NCBI GenBank assembly: GCA_951406725.2
Contig: OX597832.1
Coordinates: forward strand, 1,674,001-1,738,000
Source: Octopus vulgaris
Lineage: Eukaryota
Direction of reading: 5' to 3'
DNA length: 64,000 nucleotides
In this document: positions 1 to 64,000 of the stretch, piece by piece
Layout of the letters: the number at the start of each line of letters is the position of its first letter
How positions within the stretch are numbered: position 1 is the stretch's first letter
Program-made: the position numbers and the translations under genes
The notes under the pieces: model-generated
What the model was told of the DNA's origin: nothing
Seen by the model: only the letters and a program-made list of their open reading frames with translations
The model's database searches: none

Positions 1-438
1 CATATATGATTCATATGTATAATTCATTCGTGAAATCATCGTATTATCATTGTTTATCTATTTTAAATTCTGATTTTATTAGTCTGTCTAATAGACATGA
101 CATTGACATTCTTCCAATGATCTCAGATAAAAGCGATCTACTGATATAAAGATAATAGCTACTGAATTATACATACGAACATGCACTTTCCGATTAACTA
201 TTCAAATAAGCCCTTCATTATGTTCATTATATATTTGCAAATTTATTTCTCTCTGAAATGACTAGCGGATTTGCGGATAATTTATTTGAACGACATTGTT
301 CTGTATACTTTCATTTTAATTTCCGTATATTTTTATATCTACCTCAGTTCATAATGAAATCCACTTTTTAATATTAACGTGACCTTCTGAGACGATGACT
401 TTCCTGATTATTTCAAGGAACGTACTCGTATATCATAG

Positions 439-501
<63 letters not shown>

Positions 502-725
502 ATTAATCAATATAGGGTGGCAAAAAAAATTTTGTAGAATTCTTTTTGCCACCAGCGGCCTAGTGGGAAAAAATTAAATAGTCATAAACCATTTTTAAGT
601 TCAACATCACAATCAGGAACGGCCATAATAGGCCATTCACCCACTAGAAATAACAGCCAAAAGCTTCAACCGCAAAATAACATCAATTCCGTAAACCAGA
701 GAAAATTAAAAACATTTACCCTGTA

Positions 726-832
726 ATTTCTTAGACGATGCACCGTTTCGTCTACTGTTTAATGGTAAACTAACCTGATTAAATTAAATCAAGCCAATCT
801 ACCATAGGCCCTTAGATTCATCAGTAAGAAAT
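726..832 (-). ncRNA. Type I hammerhead ribozyme (mirror copy of 1068-1174)
   Basis: Reverse complement of the 1068-1174 motif. Confidence 0.7.
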
Positions 833-1067
833 AGCCAAGTCGGAACAGATATTTTTCACGAGGCATTCCCGTTGCTGCCTCGGCAATATCTGACCTAAAA
901 TTTTCAAATCGTCGCACTCGCGCCAAATTTATCGGCAGCAAATAAATATAAGCCGCCGATTCCATTACGGAATTTGGCGCCAGTGCGACGATTTGAAAAT
1001 TTTAGGTCAGATATTGCCGAGGCAGCAACGGGAATGCCTCGTGAAAAATATCTGTTCCGACTTGGCT

Positions 1068-1174
1068 ATTTCTTACTGATGAATCTAAGGGCCTATGGTA
1101 GATTGGCTTGATTTAATTTAATCAGGTTAGTTTACCATTAAACAGTAGACGAAACGGTGCATCGTCTAAGAAAT
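1068..1174 (+). ncRNA. Type I hammerhead ribozyme with long stem II insert
   Basis: Stem I ATTTCTTA(1068)/TAAGAAAT(1167); CTGATGA 1076-1082; GAAA 1151-1154; short stem III ACG-GTGCAT-CGT; GTC triplet 1164-1166; A.C mismatch at base of stem II. Confidence 0.75.
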
Positions 1175-1292
1175 TACAGGGTAAATGTTTTTTAATTTTC
1201 TCCTGGTTTACGGAATTGATGTTATTTTGCGGTTGAAGCTTTTGGCTGTTATTTCTAGTGGGTGAATGGCCTATTATGGCCGTTCCTTGATT

Positions 1293-1354
<62 letters not shown>

Positions 1355-1864
1355 TGTAATCTCAGTGCTTCAAACATACGAATTTATGTACAATAATTCT
1401 CATGGCAAAATCCAACATTTGATTATGAGTGTCGAAAAATTCAGGGTGAAGGGTCACACAATTTAGTTGAAGTTGCATTATGCATCCCGTTTTATACCTA
1501 GAACTGTTATTTGTGGCTCTATTTCAACGAAAGATTGGAAAATTCAACACAGAAATCTCAACCAAACACTGAAATCTGTTGTTCTCATTCAGATAATGGC
1601 ATTAAATTTAGTTGTCATTGTGTTATCTTTAATTATTCCACCTTCACCCAAGATATTTCTTTAAGTATCTCTTATCTCTTTATCTTTTCGTTTGTCGTTT
1701 ATGTTTGTCTCTGATTTTCGTCAGCTTTTGCATTCTTGGGGCAATTTTGAACCTACTAATGCATTTTACTTGTAATGTCAGAAGACGTTGCGTATCTATG
1801 TAACAACTTGGTACGTATTTACTTGAAATGTGCGTTTTAAATACATTTGAAATATCAATAATTG

Positions 1865-2030
1865 TACAACGGGCATCTTTCAGTTTCTGTCTACCAAATC
1901 CATTCACAAAGGCTTTGGTCGGCTCGAAACTATAGCAGATACACTTGCCCAAGGTGTCACGCAGTGGGACTGATCTTGGAACCATGTGGTTGGGAAGCAA
2001 ACTTCTTACCACAGAGCCAGGCCCGCGCCT
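1865..2030 (-). mobile_element. tRNA-derived SINE, 5' part (Octopus-type)
   Basis: Minus strand reads AGGCGCGGGCCTGGCTCTGTGGTAAGAAGTTTGCTTCCCAACCACATGGTTCCAAGATCAGTCCCACTGCG (A/B-box head); homologous to 44690-44827 plus 49154-49188. Confidence 0.8.
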
Positions 2031-2229
2031 ATATATATATAAAGAGGTTTGTATGATTGTGTATAGAGGGATATATATCATTCAAAGGAATTTCAACTAT
2101 GTCTGTTTTTTATGTTTTATTTATATTCTTTTTAATATTAATGTAGAATATAGAATATATAGTATAAATAGTATATATAGTAAAATAAAATGAAGTATTG
2201 TCTTATTGAATAGATGAAATATTGAATAT

Positions 2230-2880
2230 CAAATATTAAGGGACCAGTATATGTTCTTGCATTAAAGCAGTCTTCAAGGTCCCAGGTTGCGACAGGAGTG
2301 TTTCAACTGTGGTTGACTGGCTGTCTTTTGTCCTTTATATATGTTCCTGTGGGCAGCAGTAGTAGTTGTTTGGCTATTTTTTTAGAAATGATGCCAAACC
2401 ATTTTTCAATGTTTATTTTTAGAAATGATGACAGTAGTACTTTTTAGAGATTTTTAATGTTTTAGTTGTAGGCATAAGATTTTTAAACCGCAAATAAGAT
2501 TAATTCAATCATTGTTTGTTAAGCTTGGCTTTGAATTTCTTAATAAAGTCTTTTTCTCTCAGTTTTCTCTCAATTTCATTCGGGTTGTAAAGTTTATGAA
2601 ATGGCAATATCATAAAAGTTTTCCGACCACATGTTGCCAGATGGTTACTCAGTGGTATTTGGCGGACTTCTGGGTTTTTAATTTGTTGTCGATGCACACA
2701 TGAGCGTTCTGATTGTGCATTACCTGTCTGGCCAACTTACAGCTCTTCACAATTTGGCCATTTGATGCAGTAGATTAAATTTCTGCTTTTGCAGTTCATG
2801 TTCGCGTTTGTGAATATTTTTCCTGTTTTTGTGTTCATATATGGGCCAGTATGAATTAATTGACATGTACCGCATCGGCT
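2230..2880 (-). mobile_element. Penelope-like element 3' fragment (GIY-YIG endonuclease C-terminus)
   Basis: Minus strand NLIYCIK..C...GQTG followed by HRQQIKNPEVRQIPLSNHLATC...RKLREKDFIKKFKAKLN (ORF 2509-2697). Confidence 0.8.
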
Positions 2881-2942
2881 ATCATTGCATTTAGAAACAG
2901 TGATTCAACCATTCACTCTGTGTGTGTGTGTCTACACACACA

Positions 2943-3017
<75 letters not shown>

Positions 3018-3960
3018 TTATACATGCATACATACATACAAACAGACGCAAACGCGCACACGCAATACATACACATATACACACATATATACACACGTGT
3101 CATGTCTGTGTGTGTGTGTGTATGTATGTGTGCGTATGCGTGTGAGTAATGAAGTCAAGCCAAAAAACGATATTTTAAATGCATTTAAATGCATTTAATA
3201 TGTACAAATTGTTCTTATGAATGCACATATTTTCTAAGGTGTATGTTACATTCCGAGCTCACTATGCTATTTTGCTAAGTGGAGGTTGATGAAGGCTTTG
3301 TAAGTCTGTGATGATATAAAAAGATTCAAAGTTTTGAAACTTTAGGCAGTCGTTATCCTCAGACACTTCGCTTCATCGCACTGTGTCTTCATCAGCTATC
3401 TACACCACCTTTCCGCACTACTCTCTTAACTCACTACTACTTTAAATTCGTTGCAAAAGTTTCTTTTTCGGAGGGTGAGTTCTGAATTGTCTGAGTCTTC
3501 GTTCTACAGCATATGAACTTATCCGAAAATATGTATACATACACACACATTCACGCGAGCGCGCGCTCATACATACATACATACATACGTATGCACGCAC
3601 ACGCATGTATTATCTTTCAAAATGTTTGTGTGTGAGTGTTGTTTTAACATAATGATTGGTGTTAAGTGCAGATGGTTTCTTGCAGAAATTTAGCAATTAT
3701 TCAACCGCAAAAGGAATAACTATGACATCTCATCCACATTTGTTCGGTTAAATGAATTCAGTATAACAAATATTTTTCAGCTACATTGGTGTTCTTAAAT
3801 TTGTGGGTGAATAATTGCTGATGTACAGCGAGAAACCATCGATATCAAATTAACCCCAATTATTTTATTAAAAGAAAGTATCAATCCACAAGTGCAGTGT
3901 TTATTACTCACCTTATTGTTTGTTACTTACGTATTTGTGTGTAAGTGTGTGTGTGTGTGA

Positions 3961-3996
<36 letters not shown>

Positions 3997-4028
3997 TTTG
4001 TATACCAATATCTATCTATTTATATATT

Positions 4029-4228
4029 CTTTTACTTGTTTCAGTCATTTAACTGCGGCCATGCTGGAGCACCGCCTTCAAGGGTATTAGTTGAAGAAAT
4101 CGACCCCAGGACTTATTCTTTGTAAGCCTAATACTTATTTTATCGGGGACATGAACTCACCAGCATCGGTTGTGAAGCAATGGCGAGTGGGAGGGAGGAC
4201 AAACACAGACACACACACACACACACAT
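4029..4228 (-). mobile_element. SINE 3' part
   Basis: TTTTACTTGTTTCAGTCATT..CTGCGGCCATGCTGGAGCACCGCC matches copies at 44431 and 62155. Confidence 0.75.
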
Positions 4229-4406
4229 GTTAAAGTGGCTACGAATATTACCTGTCAGTACAACTATGACATTGATCCCTTAAAGAGTTTTTAGAACTAG
4301 CATTTTTGCTTGTTGCAAAATCAGCGACTGTGTTGTCGCTTGGAATATATATATATATATATTTCGTGCAGAAGTGAGCTGCTATTATCTCTGGCAGACG
4401 AGGTGT

Positions 4407-4457
4407 CCAGTACTGAGGAGTAGCAAAAATTGCCCGAAACCAAGACTGGTCTACTGG
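4407..4457 (+). ncRNA. Type I hammerhead ribozyme
   Basis: Stem I CCAGTA/TACTGG; CTGAGGA 4413-4419; stem II GCAA-AAA-TTGC; GAAA 4436-4439; stem III ACCA-AGAC-TGGT; GTC 4449-4451. Confidence 0.8.
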
Positions 4458-4559
4458 TCCTGTCGCTAGGGGATGGTAGGGGTTCGCTCCCTTGCTCGTC
4501 TACTTGGGGTTAAAAACTCGCAGTAGAATCTTCTCAAACGGACTGCCATATTAAAGTGG

Positions 4560-5340
4560 CTACGGTATCACTAAAAGATGCTCTCAAGATCTCTGTTTAT
4601 AAATCAGTGCAGGTTTGGCGTGAGGTGTCTAGGCTATGTGTGGATGATGAATAGTTGGGGAGCACTAGGAAGGGATGAAGGGTATTGTCATCTACATAGT
4701 AGTTGCTGGATGAAGTAGCAAGTAAAACATTAATGCAAAGAAGGAAGAGAGTGGATGGCAAAACAGAACACTGGTGAACACTAGGATCGATTGAGAATGG
4801 ACAAAAGTAGATCCATCAACAAATGCCGCGATGTACGATCAAGGTAGGAAGCTACGATCGACAAGATCGGTAGATGAGCTCATGCGCAAGAACTTTTGAT
4901 AACAGATATCCATGTGTTACCAGCCTCGAATTTTGACCGTCAAGGTACAGTCTACGAGTAAACATCTCCTGAGGATGATATGTGAAGAGGCATGGTAAAA
5001 AAAGATGATTTCAGACACCCGCTTTGCTATCTCCGGCGAAATAGTGAAGATATGTGCTTCATAAATCTCTGGCATAAAACTGGTGTAAAACGGAGTTCAA
5101 ATCAATCGGTTAACTGGAGGCGTAATAGGGTCCGAGATGAAGGGGCTGCGTATAGGTTCGTATGTTGGAACGAGTTTATGACCGGATGACCCAATAAATT
5201 TGAAGGCGAACATAGTTTACGTTATGAAGTAGGAAAAAAAAAGACAAAGGTGAGTTGGTCTGGGATGCGAGCTGGAGATGAAATAAGTTGGTGCAAAGTG
5301 TTGAGAATAGAAACGGATTCGGTTTCTGTACTGGTAAAAA
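4560..5340 (-). mobile_element. Decayed CR1/Jockey-like LINE reverse transcriptase fragment
   Basis: Minus strand gives degenerate VDGST...(GVPQGSVL-like)...YYVDDNTL region with frameshifts. Confidence 0.5.
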
Positions 5341-6269
5341 TGTAAGAATCGTCTGTTATCTTTTCATGTCTAATCATCATATATTGAAATGAAATTTGTC
5401 CTTGTGTACGTGTTCAAAGCTTTTCAAGGAGGAAGAGATAACTATAAATAAGATAAAGCGGACGCGGTGTCAGTGTGTATCATATTTGACACCTGAGATT
5501 TGATACATTATACTAAGCTTTAAATGATATATTATTACTCTAAATATTCAATCTGAAGTATATTTTCTAATATTCGGATAATAAATTATCGAAGGATAAA
5601 TCTCGGAAAACTCTTTTCGCAAAATTTAAACTCAGTCAAGACAGAATTAATTGTTAATCAAATAACTTGTGTTGTTCTAGAACTTATTAGTTGTCGTGTC
5701 TTTCGATGAGAATTCAGACCTGTTACTTGACACGTTTCGACGGGGATGGATTCGCATCTACACATATGCTACTGTGATTCAAACACACGTAATCACACTC
5801 TCATACACTCTAATACACACGCATATATTGATATATAAGATTCAAACAGGACTATTCAAATGTATAAGTGAGTGTGTGTGTGTGTGTGAGTGCATAATAT
5901 ACCTGCGTGTGCAACCGTACTTGTATGTGAACATATGCGTGTGTTGTGTATGCATTCGCGATGTTTCTCTAGTACTAATTTCAGTGGAGGCTCGACATCG
6001 CCATCTAGCATTGTTATGCATGTATATATTAGATTTCTTTGTGGACACGGAAGCAATTAGTAAAGACAACTGTTCTTCTCTTCTGCCCAGTGAACGACTC
6101 GATAAAAGATATAACACCCGAAGAAATACATTTACACATGCACATATACGCACACTTACATGTATACACACGCAAAAATACACCCTAGCACACATGTATT
6201 CGTATAGTTCTATTGAATATCCCACAGACATACAACTATGTACAGCTATCCAAAGCCATATTTAAACGT

Positions 6270-6390
6270 CCATGCAGGTATATATATATATATATATATT
6301 ACTTGTGTATGTGTGTATGGATACATACATATTTATGTGTATATGTGTACATATGTATATATATGTATATATTTGTTGTGTGTGTATGTG

Positions 6391-6423
<33 letters not shown>

Positions 6424-6473
6424 TGAGAGAGGCAGACAGACAGACAGACAGACAGACAGATAGACAGATAGAC

Positions 6474-6524
<51 letters not shown>

Positions 6525-6558
6525 GATACATATATGCTTTCATATATGTATATAGATA

Positions 6559-6614
<56 letters not shown>

Positions 6615-7110
6615 TATACATTTATATGGACAAATAGATAAAAAGCTGTTAACAATGGAGTAAAAATAAATTCTCTTAGAGACGCTCTAAAATTTTCCAG
6701 CACGCAATGATGACATAAAACTTTCATAACAATGTAAAGGAAGTTCCGACGTGATGAAGTTTAGGCATCTGAGAGTAAGTTCAATAATATTTGTCAGTCA
6801 TATTTTACATCAGCTTAAGCCACAGCATATATGTATAAGTACATATGTACGTTTGTACATATGTATGTATGTATATGTGTATGTATGTATGTATGTATGT
6901 ATTTATGTATGTATGTATGTATGTATGTATGCATTATGTATGCATGTACGTATTTATATATATGTGTATGTATGTATGTATGTATGTATGTATGAATGCA
7001 TGTGTGTGTATGTATGTGTGTATGTATGTATGTATGTATGTATGTATGTATGTACGTACGTATGTATGTGTGTCTCTCTCTCTATCGACCTATCGATCTA
7101 TCTATTTAGC
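6270..7110. repeat. Compound microsatellite block (TA, GA, CAGA, GATA, TATG)
   Basis: Direct inspection; source of the low-complexity ORFs in the track. Confidence 0.95.
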
Positions 7111-7151
7111 TGTAAGTATATATATACATATATTAATATTAATAATATTAC

Positions 7152-7270
7152 CTCAGTTCGGTTCCAGGTGCCAGCTGACGCAACGGTTCGTATTCGATGC
7201 CCGTGTCTACAATATGTTGTCAGACATTGGTAGACTTTCTCGTTGGATAATCTCTTGTGTTCTGCTGAAA
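7152..7270 (-). CDS. Candidate isolated coding exon (SAEHKRLSNEKVYQCLTTYCRHGHRIRTVASAGTWNRTE)
   Basis: TTTGCAG acceptor and GAG|GTAATA donor on the minus strand; one open frame; no homology recognised. Confidence 0.25.
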
Positions 7271-7706
7271 CTGCAAAGGTTCCGCAGTGTAAAATAACAT
7301 TAATAATAAAGGGAATGGAGATTTGTACATCAATAATTTATATTAGTTATTCACAGCATATTACCATGACCTATACATGTTTACACTGCAGCGATCATAC
7401 ACTATTGCAGATGCAAGCTTGTAATATTTTCAGTGCAGTTTCGTCAGGTTCTGTACCCTAGGTCCGCTTCGAATTAAACTGGGCGAAGAAACAGTAGAAA
7501 GTAGAAAGTAGGTGTGTTGCTACTAATAAGAACTTGGTCTGGTGTTCAACCCTGCAATGGTTGTAGCGGGGAGGCATGTTCTTCACTAGATCACTGTTAT
7601 GGATTTTTGGGGGGTGGGGTGGGGGGCTGCAGTGTTCTTAGTGTTTCCTAATACTTGTTGTATGTATATATTGTTTATACATATATGCTTATTTGTTTTG
7701 CCAGAC

Positions 7707-7785
<79 letters not shown>

Positions 7786-7959
7786 CAGATAGATAGTATA
7801 TACATATATGCATATGAATATATGCACATACACACATCTATATGCGCATACACACACACACATATATATATATACACATATAGGCCCACATACAGATATA
7901 CATATACCTTTTTATTGATACATATACACATAGATATACATATATACACACATTACGAA

Positions 7960-8350
7960 TGGGCTAACAAGGCCCATGCAGGACAGGCAGGCATAGCTCT
8001 ATTGGTTACAGTTGAAGTTCTGGTCAGGATTTGATGACGTGTTGCTGCGGTTCTTCCTCCTGCGCCTTTTGCCCTTGCGAGTGGACCTGTGGGTGCTTTC
8101 GAAGTAAGAGACTGTACGGGTGATGGTGAGACGCAAGGCGTTACTGTCCTCGGCTAGGGTGGACTACGGGTGATCATCGATATGAGAAACATCGAGGGAT
8201 TTTTTCAAACAGTCCTTGTATCGTTTCTTTGGTAGGCCTCTCTCGTGATGGCCTGTGGAGAGTTCGTCGTACAGCTTGATATTAGGTAAATGATGATCCT
8301 TTATCCTGCAGACGTACCCTGCCCAGCTGGGACTTCAGCAGCATGGTCTC
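7960..8350 (-). mobile_element. RTE-clade LINE 3' fragment
   Basis: Minus strand LLKSQLGWAGYVCRIKDHHLPNIKLYDELSTG...GLPKKRYKDCLKK. Confidence 0.7.
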
Positions 8351-8379
8351 AGGCAGGAAAGTTGTAAGGCTGTGTACTC

Positions 8380-9060
8380 TTCCTTTTTTCTAAAACTGTG
8401 TGGAAATTGTGTAGACGATCTCTTGTGTCACGTCTGCTTCTAAAGCCAACTATCTCTTGTTCGGGGAATGGTTTCAAACGCCCTAGGATGATGATTAAAA
8501 GTACTTTACCTGCATGTGGATCAGAGCAATTGTTCGATAATTCTCACAAATAAGCAAGTCATCCCCTTTATGGATGGGTACATATTCTACGGTATCTGAA
8601 GGTCATTCCTCTCTCCAGATCTTACTGCATGGGTTGTGGAGTATTGTTATGGCACTCTCTTCAGCACCCTTGATCAGTTCAATCAGTACTGCATCTAAAA
8701 CTGGTGTTTTCCTGGATTTTTAAAAATCTTTTCCAGAGCTCTTTCTACCTCACACGTTCTTTTTCATACCCTAAATTTGTGTCAACTACTGCAACTTTTG
8801 GATTACTTTCATACAATTTCTTGGTGTGTTCTACCTGTTGCATTGCTATTAGGACTATTCCCTCTTGTGATTTGATACTACCTGTCTTTGCAGTGTATTC
8901 TCCTTTGGGTTCTCTCACCTATTGGAAAAGCCTTTTCGAGTTATAGCGTTTTGAGTGGTCTTCTAGATTTTTGTAAAACTTGGTTATGTAATTGTTATTA
9001 TCTTTCCGACATTCTCCTTCAACTTCTTTTTTCCAAGAGCTCGCTGGAAAAGAAAGGTAA
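8380..9060 (-). mobile_element. RTE-clade LINE fragment (pre-RT and RT start)
   Basis: Minus strand LEDHSKRYNSKRLFQ..., CENYRTIALI, GFRSRRDTRD motifs with stops and frameshifts. Confidence 0.65.
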
Positions 9061-10160
9061 AGCAGCTTAATCGGGGAAACTTTCGTTGTAGTGACATCAA
9101 TGCGATGCAAGCGTACGACACAAGACGCCGATAATAGGTTGAACGATATTTTGACAGCAAGCCTGTCTATCGAGTTCGAAATAAAAAGGAATAAAAATTC
9201 AAAATTATAGAAATTCAAATTTAAAGTATGAACATGAGCACCCGGCGTCCACACGTTGATGGAATGACATCATCAGTTTTATAACTGGCGAAAAGAAAAA
9301 GACAGAAAAGAAACTCTCGAAAAGGAAAGAAAAAAGAAATGGAAATAGAAGAAAAATATTCAATCAAACAGTTTTGTATAATACAAGTAAATAATACACG
9401 TAAATAAGTTTAGTATAAATTTGATGATATTCTCCTGTCATTTTATTCATTCTTCCAGGGCATGATATTAATAACCCGCAAACATATTTCTCCCCATGCA
9501 TTTTATGTATTGAAAGGGAAGCAGATTCAGAATATTTTGAGAATATGTAATTTCAAGTCTTCCTCAAAATTGCAGCCGCTTGAAACGAAGTGTTCAGCAA
9601 GTTCTGTCGAACTACCGTTATTGTGCCTGACGTCATATCTGTGCCCATGAAATCTTTTGTTTAATTGTTCTGTTGTGCAACCAACATAAATGAAGTTGTG
9701 TTTCGTGCATTCTGACGCGTACACCAAATGGCGAACAGTACATGTTTCACCTTCTGTATAAATCACAACGTTTCTGTTATTGTGGCACAATGAAAAGCGT
9801 ACTTCTCTTGTGGCTGTTTTTCAAGGTACGGTGTGCAGAGACTCCAATATTAGTTTTCTTGGAATCAGAAATAGCAGTTAATAGATCTCTTATATTTTTT
9901 ATTCTGCCTAAAGACCACAATAGGTGGCTGACTAAATATCTGTTTGAAACACGGATATATTTTCGCCACATGCTGGTAAATTTCATGCAACACTTTTGAA
10001 ATACTATCGAAATTTCGGTGCCAGTTAATCACTAAAGGAATTCTGTCACATATTGCATTGCGTTTGCTAAAATTATGCGTGAAGGTTTGACTTTCTTTGC
10101 TAATCTCAGCTATCTCATTTGCTATTTCTTTTAATTGTAAAGCATTTGCATATTTTCAGT
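9060..10160 (-). mobile_element. Penelope-like element 3' portion with GIY-YIG endonuclease and 3' UTR
   Basis: ORF 9527-9790: CTVRHLVYASECTKHNFIYVGCTTEQLNKRFHGHRYD...ELAEHF. Confidence 0.8.
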
Positions 10161-10299
10161 AATCTCCTATGTCAGTACAAATCCGTTTTATCCTCTGAAA
10201 TTGGGAATTCAGATTTGACCGAATTATATGATGCGGATGATCGAAGCGGTGGTGGAGGTAAATGTGGGATGACACGAGCTTGCAAAATGACTCTGTCAC

Positions 10300-10540
10300 T
10301 ATTCTGCCTCCAGAACAACAGAAATCCAATCTAAAACTGGAACAACAACGGATCATGATAAAACCATGGCAGAAAAAGCCTCTTCGTGGCAAATACTGGG
10401 GTAAACTAAACAGAAAAGAAATAGACAAAAAAAAATTCCAACAATGGCTGAAAAGCTCAGGACTCAAAGCAGAGACTGGAGGATTTTTAATTGCATCACA
10501 GGATCAAAGTCTTCCCACCATAAATTACCAAAACATTTTT
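10300..10540 (+). mobile_element. Dong/R4-type LINE fragment
   Basis: WQKKPLRGKYW...QWLKSSGLKAETGGFLIASQDQSLPT; close match to 22190-22380. Confidence 0.8.
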
Positions 10541-10680
10541 CCAAATTTTAAGCCTCCAAAATTAGAGGGTTCCTTATACACGAGGGCTCATACACGTTAA
10601 AATATGGTATATATAAAATACTACAATTAGCCGTCATTTTTGTCGGCACGGGGCCTGCTAATAATAATAATAATAATAAA

Positions 10681-10721
10681 TGTCCTGATGCAGTACTACG
10701 CTCTGGCTTTCATAGCTTCTG

Positions 10722-10722
<1 letters not shown>
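10681..10722. mobile_element. Truncated end of the (AAT)n-associated non-coding element
   Basis: TGTCCTGATGCAGTACTACGCTCTGGCTTTCATAGCTTCTGAT matches left ends of 20291 and 20859 copies; AAT on both sides. Confidence 0.65.
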
Positions 10723-10789
<67 letters not shown>

Positions 10790-10791
<2 letters not shown>

Positions 10792-12420
10792 GCACAACGA
10801 AAAAACACACAAAAAACACACAATGGAAACGCCCCTTGGATTGATAGAATGTCTACAGACTTGGACTCCTTAGAGGAGCAAAAGTGGGAGGGTGCCAAGG
10901 TAGAAGATCTCCTCTCAGGAGGTCAAGCAAATAGAAGTATCCAGGAAAGGATAAAATTCCAAACTTCTGGTTGAATGCCTTCCCAGGGAGCCATGAACTG
11001 CTAACAGAATTTTACAACGATGTTTTGCAACACCCTAGTATAATGCCCTCTTGGCTAGTTAATGGTCTTACATTCCTGCTTCCAAAAAGTAAAGAAACAA
11101 ATGAACCAAAAAAACTATAGACCCATAACCTGCTTAACAACTATGTATAAAACGCTAACATCTGTCCTGACGGAATATATCTATAGTTATTTAACAGACA
11201 GCAGCATATTCCCTAATGAACAGAAAGGATGTAAACGTGGATCCTACAGTTGTAAAGATCAACTACTCATCAATAAGATGATCTTAGAAGATTGTCACAA
11301 ACGACACAAAAACTTGTCAATAGCCTGGATAGACTATAAAAAAGCTTTAGATAGCCTACCACATAGCTGGATTAAGAAATGCCTGGAAATGTATAAAATA
11401 GCGCCTACTCTGCGAAACTTTTTGTCTGTAAGTATGAGATCATGGAGAACCACACTAACTTTGAACAGTGAAAATGAATCTCTAAATGCTGGAGATGTAA
11501 AAATTTCATGTGGCATTTTCCAGGGTTACTCACTATCACCACTCATCTTTCGTTTAGCCTTAATACCTCTCTCAAAATTGCTCAATGATGCACAATACGG
11601 ATATAAAAGGTTTGATAAAAATATAAATCATCTAATTTACATGGATGATTTAAAGCTCTTTGTAAAAAATGACCAAGAACTCAAGGGATTACTAGCGATT
11701 GTTAAACAATTCAGTGATGACATCAGAATGTAATTTGGCCTCGATAAATGTGCAAAAGCTACCTTTATCAAAGGAAAAGTGACAGAAACGTCTAACGTTA
11801 ACCTTGACCAGTAGAATGTCATAAAAGAGTTAGACCTAGCGCAGAGCTACAAATACCTAGGGGTAATTGAAGGGAATGGAATAAGGCATTCAGTAATGAA
11901 GAAAGGATCAGGAGAGAGTGTTATCGCAGAGTAAGAGCAACACTCAAGACAGAGCTGATGCTTTAGACATACCAGTCGTGACTTACATTTTCAACATCGT
12001 TAACTGGTCAATTACTAAAATATGTCATCTTGACAGAAAAATACGAAAACTGTTGACAATCCATAGAATGTACCATACTAAGGCAGATATAGAACGACTT
12101 TATCTGCCAAGAAAAGAGGGAGGCCGTGGACTTTTACAACTGGCATTAACAATGAAGATTGCCACAATTTGCCTAGACACCTACCTGAAAAACTCTGAGG
12201 ACTGGATGTTAAAACTTGTCTCAAAACATGAAAACAAGAAAGCATCATACTCAGTAACAAAACAGGCAAAGGAATATCTAAGTGAATTCCGAATACAACA
12301 AATTTCGGAATTAGACATACAAGAAACAAGCACAGAAAAATCTAAGAGCATGAAAACCCGTGCTAAAACTGCTACCTTAGATATTCTGACTGATAAATGG
12401 CAAGAAAAACCTCTCAATAG
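10790..12420 (+). mobile_element. Dong/R4-type LINE, RT region (pseudogenised)
   Basis: KNYRPITCL, EQKGCKRGS..KDQLLI, AWIDYKKA.DS.PHSW, GIFQG.SLSPL.F, HLIYMDDLKL, ERLYLPRKEGGRGL; preceded by (AAT)n. Confidence 0.9.
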
Positions 12421-12790
12421 CTCTGATACAGCATCCTCTCCAAACATTATCTTCACTATTTCCTGGTATGCAGGTAAAATTACAGTTTAAGCGATGGCAT
12501 GAGATTTCATTTTTCTTGCAGCTATCCCCGCCACAGCATAACTTGCTTCTTGTCCTTTGTCACTCAACTTGAACTTTTTGGCAAACATAGAAACTTGCCT
12601 TTTATTAAATGCCAATTCTCTTTTAAAATATTGTTCATTTTTGCCTGACAACTCTGGATGTTTAGTTGATAAGATAGATTACTTCTTTCAACTAGATTCT
12701 ACATTTTGATTATGTATCATCATCGACCAGTAAATAAAATATATTTTTATGTAGTAAATATATAATTCTTGAACTTATTCTTCATATCTA

Positions 12791-14079
12791 CGAGGGACGT
12801 TCAATAAGTAATGCCTCTGACCCACTTGCAGTTGTTTGATCTAGCTGCAATTTTGCATGTGCAATAATTTATATCTCTATAGAGTAAGTGGCAAATTACA
12901 GCTCTGAATTAATTGTGGTTTCTGATTTACAGGTGTTTCAACCGAGTCAAGTGTGAAATGGAGCCTGTTGAGTGTCGAGTAGTGATCCGGTTTTTGCATT
13001 TGAAAGGACGCACACCACGGGAGACTTTTGATGAAATGAAAGTAACTTATGGTGATGATGCCCCATCATATGACCTTGTAAAACGCTGGCATCGTGAATT
13101 CAAACATGGTCGGAACTCTGTGGAAACAGCTCCCAGATCTGGTCGCCCCTTCTGCCATTGAGGAGGCATCTGTCCGTCAAGTTGAGGCTGCCATTTTGGA
13201 AGATCGACGCATAATTATTCGCCAAATAGCCCATGAGGTCAAGATTAGTACCGGGTCTGTGGAAACTATGATTCATGACTATTTGCATATGCGAAAGGTG
13301 TCTGCCAGATGGATTCCCAGGTTGCTCACGCCTTTCCAGAAGCAAGAACGCGTCGAGTGCTCGAGGGTGAATTTGGAGATGTGCCAAGAAGATGAGTCGA
13401 AATTTTTCAAAAGACTGATTACACAGGATGAAACCTGGGTCCATCACGATGATCCAGAGACCAAAGCCCAGTCAATGCAGTGGAAGCACCGTGACTCACC
13501 CCTCCAAAGAAAGCAAGGGTGCAGCCCTCCGCTGGAAAGGTCATGCTCACAGTCTTCTGGGACCAGGACGGAGTAGTGATGACAGATTTCTTGGCAAAAG
13601 GTACCACAATTGCAGGAGCCTATTATGCTTCACTTTTGAGGAAATTAAGAGAAGTTATCAAAATCAAGAGGCGGGGCAAGATCAGCAAAGGCATCCTCCT
13701 CCTGCAGGACAACGCTCCGGTCCACAACTCGCTTGTCGCCAGATCAGAAGCACAGGCGTATGGCTATGAACTCCTCCCCCATCCCCCTACTCTCCTGACC
13801 TTGCACCCTCTGATTTTCACCTCTTCCCAATCATGAAGTTGTTTTTGAAAGGAAAGCGTTTCCCAGATGATGCAGCCTTGATTTCTGAAGTCACGTTGAG
13901 GTTGGAGGACCAAGCTGGGTTCTTCTACAAAAACGGTCTCCAGAGCTGCATCAAACGATGGGAGAAATGCGTAACTCTGGGTGGTTCCTATGTAGAAAAA
14001 GACTAATAACTGTGCCAAGTTTCGTTGCTCTACTGCTATGGGAAGTGGGTCAGGGGCATTACTTATTGAACGCCCCTCG
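12791..14079 (+). mobile_element. Near-complete mariner DNA transposon (DD34D)
   Basis: ~37-bp TIRs (CGAGGGACGTTCAATAAGTAATGCC.../...GGCATTACTTATTGAACGCCCCTCG); TA duplications at 12789 and 14080. Confidence 0.93.
12958..14006 (+). pseudogene. Mariner transposase with frameshifts
   Basis: MEPVECRVVIRFL, SARWIPRLLT, ITQDETW, LLQDNA, SPDLAPSDF split across ORFs 12913/13094/13519. Confidence 0.9.
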
Positions 14080-14099
14080 TATATACTAATATACACGCA

Positions 14100-14330
14100 G
14101 CCACAACAACTCCTGGTACTGGCTATATATAACCACTACAGAAGTTTTACTTCTTGGTCTCACGTTTTTTGTACGTAACGATGTTGTTAAACCTCCGTTA
14201 ACAGCAGCGTATGCAGCTCCTTTCCGTTTTCTTTCATGCACTGATAAATTGCTCACTATAGACCTTAATGGTCATAAAGACACTATATCAGTGAATAGAC
14301 TAAAAAGAACCTTCATAGTGAAACCCGATT
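14100..14330 (+). mobile_element. Gypsy integrase C-terminal (GPY/F) remnant
   Basis: HVFVRNDVVKPPLTAAYAAPF...NGHKDTISVNRLK. Confidence 0.55.
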
Positions 14331-14770
14331 CCACGCAAAAAATCTCATAGAGAAACCTTGATTCCAAGCAAAAAATCCCAGCTTTTTTTTTTCTTAGTGA
14401 AAATCGTGCGAATAAAGGATAGAAATTTACCGAAAATTATCCCTGTTCCCACTGCAAATGACACACACGCACACAACATTACAAACACGGCACGCACACC
14501 CACCTTCCCATTCCATGACTGCCATTGGGATAGATCAGGTGCCGGACAAGGATTCTGGATTATTTTCCCGGTTTTTACTTAATTTTTGAGAGTGGTCGTG
14601 TTTATTTTTAGTATTCTCGTTTGTGAGAGCAGTCGAGTTTATTTCAGATTTTCTAAATTTAAAAATCATCTACCACTAATCGTTGAGAGGACGTTTGTGT
14701 TGCCTTGGTGGAAGTTTTTGTTTTCTGAGTGCTCTTGTTGTTGTTGTTGTTATTATTATTATTATTATTA

Positions 14771-14802
<32 letters not shown>

Positions 14803-14979
14803 TTCATATACACGTAACCGATTAGACTGTTGGGAAAATAAAAAGTCCTAACGTCGGACTACAAGTAACATTAGATGACAAGAACCCTCCTAAGTATCCT
14901 AGCTGTCCCTAACAACACTGTTTTGTTGAGCGAGGTGATTTGAAGCGTACAAGACCAGGCTGTCGCTGCCAATTCAGTG

Positions 14980-15685
14980 AAGTATAACATCTATAAAACC
15001 TCTGACACTCAGAAATGCAGACTCTGTGGAAAGAGTGTAGAAAATGTGATCCACTTGGTAAGTGAATGTGAGAGCCTTGCACAAAAAAAAAAATACAAGC
15101 GCCGCCACGATAAAGTCTGTGCGTATCTTCATTGGCTCTTATACCGTAAATACCAATATGAAGTAATAGAGAACTGGTATGTGTATGTACCAAGTAAAGT
15201 TATGCGAGAGGATAGAAAAGTAACGATACTCTGGGACTATGATTTTCAGACAGATCGTGTAATCGAATACATTTTTCATGACAATATGACAATCGATATT
15301 GTCATATTGAATAAGAGAGACAAATACTGTCAGATCATTGATGTAGCCATACCAAAAAACATGAATTTTGTGAGTAAAGAGGTTGAAAAAAATCACCAAG
15401 TACTCCGAAATGAAAGTGGAAACGGCAAGACTGTATGGAATGCGAGAGGTTAATGCAAAAGTAGTACCAGTGGTGATCGGAGCGTTGGGATCAATCCCAT
15501 TGAAACTTCAAAACTTCTTAAGGCAACTGGAAATCCCTAGCAAGAGTGATGTCTTGCAAAAAGTAGACTTATTCGGCACAGCGCACACCTTAAGGAAAGT
15601 ATTATCTGTCTGAGGTCCTTGTTGTGACTTGACAACTGACTAAAGACTCCGGTGCATTTTTACCTACACTGTGTAACGAAGGAGG
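14980..15685 (+). mobile_element. Dong/R4-type LINE 3' fragment (CCHC finger and restriction-like endonuclease)
   Basis: CRLCGKSVENVIHLVSEC, YKRRHD, ILWDYDFQTD, IIDVAIP, VVPVVIGALG; followed by AAT/AAC repeats. Confidence 0.88.
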
Positions 15686-15761
15686 AATAATAATAATACT
15701 CCAGGAGTTCCAAGAAACATGTGATAAAATGAAACAAGAAAACAACAACAACAACAACAAC

Positions 15762-15840
<79 letters not shown>

Positions 15841-15886
15841 TCTCTGGTGCAGTACCAGGCTCTGGCTTTCATGGCTTCTGATCTTA
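15841..15886. mobile_element. Truncated end of the (AAT)n-associated non-coding element
   Basis: TCTCTGGTGCAGTACCAGGCTCTGGCTTTCATGGCTTCTGATCTTAA directly after (AAT)n. Confidence 0.65.
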
Positions 15887-15966
15887 ATAACACAATTGAA
15901 TTCAGAAATTCAAAAGTTCAACGACGTAAATATCAATATGTATGTGTATGTATGTATGTATGTATG

Positions 15967-16035
<69 letters not shown>

Positions 16036-16539
16036 GTGTGTGTGTGTGTATTATTATATGTGTGTGTGTATATTACTATTATTGTTTTATTACCAGTAAT
16101 TACAAATAGAACAGCTTGAATTGCTTCTTTTCAAGGTAGCACTATCAGCGGCCACTGGTAGTAGTAAACACATTTGACCTCTGCTGACCCAAAGGGTGCG
16201 AAAATTCTTTTGTCTCTATGGCTGACCTTTGCACCATCTGCCGAATCTACTTATAAACCTGTTGAATATGATCTATTTACCAAATTGCTATCCAACTATT
16301 TCTTCCAACAATGGTAGTGGTGGTGATGGTGATAATGAAAAAATAATATAAAAAATAATATGCTGCAGCTACTGATACTAAATGCTATTAATGCTACAAT
16401 AATACTACAAGTAATACTATTATGATAGCACAGGAATCTGAGGCCCAACTACCACCCTTACCACTACCCCCACTCTGCTACTGTTGCTGTTGCTGCAACC
16501 ACTGCTGCTACTACACATAAAAACAACAACAACAAGAGC

Positions 16540-16618
<79 letters not shown>

Positions 16619-16619
16619 G

Positions 16620-19600
16620 TGATGAATGGAAACGGGTGGATCCCCCTTATGGGCTGATTAATGATACAACTTGTGAAGCTGTCACAATAAAAACACTGAT
16701 AATCGCTACCTCATATGAGTGACAATGAAAAAGCAAAATATTGTGAATAACGGTGGTAATGAAATTGAAGCCAATGATGGTGTCAGCGTTACACCTGGCA
16801 GGCTCAGAGATTCTGGTCAGGGTCCAGACTGTCGATATCCAGAAAAGGATCACCACACACGGCGTAGATGGAGCAAGCAAATTAATGCTGTGGTCATGGA
16901 GTGTTACTATCTCAGCAGCCCGGTACATGAAAATGGTGCTCAAATTAGGGGTTACCGACAACGTATGTATGATCATTGGGGAGAAAAGGGATTGTTTCAA
17001 CTCACGGAACAGACACTATGTAACCAAGCTAGAGCAATAAGAAAAAATTGTTGGTTCACAGAAGTAGAGCTCGAAGCTGTCAAAAGATGGGTTATAGAAA
17101 AAGCAGCAGAGATAACAATGAAAATACAGTTCTTACGAATAAGAGTAATCTCATAGCACAGGAAAGGAGCAGTGGTAGTTTACTTGCTGAGAGACATATG
17201 GATGATCTAAAAGAAGACAATAAAACTAAAAGCGACATAACGGATAAACAAATGTTAAGACAAATAAAGTTAAGACTACAGGAGAACGACAGCCACATTA
17301 TTTGCAACCTTGAAAAGGTTGATCGATGGAAATTGAACCAAGAAACAAAAAAATGTCAATGAAATTCTGAAATACATCAGAACAAACAACATCACAGAAA
17401 CAAATAATTTGATCAAGACAGCAAGTATTGTTGTAGCAGAAAATGTGAGTGTTGATGTCAAGAAAAAGAAACATAATGGGAGTGACAAAAGAAAAGATCC
17501 ATGGTGGAAAAGAAGAATCTATGCAGGGTTAGACATGCTCTCGAAGGAAATCTCTGTGTTAGACCGAAAAGAGAAAGGGGAGCTAAAAAGCGAACAAAAA
17601 TACAGGGTACTGAAAAGGAAGTATAATATTGAAAGAAAGTAATAGTGGAGGGATTGAAACAGCGCTTCGTTGCAAAGAAAGCAAAGATGGTAAGATACGA
17701 CCAAAGAATGAAGGGTTACCACCAGAATAGGTTATTCAGAGTAAATTAGAAGAGATTCTATAAAGAAATAAATGGAGAGTGTATAAATGAAAAGTTGATA
17801 TCAGATAACATTGAAAGTCAAAGGTTTTGGAGTGACATCTGAAGCAAAGACAAGGAGCACAAGAAGGATGCTGAATAGTTGCAAGAACTGAAACAAACAG
17901 TAGCTTGTCCAAAACAGGCAGAACAAGTCATTTCAGTTAGGGAAGTGAAGGAAATCAGCAAAAAAATTAGCAACTGGAAGGCCCCGAGACCAGATGGAGT
18001 TCAAGGCTACTGGATCAAAAGATTTGGTGAATGCCATGCCCGAATAGCTGCGCAACTCAACACCTTGTTAAATGCCCACCAAATAACACCAAAGTGGTTG
18101 ACATTGGGGAGGACAGTGCTGTGCCTGAAAAACATCGAAAAAGGCAATATGGTAGACAATTACGGGCCGATATCCTGTTTGCCACTTATGTGGAAGTTAT
18201 TGACTAGAATACTCGCCGAGTCAATGTACGAACATCTGAAAAAGAAATGGAGTCCTGCCACATGAGCAGAAGGGTTGCAAGGGCAAATGCAGGGGTACCA
18301 AGGATCAACTCCTGATAGACAAAACTGTACTCAGAGATTGCAATAGGAGGAAAAGTAACTTAGCCATGTCATGGATCGACTATCGTAAGGCGTACGATAT
18401 GATCACACACTCTTGGATTATGGAGTGTATGAACATATTTGGCATTGCATCGAATGTTGAGCGATTGCTTGGAAAAAAGTATGGCGAACTGAAGGACGGA
18501 CCTGATGGTATACGGAAGTTTAGGGACAGTAGAAATTAGGAGGGACATCTTCCAAGGGGACTACCTGTCTCCACTGATCTTTGTACTATGTTTGATACCA
18601 CTAGCACTGATTTAGAAGAAAGCAAAAGCTGGGTGTGTATTCAAAAGCCGCCGACAAAAAGTCAACCATTTGTTATTCATGGATGACCTCAAACTTTATG
18701 GTAAAGATGAAGCCCAAGTCAGTTCCCTCATTGATACGGTGTATCCTTCAGTGCTGATATCAGAATGGAGTTCGGACTGAGAAGGTGTGGTGTGTTTGTC
18801 TTGAAGAGAGGCAAAATCGAATGTATGGACGGGTTAACGATACCGTCGGGGGAGGTTATGAAACATATATAAGTACTTGGGAATTTTGGAAATGGATAAA
18901 TTGATGGAGAAAGAGATGACAGAAAATTTAAGGTGGAGTACTTGCGCAGACTGACACGGATCCTTAAGTCGAAATTAAACGGACTGAATGAATTCGAAGC
19001 TATCAACACCTGGGCGGTTTCACTCATTAGATATGGAGTAGGGGTAATCGCATGGACAATAGACAAACTAAACAGCTTAGACAGAAAGACAAGGAAGTTG
19101 CTAACTAGATATGGGTCACTCCACCCAAAAAGTGACACAGATAGACTGTATGTACCAAGAAAAAGAGGGGGAAGAGGACTTGTTGGATGCGAACACAGCA
19201 TTAGAGTAGAAGAAAACAACATATCATGGTATGTAAAAAATGCTGCAGAACCGCTGTTATTAGCAGTAAGAAGGTCTGGCTTGTGTAGGATGAAAGATTG
19301 CAAAGATAAAACAGTGCACAAGCACTTGAGAATGAATGAAACTGAAAATAGGTGAGTAAAGAAAAGACTGTATGGTCAATTTCATAGGGATGCTGAAGAT
19401 AAGACAGACAGAGAAAAAAGATGGATGTGTATGACTAAAAGTGATTTAAAACCGGAAACGGACGCCCTAATCTGTGCTGCCCAAGAACAAACCCTAAGAA
19501 CAAACTACATAAAATATAAAATAGACAACACAGCAGAAAGTGATAAGTGCAGAATCTGTGGACAAAACAGTGAAACCGTATGGCATATTACCAGCCAATG

Positions 19601-20190
19601 TATGCCACCAGCCCAGAGGAAATATAAGAGACGCTACGACACTATAGCCAGGCTTGTCCATTGGACAGTTTGCAACAAGTATGGACTTGACAGAGCAAAA
19701 AATTGGTACGACCACAAACCTAAAGGCATCGTCGAAAATAGAAATGCAAATATCCTATGGGATTTTATAATTCAGTGCGACCATGGGATAGAGAATAGGA
19801 AGCCAGACGTAGTGTTAATTGAGAAAGAAAACAAATTATGCTGGATCATAGATATAGCATGCCCAGCAGACAACAAGGTATGCGATAAGGAAGAAAGAAA
19901 AGTTGCGAGATATGACAGGTTAGCTTGGGAAGTTAAGCAGTTGTGGTCGATGAAAGGTAGCAGTATTACCAATAATTGTCGAAGCTCTGGGAACAGTGGG
20001 AAAATCTCGAGAAGTACGTGGAACAAATAGGAGCTGCAATAAGAGTGGAGCACTTGCAGAAAACAGCACTGCTTGGAACCGCTCGAATACTCCGGAAGGT
20101 GCTCGAAAAATAAGAGGTGCTACCTTAGTTCACTGGTAGTGAACAGCTGACACTGTAGTACATCTCCAGCGCTAGAAGTTGTGCAAAGGC
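16620..20190 (+). mobile_element. Near full-length Dong/R4-type non-LTR retrotransposon in an (AAT)n tract (inactive)
   Basis: Single decayed ORF: RRRWSKQIN..CYY..GYRQRMY N-terminus, [60 protein letters not shown]; (AAT)n at 16541-16618 and from 20191. Confidence 0.92.
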
Positions 20191-20202
20191 AATAATAATA
20201 AT

Positions 20203-20290
<88 letters not shown>

Positions 20291-20293
<3 letters not shown>

Positions 20294-20792
20294 GGCTTGC
20301 TCCAGCACCAGGCAGTGGCTCTCATGGCTTCTTATTTTAACTGATTGGAAGTGTTATCATGTACATTGTTTTGTCTTGTATAAAAGATGGACTACAGCAA
20401 ATATTCTGCTCAATACCATAGATTTGCCTGTCAGTTGTGTGAGCTTAAGAAGTTGAGCATGTCTCTTTGTGGCTGACGATATGCATCTCTGATCTTTGGA
20501 GTTTAGCTAATTCACCTTTGGAAACAAGGGTGTTTCGTTGAACATCCTTAAACAACTCTTAGTTAGGGACCTTTCGAGCAGGATGAGCTACTCGACCAGA
20601 AGAAAATTCTAACTGGATCCAACCTGCACGGTCATGCGCTGTTTGTCTTGATGAGATCACCGTCTCACGCATACATGGTTGTGATGCATGTGCCTAGGGT
20701 ACCCTTATCAAACGGGTAGTCCTGGTGGGTATACTGGGCTTCGTATATTTTACTCTAGCGTCTGTTTGATGACAAACACTGCTCTCTCACTC
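20291..20792. mobile_element. ~500-bp non-coding element flanked by (AAT)n, copy 1
   Basis: Colinear with 20859-21422; ends CTCTCTCACTC-AATAAT. Confidence 0.8.
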
Positions 20793-20857
<65 letters not shown>

Positions 20858-20858
20858 G

Positions 20859-21421
20859 TGCCCTGGTCCAGTACCAGGCGGTGGCTCTCATCGCTTCTTA
20901 TCTTAACTGATTGGAAGTGTTATCATGTACATTGATTTGTCTTGGTATAAAACATGGGCTACAGCAAATATTTTCTTCAATACCTCATCAATTGTTTGCT
21001 CGTCAATTGTTTGACCTTAACCAGTTGATTATGTCCCTTGGTGGCTAATGATATGTGTATCTCTGATCACGAGCAGAAGTAATTGGGAAGCATCATAGTC
21101 ATGTGTTGAGAGGAATTCTTTGGGGTTTAGATAATTCACTTTTGGAAACATGGGTGTTTCGTTGAACATCTTTAACAATCCTTATTCAGGTACCCTTTGA
21201 GTGGGATGGGCTACTCGACCTGAAGAAAATTCTAGCTGGGTCCCACCTGCAAAGTCATGCGCTGTTTATATTTACATGAGATCACCATGTCACGCACATA
21301 TGGTTGAGATGCATGTGCCTAGTGTACCCTAGTGTATCAGACGGGAAGTCATGATCGGTATACTGGGCTTCGTATATTTTACTCCATCGTCCCTATGATG
21401 GCAGCCACTGGTCTCTCACTC
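20859..21421. mobile_element. ~560-bp non-coding element flanked by (AAT)n, copy 2
   Basis: Colinear with 20291-20792. Confidence 0.8.
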
Positions 21422-21449
21422 AATAATAATAACCACAACAACAACATAA

Positions 21450-23087
21450 AGAAATAGATATGAAATTTGGATTAGAAAAATGCGCCAAAGTAACCCTGAA
21501 AAGAGGAAAACTAGTTAAGAGTAGCAACATCACACTAGATAAAGCCAATGAAATAAGAGAATAAGTCCAAAGCCAAACTTACAAATATTTAGGAATCCTT
21601 GAAATAGATAAGACACAACACACACAAATGAAAGAGAAAATAAAGAAAGAATACTATAGACGAGTTAGATCAATACTGAAAACAGAGCTCAATGCTAAAA
21701 ATAAGATAATAGGTATTAGCACTTTAGCCGTCCCAGTTATAAGTTACAGCTACAATATCCTTAACTGGACGCTACATGAACTGACCAAAATAGATAGGAA
21801 AACAAGAAAAATAATGACAGAATCTAGGACGCATCGCCCAAAATCTAACATAGAAAGGATATATATACAACGTATAGAAGGTGGTAGAGGCCTTATAAAG
21901 CTGGAAAACTGCTATAAAATAACCACCATAGCACTGCAAAAATACCTACTTCAGAAGCAACGAAAACTGATGCAAATAGCGGCAAAACACGAGCAAAACA
22001 AAAAATTGTTCTCAGTTTTTAAGGAAGTTGACAAATACAAACAAGAAATCATAACACCTAACAAATATGAAGAAGAAGAAGAAGAAGAAGAAGAAGAAGA
22101 AGAAGAAGAAGAAGAAGAAGAAGAAGAAGAAGAAGAAGAAGAAGAAGAAGAAGAAGAACACAACAAAAGCTATAAAGCAAATGAAATCAAAACTAAAACT
22201 AGAACAGCAACGGACCATGATAAAACGATGGCAAGAAAAGTCCCTTCATGGCAAGTACTGGACTAAACTAAATGCAAAGAAATAGACAAAGAAAAATCTC
22301 AGCAGTGGTTGAGAAGCTCAGAACTCAAAGCAGAGACAGAGGGATTTTTAATTACAGCACAAGACCAAAGCCCCCCACCACCACCACCACCACCACCACC
22401 AGGAATTACCAAAAACATGTAATGAAAAGAAATATAACAAGTAACTGCAGAATATGTGGAGATGGACAAGAAACAATAAATCATATTATCTCTGGCTGCC
22501 CAGTCCTGGCTAAGAAGGAATATATTCACAGACACGACAGAGTTGGGACCTACATACACTGGAAGCTATGCCAACACTGGAATAACAACAGAAAAAAGAT
22601 GGTATAGGCACACACCAGAAAAGGTCACAGAAAACGAGAAAGCAACCATACTCTGGGATATGCCAATACACACAGAGAAATTAAGGCCAACAGACCAGAT
22701 ATAGTTGTCAGAGATCATGAAGAAAAAAAATGCTTTCTAATTGATGACATTTCTAAAAGAAATGGAGAAACTTTCAAAATACAAAGACCTGGAAATAGAG
22801 GTAACCAGAATGTGGAATCTAAAAACAGAAACAATTCTTATCATAGTAGGTGCATTAGGCATGATAAAAAAATATTCAGACAAACACATAACAAAAACAC
22901 CAGGACTTACAAACACATATAACATACAGAAAATTGCACTACTCGGCACTGCACACTTCCTACGCAGAACACTTTCCATACAGTAACCATCAGAGCATCA
23001 CAACAAATCACAACACATACCCAAGGCACACAGAGCTGCGCTCGGTAGAGAAGTGATAGCACGTTATAAAAATAAAACTACTGAATG

Positions 23088-23090
<3 letters not shown>
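21450..23090 (+). mobile_element. 5'-truncated Dong/R4-type LINE
   Basis: MKFGLEKCAK, ERIYIQRIEGGRGL, CRICGDGQETINHIISGC, RHD, RPDIV, KYKDLEIE, IVGALG; (AAT)n tail 23090-23169. Confidence 0.9.
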
Positions 23091-23170
<80 letters not shown>

Positions 23171-24109
23171 TCAACATTGTTCTTAAGTAATATGTATTCA
23201 TCTAGATTTATACACTGTATATGTAGTTACCTTCCACATATGTATTAATACATACAGTTACGTGTACACACTTAAAGCAAACATTTATCATAATACATTC
23301 ATACATTCACTTGGTCTGATGCTCACAAACAATGTAAATGCTACACATTAATGTGTGGGCATATGAAGATGTGGGAAAACGTGCAATACTAGATGAATAG
23401 TTAACATGACAGCTATGAACGGGCAAATATATAAAAGAACCCGAAATTGCAAAATACAGAAAGCACTTTGGAATCTAAAATTACAAGTATACAAAACGAA
23501 ACAAAATAGAAAGAATACCGAAACGTAACATGAAAAATGTAAAATTGTAAAATCTAGAATCGTAACAGAATTGTAATGTAGTAAGTAATTCAACAACATA
23601 CAATTTTCTTGATGCGCACAAAATTATCAAATTTGTGTGAGTGTAATGGATAAACTGATGCATAAACCTGACAGTTCTGCATGCCCACTCTTCAACGAAA
23701 CTCTGATCAACACTCACAACTTTCATGCCTAATCATACAAATGTTTTAACGCACCAATACTATCCCTTACTTCCTGGAGCCCGGACTCTGCTTTCTTCAG
23801 GAATAATTCAGCATTCAAGATACCACATCCCTGTGCGTCAATTGCAAGAATTTACACAAAAAAGCCATGCCTAAAATAGAATGTATCCACACATTTACAA
23901 ATAAATTATATTTATGTTACCTTTCAGTAAACACAACCAACTAGAATGCAGATAAAGCAGATCCGGTATTATTTTATGGGACAGAGAACCGAAGTGATGC
24001 ACTGTTGTAGAGGTCAGCTGACAAGTGGATTTCAATGTCTTGCTTAAAGTTGTGGAAGAGAAAAATAACTATAGTGAATAGGTGCAAAATTGACGCTTCT
24101 TTCCAGGCC

Positions 24110-24345
24110 AAAGAAAGCTGGTGCTACAGAATTTGCTGATGTGGAAGAGATGAAGAAAACGATGAAGGCATTACAAGGCATCACTTCGCAAGAGTTCCAA
24201 CACTGCTTCGAATAGTGGAAAGCGCCTGGACCGACACATTGCTTCAAATGGAGAAAACTTTGAAAGCGATATAAGTGTAAACATGTAAAAGTAAGTGAAT
24301 AAGTAATATTGCAAAAACCCGGTTTCCTTTAGGTACCTCCTCGTA
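24110..24345 (+). mobile_element. Mariner 3' remnant
   Basis: Transposase C-terminus-like FQHCFE*WKAP..IASNGENFE and terminal CCTCCTCG-TA. Confidence 0.55.
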
Positions 24346-25138
24346 AATACATACATACTTAAAAACAAAAATACTCGGTTTTTCGAAGAAAGAGCCAAAG
24401 AAACTGACACACACTCGTCAAATTCAATCTATTAGCAGCACGGAGAGGAGTTGCGACACATTCTGAAGATTTTCCATTTGAGATTCTTTAGAGAAAGATG
24501 CACCAGTCTGGGTGCATTAACGACATATTTACAAACACTGGGAACTCTCTTAACTCAAAACGTTTTGTCGCCTTGTTAGCGACAAGTTTGAACTCTCTCT
24601 TCAGAAGAACTTAAATAAAGCTCAAAGAAGAAACATACATACATAGTGCAAGTCAACAAACATCCGAGTAAAACCACTTACTAAACTCAATAAATCTATG
24701 AAAATGTTTCGAGAATCCCAAAAGTTCTTGTTCGTGAATTTGTTTTGGAAGGTAAGTGTTTTCTAGCAAGGATCCACTTTTCAACGTAGTCAGCTTAAAA
24801 CCAGTCACACAACAAAAATTGAGACGATTAGAAACTAATTGCGCTTCAGATTTGTTTATACGAGTTTACCTTCCCTTAGAAGAAAGGTCTAACAAGAACT
24901 TGGTATCCTTCACTCTCGGAGGTTCACATACTACTTAACCATAGCTGCGACCCTGACAGGAGCTACTATTCTGGATCAGTGTAAAGCTGGGAACAATAGA
25001 GGCTAAGAAGTTGTTCCACGCTCCTAAATCCCTGGAACTTCCGTACCAGGGTCCCTCTACAGGATACGGTTTAAATCACACCCATCATTAACAAACATAC
25101 ATACATGCATACATACATACACACATACATACACACAT

Positions 25139-25195
<57 letters not shown>

Positions 25196-25239
25196 TACAT
25201 ACATACATACATACATACATACATACATACATACATACA

Positions 25240-25270
<31 letters not shown>

Positions 25271-27258
25271 TCATATAATACACATGTAATTTCCAATTAA
25301 ATTAAATATCTATAATGCCTCAAGGATAAATCATCAAACTGGAAAATGTCGTAGAAAGTGTGGGGGAGAGAGACAGAGAGTGTAGGGAAAGATAAAGAGA
25401 GCTGCGATGCCAAATACATCTTGGTTGGTACAAAAGATGATTTAAGATGTCGACTGAGAATCTGGAAATAATAGCCAAACCTCCCTCAAATCACATCCTG
25501 GGCTATGTTGTTCCTGATACACTAAATGAAGGGTGGTAATGACTGGAATGCCTTTGATCTGAAGCTACATGTCAAATAGTAACCAAATTCGAATGAAACC
25601 ACATTTTATCGTCTTAAATTCGGAAAGAACTCAATAGACAATACTATACACAATATATATATATATATATATATATTTAATAAGACGAGATAATATAAAT
25701 ATTGCGTTAACTAAAAAGAAAACTGTCCATAGACCGAATTTCTGCAATTATAAAAGATTTAAAACCACACTGTGAACGATTTTGAATAAAAAGAGATGAA
25801 CTCTAACTGATATAACGATGCAGTTCAATTTTCTATTGTAGCTATTTTACAGCATTTGTATAATTCATATCGTTAAGAAAGGCATGAACTCCACAAATTT
25901 TATTTTTCCTTCCCTATTAATATTAGGCTTTATGTTTATGCAATCAGTCAATATTGTCCAAAATATTACACTGGACAGCAAGCAATTTGTCAATCTATTG
26001 GTAATTCGGAAAGTAATTCCCAAGACTATAAATTACCTAACATGATGGATCCTGTGGTTCGTTAGTCACAACTAAGTGGAAAAAAAGAAAGTATATTTCA
26101 AAAGAAAATGACAGAATCATTACGTGATTATCTCCAAATGGCTTCCAAAGTAAATCGACATTGTTTTCTCCCGTGGGTGATGTATATCTCCATTATTTGT
26201 CGATGTATTCTGGTTTTAGTTTTCACTGCAAACAGAAACGTCTTCATATAAAGCAGATAAATATTCAACGGAGAATGATGGAAATTGAAAAAGAACGATA
26301 ATGTCAGAGGATAATATGGAACCTGAAGAAAAGAATGAGCTTAGATTTGTTGACTAGTCTCACAACAAAAACTGAAAGGCTTCGTGAACGGAGAAATTAC
26401 AAGAACATGATCCTGACACACGGTTCCACTGGAAGTGTGTGTATGTATGTGTGTGTGCGTGTATATGTATGTATGTATGTGTGTGTGCAGGCATGTATGT
26501 ATGTGTCTGTGTATGTATGTGCATGTACACCGGCTTGTATTATCATGTGTATGTATGTGCATGATGTACGTTTGTGTATATGCGTATACGTTTGTGTATG
26601 CATATGAGTGTATGAAATTACATATTTTTATTTTAATGCATGTGGCTGATACACACTCATACATATATACACGTTTATGAAGCTTGCTTCGCAATATGAG
26701 GTCCTGGTTTCGATTTCTCTGTGTACCATCTGAAGCATACGTCTTTATCATGAAAGCTGTAAACGTAATGCAAAGGCATCATATAGCCTGAACTTGTACT
26801 TCAAAGGGCCAGACATGTTTCACAGTATCACACTGATTCTGCATAAAGATTACATATAAGTGTCCTCGGAATACTCAGCAACTTGTAATAATTTAATGAG
26901 TAGGGATTTGGTCGAACAGCTGGATTAATTGTCGTCGAAGCAAATGGAGAACCATTTATTTTACATGAAATAATACATACATACATACATACATATGTAC
27001 ATATTACATACATACACACATACATATATATATACATGCAAACATACATACATACATACATACATACATGCATACATACATACATACATACATACATACA
27101 TACATACATACATACATACATACATACATAGACAACTATGCGAATAAACAATTGAATTGCTTGGGTTTGCTTTTGCTGTACAAAATATCCATACATGAGT
27201 GCATGTAAATAGAGAGAAAGTAAAGACTGAAAATTTTCAGACGATGAATATTCAAGTA

Positions 27259-27311
<53 letters not shown>

Positions 27312-27315
<4 letters not shown>

Positions 27316-27668
27316 TAAGCAATTAAGGGTTTAGCAACGAATTGCCTCACCACACACCGAATTTAGAAATAGCAGTCAAAGAGTTATAGCTATTCTTTCT
27401 ACTAAAAGGGAGATCTCAGTAAAAACACAGCACTTTCAAGTGCTGTGTTTTTACTGAGATCTCCCTTTTAGTAGAAAGAATAGCTATAACTCTTTGACTG
27501 CTATTTCTAAATTCGGTGTGTGGTGAGGCAATTCGTTGCTAAACCCTTAATTGCTTAGTATTACTTAAATTTTCCTCGAATGAGGCTTTTACATGCCGAA
27601 ATCTACTTGGTGTAATTAATAATTATTCCAAATTAATTAATTTCACCCTTTATTGTTACTGATAACCA
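27312..27668. mobile_element. (TA)n-flanked fold-back element related to the 39.3-41.1 kb unit
   Basis: Perfect 124-bp inverted arms 27312-27435/27438-27561 with 2-nt loop; shares TAGAAATAGCAG(T/C)CAAA, CTTTTACAT..CTTGGTG and AATTAATTAATTT.ACCCT motifs with the 565-bp unit. Confidence 0.8.
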
Positions 27669-27672
27669 TATA

Positions 27673-27739
<67 letters not shown>

Positions 27740-28517
27740 ACAGAGCAAACTTATACAGAGAACAAAAGACAGAAAATTAAAGGAAAGAAGGTATGGTGTT
27801 ACAAGTCCGACAACTGTATATGGGGGCTAAGAAATCCTTCATAATGTTGTCAGATGTACTTCACCAAATATACAACCAGTAATGGAAGCAAATAAACATT
27901 GGATATACCCGGCTTCCGTCTTCAGGATAGAGAAAAAATGGGACATTTCAGATCGTACTTGTGTGTGTGTATTTCTGTGTATATGTGTTTGTAGATATGC
28001 CTCATTATAATAGAAACACTTTCACTGGTCTCAGTTCCTTACTTTGTGGCCACATTGTGATGCCAGTTTCGAGCATTTAGCTTTAGCGTTTATTTATGAC
28101 TGGGTCTCGTACTTCATTTTCCGGCTTTTATTTGTCGAAGCGCTGGGTAACGTAACAGGAAGGTGAGTAATACTCTTTTTACCTACTCTGCTGATATTTT
28201 AGATAAAGTGAGCTTATTTTAAGATTCATAATTTTTTTCTGGCCCAAATTTGCTTCTGCATTATGACTGTTTACTCTTCCTTTTCTTTTCTTTATTAAAA
28301 TCAAATTTTATTATTTTATTACTTGACTGTCGCTAATTATTATCATTTAGTTTAATACTATTTAAAATGTAAACCTGTGGAAGTCTACACGACTATAACT
28401 TAAAGTTCTCTGGTGAATATTATACACACACATATGCATATATAAACAAATGAAATAAGAGAAATCAAAAACCATACATCATAATTTTTTGATTTATTAG
28501 ATTATCTCCCCCTCTAG

Positions 28518-28776
28518 AGCATATGTTAGACTGGTCATGACATACGAGAAAGCTTCATACAAGAAAAAGAGAGAATCTCAAGAATCAAGAATCTACAGGA
28601 GTTGACATGCCGTTCAGAAAAAGGAAGTATTATTATCTGATTATCGTCCGAAGAGGACAATCGTGGACACGTGTTTCTGCCCCAGTAGGTGTCATTAGCA
28701 CAACAGTTGTCCCAACCTATCTCAAGCAACCAAGAGACATAGACATATACAAAAATGGAACACATTTATGGATCAG
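28518..28776 (+). CDS. Candidate first coding exon (ATG 28607, MPFRKRKYYYLIIVRRGQSW...NGTHLWI)
   Basis: CCCTCTAG acceptor, AG|GTAATT donor, in-frame stop upstream of ATG; strong upstream donor AAG|GTGAGT at 28163. Confidence 0.3.
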
Positions 28777-28859
28777 GTAATTTTCATAAGTTAAACAAAA
28801 TGAACTAAGAGAAACAATATGGTCAAATACATGGCCAGAGGCTTGCATATGAAATACAT

Positions 28860-29030
28860 AATCATCGTCGTTGTTGTTATCATCATTATCATTAGCATCG
28901 TCGTAATCATCATCATCATCATCATCATCAACAACAACAACATCGTCGTTTTCATCATCATTATCAAAATCGTCACCGTCATCATCATCATCAACACCAC
29001 CACCATCATCACCACCACCACCACCGCCAC
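28860..29030. repeat. Compound trinucleotide repeat (CAT/CAA/CAC)
   Basis: Direct inspection. Confidence 0.9.
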
Positions 29031-29139
29031 TACAATATGTCGTGAGTTTATATATCCTTATATTGGATATATAATATAACGAAGTAGGGGGAAGAATGTA
29101 TATACACGACGCATTACTATTACTATTACACAAGACTCA

Positions 29140-30560
29140 ACACTCTATATCAACGAATCACAGTGAACTGTTTACCAGCCTGAAAAATGCTGACGACTCA
29201 ACAGTTGTACGTGGCTTCCTTATTAAGTTTCCTTAAAGCTCTCTTAAAAGTGTACACGAGCCGTTCTGCCCTCCCATTCAATCTAGGATAATACGGTGCA
29301 ATATTTTATGTCCTAACGTGAACATTTCGCAGAATCTTTTAAACTCACAGGATACAAACTGTGTTCTGTTATCAGAAACAATTATATCCGGTGCAACAAA
29401 ACTTGCGAACAGCTTGCATAAGAAGTTTATTTCCGTATATGAGGTTGGTCATTTACACTGCGTGACCTCAAACCGTTTTATGTAGCTGATCAGTACTAAG
29501 TAATAATATCCATTTACCGGGCCTACAAAATCGATATGCAATCAGAACCATGGTATTTTCACTTCCGGCTAAGGTTCACATTTTGTAGTAGGTAGTTTCG
29601 CTGCCAGCACACATCCTCTGCAACATTTTACTAGGTTTTCAACTTCTTAGTTCATGCTTGGCTAGTATTCGAAACTTTGCATCAACGCTTTTATTCTAGA
29701 GATGTCTGGATGTCCCACATGGAACTCTTTTAGCATTCTCTTCTGAAATGTCTACCCTTAGAACGTACATTAGTACACCATCACATCTGGGCGGTTCTTT
29801 ACATCAGACCTTTCTTTATTTCTTTTGTCGACCACAGTTTTCTTTTTGTCTCATTAATATATTTGTCATTTCTCGCATTTCTTTTTATTCCTTCCAAAGT
29901 TACTGGTAGTTCACGCACGATGTTCCACATCACTTTTTTTTTGTTTCTGATTCCGCTCTTAGCGCTGTTATTATGGTGTCCTCCAGAGGTTCGTTATTTC
30001 TCGGAAATGCCCCAACATTTTTGAAGGTAGACATTCCATTCTATAATCGTAGTTTAATAGAATCGTACCCTCACCGCTGCAGTCTGTTTGCCGTACGGCT
30101 CGGGATTCCTTTCTTGGATCCGTATATCGTTATTAGAGGTCTATAGTTCGTTTGCAACCAAAAACGTCTGCCGTGAATGAACCTATAGAACTTATTCATG
30201 CCAAATATGATAATAACCAACGCCTCTTTTTCAGTCTAGCTATAGCTCTTTTCCGTCGGCAATAATGTCCTTGATGTGTGAGCTATGACCTTTCTCCAGC
30301 TATCCTTATGTAGGGGCACGACTCCTATCCCATACTCACTAGCATCTGTAGCTAGTATTATCTCTAACTTTGGGCCGAACTGTGTAAGATACAAGTCAGA
30401 AGTTAACACATCTTTTAACTCATTAAATGCTTTCTGACATTTCTCTCTCCAAAACCATTTGGCATTTTTTAGTAATTCATTAAGTGGTACCTTTACTTTA
30501 TGTATATTTGGGATATACACTTGGTATTGATTTACCAACCCTGGAAATGCTTATAGCTTT
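29140..30560 (-). mobile_element. Gypsy LTR retrotransposon pol remnant (RNase H and integrase)
   Basis: LATDASEYGIG...HTSRTL..EKSYS, HVGHPDISRIKALM, C..C, PWF.LHIDFVGP with many disruptions. Confidence 0.85.
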
Positions 30561-30775
30561 GTCAACATCTTTTCGAGTATCATTTGAAAGTATGGGCTGC
30601 GAAAGAAGCGTTGTTCTAAAATAATCGAATTTTGGCAATTATGGAACATCTTAATCCACCTGCTATAAATATATATCAGAGACGACAACTGGGGGTGAGA
30701 AACTTTGAAGCACTCTGAGATATGTGTGTTTCTCTGATTGTTTCTAGGGTACGGTGTGTTTTAGGACATATGTGC

Positions 30776-30820
<45 letters not shown>

Positions 30821-32962
30821 TGTGTGTGTGTGTGTGTTATTTCTCTATACAAATTTTCTATATAGTTACTGTTTTTCTAATCTCCACTTGTATTTAATTT
30901 TAAAATAGTTATTATGATAGTGAACAGCAGAATCAGTCTGACGGTGTATTAATTTTTTTCCACTATATAATTTCCACTTTTTCCTTTGTTAGTGTCAACC
31001 CTATTGAAACCGGTCGACTTTGCTTTTCATTCTTTTGGGGTTTATAAAATAAATATCAATAAAGAGTTGCAGGGGATTCATTTGGCAGTCCACTCTCACA
31101 GAAATGTATGTTCTTGTACTTCTACAAAATATTCTACGTAGACTCTGTATAGTGAAAGAACTCTAGCGCATCAGGCTTTAATTAGGCCTCTGAGAGTAAA
31201 GCTTCAATGGATTGTTTCCAAAAGGTATATTCCACAGATATAATGAGTGAAAGGTTTAAAGCCAAAGTCTGTTACATTCTGAATATCTACAATAAGCCAA
31301 TCAAAGATCTTTTGAGCTCATTATCTTTTAATTTCCAAGTGTCCACTGCCCCATGCAACCCTTTTGCCTTCATTGTAGAAAATAAGCATCACAATGCTGC
31401 CACAATTAAGAGTATGTCAAAGTTGCCTTATTTTTAGTAAATAACTTACACATTTATACACCACACTAAAATATCTCAGAATTGGTCATATTGAACTTAC
31501 TTTTATTTGACACGAATTAAATTGATTCCTTCACTAAATTATGCAGAGATTGTTTTGAATACATAAAAAATAAGCCCTAAATGACTCATATGCTGTTAAT
31601 TATAAATAAAAAAATATCTTCTTATTCTTTGCTGGGTTATTATCTAACATAATATACAAAGGTTTGTTTGTTTTTTTTTTTGGTGGGGGTAGGTAAGAAT
31701 CTCTTTGTGTTTTATTAGAAAAAAGACATAAGGGAAGTTAGTTGTAAATAAGTTGATGAGACAGAAACTTGCCCAACTAATGTTGATTAGAGTATTGAGA
31801 GGGTTAAATTAGTGTCATTATCTTCATTTATAACTTTCCATGGGTTTTGTAATTATTTAGACTTCTGCTCCAAGTTCTCTAACAAAAATAATACTAAAAA
31901 TCAAGAAATTATAAAAACATACGGTAATTGACAGTGAATAAATATGAAACAAACAGAAAGAGAGTTCTTGTGGTGCCAGTTGTAATCTAATTTCCTTGTC
32001 TTAATGAGGTGCTGACAGGCTAGAAATTAGTGCCCTTGTTGTTAACTGTCTTTCTTTGAATAATAACTATGTACATCTTGTTTCACTAATTACTGATTGG
32101 AGATACTTTGTTTTATTGATTACACTGTTCGTTTTGCTGTGACTTTAGGTTATGCCATGTAAACAATTTTGCCAGCATTCTTAAAAACTAATTTAACTTT
32201 GAGAGTTTATCTCCATCAACTACAACTGGAACATTATGCCATGGAAACATAAAACATGTGTTATTTAAATATTTAAAACTTTACCACTAGTCTAAAACTG
32301 GTTTTCGAATATTAGGTACTAAAAAGCAATGTTCTGTAAACTATTAGTTATTTAAAGGACTTGACTTCCAGAGTAATGATCTAAAGACTGGAGTTTCATG
32401 ATTTAGAAGAGGCATGGCAGTGTCCTTTACTTTTTCAGAGTCCTTGAATTAGTTTACTTTCCAATTCATCAATTTTCAGTTTATTATATATATATAGTTT
32501 CTGTTTAGCCTTCAACAATCTATAATGAATCCAACTCGCTTCTTCGTATCTTCAAATGGGTATCTTAAAATCTGGTAGATTTCAACAATGTTAAAATAAA
32601 ATGTAAACAGTTTTCCAGAAAATAGTTAAAATAGTTTAAATTATTAAAATAAATAAAAGTGCATATAATAGTCTAAATGCATCCTGATTCACGGTAAAGC
32701 AAATAGAAGTAACCTTATCAGTTTAATTGAAGAAAGAGATTGTCTAGCCAGCAAATTCGGAAGAAAAGAGTAAACTGAAACAATGATGCAAGAAAACAGT
32801 GAAATCAGAGTGACATGAACAAATGTAATTCGGCCTCTATCGTGATTAAACTGAAAATCCCGATGTACAAGGAAGAGTATTACAATTGTTTCAAAATACA
32901 TAGACTGTAGGATACGTAACATTACGAATGTCCTGTAACTCTCCGGTGTGTTTTCTTGTCAG

Positions 32963-33069
32963 GTACATGCGGTCATTTTAGTTGAAAATATCCGCTGCAG
33001 AGAATTCAAAAACCCCTGGGTAGCAGGAAAAAAACGGCAGAGGATATTGGAGTTGGTAAAGAATCAATG
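32963..33069 (+). CDS. Candidate internal exon (VHAVILVENIRCREFKNPWVAGKKRQRILELVKNQ)
   Basis: TTTTCTTGTCAG acceptor, TG|GTATGC donor, open frame; unique sequence. Confidence 0.2.
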
Positions 33070-33498
33070 GTATGCCTTACATGCCAATTACTTTAGCAAA
33101 AAGATATGAATGTAGTTTCAGCTTCTTATCAGCAGACCCAAATTTTAGTAGATGCTTGATTAGATTATATCCTCATTAATGTTTATCATCTGGTCACAAA
33201 TCCAGAAGACCAGCTTTGAAAATTGGAATGTTTATCGTTTATGAGAGATAAAATAAGTACTAAAAGCTCTTATGAGTATAGAAGGGAAGGGGATATAGAG
33301 AAAGAAGAAAAATGCAAAATATAGCTGACAGCTGATAGTTACTTGTATGTATATACATATATATATGAGTAAACGGGTCTACACACACACACGCGCGCGT
33401 AGATAGAAACTATGTAGACGTGCGCATACAAAATATATACCTATATATAAATACATATAATAATAAGCCCACAGATATATATCTGGACCGAAATACAT

Positions 33499-33559
<61 letters not shown>

Positions 33560-34684
33560 AACACACATATATATATGCACTTATATGTGTATATACTCAT
33601 ATATATATATTCCCAAATGTACGAATATGTATCAGCATACTTCTCTATTGTGCATAAACAAAACAAATAAAATAAAAATATAGGTACACCTTAGGCGTGG
33701 AAAATTGAAAGGTTAAAAAGTATAGGTACAGGCACTTTTACACTTTAGACATAAATTGTTCAAACGAATATAATAGCATGATATCAAAATAAAAACTACA
33801 TTAAGTATATAGATAATGTGAGACTCACAAGCATAAACAAATAAAATACAGATAGAGGCATGTATGCATCTTCGACGTGGATCGAATGAATGGAAACAAT
33901 CGTATAATATTTAGATGAATGCATAAAGTCATGTCTATATGTGAACACGCAGAAACAAAGCAAACGTACATACAGGCATAATTACACTGAAAGATAATTT
34001 ATAGGAAGGAAGAAGAAAGGAATCGTGTGAGAAAACAAACTGAAATGAAACGTGAACAAAGTTATATGTATAGTTAGAGATGCATTAATTAATATTCACA
34101 AAAAAGCCACGTACATACAGGACCGAATTTAAACCATGGAGGCCCGGGGCACTTCAAATTCGGTGGTCCCTCTCATGCACGAGAATTAGAACTTAGGAAA
34201 ATTATCAAATTTATATCTCAAAACTCATCCATTGCAAGTAATTGTATTTGACGAGGTAGCAGGGATAGTTTAAATAAACGACTGAAAATGTCGCTTTATA
34301 GATACACTTTTCAAAATTCAAATTTTTTTTCTCGCACATTCCCTTGAAGTGTTTGACTTTTCCTTTATCATGAAAAGTGCAATGAAGTGGGGAAGAAGGG
34401 GAAGATGTTTTCCTTTAATGCGAGTTACAAGTGTTTCAGAATGTAGAATACGATAAAATGACAGAAAATTACGAAAAACAAAAGTATATCATTTTAGTGG
34501 TAGTTGTTCCAAAGGTACAATGAATGTGTTTGTGTGAGGGGAGAGACAAACATTGAAAAGACATGGATTTTTAAAACTTTTATTTAAAAAAAAAAAACTT
34601 CTCTTCGTTGTGTTGTAATACATGAACAAAAAAGGGAAAATCCTGACAAAATTTGCGAAATTCCAACATATATGGGACAGCTAT

Positions 34685-35245
34685 TCCGAAAGAATTCCAT
34701 TTCTCCATCTGATGACAATATACGAGTTCTGGTCTTGTCGTAGGGCTTCGCAATAGCAAGAACTTGTTCTTCTGGAATGCCATATCCTTGAAGGATCTTC
34801 AATATTTTATAACGATGAGCGCTATCAAACCAGTTGCTGAAGTCCACGAAGGTTATAATGGCAGATAGCTGTCCTGATTTAACTCCTATTATATGCTCCA
34901 GGGCTAAGATCTGAGATGCTGTGGCTCTTCCTGGTCTAAATCCATTCTGATTTGGTCTTATAAGGCTATCAAGCACCTGTTGAATCCTGTTGAGGATCAT
35001 TCGGTTGATGACTTTGAGTGAGATATTGGACAGTGCAATTCCTCTGTAATCAATTTCATTGCTGAGGTTTCCTGATTTGGGGATTGGTATCGAGTTAATC
35101 TCAAACCACTGATCTGGAGTTTCTTGGTTCTGCAAGAGCTTATTCGCAAACTCTAGTATTGTTTCATCCAGATTGCAACCTCTTGATAACTTCCGTGGGC
35201 ATTTCATCAGGGCCAGCAGCTTTTCCCTCTTTCAGTCAATTTTTG
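34685..35245 (-). mobile_element. Inverted 5' segment of an RTE/RTE-X-like LINE
   Basis: KAAGPD, PIPKSGNLS..DYRGIAL, RPNQNGFRPGR, FVDFS..FDS, RILSSDGEMEFF. Confidence 0.85.
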
Positions 35246-35261
35246 GAACTTTGAATTCTCT

Positions 35262-36105
35262 GAAATACTAGCTGGGGCGCTACACTGAGATACGCTTGCA
35301 CTATATCTGTTTGTAATTGTATTGGATTTTGCAATGCATAATCCAATAGACAACAGTGACAAAGACCTGGAGTTCGCAGGTAATACAGCACTCTTGTCTA
35401 ATAGATCAAGCGCAACAGCTGTTCAGCAGAGTAGAAGCATCAGCTGCAAAGATAGGACTGCACGCAAACATCAAGAAAACGAAATACATGTTTTTCAACC
35501 AATCAAGTGATACTGAACTGTTTGTTCTGAGTGGTTCCAAATTGAATGTTACTGAAGACTTCAAGTACTTAGGTGGTTGGGTGAGCAGCGGGGAAGCAGA
35601 CATCAAGATCTGTAAGACGCAACCATGGACAGCCTGTCATAAACTAAAGAAAATCTGGAATACCAAATTGCCCAGGCAAATCAAAATGAAGCTGTTCATT
35701 GCAAATGTTTAATCAGTGCTAATATATGGTAGTTAAAGATGGTTACTGACGAAGAAATTGTCAAATGGGCCAAATACATGCTACACAAGGTTGCTACAAA
35801 TGGCTCTAAATTCGAAATGAGAGCAACACATGACAAATGAATTGCCTTTATGGAGACCTACCGAGGTTAGCGATAAGATCACGCTAAGACAGCTGCGACT
35901 ATCTGATCACTGCGTGCGCCATATTAAGCTGGCAGCAACCAAATTAGTTTTGTGGAGTCCACTTCATGGTGATGTAAGCAGGAGAAAACATTGTAACACA
36001 TCGAAAATCTGATTGCAGACACTGACCTCAAATATATTCAAGACCTCGAAGTGATGATAGACCGAGAAGTGTGGCAAGTAGACTTTGCTGCCGTAATAAT
36101 AAATA
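35262..36105 (+). mobile_element. 3' segment of the same RTE/RTE-X-like LINE
   Basis: EILAGALH*DTLALYLFVIVLDFAM, IGLHANIKKTKYM, DFKYLGGW, RQLRLSDHCVRH; TAA-type tail near 36093. Confidence 0.85.
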
Positions 36106-37094
36106 ATATTATGAAAGTCTGTTTTTCCTGTCTCCAGTAAGGGGTGGTGGGGCACAATAAGTAACATTTACTGCATTTTTGGCTTTGAGGAAAAAAATAT
36201 TTTTATAAATGTTCACTATCCAACAAGAACTACATCAACTAACCTCTAAAATGTATTAAAATCACTATAACATATTCAGAACACTATTTCAGAAAATTAC
36301 CTTTAATCTCTTTGAGCATATAAAAGACAAATTTAGATGGGTCAAAATGAGTAAGGAAAGACAGATAAATTAGCCTCTTCAATTCTCTAGAATTACATTT
36401 GAAAAAATCCATACACATCAATATCTACGTCAAATGATATTGAATCATAGGAAAATAACATAATATGAAATTAACGAAATTTGAATAAATCAAAAAACAA
36501 AATATTCTCTATAGCTTCTTCACGATCTGCTGAAGTGGCCCTCTGCAGAATTCTGGTTTAAACACCCCATATAACCCTAATAACATCTTAATTTTGGGGA
36601 ATTTTCAAAATACACGAGGATTCATACAATTATGAAATTTTGTTTTGTATTTTTTAAGTAGTCTTAAATTTTAACTTCAATACGGCAATAGACCATTAAG
36701 CGTGTTTATGGAGAGAAAAATATTGAAAAACATCGATACGCTAAAGTAACAATGATAGAAGAAGGCTATCAGGTGGTCGTGAGATGAGCTAGAAATGACA
36801 GCCAAATAGCCCTTAAATCAGACGCAAAAAAACTTTTTTCTTGTTTTTTCATAGCTGTATGAATTCCTATATGTAGAATATAAATTCGCAAAAATTTTCT
36901 GAAAATTCCAAAAACTAGAAATAGAGATGTTACATGGGGTAATTAAAGCAGAATTCCCCCTGGCTCTCTTCCTGATACATTTATGCACCATGCAGTTAAA
37001 GAGAAGAGATTATTCAAATTACTCATTACTCATTTTGTCTAGCTGAGTTCTAGAGGAACTCACTTGTCGCAGGTTACATTCCTGGTCATTTTTC

Positions 37095-38552
37095 TTTCTA
37101 GTCTGTCGTTCCAGTTTTCAAAAAGGGAAAGAAATCTCTTGCAGCGAACTACCGTCCGATTTCACTCTCCTCTCATATCATTAAAGTATTTGGAAGGGTG
37201 GTGAGATCGCGAATAACTCACTTCCTCGAAGACAACAATCTGCTGAACCCCAACCAGCATGGTTTCTGTGATGGTAGGGACTGCCTGTCGCAGCTTCTGT
37301 ATCATTTTCATGACTTTCTAAAAGCTCCAACACTGACGTCATATACCTTGATTTCAGCAAAGCATTTGACAGAGTGGCCACAAAATCCTGCTGAAGAAAC
37401 TGTCCAACATTGGAGTCTGTAGAAAGCTGCTGCAGTGGATAAAGTGTTTCCTAACGAACAGAACCCAACATGTTATGTTTGAGGTAATCCGATCAAGCTC
37501 AGCCAAAGTCAGTTGTGGTGTCCCACAAGGTACTATTTTGGGCCCACTCCTTTCATTATCTACTGTACGTCAATAGCTTAGTAGACGTCATCAAACATTC
37601 TACATTGAAAATCTTTGCAGAAGATTCCAAACTCCAGGAGGCCATAAACAGTATGAGAGACCGAACATGCCATCAGTCGGATCTGTTTGCTGTTTTCCAG
37701 TGGGCGGAAAAGAACAATTTGCTTCTAAATGAAGATAAGTCTAATTTGATCCACTTTGGAAAAGTGGATGCTCTAAAACTGCCATATGACCTTCCCTCGG
37801 GCGACTCTTTAGTGTCATCCAACAACACCACAGAACTTGAAGTAATTGTTGATAACAATCTAAGTTGGAGTTCCCACGTAAACAGCAAGGTTGACCTGGC
37901 CCACAAGATCTGCTCCTGGTTTCTGAGAACTTTCCAATCTAGAGACACCCACACCATCATCCTTCTCTACTCTACTTTTGCCTGACCCCACCTTGATATT
38001 GCTGCCCACTGTGGTCTCCCCACACGAAGCAACTTATTATGAAAGTGGAAGCACTCCAGAAGTCAATAACATGAAAGATTAGACGGCATGACAGGCATTA
38101 GCTATTGGAGTCAACTCAAAAAGTTTAATCTCTAGTCTCTCCAACGCCGTCGGGAGCGCTACATCATTTGTGTGATGTGGAAAATATTCCATCAATATTG
38201 CGCAAATGATGTTGGCATCAATTTTAAAATCCACCCAAGACTTAGCTCCCGTGCTACTCGCCCACTACAAAAATCTAACTCAGGACACATACAACTACTT
38301 TACCTCAACCGGTCAAGCTCTCTTTAGTATCATATCAAAATACGTCAAAACAGAAACGGAACCCATAAAACTCAAAAGTTCTCTGGACAAATTTCTTCAA
38401 AAAATTCCGAACCATCCTCCTACACCCCAACAATAATAACTCTTTGCTGGAGTTGGCCATGGTGTCCCATATATGACTAAAAGATTTCACCAGATGGTGC
38501 TATTACATTAGACATGGCCTGGGCCTATACTGGCCGAAACCATTCAAAGTTA
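37095..38552 (+). mobile_element. CR1-clade LINE 3' half
   Basis: NYRPISL, NQHGF, YLDFSKAFD, GVPQGTILGP, KIFAEDSKL, YCCPLWSP; 3' UTR to ~38550. Confidence 0.88.
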
Positions 38553-39309
38553 TTATATGTTTTGCGCTCAAGCTGTTTTCTGGGAGGCGGGGGTTGTTTG
38601 TTTGCTTGCTTGCTTGTTTGTTTGTGTGTGTTTGTGTGTGTGTGTGTGTGTGTGTACGTGCGCGTGTGTATGCGTGTGCGTACGTGTGTGCGTGTGTGCG
38701 TGTGTGTGTATGGTATGTTTGATTAAAGTAATTAATTTCGGATAAATCGATATCTCAGTCATAATCAAAGATAGAAATGTAATGTCACTTAATTTTAAAT
38801 TTTCGTTTCTCAAGCAACAAAATGCTTTAGAAGCTAATTTATATGTCTGCCACTGGAAATCTTTTTCAAGTGTTTAAGTAGCCGTTTAGCAACAGTAAAT
38901 ACGTGTTCATTATTATAAAAACACCAGGAACAGTACTGTCACGACCAATTGCAATAAGATATGTATCTGACATTTTTTTCATCTTTTAGTCATGAGGGAC
39001 GGCTGTACTCATAAGGTTTTGCAGAGTCTCCGAGACTTGTAGAGTGGAGGGGGGAGTTATTCTGAAATCGAAGCTTGGCCCAAATGCTTGCAACAGAGTG
39101 GACTCTCATAAAAACGCTAATGAATGGTGTAATGGTTGCATTTGAACTGGGAATGCAAAGAAATACTATAAGATAAGAGTCTGACGAGCTTACAGTTATA
39201 GTTTATTGATCCATGAAGTATGAAAGGCAAAGCTGAGTCTGAATGAGCTACCACAGCGTGTTTATAATTCGCGATCCTAAGGTGACCTGTGTGAAGTTTA
39301 ATGTAGCTC

Positions 39310-39347
<38 letters not shown>

Positions 39348-39529
39348 ATTAGGGCTTAGTAAAATAAATTACTTTGCCACATACTGAACTTAGTAGAAAT
39401 AGCAGCCAAAAAAAAATTTTCTTAGCATTTCTACTACTTAAAGAAAATTTCTCTCAGATAATGTTTACTCCAGACAGCTCACGAAGGTTTGGAGGTAAAT
39501 ACAGAAAAATATCACAAGTACATAGATCG

Positions 39530-39592
39530 TTTGAGTACGTCAACGTTTCAAGATTAGCCAAATAAAATCAGCATTTCTTTCGTCAGCTCAAA
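39530..39592 (-). ncRNA. Type I hammerhead ribozyme, copy 1
   Basis: Reverse complement of 40779-40841. Confidence 0.8.
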
Positions 39593-40094
39593 ATTTCTTA
39601 ATTTGGATTTGGAAACACTAAAAAGAAGGAACTTTACCTATCAGCGAACTTGTCGCTTCAGATGAACCACTCCAACTAACAGTGTCAACAAATTCAAAAT
39701 GCGCAGGCGTAAATTTCTGCACTCCCCATTCCATCCACGTGGTCTATCTAGCAAACATTATATTTTAACCGCGAGAACCGAGGCAGTATGACCGAGAGAA
39801 ATGAATTATAATATCAAGAATTGAGGGTAAAATTAATTAATTAATCAATTTCACCAAGTGTTCAGTATGTAAAAGGACCATTTAAGGCGAATTCAAAATA
39901 TTACATTATATAATTAGGGCTTAGTAAAATAAATTACTTTGCCACATACTGAACTTAGTAGAAATAGCAGCCAAAAAAAAATTTTCTTAGCATTTCTACT
40001 ACTTAAAGAAAATTTCTCTCAGATAATGTTTACTCCAGACAGCTCACGAAGGTTTGGAGGTAAATACAGAAAAATATCACAAGTACATAGATCG

Positions 40095-40157
40095 TTTGAG
40101 TACGTCAACGTTTCAAGATTAGCCAAATAAAATCAGCATTTCTTTCGTCAGCTCAAA
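40095..40157 (-). ncRNA. Type I hammerhead ribozyme, copy 2
   Basis: Reverse complement of 40779-40841, 565 nt from copy 1. Confidence 0.8.
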
Positions 40158-40778
40158 ATTTCTTAATTTGGATTTGGAAACACTAAAAAGAAGGAACTTT
40201 ACCTATCAGCGAACTTGTCGCTTCAGATGAACCACTCCAACTAACAGTGTCAACAAATTCAAAATGCGCAGGCGTAAATTTCTGCACTCCCCATTCCACC
40301 CACGTGGTCTATCTAGCAAACATTATATTTTAACTAGAGTAAACATTATCTGAGAGAAATTTTCTTTAAGTAGTAGAAATGCTAAGAAAATTTATTTTGG
40401 CTGCTATTTCTACTAAGTTCAGTATGTGGCAAAGTAATTTATTTTACTAAGCCCTAATTATATAATGTAATATTTTGAATTCGCCTTAAATGGTCCTTTT
40501 ACATACTGAACACTTGGTGAAATTGATTAATTAATTAATTTTACCCTCAATTCTTGATATTATAATTCATTTCTCTCGGTCATACTGCCTCGGTTCTCGC
40601 GGTTAAAATATAATGTTTGCTAGATAGACCACGTGGGTGGAATGGGGAGTGCAGAAATTTACGCCTGCGCATTTTGAATTTGTTGACACTGTTAGTTGGA
40701 GTGGTTCATCTGAAGCGACAAGTTCGCTGATAGGTAAAGTTCCTTCTTTTTAGTGTTTCCAAATCCAAATTAAGAAAT

Positions 40779-40841
40779 TTTGAGCTGACGAAAGAAATGC
40801 TGATTTTATTTGGCTAATCTTGAAACGTTGACGTACTCAAA
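40779..40841 (+). ncRNA. Type I hammerhead ribozyme, copy 3
   Basis: Stem I TTTGAG/CTCAAA; CTGACGA 40785-40791; stem II AAGA/TCTT; GAAA 40822-40825; minimal stem III ACG-TTGA-CGT; GTA triplet 40833-40835. Confidence 0.85.
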
Positions 40842-41118
40842 CGATCTATGTACTTGTGATATTTTTCTGTATTTACCTCCAAACCTTCGTGAGCTGTCTG
40901 GAGTAAACATTATCTGAGAGAAATTTTCTTTAAGTAGTAGAAATGCTAAGAAAATTTATTTTGGCTGCTATTTCTACTAAGTTCAGTATGTGGCAAAGTA
41001 ATTTATTTTACTAAGCCCTAATTATATAATGTAATATTTTGAATTCGCCTTAAATGGTCCTTTTACATACTGAACACTTGGTGAAATTGATTAATTAATT
41101 AATTTTACCCTCAATTCT

Positions 41119-41169
<51 letters not shown>

Positions 41170-41171
<2 letters not shown>

Positions 41172-42165
41172 CAACCCAAGAGTGAGTTCCCTGACGTCCG
41201 TTCGCAATGCCTCAGCCGGCCAAAAGAGGACAACCCTGTCCTGTCTCCCACCACTTCTTTCCTCACGCCTCCCCTACCGGTCAGTCCCTTGACCATTGAC
41301 GCCATAGCCCTCTTCTTCCGGCTCATCCCCACACGCCCACCCTCATCTCAAAGATCACCTCCTCACTTCATTCCATGACGAAATCTACCACCCACCCGGG
41401 TGGGTACCTTGCACGTTGTGATCTTCTTAAACTGGGAACCTCATTCTCTTCCTCTTCTCCACAATCATCATCTGACAAAGTGACAATCCTATGAACATCC
41501 AAGACATGACGCGGCATTCCATCTACAGAGATGTTATTTTTGGAATTGACAGCCGTCATTATTACTCTGTTCCGCTGAGTTGCGCAGTGTGCCTTTGGTG
41601 GCTTGACCCAGACTTCATCTCCCACCTCCACGAAGTCAGGCCCTGCCTCCTCTACAGGGCATTTCTATGGTTTACTCGGATGTCACCATTCATATTTGAA
41701 TATCGCTCTATGTGGCACGGACTCTTCGGCCTGTCCTGATCGGGGCGACGTGTACCAGAACAGCGCATCCGGCGGCGAGACATGTCCCCTCTCCGCCATA
41801 GCCTTGATCGTTCGATGATGCTCTCCATGATTCCATTTCCACTCGACCTGTATGCCGCTCTGAAAAAACGGTGCACTTTCCACCTTCAGTGCCTCCGAAC
41901 TGTTGTCCATCAGATATTCGTCCACAGGGCCCCGCTCTAAGGATACCTCATTTAGAATGCGTGTCATCTTGTCCGCAGTGCCTGTCCTCAATTTCCTTCA
42001 AATGACTATCCGCCCGGTCCACAATCGATAGCTGCCGGTAGTGTGTTACATCCACCGCTAATGGTCTTCAGTTGTGCTCTGTCGAAACGTTTCCCTGCTC
42101 GTACACACCCGGAGAAGGGTCGATGGATTGACACCTGTCGCAGTTCCCGACCACATTCTGTAAAC
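41170..42165 (-). mobile_element. Gypsy-like integrase remnant and 3' region
   Basis: RGPVDEYLMDN, GNGIME..HRTIKAMA, EVGDEVWVKPP..C...VDGMPRHVLD. Confidence 0.75.
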
Positions 42166-42793
42166 AGTCTTCATTTAATGGGTACATCCTTGTTCTTGTG
42201 CAGCTGCATGTTTGCAGCAGCGAATTGCGTGTTCTGTGGTAAGTTGTTGTTTACTGATTACATTTTGTGTATTTATGCAGCGATAACTGATTCATCTGTT
42301 GCTTCTATTGCAAAGTGTGGCATTTATGTTCTGTTGGGAAGTGCTTGCCAACTAGTGTTTTCAAAGTATACGCTACATTTGTTTCTTTATAATGTGATGT
42401 GAAATATTTTATATGCAAAATTAAATTCGCAACATGTACACCTCTCAAGTTGAATTTCGGTTGCTTTTATTTTGTAAATTATTAGATAATGGTATTAGTA
42501 GTTTGTTTTTATTTTATGAACATCATTTAAGACACAACTTCTATAACTCTATATAACTTCTATATTTAAATATCTGTCAAATCTAAATAATGTAAATAAT
42601 GTAAATAATGTTCTATAATAACTATCGTTTACTTTTTAAAAATGACAATACTTAAACTATAAAATAACCAATAAATCTGTATTTAACAAATATAATTAAT
42701 TCACATCGGTAGCAGGGTTAATTTGATAGTTCATTCATGTACTAAGTGCAAAATGTTGCTCTTTCGATTTTTCAATATTTTGCCTTTCTTCAG

Positions 42794-42966
42794 GTCATTT
42801 AGCACTGATGTTAAATTGAAATTTAGTGCAAATGAATAAATAAAGAGGTGAATAGAATCGCTTGACTCATGGATTTTCCAAGAGAGAAAAATGGAGTGCA
42901 TGTTAATCAAGAATCACAACAAGCTGGACATTTTATGACAAATGTTCCATTATTAAATGGTTCAAG
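42794..42966 (+). CDS. Candidate first coding exon (ATG 42869, MDFPREKNGVHVNQESQQAGHFMTNVPLLNGS)
   Basis: Consensus acceptor TTTCTTCAG|G and donor AAG|GTAAGT; in-frame stop just before ATG. Confidence 0.35.
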
Positions 42967-44329
42967 GTAAGTAAAACAACGACAGACATATGTCTAAATA
43001 AAGGAGGGTTTCGCCAATGTAGGATAAAAACGTGTGTTCATTTCCCACAAAATACAGTCCCAAGTTTAATAATTTCAATGACAAAAATAATTCTGCTTGT
43101 GTTCCAGTCCTTAAATATATTGCAAGAAGTTGCCACTAGAGTAGTTACGAATTAACTCATTATCTTAATCTCTATTGTATAGTTTCCTAGAAGGTATCCA
43201 ATATAGAAAACTGTGATGAATAGTAGACTAAAGTTATTTACGTATAGAAAAACATCACCTGGAAACGATTGGTGAGCAATCCAACCGGAATGGATTGTTT
43301 CAAATGGATTTTTCCGATCTGAGAAACAATTAGAAATCAATAATCCGATTTCAAAATATCTCAGACTATTCTAAGAAACTTCCCTACATTCCCAGATATG
43401 TAAAGTTGCAGCTATGACATAAAAATTGATACACCTTTCTATAAATTCAGAATAACCTCAGGTGAAGTAATAGTACAAGTGACATTTCTAACTCAACCAA
43501 TTGGATACAATTTTCTTCTGTATTTAAACAGAATATTAATGCGAATGCAATAATCTCTTTTACGTAGCGCTTCAGGTACTTCTTCAAGTAGCACTTTAAA
43601 GGTTACGAAGAAACCATTAATATCTCCCATCAGTACTTACACTGCCCTCCTCTATATTACTTCTTTTGTGTTTCTGACAATGCGAGCACCACTTTAAATG
43701 ACGTTATGTATTAAGCAATATAAGTTCATACAGCTGAAATATGGCCGCAACTAATTGTAGTAGATTCTGCATTATATTTTCTTTTTGTAGAATTGTGATT
43801 TCACAGTTTTGTCTGTTGATAAAAATTGATTTAAAGAAAATAACTTCAGACATATTTCGATGAAAACTACTACATAGCTGTAGAACATTATAGAGATGGG
43901 TTGTTAGCAAAAAGAAAAAAAGCAAATTATTAGAATAAGTTGTCATTTCCTATAGAATTATTGTATTTCTCTAAATTCTGCATTAAAAATATAACCATGT
44001 GCTAATATGTGACAGTTTTTTCCATTAACAAAAATCAATATGCATTAAATATATCCATATCGAAAATATTTAGCCAAATCGTATCTACATGTGCGTCTTG
44101 TAAAATATATAAAAAGCCTTGGAAGATAAAAATTCCTTCCTGATTCTTTTAACAGTAATGCTTTATATACTTCACGCAATAGTCCATTCCTACTTAAAAT
44201 TCTACAAGTATCTGGTCTATTCGGACAAGGAATATATCATTTTCACTTACAATTTGAAGCTTCAGATTTGCTTAACTTGCATATTTCTAATTGCTGTTAT
44301 TGTCAGAAAATCGCAACATCCACACCATT

Positions 44330-44352
<23 letters not shown>

Positions 44353-44364
<12 letters not shown>

Positions 44365-44425
44365 ATAAAGGGTAAAAATCATTAATGATATTACCAGGGG
44401 TCAGTGCGGAAATAAAAACCTTATA
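44353..44425. mobile_element. Detached left end of the hammerhead fold-back element at 49310-50115
   Basis: AATAAAGGGTAAAAATCATTAATGATATTACCAGGGGTCAGTGCGGAAATAAAA is the reverse complement of ~50020-50075; preceded by (TA)n. Confidence 0.8.
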
Positions 44426-44827
44426 CTCTTACTTTTTTACTCGTTTCAGTCATTTGACTGTGGCCATTCAGTCATTTGACTGGAGCACCGCCTTTAGTCG
44501 AGCAAATCGCCCCCAGGACTTATTCTTTATAAGCCCAGTACGTATTCTATCGGTTCTTTTGCCGAACAACGAAGTTACGGGGACGTAAACACACCAGCAT
44601 CGGTTGTCAAGTGATGTTGGGGGACAAACACAAACACACAAACACACACACAGACACCTACACACGCACACACACACACATATATACGACGGGCTTCTTT
44701 CAGTTTCCGTCTACCAAATCCCCTCACAAGGCTTTAATCGGCCCGAGGCTATAGTAGAAGACACTTGCCTAAAGTGCCACGCAGTGGGACTGAACCCGGA
44801 ACCATGTGGTTGATAAGCAAGCTACTT
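44426..44827 (-). mobile_element. tRNA-derived SINE, body and 3' tail (interrupted)
   Basis: Matches 1865-2030, 4029-4228 and 62155-62315; B box GGTTCAGTCCC on minus strand; breaks after AGCAAGCTACTT. Confidence 0.9.
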
Positions 44828-46863
44828 TATATCATAAAATTTGTCATCATAGACAGTACAAAGAGTGTATAGCTTTGCGGGCTGGACAAGCACATTAATG
44901 AATGAAAATGAAATAGAATGAATAAATGAGAGACGAAACCCAACACCCGCCGATTGGATTTTTCTCGAAAACATATTTTCTTTTTTTAAAAGATCAATAG
45001 GTTTCAAACCTCTTACAAGAAGGAGGCACTAAAACCTCTTACTTAACATGTTTTTTTTAAACACACAATTGAGGTTATAAACCACTACAAATAATACAAT
45101 AAGATGAGGTTTCAAACCCTATAACGAGGGTCTTTCACCTCCTACTCTTCGATATATTCATCATTATCTTCAATGCCGCTTGAGTTCATGTACTCCGCCA
45201 TTTCCCATGCCTCACTCATGTAGGACATGTAAGTCGCGTAAGGGCCACCCGGCTATATGCGACACTCCTCCCCAAATCCTTTAAGCCTTTCTCACAAGGG
45301 AAACCTTATGACCTCCACAGCTATCTTCGGAGGCCATTCGGGATCCCGTGTGAAGGGCATATCTACTGTCTCTTTATGTTCTTCTACTATTTTTTCCACC
45401 TCTCTGCCCTTATAGAAAAAGATAATTAATTGATCATCTTTAAGGGTGGGGGTTGTTTCTTCCACCGTAGGTGGCACAACTTCGGGACATGCGGACGGCA
45501 CATCATCTCCCCGCTGAGATGACCCGTTCTTCTTCCTTCTTTTTTTTCTTTTCTTCCTGACTTCGGGAGAGTGGAGCTCTTCCGCTTTGTCCGGAGACTC
45601 TCACCGGCCTCCCGAAGCCTTAGGTTCTTTCGGCGGGCAACTATTGTTGCCCGCCTTCTTCCTTTTTAATCCCTTTTGAGTTGAGGAGACTGAAGCCTCC
45701 TCGACCACATCCACCTCTCCCTTTGACCGGGTAGGGGATGTGGCATCTAGTGACTGTTCCAGGTCCTTACCATGGTGCTGGGGGCAGTTCCTTTTAATGT
45801 GGCCTGGCTGCAGGCACGAGTGACATTTGGGGGGACGTCCCTCATGTATCACCGGATACCTTCAGCCAGCCATTTTCAAGAAATCTGGAAAAACCAGATC
45901 TGTTGCGGCCGATGGGGTCCACAGGGTCAAAATCGCGTTTTACTCTTCCCAATCGACCTCCGGCAATACCCTTACATTTAAGAGCCTGGGCCCGCCATCC
46001 CCCAGCCCCCGTCGGATGGTATCTTCAATCCAATCCGCTTCGGTGCCTGGGGGTAACCCACATACCCAGGCTCGTATTAATTTTCTTCCATAATATGACG
46101 GAAGGGACAAAATTTCCTTGCCTTCTAAAGGCTGACTCGCAAACTAGCGAGCCTTTTCCCCGTTGTCAAACAGCAACCATACGGTTGCATGTTTGACACC
46201 ACGGGATATATATTTTAAAGAGGACAAATATTCTTTAAGTTCATTTTTTATGACTTGTTTTGGGAAGACGGTGATGGAATTAAGAACTTTAGAATAAGTT
46301 CTAAGTACCATCGTCTTCTCCTTCATATCTTTTAACTACTGCTTAGGCGGGTTAATTTCCCACTCTAAGACAGAGTTTTTCTTTTTAAGTTCCTTCTCGG
46401 CCATGTCAAAAAACAGTTCAAAAGTAGTTCAAAAGACAGTCTGCCAAAAAATTAAACCGAATAATAATAAAACAAAATAAAAGAGGAGGGGAGGAAACTG
46501 AAATTAAATTAATGAAAAGAATGAGCCAAAATTTAGAAAGAAAGAAAAATAGAAGAAGGGAAAAGTAAAAGAAATGCCTCACAAATAGCACAGACAGGGA
46601 ATCCTTTGTATAATACTCCAAAAAGGTAATCCAAAAAGTAATCCAAATGGCTTATTCTTATTTTTCTGGCGAGATACGCCCACTAGAATTTACAAGAAGA
46701 ATTTTCAAGCAAAAATTCTCAATTCACCGTTACGGTGATCGCTATAGCGATCCATAATTGACAATTTTTCTTTGTTCTTTTTTTCTATTCACGGAGCCGA
46801 AACTCACATCTTCTCACTGTAACAGTCCAGACCAATTAGTGTTGCATTCTGGTTAACCGGAAG
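44828..46863 (-). mobile_element. ORF1-only Tx1/L1-like retroelement, copy A (~2.0 kb)
   Basis: Decayed ORF from ATG 46404 with VLRTYSK..ISRGVKHATVWLLF and GRPPKCHSCLQPGHIKRNC zinc knuckle; ~300-bp 3' UTR; no RT; bounded by TAAG(C/G)AAGCTACTT repeats. Confidence 0.8.
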
Positions 46864-46877
46864 TAAGGAAGCTACTT

Positions 46878-49153
46878 TATTTCATAACATTTGCCATAAA
46901 GGCAGTACATAGAGTAAGTTAGCTTTGCGGGCTGGACGAGGACATTAATGAAGTGAATGATAATGAAAGAAGGATGATGGGGATGGGAGAAGACAAAAAG
47001 CGCCCGCCGACTTCTGCTTCTCTAAAACATTGTTCTTTTTAAAAACAAACACAAAACGAGGTATTAAACCTCTTACAATTTTTTCAATTTTTGGACTTAG
47101 CAGTCCATTACTAATAAACAACATAGTTCAATAATTACATACATAAATACAATACACAAAGCCCCTCCTCCCAGACCTGGCTTACACTTCCCTTAGGAAT
47201 GCGCCAGCTCTAGGTCGGGGCCCCTCAAGTCGTATCACAATTTGACTCGTCCTCGAAATAACTTGTGCCCGCGCCCTCCACCATCCACCACGCCTCCCTC
47301 AGAACGTAATCGAGTTCCGAGTTAGCGTCGCCCGGGACCAAGCTATAATCCTCATTGAGCTCCTTCAGCCCAAGCGTCACGTCGAACGCCACGGCTTCCA
47401 CAGCTACCTGCGGAGGCCATTCGGGGTCCTGTGTGAAGGCTAAAGGTGCTCCCTTGTGGTGCTTTTCCATCACCTTTTCAATTTCTCCGCCTCTATAGAA
47501 GAGGATCAATACGTTCAATTCTTTCGTTGGCGGCACAGTTCCCGCCAACGGTATTTCTTCTCCTGTCGGTGGCACAACCCCAACCGACGTAGTTCCGGGA
47601 CATTCCGGTGCTATGTCACCGACAGCCGGTAATGTCCCGTTTCTCTTCCTCTTTTTCTTTTTTTCTTTTCAACTGAGGGAGGGTGCATCTCCTCCGTGGC
47701 CGGAAGATTCGCCTTTCTCTCCTCATCCCTAGTATCCTTTGGTGAGCACCCATTGTTGCTCACCTTCCTCTTTCGGCCTCTGTTTGAGGAGTCCTCTGCT
47801 TCCTTGGCCGTTATCATTCCCTCTTCTTCAGGGGTTTCACTTAACTGTTCCGGGATCCTATTTTGTTCCCGGAGACAGTTCTTCTTTATGTGGCCGGACT
47901 CCAAGCACCGATGACACTTAGGGGGGCGACCCTCAAGCATCACCGGGTACCTGCACCCGGCCATTTTCAAAAAATCTGGAAGAACCAGATTGACTGATTG
48001 GGTCCAAAGGGTCAAAATTGCTTTTGACCCAACCCAAGCAGCCGCAGGAAGAACTTTTACATTAAGGAGCTTAGTTTCGCTGCTACCCAGACCCCGGCGG
48101 ATAGTCTCCTCTATCCATTCGGGTTCTATCCCGGGTGGCAGCCCGCAAATCCAAGCTTTCGTCAGTCTCTTTTTTGGTACGTGGGCAGGAATAAAATTTC
48201 CTTACCCTCCAGGGGTTTGCTAGCAAATTTGCAAGCCTCTTCAGGGGTGTCAAATAGCAACCACACCGTTGCATATTTGACACCCCTGGAAATGAATTTA
48301 ATTGTTGGCAAATACTCTGCCAACTCTTTTTCAATTGCCGTCTTTTCGAATAGGGCGATGGTGTCGAGTGCCTTGGAGTAGGTTCTCAACACCACCGTCC
48401 TATCTTCACGGTCTTTTAACCACTTTTAGGCGGTATGATCTCCCATTCCAAAATTTTGTTATTTTTCCTTGCCATGTTTTTTTTGCTTTTTTTAAAAAAT
48501 ATATTCAAATTAAACTTAAAGAGCGAGAAGAAAAAAGTTCAAAAGTCCAAATAAAATTTGATAGATTTTTGAAAAAACAAAAAGGAGAAAGCACAACAGA
48601 AGGGAAGAAATCAACGGAAAGTCGCAATAAACAAAAAAAAACAAAAGGGGGAGTTAAATGAAGTTCAAAAGAAAGTTAATAACCAGAAAAAACACAGCAA
48701 AAATCTTCTGGCCTTACGGTACTCCCGGCCTGAGTTGAACCTGGAACGCCGCAACTGTAACACAACCTCCACAAAAATGGGTCCGAAAGGTAATCCAACA
48801 GTGGCTTATTTTTATAATTTTCTTGGGAAGTACTCTGACAAGGGAATAAATTCAACAAACCCAAACACAGCACAGTAACTGTATTGGGTTCCGAGGATAC
48901 GCCCCTCCACTGTTTTTTTTCAATAAACACAAAAACGGCAGCCGCCGAGAGCAGGCGAAATTGTCTCAGAGTTGGACACAACTTACTGAAATAATAATTG
49001 GCACGTAATAAATTATGCCCAACTCACAATAAACAAAATCACTCACCTCGACAACTTTCCATTTTTGTCTTTTTTTCTATAAGTGGACGGAGCTGGTTAC
49101 TCACGTCCACTCTGGCTCAACAGGAAGCAACTGACTAACTGCGCATGTGTGTT
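46878..49153 (-). mobile_element. ORF1-only Tx1/L1-like retroelement, copy B (~2.3 kb)
   Basis: Decayed ORF 48475-47225 with VLRTYSK..ISRGVKYATVWLLF and GRPPKCHRCLESGHIKKNC; 3' end conserved with copy A; bounded by AG(G/C)AAGCTACTT. Confidence 0.8.
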
Positions 49154-49188
49154 AGCAAGCTACTTACCACACAGCCACTCCTGCGCCT
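49154..49188 (-). mobile_element. SINE 5' head (A-box part) separated from its body by 4.3 kb
   Basis: Minus strand AGGCGCAGGAGTGGCTGTGTGGTAAGTAGCTTGCT; continues into 44827 by comparison with the uninterrupted copy at 1980-2030. Confidence 0.9.
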
Positions 49189-49293
49189 AAAATATGGAAC
49201 GCTTCACGTATTTGCGTCACCCTTGCGCAGGAGTCATGCTAATCTTCTCTGCATCGTTCCAATTTTAGTATATATGTACTGCCGAAGCAGTAC
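49189..49293 (-). pseudogene. RNU6: U6 snRNA retrocopy, full length
   Basis: Minus strand GCTTCGGCAGTACAT(AT)ATACTAAAATTGGAACGATGCAGAGAAGATTAGCATGACTCCTGCGCAAGG..GCAAATACGTGAAGCGTTCCATATTTT; ACAGAGA box mutated and small indels. Confidence 0.95.
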
Positions 49294-49309
49294 ATATACT
49301 AAAATGGTA

Positions 49310-50115
49310 AAATAGGTAAATTTTACAAATATTTCAATAATTATATAGATAATTATAAGGGATTGGCTTTAAGCCTCTCCACGCGCAGAAAAAATAGACG
49401 CCAAAAGACTCTATTACCACCTTAAAAACTCCGAGAATAAAACATTGGGTTGTAGTCGGGCAAAAGAAAGCTAATGAATTTCGGTTAATCGTGTACAAGA
49501 TCCTGTTTCAAGCTTAAAGTAAAAAAATATTACTTACTGCTCTCATCTGCAACGATATTCCATAGTATGAATTTACGAGTATTTTCACATACTCATACGA
49601 GCGGCGTCATCGTACAGCAAATATATGTACACAATTGTAGAAATATACAGTAAAGAAAAGTTTACATTTCTCTTTACAACCACGTGTAGTATATCAAAAC
49701 ATACTCTGCAGAGAATGCAGTTTTGATCAAGGAGTAAATGCTTCAAATAGATACTCGTAAATTTATACTATGGAATATCGTTGCTGATGAGAACAGTAAG
49801 TAATATTGTTTTTACTTGAAACAGGATCTTGTACACGGTTAACGAAAAGTTTAATTCATTAGCTTTTTTTTTCCCGCATACAACCCAGTGTTTTATTCTC
49901 GGAGTTTTTAAGGTGGTAATAGAGTATTTTGGCATCTATTTTTCTAGCGCGTGGAGAGACTTATAGCCTTTCCTTTGTTATACTTATGTATATAATTATT
50001 AAAATATTTACCTTTAATGTTTTATTTCCGCGCTGACCCCCTGATAATATCATTAATGATTTTTACCCTTTATTATAATTAATATTTGAAGGATTTACTC
50101 CTTGATCAAAACTGT
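49310..50115. mobile_element. Older, diverged hammerhead fold-back element
   Basis: Imperfect inverted arms ~49327-49571 / ~49751-50010; 49718-49748 is also mirrored at ~50084-50113, indicating a permuted ~0.5-kb unit. Confidence 0.8.
49777..49839 (+). ncRNA. Type I hammerhead ribozyme (partly decayed)
   Basis: ATCGTTG-CTGATGA(49784)-...-GAAA(49818)-CAGGATCTTG-TA-CACGGT; near-palindromic stem III; mirror copy at ~49488-49556. Confidence 0.65.
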
Positions 50116-50254
50116 TATCATTTCATATCTGATTAGCCTGTTATTACGTAACATGCTTCACGATTGTAGTATACATACCTTATTAGTATTTCCTGCTAAG
50201 TTCTATATACTCTAGGAACGCATTAAAGCCCTTTTCGGAGCTACTTTATTTGAA

Positions 50255-50697
50255 TTCGTCAACTTATTAAAATAAATGCTTTCTGAGGCTAATTGAGTCG
50301 TTTTTTACCCTTATTTCTAGCAATGTTAGCACTATTTTGTACCCTTGTTTATAAATTTGCCTGTGTGTTTTAATTATTTATAGAATAGATTTCTACCGTT
50401 TTGAAACTGCGCACGCTTCAACAGTTTTTCTTGATCTGACAAGGCGAGTTGAGCTTAATCCTAAGCGCAGTAAGCTCCACTGACGAGAACTAAGATGTAA
50501 TGCATCAGAGTTCGAAATCACGTGATATGAATATAACTGCTTCTTCACTTATGAGCGTGTCTCACTTCGGTGCGTAGTTTTTTCGTTTCCTCTCTTTCGT
50601 CAACTTATTAAGACAAGTAATTTTTGTGACTAATTCAATTGTTCTTGACTCTTGTTTCTAACAATGCTGGTACTATTTTGTACCCTAGTTTATAAAT
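50255..50697 (+). mobile_element. 341-bp-period partial tandem with one hammerhead (retrozyme-like)
   Basis: Diverged direct repeats 50255-50356 and 50596-50697 enclosing the hammerhead. Confidence 0.65.
50476..50532 (+). ncRNA. Type I hammerhead ribozyme core
   Basis: CTGACGA 50480-50486; stem II GAACT/AGTTC; GAAA 50514-50517; palindromic stem III ATCACGTGAT; ATA triplet; stem I weak. Confidence 0.65.
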
Positions 50698-51834
50698 GGC
50701 GGTGCCCCAGCATGGCCACAGCTCGTGAGTTGAAACTAGATAAAATTAAAAAAATAAAAATAATAAAATAAATATAAAGATAAGATCTAAGGATTAAGGA
50801 GTAGGAGGAAGTCAGTGAGCTTCGAGCAATCTGTAGAAGATATAAAAAAAAAGCAACTTTCAAGAACTATAGTGGTTTATTAGCGCAGAGAGTTATGTAT
50901 TTTTCCCGTATCGAAGTACGATAAGCCGAAAAAAGTACATTTTATAGTTCACGGTTAGCAACAAGGGTTGTTGAAAATGCGAATAAACATTCAAACATTA
51001 GGGAATGACGGAGATAAAATCCAGGCTACATAAGTTTCATAGATAGCGGGACCTCGGAAGTAGTAAATTATTCAAACGAGGGTAAGACTACAAGCAACTC
51101 TTGAGGCCAACGATACCTTGATTATGTGAAGTTTACATTGTCGTTGGGAGATTTCATGTTAACTCGTCAGGGATTCGGTAGAAATGCATGTTAAAATATT
51201 TTAACTGACACTAAACATCTTTCTTGCTCCGTATATTACTGCATTTGCAACTTTGAAAATACAGTCGTCACAAAGAACAAATTGACTATTTGATTTTTGC
51301 ATACCAGAAAAGTTACATGCGAAATCAGACTTTTTTTTTGGTTCCTTTAAGTTCCGCATTTATGTTGATATCTAAATCTATTAGTAAGATATTTTATTTT
51401 TCACACATTTGTCGAATTTTTACAGATTTTGTAACATTTACTTTATATTTATATTCCTACTCTTAAATAAAGCACAAAAATTATTATTTCGCCACAAATA
51501 CGATCAGGTATATTAACAAAAAAATCTCCTTATCTTTCCGTTTGGCAGCAATGCTTTGATATATAAATTGTTCATGATCAGCTTATAATAATTACATTTG
51601 AAATCTTTGTAAATTATATAAGCGGAAACATAGATTAATATTCCGATTAAAACCGCATGAAAAATCAAGTGGGTTAATTAGATTTAGCAGAAATTCAATA
51701 ATTACAATAAAGAAAAGACACCCTTAATTAATGAATCAAATAAAACTATGCCTGGTAATCTGTCGATGTAAGGAAATCTAAAGATTGTTTTTTCTTTTTT
51801 CTGAAATTATGCAGCTAACTCAAACCAACTGCAC

Positions 51835-51940
51835 TCAGCTTCCACCTCAGCCTCTAGACAACTCCGGAACTTGTTGCATGCATTCCTTATTGTGTCCCTC
51901 GGAAGATCTTCGAAAACCTCCTTGATCTTGGCTACCAAAG
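51835..51940 (-). mobile_element. Tc1/mariner-superfamily transposase C-terminal remnant
   Basis: Minus strand LVAKIKEVFEDLPRDTIRNACNKFRSCLEAEVEA. Confidence 0.55.
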
Positions 51941-52056
51941 AGAGAGATATTCTTCTCGTATTTTTAGCATAAGATTTCTTGATATGAAATCATACTTGAA
52001 GCAGAATGACAGGAAATAGTAGGGGATCATTCTAACCCATTCACCGCCCCACACAC

Positions 52057-52146
52057 ATACACAATACGCGCACTGGTTGTAGTTTATTATTAAATAATTA
52101 ATTAATTAATTAATAATAAACTACAACCAGTGCGCGTATTGTGTAT
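52057..52146. repeat. 37-bp perfect inverted repeat with AT spacer
   Basis: ATACACAATACGCGCACTGGTTGTAGTTTATTATTAA and its reverse complement. Confidence 0.9.
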
Positions 52147-52151
52147 TAATT

Positions 52152-52332
52152 AAGGCGCTTAGCCGCTAGAATCGTCAGCCTGTCGGACAAAATGCTTAGC
52201 TATATTTTGTCCTTCTTTACATGTGAGTTTAAATTCTGCTGAGGACGACCTTGCCTTTCATCGTTTCGAGGTTGATGTAATCGACTATTACCCTCCCCCA
52301 AAATTTCAGGCCTTGTACCAATAGTAGAAAGT
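52152..52332 (+). mobile_element. SINE, second tRNA-derived family
   Basis: Homologous to the reverse complement of 57640-57834 (GAGTT.AAATTC.GC.GAGG.CGAC.TT.CCTTTCATC). Confidence 0.7.
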
Positions 52333-53887
52333 TCATTGATTTGTCAAATACTATGGGTCTTTTGAGACTAGTTTGTCTTTCTTAACTGGACCTTGTGCCA
52401 GTAAAGTAAAGAATTCGAATTCGATGACAGTGAAGTGGCTTGCGCAAGACTGGAACAATTTTATAATACTATCCACACACTACTCTGGACTAATATATAT
52501 TTATCTAGCCTGAAAATAAGAAAAGTAACTTTTTATTCAAAGTGTTAGGGACTAGAATACCATAAGGCAATTAAACACTAACAATTCAACTAATTGCCAC
52601 TAAGTGCTTAGATTTTCATTCTAAGTATGGAGTATATCTATCAGTTTTTGGTCGTTACTGTTTCCGTAATTTAATTCCTTGATTAAAATTCATTAAATAC
52701 AAGAGACAGTCGTAAAAAGTCTTTCATATTTATTTACAACCAAACTGTGAACAATGAAGTAGAGGGCAATGCCTTATAGCTGTTAAAAAGATCTTCCTAA
52801 CACAAATGGGTATTGGTCTCTAATCTCTACTTCAGAGCAAACTAGTTTTCAGTCAATTCCTCTTTTAATGTCCACGTGAAGTGTTATAATAAACATGACA
52901 AACGTTAACGAATGTCTCATCTATCGAGTAAATTTAATAAATGAATTAACTAATTTACGAAAATAGTATGGCTTAAAACCTATGGATATATTCCATAGTA
53001 AACCTTATTAAGAAATATATATATATTCTATACCTGCACATATTATATACCTTCATTCGTTCGTTATTTTACTATTGTTATTTACATTTAGTGTAGTGAT
53101 CTTTGCGAGAGGAGACCATTATTGTTCTACTCCTGATTCTACTGAAGGAGTGGGTAGTTTCAACTCCTGTTTTCAACAGGTACGCTATCTCGGGGATTTG
53201 TGAGTGCTTTCGGATTTTATTTCAGCATTGTTTATCTACGGCATGTTGGCAGAGTATGGATTCTGGTCTCTTTTTATTGTACGAACACCAGTACTTTTCC
53301 TTCTGCTCATCTACACAATGGGTCATATGTCTTATAAAGTTTGTGTAGGATTCCCTATATTGTTCTATGCACTTTATGCAACATACCATGTCCCAAGCTT
53401 TTCAATTTATGTTTGGCTCCATTTTGTAGCATCAAGTAGCAGGTTGAATATTTTTCGATATTACACCATGAAAGCAAAGTAGCTCCCACATATGGGACAG
53501 AATTAGACGAAACAAAATTTTTAATTAAATTTTTAAAATAATCAGACCATGCTAAAAATTTCGTAGTTTAAGCTTTGTTTGTGCATACAAGAGGAAAACG
53601 TTTCTTCTCAAATGTGCATAATATTCGCTATTGGAGTTGTGAGATCTAAATTCTCTGTAATACAAGGACTGCATTTGCTACCGCCTCTCCTATATTTGCT
53701 GGGCTTAGTTAGGATGCTCCAGTCTAGTGTAGTTGCGAGGTTCCACTTCTATTTTTGTTGTCAGTTATAACTATCAATTTAGTCGTTCATTCGATCAATC
53801 CGTTCACCTAACTTTGAAATTATCCACTTGTGTATATACGCATTTCCACCCACATTATACACACGACCATGTAAATACATATATAAT

Positions 53888-53943
<56 letters not shown>

Positions 53944-56149
53944 TGTGTGTTTTGCACCTTTGTATGATGTGAATAATAATAAACAAATAAAACTATTTGT
54001 CATATTTGCAAAATTGCAAATTGTAAAATGCTGTGGGATCATAACTGTGTAACTCATTCATTAAGTTATTTGAAGATACTAGAATTGTTGAATGCTAATC
54101 CACTGGATCTTTGTACTTTGTATGTTTCGGTATAGTGAGTTCCTGTGCTTATCACTACCGTCCAATCTATAGCTGTTGCGTGAAACGATTTCCGTACGGG
54201 ACTTAGTCCACTTATCGGCTTTCATTTACAGTTATATTTGCATTTGAGCAACAGCGTTAAACAGCTTATTTTCATGCGTATGCGCATGTGAGCGTATGTG
54301 TACGTATGTGTCTGTGAGTGCTTGCATGCCGCATGCGCGCACGTGTGTCGATTTGTACCATTTCACAGCCTATCCCTGTTGCATTTGTGAGCAAATTTTC
54401 TACTAACATAGATATGTTACCCACATCTCTTTAATTATCCCAATGTATTTAACTACTATTTAACCATTCCATTCTATGCAATATTTCCCCCCAGAAACTG
54501 AAATTTACTTTTCTCTACCTTACGCATTGTTGCAGGTGAAAGTTTATATATATACATCACGTCTAGAACTTCCTTGAATCACATGCCACTAACCATTCGT
54601 TTCGATTCGTTTCGTCGGCGAGACTATCACGTGCATCACTTCTTTAGTAGCCTCATGAGTGGGGATATATGAAAGGAAGTTGTATTATAGGCGGGAGTGA
54701 TCGTGATGCTCTAGACTCGCACGCTGTTGCGTCTTCCAATGAAGTACCGTGGATGACTTGAGCGTAGAATCTTGCTTGGCTTCCCACTGCTAGTATAAGA
54801 ATTCGTAATTGCAATCTCTTACGACAAGAAGGCACTGCATCTTAAAAGTGTCGAAGGAATCACAACAGAAAGTCATTCCTGCTCTACAGCGAATCAGCAG
54901 CACCAAACACTCAAGCACAGGTACACACACATGCATACATACACAGTCAGGTGACAGTATCTATATAACACTGGGCATATTCCTCAGCGATTTATTAGTT
55001 TTGACTTCTGTCACTTACTAGAGATGTGTGTACTTGTGTTCGAGTCTCTTGGTGTGTGACTCTTTCTGATCATATATCTATCTAAACGTAGAGTTTTTGT
55101 TCTGCCTGTCGTTGTATGCACTATTTTCTGCTTTAGCATATGTTATAGCGCTAACACCCTTTTCTATACACATACGCACACAACTTCCTTTCACGCCTAT
55201 ACATTAACTGATGTTTGTTACGTTGTTCTAAGTTCACTGTGCCAAGGAAAAAGTGAGCGATGGGAGTTGGCGTGGGAGTAAACAACAACAAAATTAATAG
55301 AGTTGATTACCCTTCGGAAACTGCACAAGTATCAGGTATGGAAAATTCTAGCGGTCTCTGATAGGACAGTAGAACCAACTACAAATTAATTCAAATATAG
55401 AAAGAAGTTTTGTTATTTACAACCTACTTGACAATCAGACTATTTTCTGGTGCGATTAAAAACGAGGTGCGTCGTAAAGTAGTTTTGTTCACTAGTTTCT
55501 ATTGTCTAATAATACTGTTTTTCTAATTCTCTTCTCCATTCTCGTGTATTATGACTCTGTCAGAAATCAATGAATTTGTCAAGAACAATAAATTTTCCTT
55601 GTCAATAGTTGCAAGCTCCCGTGGTTTAATTTCTTTTAAACCTCCTTTTATCTGTTTCATTGTTCATTTTATTCCTGTTTTGCTTAATCATAGTTTGCCT
55701 GGTTTGCAGATTTCAGGAATAATACTATATTAATTTTTTAAGATTAATGTAGCTCATAACTTAAAAATAGTTCACTGAAAGTAGGAAACTATTTTTTATG
55801 GTATTGTTTTAAATGTGGTTTACAACATTTTAACAACTTCATGCTATTACAGTTTAGCAAAGCTGACAGGTGATTCATCATGAGGAAAAAGTAGAAAGCC
55901 TGTTTAAATAGAGTCAACAGTTGACATTCAATAATAACCTCATCAACTGCAACAAGAAAATAATGTTATCAATAACATGCAAACAATCTCATAAGCAATT
56001 AATTGACTTTACCTAATATTTTATGGAAATCTTAGAGATTTTTCTTGTGGAGAAATGGGAATTCTTTTCATTCATGTCATCAACGACAAGGTCATATCTC
56101 GAAGGTAATCGAGACTTGGTGGCAGAATCTATTCGCTGTGATTTACATT

Positions 56150-56555
56150 TTTTTTTCTAAAACACTTCTTTTATTTAGGATTAAGATCAAACATTTTAGA
56201 AGAGGTACTGGGATCCTCAAGTACTTCCTTCATAGACTCCTATCTGAAACAATCGTCATTACACTTCCATGCTGAATTCCCAAGCGTGACTAACTGGGAC
56301 TATGGAAATTATCCAACCATCTCGTCCTTGGCTTGAAGAATCCGTTTTGTGATTCTTTCCAGCGGCATTCTAATCCCATGTCTGTAGTACTGAAAACGTG
56401 ACCTCTCAGTGTGGAGAAATAGCAGCTCCACTTGAAGAGAATCCCTAACCTCCGAGTTACGCACCCTGTCGAGTAACGTTACTCCAGAGATCCATCAGAG
56501 GAACCCTATTTCGACCGCTTGCATTTGGGATTGTACTCTTCTTTCGGTCATTACT
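56150..56555 (-). mobile_element. RTE-clade LINE 3' remnant
   Basis: Minus strand MQAVEIGFL..ISGVTLLDRVRNSEVRDSLQVE...HGIRMPLERITKRIL. Confidence 0.7.
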
Positions 56556-56804
56556 TTGCATTTTAAAATTGAAATATGAAAAGTGTTCCGAACAATTAAC
56601 AAATCGTATCGTCCGCCACGTGGATTAATAAGGGACGTGTTCGAATCTTAGGTAGGGGTGTTCGTTCGAAAATTACATTGCAGTCAACCCAATAGCCGTA
56701 TAACCAACAGCAAGCCTGCAATTTGTTCTTGGAGGCGTGGAATGGGAGGACAAAGGATGCATGATGCAGGACCCCGAAGCTGGTTCAGGAACGAACAACC
56801 GTTA

Positions 56805-57256
56805 TCAATATCTATAAAGCTGAAATGCGAAAAAGTTGTTTGATTTCTTGGTTATTTGTCTCATTTTGGGATGGGAAGGATTTAAGGGGCAGTAGATGGG
56901 GTCGGATTGATGCCAAAATTTACACGGGGGGTAAAATTGGGTGGACAGTGGTGTGAGGAGGGTTGCAACTCGCTCAGGTCTGCCGTTTGGTTGCCATGGT
57001 GATGAATATAGGAAAAAATGAGATTTATGGGATAGACAGGTTGCGCTGTTTGAATAATGGTGGCTTTTTGTCTTGCTGCAGGGGCTAGAGGCGGTTATCT
57101 TTAATTGTGGGTGTAAAAATTGGGGATATTTTGGAAAGGGGAGTAAAGAAGGGGGCAATAAAAAGAACCAGGCAAAGAAGACGGACAAAAGAAGGAAGGG
57201 AAAAGGAGACAACACCACCACCAGAACCCGGGCGAAGCACGGGTCAAAATAGCTAG
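56805..57256 (+). mobile_element. Non-autonomous Helitron-like element
   Basis: 5' TC..TCTATAAAGC; 3' hairpin ACCCGGGCGAAGCACGGGT followed by CTAG at 57253-57256. Confidence 0.65.
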
Positions 57257-58400
57257 TCTATAATAATAAATGCGAAAGCGAATGTCAGTATGTCAGTGTG
57301 TGACACTTACTCAACTTTACTCCTCCGACCCTCTCTCTCACTATTCAATGACTCTTCTACTATTCTTCATTCTTGGTTTTTTTCTTAAACCTAACATTTT
57401 GAAAAAAACTATTTCTCTAAATATTATGACTATTTCGAAAAGTAATTTCCAAAATAAACATTTTGAAAACATCTTTCTCTAAATATTAAAACTGTATCAA
57501 GTAATTTAACCATAACACGTGCTTCATAACTGAAATACGTATTGAACTCACTTTCTCACAATATTACCTCTCATAACTCTCTAGCATAAAAATGTTGGAA
57601 ACTTAATATTTTTTTCAGAAATTCTTTTCTACTCTATGCATAAGGCCCGAAATTTTAGTGGAGGCCAATCGATTAGATCGACCCTAGTATGCAACTGGTA
57701 CTTAATTCATCGACTCCGAAAGGATGAAAGGTAAAGTCGACCTCGGCGGAATTTGAACTCAGAATGTAAAGACAGATAAAATACCGCTAAGTATTTCGCC
57801 GAGCATGTTAACGTTAATGCCAGTTCGCCGCCTTAGTACATTTTCAGATATTATTAACTTATTTTACCGTGAAAAATAATTTTAAAAATACTGAATTTCA
57901 AACATCTTTATAGTCAAATACGCTTAGAGCAATTCCAAACCATAAAAATCGCTCTTTAAAATAGTGTCTAGCGACAGTGGTGTACTTTTCCTTCAAACTA
58001 CGAACAAGAATTCAGATACGTACCGGCTTCTACAAATAATTGTTTGTACGAAAAGTAAGACTCTACGTACATCAAATTATCTTTAAATTAAGTAGCGGCA
58101 GAAGTATTATCGTTGAACTTTTTAAATGGTAAGTTTATTATTGCCTACAGCCAGCTATATGCTGGTTGTTCAAGGGTAGGAAATAGAAACAAGCTATTTG
58201 TACTAACCCTCGAATGGGAAGACAAAAAACGCTCTTTATCATGCGGCCTTGCAATAGGTTCCAAGTAGACGAATTATATCATTGTTTCGATAAAAATTGT
58301 TCATTGCTTGAAAAATACTGTTCAAGTTTAATAAAATTTAATATGTGGTTAATGCATTATTGAACCCAAAGCCCAATGAAGAGCCCTCCACAGGAGCTAG
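57257..58400 (+). mobile_element. Helitron deletion derivative with helicase C-terminus, carrying a SINE
   Basis: 5' TCTATAATAATAAATGCG; SQLYAGCSRVG...GKTKNALYHAALQ* at ~58140-58257; CTAG at 58397-58400. Confidence 0.7.
57640..57834 (-). mobile_element. SINE (second family) nested in the Helitron
   Basis: Minus strand GGCGGCGAACTGGC...GAGTTCAAATTCCGCCGAGGTCGACTTT. Confidence 0.8.
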
Positions 58401-58482
58401 TAAAATATCTATATTACATATTTTTTGTATTATATACATAAATATATAGATATATATACATACACACATACACACACACACA

Positions 58483-58518
<36 letters not shown>

Positions 58519-60470
58519 ATCAAAATATATTATTATTTCTAAAAACAAATTTATAATATTATTTACGTGTTTCTCCTTCCGTCAGTTCGTCACTCACTAT
58601 CCTTTTCAAATTTTCGAATAATTTATATGGAGAAACGAAATAAAATATAAACGAGTCAAATATGTATTGTGTTTTTTTTCGGTCAGAAATACAGGGTACT
58701 GAATATTTCACTTTCAACTACAACAACAGTAATAAAGGGAAAAGGATAAAGATGGTAAAACTAGAAGAAAGAGAAAAGTAATTTTTAAAATAACAACAGA
58801 TAACTAAAACAGATAATTCTGCTGTAAACTTATTTCGATATATTAAATGCAGTTCTTTTTTTTCCTCTTGGAACTACTTATTCTTGGGGTGGGTAAACTA
58901 TTTTACAAAAACCTTCAATCAGTAAAACAATAGTATCTACTATTTGTAATTTAAATGTATTATTTTTCACTCAGATATTTGTTGCTATAAAACAATTTTA
59001 AAATTTTGAATAAAAACATTCCTTATAGTGAATAAAAATGTTTCATTGAAATTGATCATTTACCCTTTTGTGCATAAGGTTTGGGTATGATATTTTACTA
59101 AAAAGCTACATTCATACTGTGGACAAGATTATCATTAGAAAGAAAAATATTGACATTCATCATGAACCACAACTATTACTAGCATTCACATGTATTCACA
59201 AACTGAATATACAGTTATATTACAGGTAATATTTTAAATGGACAAACAATCTAAATTAAAGTTTTATCATCTTGACGTTAGCAAGGTGACGGTTATCAAA
59301 CTAGTAGTTTATGTATTTGAGCTATTCGTCAAAATAGTAAAATGCATTTCAATAAGAAAATAACCGAAAAAATCGCAATATTATAAATTCTTTTATCTGA
59401 GAAATATAAACTATCATATAAGGATATTAACAACCAAATATTCAGTAATAAAGCCAGAAGAGTTAATAGAAAAGAATAGTAGACAACATAATGCGCATAG
59501 ACGTTCTAACTAATCTCAAAACTTTTGAACTAGATTTTCATGTTCACGCATGTCTCTCGTTTCTAAAAGAATTTTTAAACTGATAATTTTTTTTTTCGTA
59601 TCAGAATTAATACCCAGATTCAAACAACTTACAAGAACTTGATGCTTTATTGTATATCTGGTTTGAACAATGTCTTTATGTATCCGATACCACATAAATG
59701 TATAAATAAGGAATTTGAACAATTGGTTTGAGAAATTTCCAAACATTTTACATATGGATTGTAACATTTGATTAACCCATGAGCAATACATTTTCTCTAA
59801 TGTTTAGCATTATTCAATATTTTGTTCTCTCTACGAAAACATCTGTTAGAGACATCTGCTAAGTAAGATTCAAATGGTATGCAAAACTGGATACAAACCT
59901 CTTAAGCTGTAGCATTTTCAGTATTCATTCGATACATACAAAGAAAACTTGAATTAAAATTTAAAAAATATAAAAAGGAAAATACCTGAAATACTTGTGT
60001 TTAGAGAGCCTCTTTGTAGAAATAATAATATATCACTTACAGCAAAGCATGTATTCTATTGCATTATTTTCCTCGACAATATAACTTATTTCATTCGTAA
60101 TTGAAGAGACTGTTTTTTTCAAGTGTACGCACACACATTCACAAAAACATACAGTAAAACATACACACACTCATATATATGTGTATATATATATATGTAT
60201 ATGTATGCATATAAGTGTGTGTAAGTATTCACAAACACACACACACATACGCATACATATAAAACACACCCTTTAGATATATGATTGTAAGCATATATAT
60301 ATGTATGCATGTATGTATTGGCATCTGCATATACATGCACATATACACTTATATAAATTGTGTGCTTAGATGATGTCATAAATATTACATTCTATTATTT
60401 CTATAACGGAAACAGAAAAGTACAATTTTTATTCATGATTCAAGAAGCAGGTTCATTTTTATTCTCTCTT

Positions 60471-60506
<36 letters not shown>

Positions 60507-61271
60507 GCAATCTCATAAACACACACAAACATGTTGATTATGCATAGAAGAGCATTGTCATGCATGTATATTATTATACTCATATGTACACACAAACATG
60601 TATATATCACACACACGTACCCTTAGCACATAAACTGTTAAGGCGTCAATGCAAATTGAGTTGATTCACCTTATATATAATCAAATTAATTTTGTGTGTT
60701 TTTATACGTTTACATTACACGTACAAGCGTGGGGTGAGCGGGCGTGTGTGAGTATGTAGATATGTGCATATAGGTATATATATATACATACATACATATT
60801 TTTATACACACATACATACACTTATATACGTATTTGTATATATATGTATATATATAGATATATATGAATATATATATATACACACATATGAATATAAATA
60901 TGTATGTATATATTTGTGTGTGTGTATGTATATATATATATATATGCACGCATATATGTACATATATATAAACATGTGTATGTGTGTGTGTACATCTGTA
61001 TCAATGTACAATTTGTAGTATTTCGATAACAGAGAAACGTTGACTACAAAGGATGTTCTAAAAAAATGTTTTACAATTTTTTAAAAAGTAACTTTTATAC
61101 ATTAAAGTGAATTAATCTGCATCAAATACACGTAGTTTTGTTATGAAGACAATCTTTAAAAAGTAATTTCATATGTATGTATATATATATAGATACATAT
61201 GAATATATATGTATATATATATATATAAATATCTGTATGTGTGTACGTCTGTATATATATATATAAGTATG

Positions 61272-61317
<46 letters not shown>

Positions 61318-62154
61318 TTCTTTTTCTTTCAAATAAAACTCTCGCCAAACTAAGATAAAATAATATTTATCTTTTGAAATATAGTATGTATGTTAGCTCT
61401 GTATTTTAGCAGATATATATTGTAGACAAATGATTCATGACAAGTCTGTCAAGAACTAAATACTAATGAGTTCCACGAGAAAAACAAATTTTGAGTATTT
61501 ATTTTCTGTCTTAAAATGTTATTCTTTTCCGCATCACTAAAATTATATCTTTTAAGAACGAAAATTCAATTGTTGGACTTATCTAATACTAATATTTGGC
61601 TTTAAACTGAACCAAAGGAATCAACTGAAAGTTGATAACGGCAGTATCAGCTAAGCAGAGAAGCAATATCCCGGTTAAATGTCAATTTCTGTCGAATAAC
61701 GTCAAACTGCAGATTCAAAGCAGAGACCCAGTTTATTATGCGCTTGCAAAGGTTTCAAAAGATTACGTCTGATTCTATATAGCTACAAATATTAAAGCAG
61801 AAATATTAATTTCTCGACCTTTTGCGCTGTAGTTAAATGAAGAAGACATACTTTCCATTTTCACTTGGCTAAAAACATCAAAAGCTGAGTCAGTGATGTC
61901 ATGGCATGTGTACTAAATACCGTGTCTTTTGTTCATATCTCTAAACGACACTGATTGCTAACTTTCTTAAGCAAAGACTCATAACTCCCGGTAGATCAGT
62001 TTACCTGATTAAGTAAACTTAGCATATTGAAATATAATTCACTACTCTAAGCAGTAATATTTATTATGCTCTAAGGTACAAAGTATGTGTACGTGTGCGT
62101 GTGTGCATGTGTATATATATATATATGTGTGTGTGTGTGTTTATTCATGTATTT

Positions 62155-62315
62155 TATTCTTTTACTTCTTTCAGTAATTTGACTGCGGCCATACTGGAGC
62201 ACCGCCTTTAGTCGAGCAAATCGACACCGGGACTTATTCTTTGTAAGCCTAGTACTTATTCTATCGGCATTTTTTGCCGAACCGCAAAGTTATGGGAACG
62301 TAAACACACCAGCAT
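62155..62315 (-). mobile_element. SINE 3' part
   Basis: Matches 44431-44600. Confidence 0.8.
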
Positions 62316-62779
62316 GTGTTTTCTCTGTTAACCTCCTCCCACTATCATGTGATCCGTGACGGCCTCGACCGGACTAGTCACGATTTTCTCAGCTCTTCGC
62401 TCTACCTCGCTCCCGTCTTTCTAGCCCTTTAGGGCAGTTTTTCATCTCTCCTTCGTGTTACCCATTTTTGTCTTGTCTTGCAGCCCTAAGGCTTTATTTT
62501 TGTTTTTTGCTCTATATGTATTATCATTTTAATTGTTGTCTGCTGCCTATATTCTGTTTATTATCTTCTCCCTCGTCTTGCTTTGTTTTGCTTTGGTCCC
62601 AATTCCGGCAAGTTTCTTGCCTGTGCCTCCAGAGTGGAATCAATATTATCGATAGTGGCCGAAATTGCGCTCGACCCTCTGATCGATAACTGAAGAAGAA
62701 TTGGTGAACTTCCGTGTTTTCTGTTCGTCTGTGTATTTAGTATATGTTCGTATGTCTATTTACTACACATTTTTTTATT

Positions 62780-62876
<97 letters not shown>

Positions 62877-62931
62877 GGTATGTCATATTTTCCGTTTGTT
62901 GCCTTTTATTTAATTCTGAAAATATTATTTA

Positions 62932-63751
62932 CTAGCAGTATTGCCCGGCTAGTGCGCTCGTGCGTTCTATGCACGCGCGAATTAAGCTAAACTTGGATGA
63001 AGTTCAATCAAAATTCAATTATTTTGGTTTTAAAACCAAGCATTTAATGCCTTCTATTTTTGCGCTTATGTGTTCCATTTCCTCAATAGAAAGTATGTAG
63101 AAGCGTTTCATAAATTTTTGTTGATCAAATAATTGCATTGTTGAATTATTCTTTTAGATCAGTATTTCTCAACGGGGATTTCAGGGGAGAGATTCAGGGA
63201 GTCTCTGGCGATGTATCGTAATGATCAAAAATCCGGCCTGCTAAAATTTGGTTAAAGTGATTCAAACTGCAGACTCAACGCAAAATGGTCACATTTAATT
63301 CAAAGCGTTAAAAATGTTATGAAAACAATTGGTATGTGTCCACAAAGTCCAAACGATTAATACGAAAAAACCCTCCAGGCTACATCCCGAAAATTCATTT
63401 CTTTGTCGAATTTCTACAATGTTTACGGCGATTCGTTTTTATATCTTGAGTTTTTATTTTTTTCAACCAATTTACGCATGCTTGCACGCGTGGTGAACAC
63501 GGTTCACGTCAAACAGCTGACTGAGTAAAGTTCACTATTCAATGTATGGGATAAGGCCTTAACAAACACATTATCGATTTTTGTACTTGCGAGATGAATT
63601 TCGGAATAGAAATAGCGCAGTTCAATTTTCATTCGCCTAAATTTTAAGTGACCCATTTTTGGTGGTTCTACGATTTGTTGGCTAGGAGGAGATGTGCCGG
63701 GAAGTTAAACACACACACACACACACACAAGTTGAGTTTTATATATATAGA
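62932..63751 (-). mobile_element. Non-autonomous Helitron-like element
   Basis: Minus strand starts TCTATATATATAAAACTC and ends GCCGGGCAATACTGCTAG. Confidence 0.7.
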
Positions 63752-64000
63752 CTAGCAGTATTGCCCTGCTTTCTCTCTCATTCTCTATCTCACTCTCTCA
63801 CTATCACTCTAACTCTCTATTTCACTCTTTCTCTCTCACTCTCTCATTCTCTCTCTCTCTCTCTCTCATTCTCTCTCTCTCTCTCTCCTCTCACTCTTTC
63901 TCTCTCTCTCGCTCTCTATCTCACTCTATCGCTCTATTTCTCTCTCTCTCTCTCTCTCACTCTCTCTATCACACTCTCTGTCACTCACTCTCTCACTCTC
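63752..64000 (-). mobile_element. 3' end of a second abutting Helitron-like element with (CT)n interior
   Basis: CTAGCAGTATTGCCC repeats the 62932 terminus; runs off the window. Confidence 0.55.

Follow-up and report, generated by a model that had tools for sequence, protein, structure and literature searches.

A dispersed 565-nt hammerhead repeat of Octopus vulgaris, probably copied into (TA)n tracts from two fixed sites by the enzyme of a Penelope-like element

How does a short non-coding RNA come to be copied for more than one of its own lengths and inserted head to head with itself? The question is raised by a locus within the 64-kb stretch of Octopus vulgaris DNA analysed here (the window), in which a 565-nt non-coding unit with a hammerhead motif forms two opposed arms of 1.76 and 1.40 units within (TA)n (39311..41168). 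For animal retrozymes, both the mobilising enzyme and the copying of circles have been proposed, and not demonstrated, in the sections considered here of PMC7229834, PMC4209133 and 10.64898/2026.07.22.740005. We put at about 0.62 the probability that the present element is a retrozyme inserted by the reverse transcriptase-endonuclease of a Penelope-like element (PLE), which would have cut (TA)n and started reverse transcription at two fixed sites of a monomer that was likely circular. New in this analysis are a count of the rule that the ends follow, a haplotype test for monomer copying and one hybrid locus that names a candidate donor. The 565-nt family offers a clean test case for the spread of self-cutting RNAs, the self-cutting motif being predicted.

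The locus, its hammerhead and its family

Positions within the unit are numbered from the first base 3' of the predicted hammerhead cut (u1). In the RNA sense, both arms of the window locus point outward from their junction (5'-to-5'). The original prediction, made from the letters of the window, had described a 565-bp unit read 1.76 times on one strand and about 1.4 times in reverse from another register. The coordinates (Table 1) bear this out, and the minus-strand cuts predicted at 40101 and 39536 are indeed 565 nt apart. The copies had also been said to differ by a few bases: the passes of the left arm differ once in 430 nt and those of the right arm not at all in 224, and a T-tract at u119-128 distinguishes one arm from the other. 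The longest frame of the unit, on the antisense strand, is of 65 aa and its GC content is 34%; the surrounding genome, of 2.8 Gb, is rich in microsatellites. The window locus represents a single young copy of a non-coding hammerhead repeat, 565 nt long, that is dispersed in the genome.

Table 1. Features of the 565-nt element in the window, and loci elsewhere that bear on its insertion
Feature	Position	Strand	Basis or remark
Left (TA)n target tract	39311..39339	.	sequence
Left arm, u332 to u196, 1.76 units, ends at start site A	39340..40334	-	
Type I hammerhead, predicted cut after 39536	39530..39592	-	sequence, covariation
565-nt monomer between two predicted cuts	39536..40100	-	
Type I hammerhead, predicted cut after 40101	40095..40157	-	sequence, fold, covariation
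Head-to-head junction, two extra bases TA	40335..40336	.	
Right arm, u66 to u290, 1.40 units, ends at start site B	40337..41124	+	
Type I hammerhead, predicted GUA cut after 40835	40779..40841	+	sequence, fold, covariation
Structured core, about u100-u290, holds sites A and B	40935..41124	+	
94-nt 'tail' between sites A and B, right end only	41031..41124	+	
Right (TA)n target tract	41125..41168	.	sequence
Young Hydra-clade PLE	L422:2844-8313 (G000:C4)		5.2-5.7 kb unit
713-aa frame of the Hydra-clade PLE	L422:6172-8310		
Hybrid locus L027	L027:1376-2291 (G000:C8:30195046-30198609)		between two (TA)n tracts

Each unit combines a stem I of 6 bp, CUGACGA, stem II, GAAA, a stem III of 3 bp capped by a 4-nt loop, and a GUA site. 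The 57-nt motif occurs in 245 exact copies genome-wide and its reversed control in none. In 11 variants drawn from the 565-nt and sister families the core is invariant, while N7 and the cleavage-site bases vary as allowed. In the stems of these variants 89% of cells are paired (about 35% paired with partners slid) and 11 of the 17 pairs are changed on both sides; double-sided changes affect 35 cells, against 14 in shuffles, a control that is inflated by sequence kinship. The exact copies against none reversed, together with the covarying stems, indicate that the hammerhead is not a chance occurrence. The complete minimal type I hammerhead predicted for every unit is thus upheld, the window locus having three intact motifs. 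At the gathering score, Rfam recognised no hammerhead in the window; its sole match was a U6 snRNA gene or pseudogene (49188-49295, minus strand, 85.8 bits). Taken by itself, the hammerhead does not fold more stably than shuffled sequences do (z about -0.5). Its predicted active fold as a single motif, at -9.2 kcal/mol, is close to the minimum of -9.6. Since the first pair of stem II is A-U in the 565-nt unit, instead of the usual G-C, and is unpaired in 8 of the 11 variants, cleavage may be slow. Stem III is self-complementary in every family examined, so that dimer pairing is possible (self-duplex of -11.4 kcal/mol in the 565-nt unit); a self-complementary stem III is the dimer design described for PLE hammerheads in the relevant part of PMC4209133. 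Eight of nine predicted Xenopus retrozyme dimers gave no cleavage in vitro, according to the main account in 10.64898/2026.07.22.740005. Folded as a circle, the whole monomer reaches -151.4 kcal/mol, with z-scores of -6.6 in sense and -3.1 in antisense; for the monomer of a 583-nt sister family the scores are -4.05 and -0.72 (40 shuffles in each case). The monomer is thus predicted to be highly self-paired, more strongly in the sense strand.

A DNA search with the unit returned 1544 first-look candidates; the 40 that were scored are mostly 96-100% identical. Genome-wide there are 1013 copies of a 40-nt core word, and a core motif that the family has in common with its sisters gave 8655 matches; neither reversed control gave any. 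Two samples of loci were mapped. The first comprised 95 loci, 94 after removal of one segmental duplicate, chosen for a full-length unit or an exact hammerhead, and long arms are therefore over-represented in it. The second and less biased one comprised 41 loci picked by the 40-nt core word, from which 11 passenger duplicates were dropped for end counts. Sister families have units of about 560-594 nt. The 583-nt sister aligns with the 565-nt family across the whole unit, indicating that the non-coding, circle-length unit is old. The core is about 67-72% identical to that of sister families and would likely be a protein-binding region; compensatory changes occur in only 2 of the 17 pairs predicted for its consensus. 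A G-rich stretch starting with CACG (about u355-385, in the region of window positions 40653-40700), outside the core, is conserved between the 565- and 583-nt families and could be a promoter or structure element. Contigs from four runs guessed to be RNA cover the unit, some of them across the hammerhead; contigs are blind to transcription, strand, ends and circles.

The window holds further insertions. At 27262-27737, a member of the 583-nt family (2882 first-look candidates) lies between two (TA)n tracts as an A arm (27312-27435, minus strand) and a B arm (27435-27671, plus strand), too short to contain the hammerhead. A 490-nt repeat, which has a related core motif and a hammerhead whose stem II is long, is inserted head to head at 446-1352; elsewhere its arms extend up to 6.1 units, and the two-end rule described below holds. 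Two degraded GIY-YIG ends of other PLE families were seen on the minus strand (2515-2907 and 9530-9757). Broken frames at 37043-38082 (plus strand) resemble what we take to be a remnant of a LINE-type reverse transcriptase.

Evidence for repeated copying of one monomer

A template in the form of a circular monomer should leave the same haplotype in all passes of a locus. Passes within an arm diverge at 0.67% of sites (134 of 20039) and the arms of a locus at 0.73% (151 of 20794), against 1.77% between loci. At seven common polymorphic sites, passes were discordant in 10 of 219 comparisons within arms and in 2 of 219 between arms, as compared with 37.6% between loci. Twenty-six locus-private alleles, distributed over 17 of 76 loci, are carried by every copy of their locus; another 126 alleles are present in one copy only. 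The window locus has such a private allele, C at u283, in three of three copies. The pattern recurs in the 583-nt family (0.70% within arms, 0.91% between arms, 2.12% between loci) and in the 490-nt relative (0.51%, 0.44-0.49% and 2.6%, respectively), where private alleles spanning both arms are found in 7 of 7, 6 of 6, 5 of 5 and 4 of 4 copies. The clonal passes and private alleles suggest that each insertion involves, or closely follows, the rebuilding of multimers from a monomer, as the sections on this point propose for PLEs (PMC4209133) and for retrozymes (PMC7229834). These results support the original claim that one monomer is copied for more than its own length; judged from the haplotypes, the template was probably a circle.

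The same element and the same two-start PLE mechanism could operate without a circle, on a linear, uncut multimeric RNA whose units are regenerated or homogenised by strand transfer or gene conversion. We consider this unlikely, yet several observations lean towards it. One locus (L109) has unit-specific alleles at matching template positions of both arms, as expected if a linear RNA of two units was the template; it is the only one of the two-armed loci examined to show this pattern. Between-arm divergence is 0.62% at the same template position versus 0.78% one unit apart, a difference short of significance (P 0.20). For the 490-nt relative these figures are 0.44% and 0.49%, and none of its alleles is tied to the same unit index in the two arms; some alleles of this repeat are restricted to two adjacent units, showing that conversion after insertion does happen. 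The Anolis element PAc (Poseidon from Anolis) chiefly uses uncut RNA in vitro, and its hammerhead is dispensable for insertion, according to the assays described in PMC11167929. Pure linear copying, on the other hand, only shortens arrays, yet the eight arms of at least 1.85 units are long and clonal and represent eight distinct haplotypes, 5-19 substitutions apart. The clonal passes expected from a circle would equally result from homologous strand transfer along a linear RNA with terminal redundancy, and sequence cannot distinguish the two. Arm-specific alleles at another locus (L112), and the T-tract of the window locus, indicate that the two arms need not derive from the very same molecule.

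Coding relatives and fixed 3' ends

Could the unit belong to a coding element? In this reading it would be the pLTR of an unsampled coding PLE, or a recent internal-deletion derivative of one, and its copies the 5'-truncated ends of that element. Precedents exist: Li et al. report, in the text of 10.64898/2026.07.22.740005, that 24 of 57 Xenopus retrozyme families are homologous to known elements (PLEs in 21 of the 22), and PMC4209133, in its survey of copies, has most PLE hammerheads in truncated ones; the PLE families examined here are a part of the genome's total. We nevertheless judge this origin improbable. Arms run to 3.57 units (the longest, in the first sample) with no break into coding sequence, and their 5' ends are scattered. 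No arm continues into a PLE frame in the 94 and 41 loci of the two samples, in agreement with the original description of an element lacking an attached ORF. Those PLE fragments and protein matches that do occur in the flanks are nested or adjacent insertions, discontinuous with any arm, and apparent neighbours at L103, L030, L116, L134, L256 and L290 were rejected on the same grounds. The age of the non-coding unit implied by its alignment with the 583-nt family also counts against a recent derivative. Four protein searches, and the flanks of the PLE groups examined, revealed no PLE end homologous to the unit or its core, and the core is missing from the 3' regions of these groups, bar a fossil passenger insertion (see below). 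The mapped loci showed no LTR layout. Having no reverse transcriptase and GIY-YIG ORF between terminal repeats in the 94 and 41 loci, the element is not an autonomous PLE.

The outer ends of the arms proved to be highly ordered. In the 94 loci of the first sample, 137 arm ends abut (TA)n, which bears out the predicted targeting of TA microsatellites; a minority of arms end elsewhere. With (TA)n on both flanks, a target-site duplication is unreadable. Site A, which spans u180-210 with most ends at u196, accounts for 72 of the 137, and site B, which spans u262-296 with most ends at u290, for 61; the other 4 lie at different places. The two sites are 94 nt apart, each just 3' of a predicted hairpin in the core, which is conserved between families. 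The original prediction had the ends permuted, and the mapping of registers in the 94 and 41 loci agrees neither with free permutation nor with a single register: the 3' ends occupy two fixed sites, and the 5' ends alone are scattered round the unit (first sample). The two-armed loci of the first sample comprised 40 with one end at A and one at B, one with two B ends (L072), none with two A ends and three with one end elsewhere; the second sample gave 14 A+B and one other (n = 15). Taking both samples, A is paired with B in 54 of 55 classifiable two-armed loci (P 1.6e-15 versus a coin toss). An inverted, 5'-truncated head-to-head copy is present at the window locus and at 58 other two-armed loci.

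Counts by eye gave a similar picture in other elements of this genome. The 583-nt sister has A+B ends in 12 of 15 loci and neither A+A nor B+B in any, with a query biased towards B-bearing loci, and the 490-nt relative has A+B in 15 of 15. Two autonomous PLEs obey a two-end rule as well: a Hydra-type element in 10 of 10 cases, with ends 73 nt apart, and a Neptune-like element in 3 of 3, with ends 38 nt apart. Site A resembles the tail end of the Neptune-like PLE over 20 nt; this resemblance ranked in the top 2% of the repeat's 30-mers for two families, not for a third, and was given no weight. A telomere-template-like CCCTAA near site A is noted as a lead.

The combination of A+B ends with an inverted 5'-truncated copy is the published PLE footprint of a 'tail at one end'. 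We infer two separate primings, one at each DNA end, whose products are joined at their far ends; that these primings are the work of a PLE seems to us highly probable. Of 52 junctions, 24 overlap by at least 2 nt, where chance would give 18%; inserted bases are present at 16. The 5' ends of the 565-nt family show a weak excess near the predicted cut (5 stops in 15 nt versus 11 in the surrounding 90 nt); in the less biased second sample, 2 arms stop at u17-24 and 25 pass. The pile-up is clearer in the 490-nt relative, in which 8 of 35 arms begin 11-20 nt into the unit. For the most part, polymerases read through the hammerhead site.

The route originally envisaged was a single one, in which one reverse transcriptase starts at a random register of a circle, runs round it and switches to the opposite strand, leaving permuted ends and an inversion. 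It would account for arms that are clonal and more than one unit long, a self-priming model for PLE inversions is set out in the section of PMC3846280 that deals with them, and both arms start at the same register in 2 of 37 loci. But both outer ends correspond to RNA 3' ends and pair A with B in 54 of 55 loci, a regularity not foreseen for one polymerase that switches once; this route is very improbable. Twin priming of the L1 type was rejected: the 5' end of one arm abuts the priming site of the other in 2 of 37 loci either way. That the inversion of the window locus is an assembly fold-back can practically be dismissed: the joints listed for contigs from four public runs (DNA or unlabelled) do not include 40334/40337, but the insertion itself may be absent from these runs, the arms are unequal in length, register and sequence, and more than 50 other loci have the same layout, each with its own junction.

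Candidate enzyme, proposed insertion route and known systems

A recurrent passenger copy pointed to an abundant young PLE (20,522 first-look candidates). This Hydra-type element has a 713-aa frame, over 1100 relatives, its own hammerhead, (TA)n targets and the motifs RW(K/R), DKT, CxCX5C, CxxC and CxH, which are those given for the Hydra clade in section 11 of PMC8557442; its length is due to a long, microsatellite-rich 3' region. Nearly all of 40 loci examined carry, in that 3' region, one fossil A+B insertion of a close relative of the 565-nt family, which has spread as a passenger of the PLE. Another autonomous element, a young Neptune-like PLE (L054:744-5990, G000:C6), occurs in many intact copies and has a 781-aa RT-GIY-YIG frame with a further frame upstream, (TA)n targets and a hammerhead-like motif with a non-standard core.

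A more direct connection came from the hybrid locus L027. Between two (TA)n tracts it consists of a retrozyme arm of 1.46 units, which has its end at A, and 95 nt of the Hydra-type PLE, the two overlapping by 2 nt. The PLE part is 98.9% identical and extends from 2 nt after the predicted cut of that PLE to the end of its tail; the A+B rule is thus followed across two RNAs, and the junction contains neither TA nor a second retrozyme arm. Since the hybrid was met once in 66 free 5' flanks and the Hydra-type PLE often has ends near TA tracts, it may instead have arisen from two successive insertions. Resting on this one hybrid, the abundant Hydra-type PLE is, by a modest balance, the likely enzyme donor. 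The link to Penelope-like elements in the original prediction is supported.

A route consistent with these observations would run as follows. Multimeric transcripts would cleave themselves and the monomer be ligated into a circle, a step that we hold to be probable. A dimeric PLE protein would then cut both (TA)n strands, and each DNA end would prime one cDNA, one at A and the other at B. Synthesis of each cDNA would continue round the template over a random distance, beyond hammerheads left uncut, and the two cDNAs would be joined at their far ends through short microhomology or a few added bases. A Hydra-clade PLE of the same genome would supply the enzyme. More tentatively, a Hydra-clade dimer might spread animal retrozymes at large, with subunits committed to different start sites that prime both (TA)n ends, roll round the circle, can hold two RNAs (as at L027) and recognise RNA by structure rather than by end homology. 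The strict one-A-one-B rule constrains models of PLE inversions, suggesting an asymmetric two-primer complex rather than self-priming. With a defined RNA, start sites at u196 and u290, a named candidate protein with open frames and a signature of monomer copying, the question is ready for the published PLE in vitro assay.

In the main texts of the literature searched, mostly outside subscription journals, nothing was found on the 565-nt family, on a strict two-end rule for retrozymes or on retrozyme-PLE hybrids. By sequence criteria the element is an animal non-LTR retrozyme, a kind already known, for which mobilisation by PLEs has already been proposed. With the metazoan non-LTR retrozymes, as presented in the main descriptions in PMC7229834 and 10.64898/2026.07.22.740005, it shares non-coding, low-GC tandem units with a type I hammerhead in each, a highly self-paired monomer and coexistence with autonomous PLEs, which both sources name as likely mobilisers. 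Its monomer of 565 nt exceeds the 170-400 nt given in PMC7229834 and lies within the 51-972 bp of 10.64898/2026.07.22.740005. It differs from the long arrays of these descriptions by its dispersed short head-to-head insertions, and from the retrozymes as published in that no homologous PLE terminal repeat was found among the PLEs examined here. Fixed ends, a one-A-one-B rule and hybrids are not part of those descriptions.

The insertions also resemble the footprint of EN+ PLEs. In the portions of PMC8557442 and PMC3846280 devoted to it, this footprint comprises 5' truncation, partial tandems, an inverted 5'-truncated head-to-head copy, a tail at one end only, (TA)n targets and a hammerhead just upstream of the ends, all of which are seen here; in the same portions, MRC1 represents non-autonomous head-to-tail derivatives of PLEs. 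The octopus repeat departs from this footprint as a 565-nt element without an ORF, with a tail of 94 nt versus 30-40. In PAc, as characterised in the passages of PMC11167929 on its insertions, the tail is the stretch between two adjacent internal start sites of the reverse transcriptase, both strands are cut in AT-rich DNA, and a dimer is predicted. Two adjacent start sites and a hammerhead upstream of them are common to PAc and the 565-nt element. The start sites of PAc lie in the ORF, about 30-40 nt apart and with no homology to the target (same passages), while those of the 565-nt element lie in non-coding RNA, 94 nt apart, and both are TA-like. The Hydra-type PLE, finally, is the proposed helper and not the element itself, its ends having no clear homology to the retrozyme core. 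As a candidate donor it combines the clade motifs described in section 11 of PMC8557442 with a hammerhead, (TA)n targets and the two-end rule.

What the first reader, a model, noticed from the sequence alone, without database searches (positions are those of the whole stretch)
44814..49165. Two divergent ORF1-only retroelements stacked at one exact site in a SINE tRNA head: a candidate SINE-targeting 'half-Tx1' lineage
Seen: a minus-strand SINE is split between its A and B boxes, and the SINE sequence AGCAAGCTACTT occurs at all three junctions (44816-44827, 46866-46877 with one mismatch, 49154-49165), i.e. target-site duplications around two head-to-tail inserts of ~2.0 and ~2.3 kb. Each has a 5' leader, one ~1.25-kb ORF with a CX2CX4HX4C knuckle (GRPPKCH.CL..GHIK.NC), a ~300-bp 3' UTR and no endonuclease or RT. 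The inserts are clearly diverged yet share ORF layout, the last ~75 nt (CATTAATGT.CT.GTCCAGCCCGCAAAGCTA...TGA.ATAAA) and a 5' motif (GTGAGT....GCTCCGT), so this is neither a local duplication nor a pair of chance deletions. Known: Tx1-clade LINEs are often sequence-specific (Keno/U2, Mutsu/5S, Dewa/tRNA spacers, Tx1L inside a DNA transposon) and HAL1 elements are ORF1-only L1 derivatives. Inference: two non-autonomous families that keep their own RNA-binding protein, borrow a site-specific ORF2 in trans, and use a high-copy SINE as landing pad.
Basis: partly seen in the sequence, partly recalled or inferred. Interest (0 to 1): 0.88.

Follow-up and report, generated by a model that had tools for sequence, protein, structure and literature searches.

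The report
Half-LINEs that target a SINE
In an octopus genome, several families of short jumping genes that carry only an RNA-binding protein gene sit almost always at one exact base of a very common short repeat, and a full-length relative with cutting and copying enzymes uses the same base and likely moves them, so one repeat hosts a whole set of dependent parasites.

Summary
Confirmed and extended. Both inserts belong to multi-copy families; 59 of 60 fetched copies end exactly at AAGTAGCTTGCT in the SINE head. The window's ORFs are broken, but natural 414-415 aa intact frames exist, with two predicted RRMs and a CCHC knuckle. The ORF1-only families form one clade under purifying selection (dN/dS 0.08-0.17); none of 30 copies picked by a coding motif carries ORF2. 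A 5.7-kb element with endonuclease and reverse transcriptase uses the same site and shares the last ~40 nt, including a 4-bp hairpin: the likely helper. A 3' motif antisense to the target changes with the SINE variant; that lead came from an earlier scan note. Tx1 membership is likely but not shown with named references. Ten paper searches found no description; Repbase and Dfam could not be checked. The scan had already noted this system at other places in this genome. Verdict: new variant combining Tx1-type transposon targeting with HAL1-like architecture.

The parts
49166..49187 (-). 5' part of the SINE head (A-box-like GTGGCTGTGTGGT), upstream of the insertion site
   Evidence: sequence; same left half before 50 of 60 fetched copies
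49154..49165 (-). target-site copy 1, AAGTAGCTTGCT
46878..49153 (-). insert B: ORF1-only non-LTR element, subfamily B1 (five other full-length copies 95-97% identical; subfamily B2 89-94%)
47225..48475 (-). ORF1 of B, broken here by at least three frameshifts and stops; two predicted RRMs, CCHC knuckle near 47916-47875, basic linker, C-terminal WPPQVA domain
   Evidence: intact relatives; fold
46916..46928 (-). B 3' UTR motif GCAAAGCTAACTT, antisense to the target with two bulges
46892..46904 (-). B 3' hairpin TGCC-TTTAT-GGCA, shared with the autonomous element
46866..46877 (-). target-site copy 2 between B and A (1 mismatch)
44828..46865 (-). insert A: ORF1-only non-LTR element, family A (other copies 89-94% identical)
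45142..46404 (-). ORF1 of A, one frame with 7 premature stops; knuckle near 45825-45784
44870..44878 (-). A 3' UTR motif GCAAAGCTA, degenerate antisense to the target
44842..44855 (-). A 3' hairpin TGTC-TATGAT-GACA (compensatory change against B)
44816..44827 (-). target-site copy 3
44425..44815 (-). rest of the SINE: B-box-like GGTTCAGTCCC, body and tail (end approximate)
   Evidence: same right half after 56 of 60 copies by script

Best explanation
The two inserts are decayed copies of two families in an old clade of ORF1-only non-LTR retroelements that sit at one base of an abundant octopus SINE and are likely copied there in trans by the endonuclease and reverse transcriptase of a full-length, probably Tx1-type LINE that uses the same site. 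Shown: multi-copy families, one site, duplication of at least 12 nt, no ORF2, purifying selection on ORF1, a full-length APE+RT element with the same site and the same last ~40 nt. Inferred: the ORF1-only RNA makes its own two-RRM plus knuckle protein to package itself; the helper ORF2 binds the shared 3' end (4-bp hairpin) and nicks the bottom strand at GTGGT^AAGTAGC and the top strand 12-15 nt further on; the duplication rebuilds the site, so later elements stack head to tail. The AATAAA signal is completed by the target's own AA and most copies have no poly(A) tail, so transcripts likely read into the target sequence, which would anneal to the nicked strand and also fold back on the antisense motif in the 3' UTR.
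For: 59 of 60 A/B loci end at the site (57 of 58 without the window's two); 57 of 60 have the SINE left half or another element's 3' end at the 5' side. 29 of 30 loci picked only by an ORF1 coding motif (621 genome matches) end at the site within 190-530 nt, none with ORF2 inside the element. 0 of 30 loci picked by the 3' UTR motif (691 matches) have ORF2 in the 1.5 kb upstream. 5'-truncated copies still abut the SINE left half (L070, L071, L079, L082, L116, L121), and 7 of 23 loci with a variant duplication carry the same variant on both sides: independent insertions. dN/dS of the ORF1 core between A, B2 and C is 0.08-0.17 at dS 1.5-2.5. ORF1 tree: 18 rows (A, B2, C, 14 further loci, Octopus sinensis P0001) form one clade, 100/100, apart from the autonomous ORF1s. 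Autonomous element L099: PF03372, PF00078, PF13966 and a CCHC ORF1, 5.7 kb between SINE halves; 17 of 20 loci with its 3' end are followed by the site; 6 of the first 30 filled sites hold it, 22 hold ORF1-only-type ends, 2 are unassigned. Shared hairpin: 94% of cells paired, 2 of 4 pairs with compensatory change. Tail motif follows the site variant: AGCTAC in 14 of 14 motif-bearing tails at AAGTAGC sites (16 of 30 lack the exact motif), AGCTTC in 13 of 15 at AAGAAGC sites (15 of 30 lack it).
Against: Trans-mobilisation is not observed, only inferred from shared site and 3' end. The helper's ORF1 is only ~25% identical to the ORF1-only proteins, so the sampled helper is not their direct parent; a closer autonomous parent could exist at low copy number (only the first 30 matches of each pattern were fetched, nearly all from contig C1). 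No fully intact autonomous copy was seen (L099 has a stop in ORF2). dS is near saturation, so the ratios are rough. The hairpin is weak (consensus energy -0.39 kcal/mol, 2 pairs predicted). The antisense motif is degenerate in A and B (longest exact match 5-6 nt, not above shuffles; duplex energy p 0.02-0.03) and absent from several older tails (10 of 30 beat shuffles at AAGAAGC sites); its covariation is confounded with family age and shared descent. Three loci (L178, L185, L201) have the tail of the other variant.
Confidence: 0.85

Rival explanations
1. The families are internal-deletion derivatives of one or more unseen autonomous LINEs; ORF1 conservation was imposed in those parents and the short elements do not need their own protein.
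For: The sampled helper's ORF1 is distant (25%); most copies have broken frames; pure passengers exist (L140 is about 95 nt: 5' 51 nt plus 3' 43 nt of B2); a second ORF1-only group (L184, L191, L197) shows such deletions arose more than once.
Against: A, B and C share the same junction from ORF1 stop to 3' UTR and the same 3' UTR motifs although their synonymous sites are nearly saturated; 0 of 30 coding-motif loci and 0 of 30 3'-motif loci hold ORF2; young B2 and C copies keep intact 414-415 aa frames.
Confidence: 0.08
2. The inserts spread passively inside a SINE that carried them (composite SINE copies) or by segmental and tandem duplication.
For: Units of the 7-copy array on C1 are 98.8-99.9% identical, some neighbours 99.7-99.9%, which fits local duplication for part of the arrays; C upstream of B2 recurs (L054, L133), which could be co-transposed dimers.
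Against: 5'-truncated copies of many lengths sit between both SINE halves; flanking SINEs are of different variants and share locus-specific changes on both sides; many unrelated families and the autonomous element use the same base.
Confidence: 0.03
3. The true, selected target is a real tRNA or other multicopy gene and the SINE is a look-alike decoy.
For: Other Tx1-clade elements target multicopy RNA genes (Keno in U2; PMC4494074 passages); the SINE head looks tRNA-derived.
Against: ARAGORN on 60 fetched loci found 1 tRNA gene (tRNA-Asp in L063), intact and beside, not split by, an element; flanks are SINE body sequence, not tRNA; the tail motif tracks SINE variants. A split tRNA would be missed by ARAGORN, so this test is partial.
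Confidence: 0.04

Closest known systems
Tx1-Mar LINEs and SINEU passengers of crocodilians; Xenopus Tx1 in Tx1D (Kojima 2015, PMC4494074; matched passages read)
   Same: APE-type LINE that inserts into another abundant transposon; non-autonomous passengers share the target; tandem insertions sandwich one duplication.
   Different: There the targets are DNA transposons or LTR elements and the passengers are non-coding; here the target is one base in a SINE head, specificity is 57 of 58 loci, and the passengers code for a conserved ORF1.
HAL1 (half-L1) of mammals (definition from PMC5753468 passages; the original paper PMC2923044 was not held)
   Same: Non-autonomous LINE derivative that encodes only ORF1p; more than one origin (two ORF1-only groups here).
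   Different: HAL1 derives from mammalian L1; recalled to end in poly(A) and to insert without a fixed target. These elements derive from an invertebrate Tx1-like lineage, mostly lack poly(A), are site-specific and share a 3' hairpin with the helper.
Stringent-type LINE/SINE pairs with a 3' stem-loop (PMC3747384 passages); SART1Bm and R1Bm RNA-target annealing (PMC7265360 abstract and passages)
   Same: Shared structured 3' end recognised by the helper; target-like RNA sequence aids accurate priming.
   Different: In SART1Bm the motif has the sense of the top strand and anneals to the nicked bottom strand; here the internal motif is antisense to the top strand, so it would pair with read-through RNA, SINE RNA or the top DNA strand.
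L1-Tx1 class in the Octopus vulgaris repeat annotation (PMC13282606; parts 1 and 2 of 3 of the text and the one supplement searched)
   Same: Lists 80 L1-Tx1 consensus families, 13 recently active, in an octopus; some may be these elements.
   Different: No target site, nesting or ORF1-only structure is described in what I read; its library on Zenodo could not be examined.

Membership tests
Tx1 clade (autonomous helper) | ORF2 with N-terminal APE endonuclease, RT and C-terminal zinc finger | tested here: met
   PF03372 E 1e-12, PF00078 E 7e-30, PF13966 E 8e-9 in L099; best solved match human L1 ORF2p
Tx1 clade (autonomous helper) | ORF1 with RRM-type domains and a CCHC knuckle (feature recalled) | tested here: met
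   PF00098 in L099 ORF1; homologous to the ORF1-only protein, whose model shows two beta-alpha-beta-beta-alpha-beta units and matches tandem-RRM proteins
Tx1 clade (autonomous helper) | Sequence-specific insertion with a target-site duplication | tested here: met
   17 of 20 loci followed by the site; full-length copies L086, L091, L099 flanked by the duplication
Tx1 clade (autonomous helper) | RT groups with named Tx1 elements (Xenopus Tx1, Keno, Dewa, Kibi) rather than L1 | tested here: inconclusive
   RT falls with Argonauta, cnidarian, lancelet, fish and frog LINEs, apart from plant elements and a second amphibian group (94 SH-aLRT, quick tree), but no named Tx1 or L1 reference was among the 29 rows
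HAL1 (half-L1) | Encodes ORF1 only, no ORF2 | tested here: met
HAL1 (half-L1) | Independent multi-copy families with duplications, ORF1 kept by selection (selection feature recalled) | tested here: met
HAL1 (half-L1) | ORF1 derived from mammalian-type L1 ORF1p | tested here: not met
   No L1 ORF1p Pfam family or solved L1 ORF1p among matches; relatives are octopod proteins
HAL1 (half-L1) | Poly(A) tail and untargeted L1-type insertion (recalled) | tested here: not met
   Copies end in GAAATA joined directly to the target, with 0-2 extra A, at one site
tRNA-derived SINE (target) | tRNA-related head with A and B boxes | tested here: inconclusive
   Box-like motifs by eye; no ARAGORN or Rfam tRNA match
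tRNA-derived SINE (target) | Very high copy number, short, dispersed | tested here: met
   67,601 exact matches of the empty 31-nt site and 6,855 of a 27-nt variant
Named octopus SINE families (OK, OR1, OR2; names recalled, only OR2 and the citation seen) | Sequence identity to the published consensus | not testable with these tools
   no SINE library held

The most novel reading that the evidence does not exclude
The element RNA helps choose or open its own target: the 8-11 nt antisense motif in the 3' UTR pairs with the top strand of the SINE site (or with SINE RNA), and both the autonomous LINE and the ORF1-only clade changed this motif when the dominant SINE variant changed, giving an RNA-assisted, retargetable specificity in an APE-type LINE with a protein-coding passenger clade.
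Probability: 0.22. Interest if true: 0.92.

Novelty: new variant of a known kind. Interest (0 to 1): 0.74.

Why it matters
It adds a target class (one base in a SINE head) to site-specific LINEs and shows a three-tier dependence: SINE as landing pad, full-length LINE as enzyme source, and a long-lived ORF1-only clade. Because these ORF1 genes stayed under selection with no ORF2 in cis, they isolate what ORF1 does for its own RNA. The target exists in about 70,000 exact copies, so specificity, stacking and target drift can be measured from one genome. The covarying antisense motif gives a direct mutational test of whether RNA-target pairing contributes to LINE site choice, which bears on site-specific gene insertion tools.

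Tried and rejected
Expression: no RNA holder on record among 24 listed runs; three runs guessed to be RNA have contigs over C and B2 but show no spliced joint, and their RNA status is a guess, so nothing is concluded. The idea that GTGAGT is a used splice donor is untested. An apparent frameshift shared by 27 of 30 B copies lies in an A run and is absent from L112, L113 and L130: rejected as a family trait; likely homopolymer error plus ranking bias towards the window copy. The C-terminal WPPQVA domain gave no Atlas hit, no confident model (pLDDT under 50 beyond residue 207) and no profile match to helper ORF1 pieces; a likeness to the helper's C-terminus seen by eye is not established. Profile comparison with a fish ZCCHC3-type ORF1 matched only the knuckle; the Atlas lead to ZCCHC3 RNA-binding domains scored 0.88-0.90. 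L166, L169-L172 looked like long elements without ORFs but are truncated copies next to unrelated DNA. Paper searches returned no description of SINE-targeting or ORF1-only Tx1 elements in listings or passages read; subscription journals, Repbase Reports and Dfam are not covered. The wide structural search was not run. Rows left out of the ORF1 tree: L141, L152, L199, L202 (match under 100 aa or none); some kept rows include out-of-frame stretches.
Full report
Observation. The 12-mer AAGTAGCTTGCT (minus strand) occurs three times in the window with at most one mismatch, at the coordinates given. It bounds insert B (46878-49153) and insert A (44828-46865); removing them restores a SINE head and body. 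The inserts align at 69% over 618 nt of coding region and 73% over the last 217 nt. Both ORFs are broken in the window: A has 7 stops in one frame, B has frameshifts and stops. The genome is an octopus by protein evidence: the only homolog of ORF1 in the word-indexed search is an Octopus sinensis protein at 59% identity, and further relatives are octopod proteins.

Both inserts are families with one target. DNA searches of the own genome gave 2292 and 3317 first-look candidates (40 scored each; not copy numbers) and 30 loci each. 59 of these 60 loci have the target directly after the element's 3' end; the exception, L020, lacks its 3' end. At the 5' side 50 have the SINE left half, 7 the 3' end of another element, 3 neither by script. 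In 47 loci with both SINE halves, 23 have a variant in the 12-mer and 7 of these have it on both sides. Truncated copies also lie between SINE halves. These points show independent insertion. Exact patterns give 67,601 empty sites and 588 filled ones, and 6,855 empty and 136 filled for an AAGAAGC variant of the SINE; reversed-pattern controls gave 0. Six of 58 other loci have an element stacked at the 5' side, against about 0.9% occupancy (binomial p 1e-5; 1e-3 if occupancy is 2%). An array of 7 copies of a third family, C, has one target copy between units.

The ORF1-only state is real and old. Intact natural frames of 414-415 aa exist in L113, L130 (B2) and L131 (C). The model is confident for about residues 20-165 and shows two RRM-like units; Foldseek returns tandem-RRM proteins (E about 1e-4), and the rest is low confidence. 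Pfam finds only a sub-threshold CCHC knuckle. Between A, B2 and C the core has dN 0.19-0.25 and dS 1.5-2.5, ratio 0.08-0.17; linker and C-terminus are less constrained, 0.45-0.88. In a 35-row tree A, B2, C, 14 further loci and the O. sinensis protein form one clade (100/100) on a long stem; the autonomous ORF1s form another, and L184, L191 and L197 form a second ORF1-only group. Of 30 loci picked by an ORF1 coding motif alone (621 matches), 29 end at the target within 190-530 nt, one joins the SINE right half with a small deletion, and none has ORF2 inside the element; one ORF2 hit lies beyond the SINE junction. Of 30 loci picked by the 3' UTR motif (691 matches), none has ORF2 upstream; 26 are followed by the target with at most 2 mismatches, and 4 show only remnants.

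The likely helper. An 89-nt fragment stacked in L009 led to a LINE 3' end; 17 of 20 loci are followed by the target. L099 is a 5.7-kb copy between the SINE halves with a CCHC ORF1 and an ORF2 holding APE, RT and zf-RVT, broken by one stop; L086, L091, L164 and L165 are also near full length. Among the first 30 filled sites, 6 hold this element (three subfamilies), 22 hold ORF1-only-type ends and 2 are unassigned. At DNA level it matches B only in the last 39 nt (82%, E 7e-5) and one 31-nt ORF1 stretch. Across 21 ends of helper and passengers a 4-bp hairpin is 94% paired with compensatory changes in 2 of 4 pairs, though it is weak on its own. The RT groups with Argonauta (P0123), cnidarian, lancelet, fish and frog LINEs; no named Tx1 was available, so Tx1 membership is likely, not shown.

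Antisense motif. An earlier scan note (e1-8667107) suggested a tail motif complementary to the site, and I tested it. The helper carries AAGCTACTT about 80 nt from its end, the passengers GCA(A)GCTAC about 45 nt from theirs. At AAGTAGC sites 14 of 30 tails have AGCTAC, none AGCTTC, 16 neither; at AAGAAGC sites 13 of 30 have AGCTTC, 2 AGCTAC, 15 neither (Fisher p 1.8e-6, not corrected for shared descent). The switch is seen in both the helper (L173 against L138 and L157) and the passengers. Duplex energy favours the own site in 27 of 32 and 22 of 30 tails; 27 of 32 and 10 of 30 beat shuffles at p 0.05 or less. In A and B the motif has bulges. My reading: most likely an intramolecular pair in read-through RNA, since AATAAA is completed by the target's AA and copies lack poly(A) (about 50%); RNA-DNA or RNA-SINE pairing (about 25%); age-confounded coincidence (about 25%).

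Mechanism. Shown: site, duplication, families, ORF content, selection, shared 3' end. Inferred from established target-primed reverse transcription: helper ORF2 binds the passenger 3' end, nicks at the site and copies the RNA; the duplication regenerates the target and allows stacking. In the window B is closer to its siblings (95-97%) than A (89-94%), which fits B inserting later, upstream of A.

Comparison. Tx1-clade LINEs that target other transposons, with passengers and tandem insertions, are known (PMC4494074, passages). ORF1-only HAL1 elements are known for L1 (PMC5753468, passages). RNA-target annealing is proposed for SART1Bm and R1Bm, in the opposite sense (PMC7265360, abstract and passages). 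An O. vulgaris annotation lists L1-Tx1 families without targets (PMC13282606, two of three parts and the supplement search). Passages of PMC8869645, PMC4758252 and PMC3747384 do not describe it. The eight scan notes listed (of 260 fitting) describe the same system elsewhere in this genome; they are leads, not support.

Verdict. A real, well-supported new variant: HAL1-like architecture on a probably Tx1-type, SINE-targeting system, with a testable RNA-pairing feature. Interest 0.74.

Noticed in passing
window 49352-49981: Long inverted repeat just beyond the SINE head (arms of 129, 34 and 62 nt, 87-94% complementary), MITE-like.
   Followed up: no
L131/L132 (G000:C1:223.69-223.71 Mb) and L133 (C1:29.27 Mb): Head-to-tail arrays: 7 copies of family C (98.8-99.9% identical) and C-C-C-B2, one target copy between units; C directly upstream of B2 recurs in L054 and L225/L224.
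   Followed up: partly
L184, L191, L197: A second ORF1-only group (37-39% to the helper ORF1, different 3' UTR) at the AAGAAGC SINE variant: an independent origin.
   Followed up: partly
L140:1400-1505: A ~95-nt passenger made of the first 51 and last 43 nt of B2, at the same site.
   Followed up: no
L023, L029, L057-L060: Same ORF1 body with unrelated 5' leaders, as in promoter swapping; several leaders hold splice-donor-like GTAAG or GTGAGT motifs.
   Followed up: no
L063:1381-1453: Intact tRNA-Asp gene a few dozen bases upstream of a SINE that holds an 82-nt helper fragment starting at the antisense motif.
   Followed up: no
L090 (G000:C19:1664100-1674000, just before the window): Another stack: internally deleted A, deleted helper and a further element.
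   Followed up: partly
   Followed up: partly
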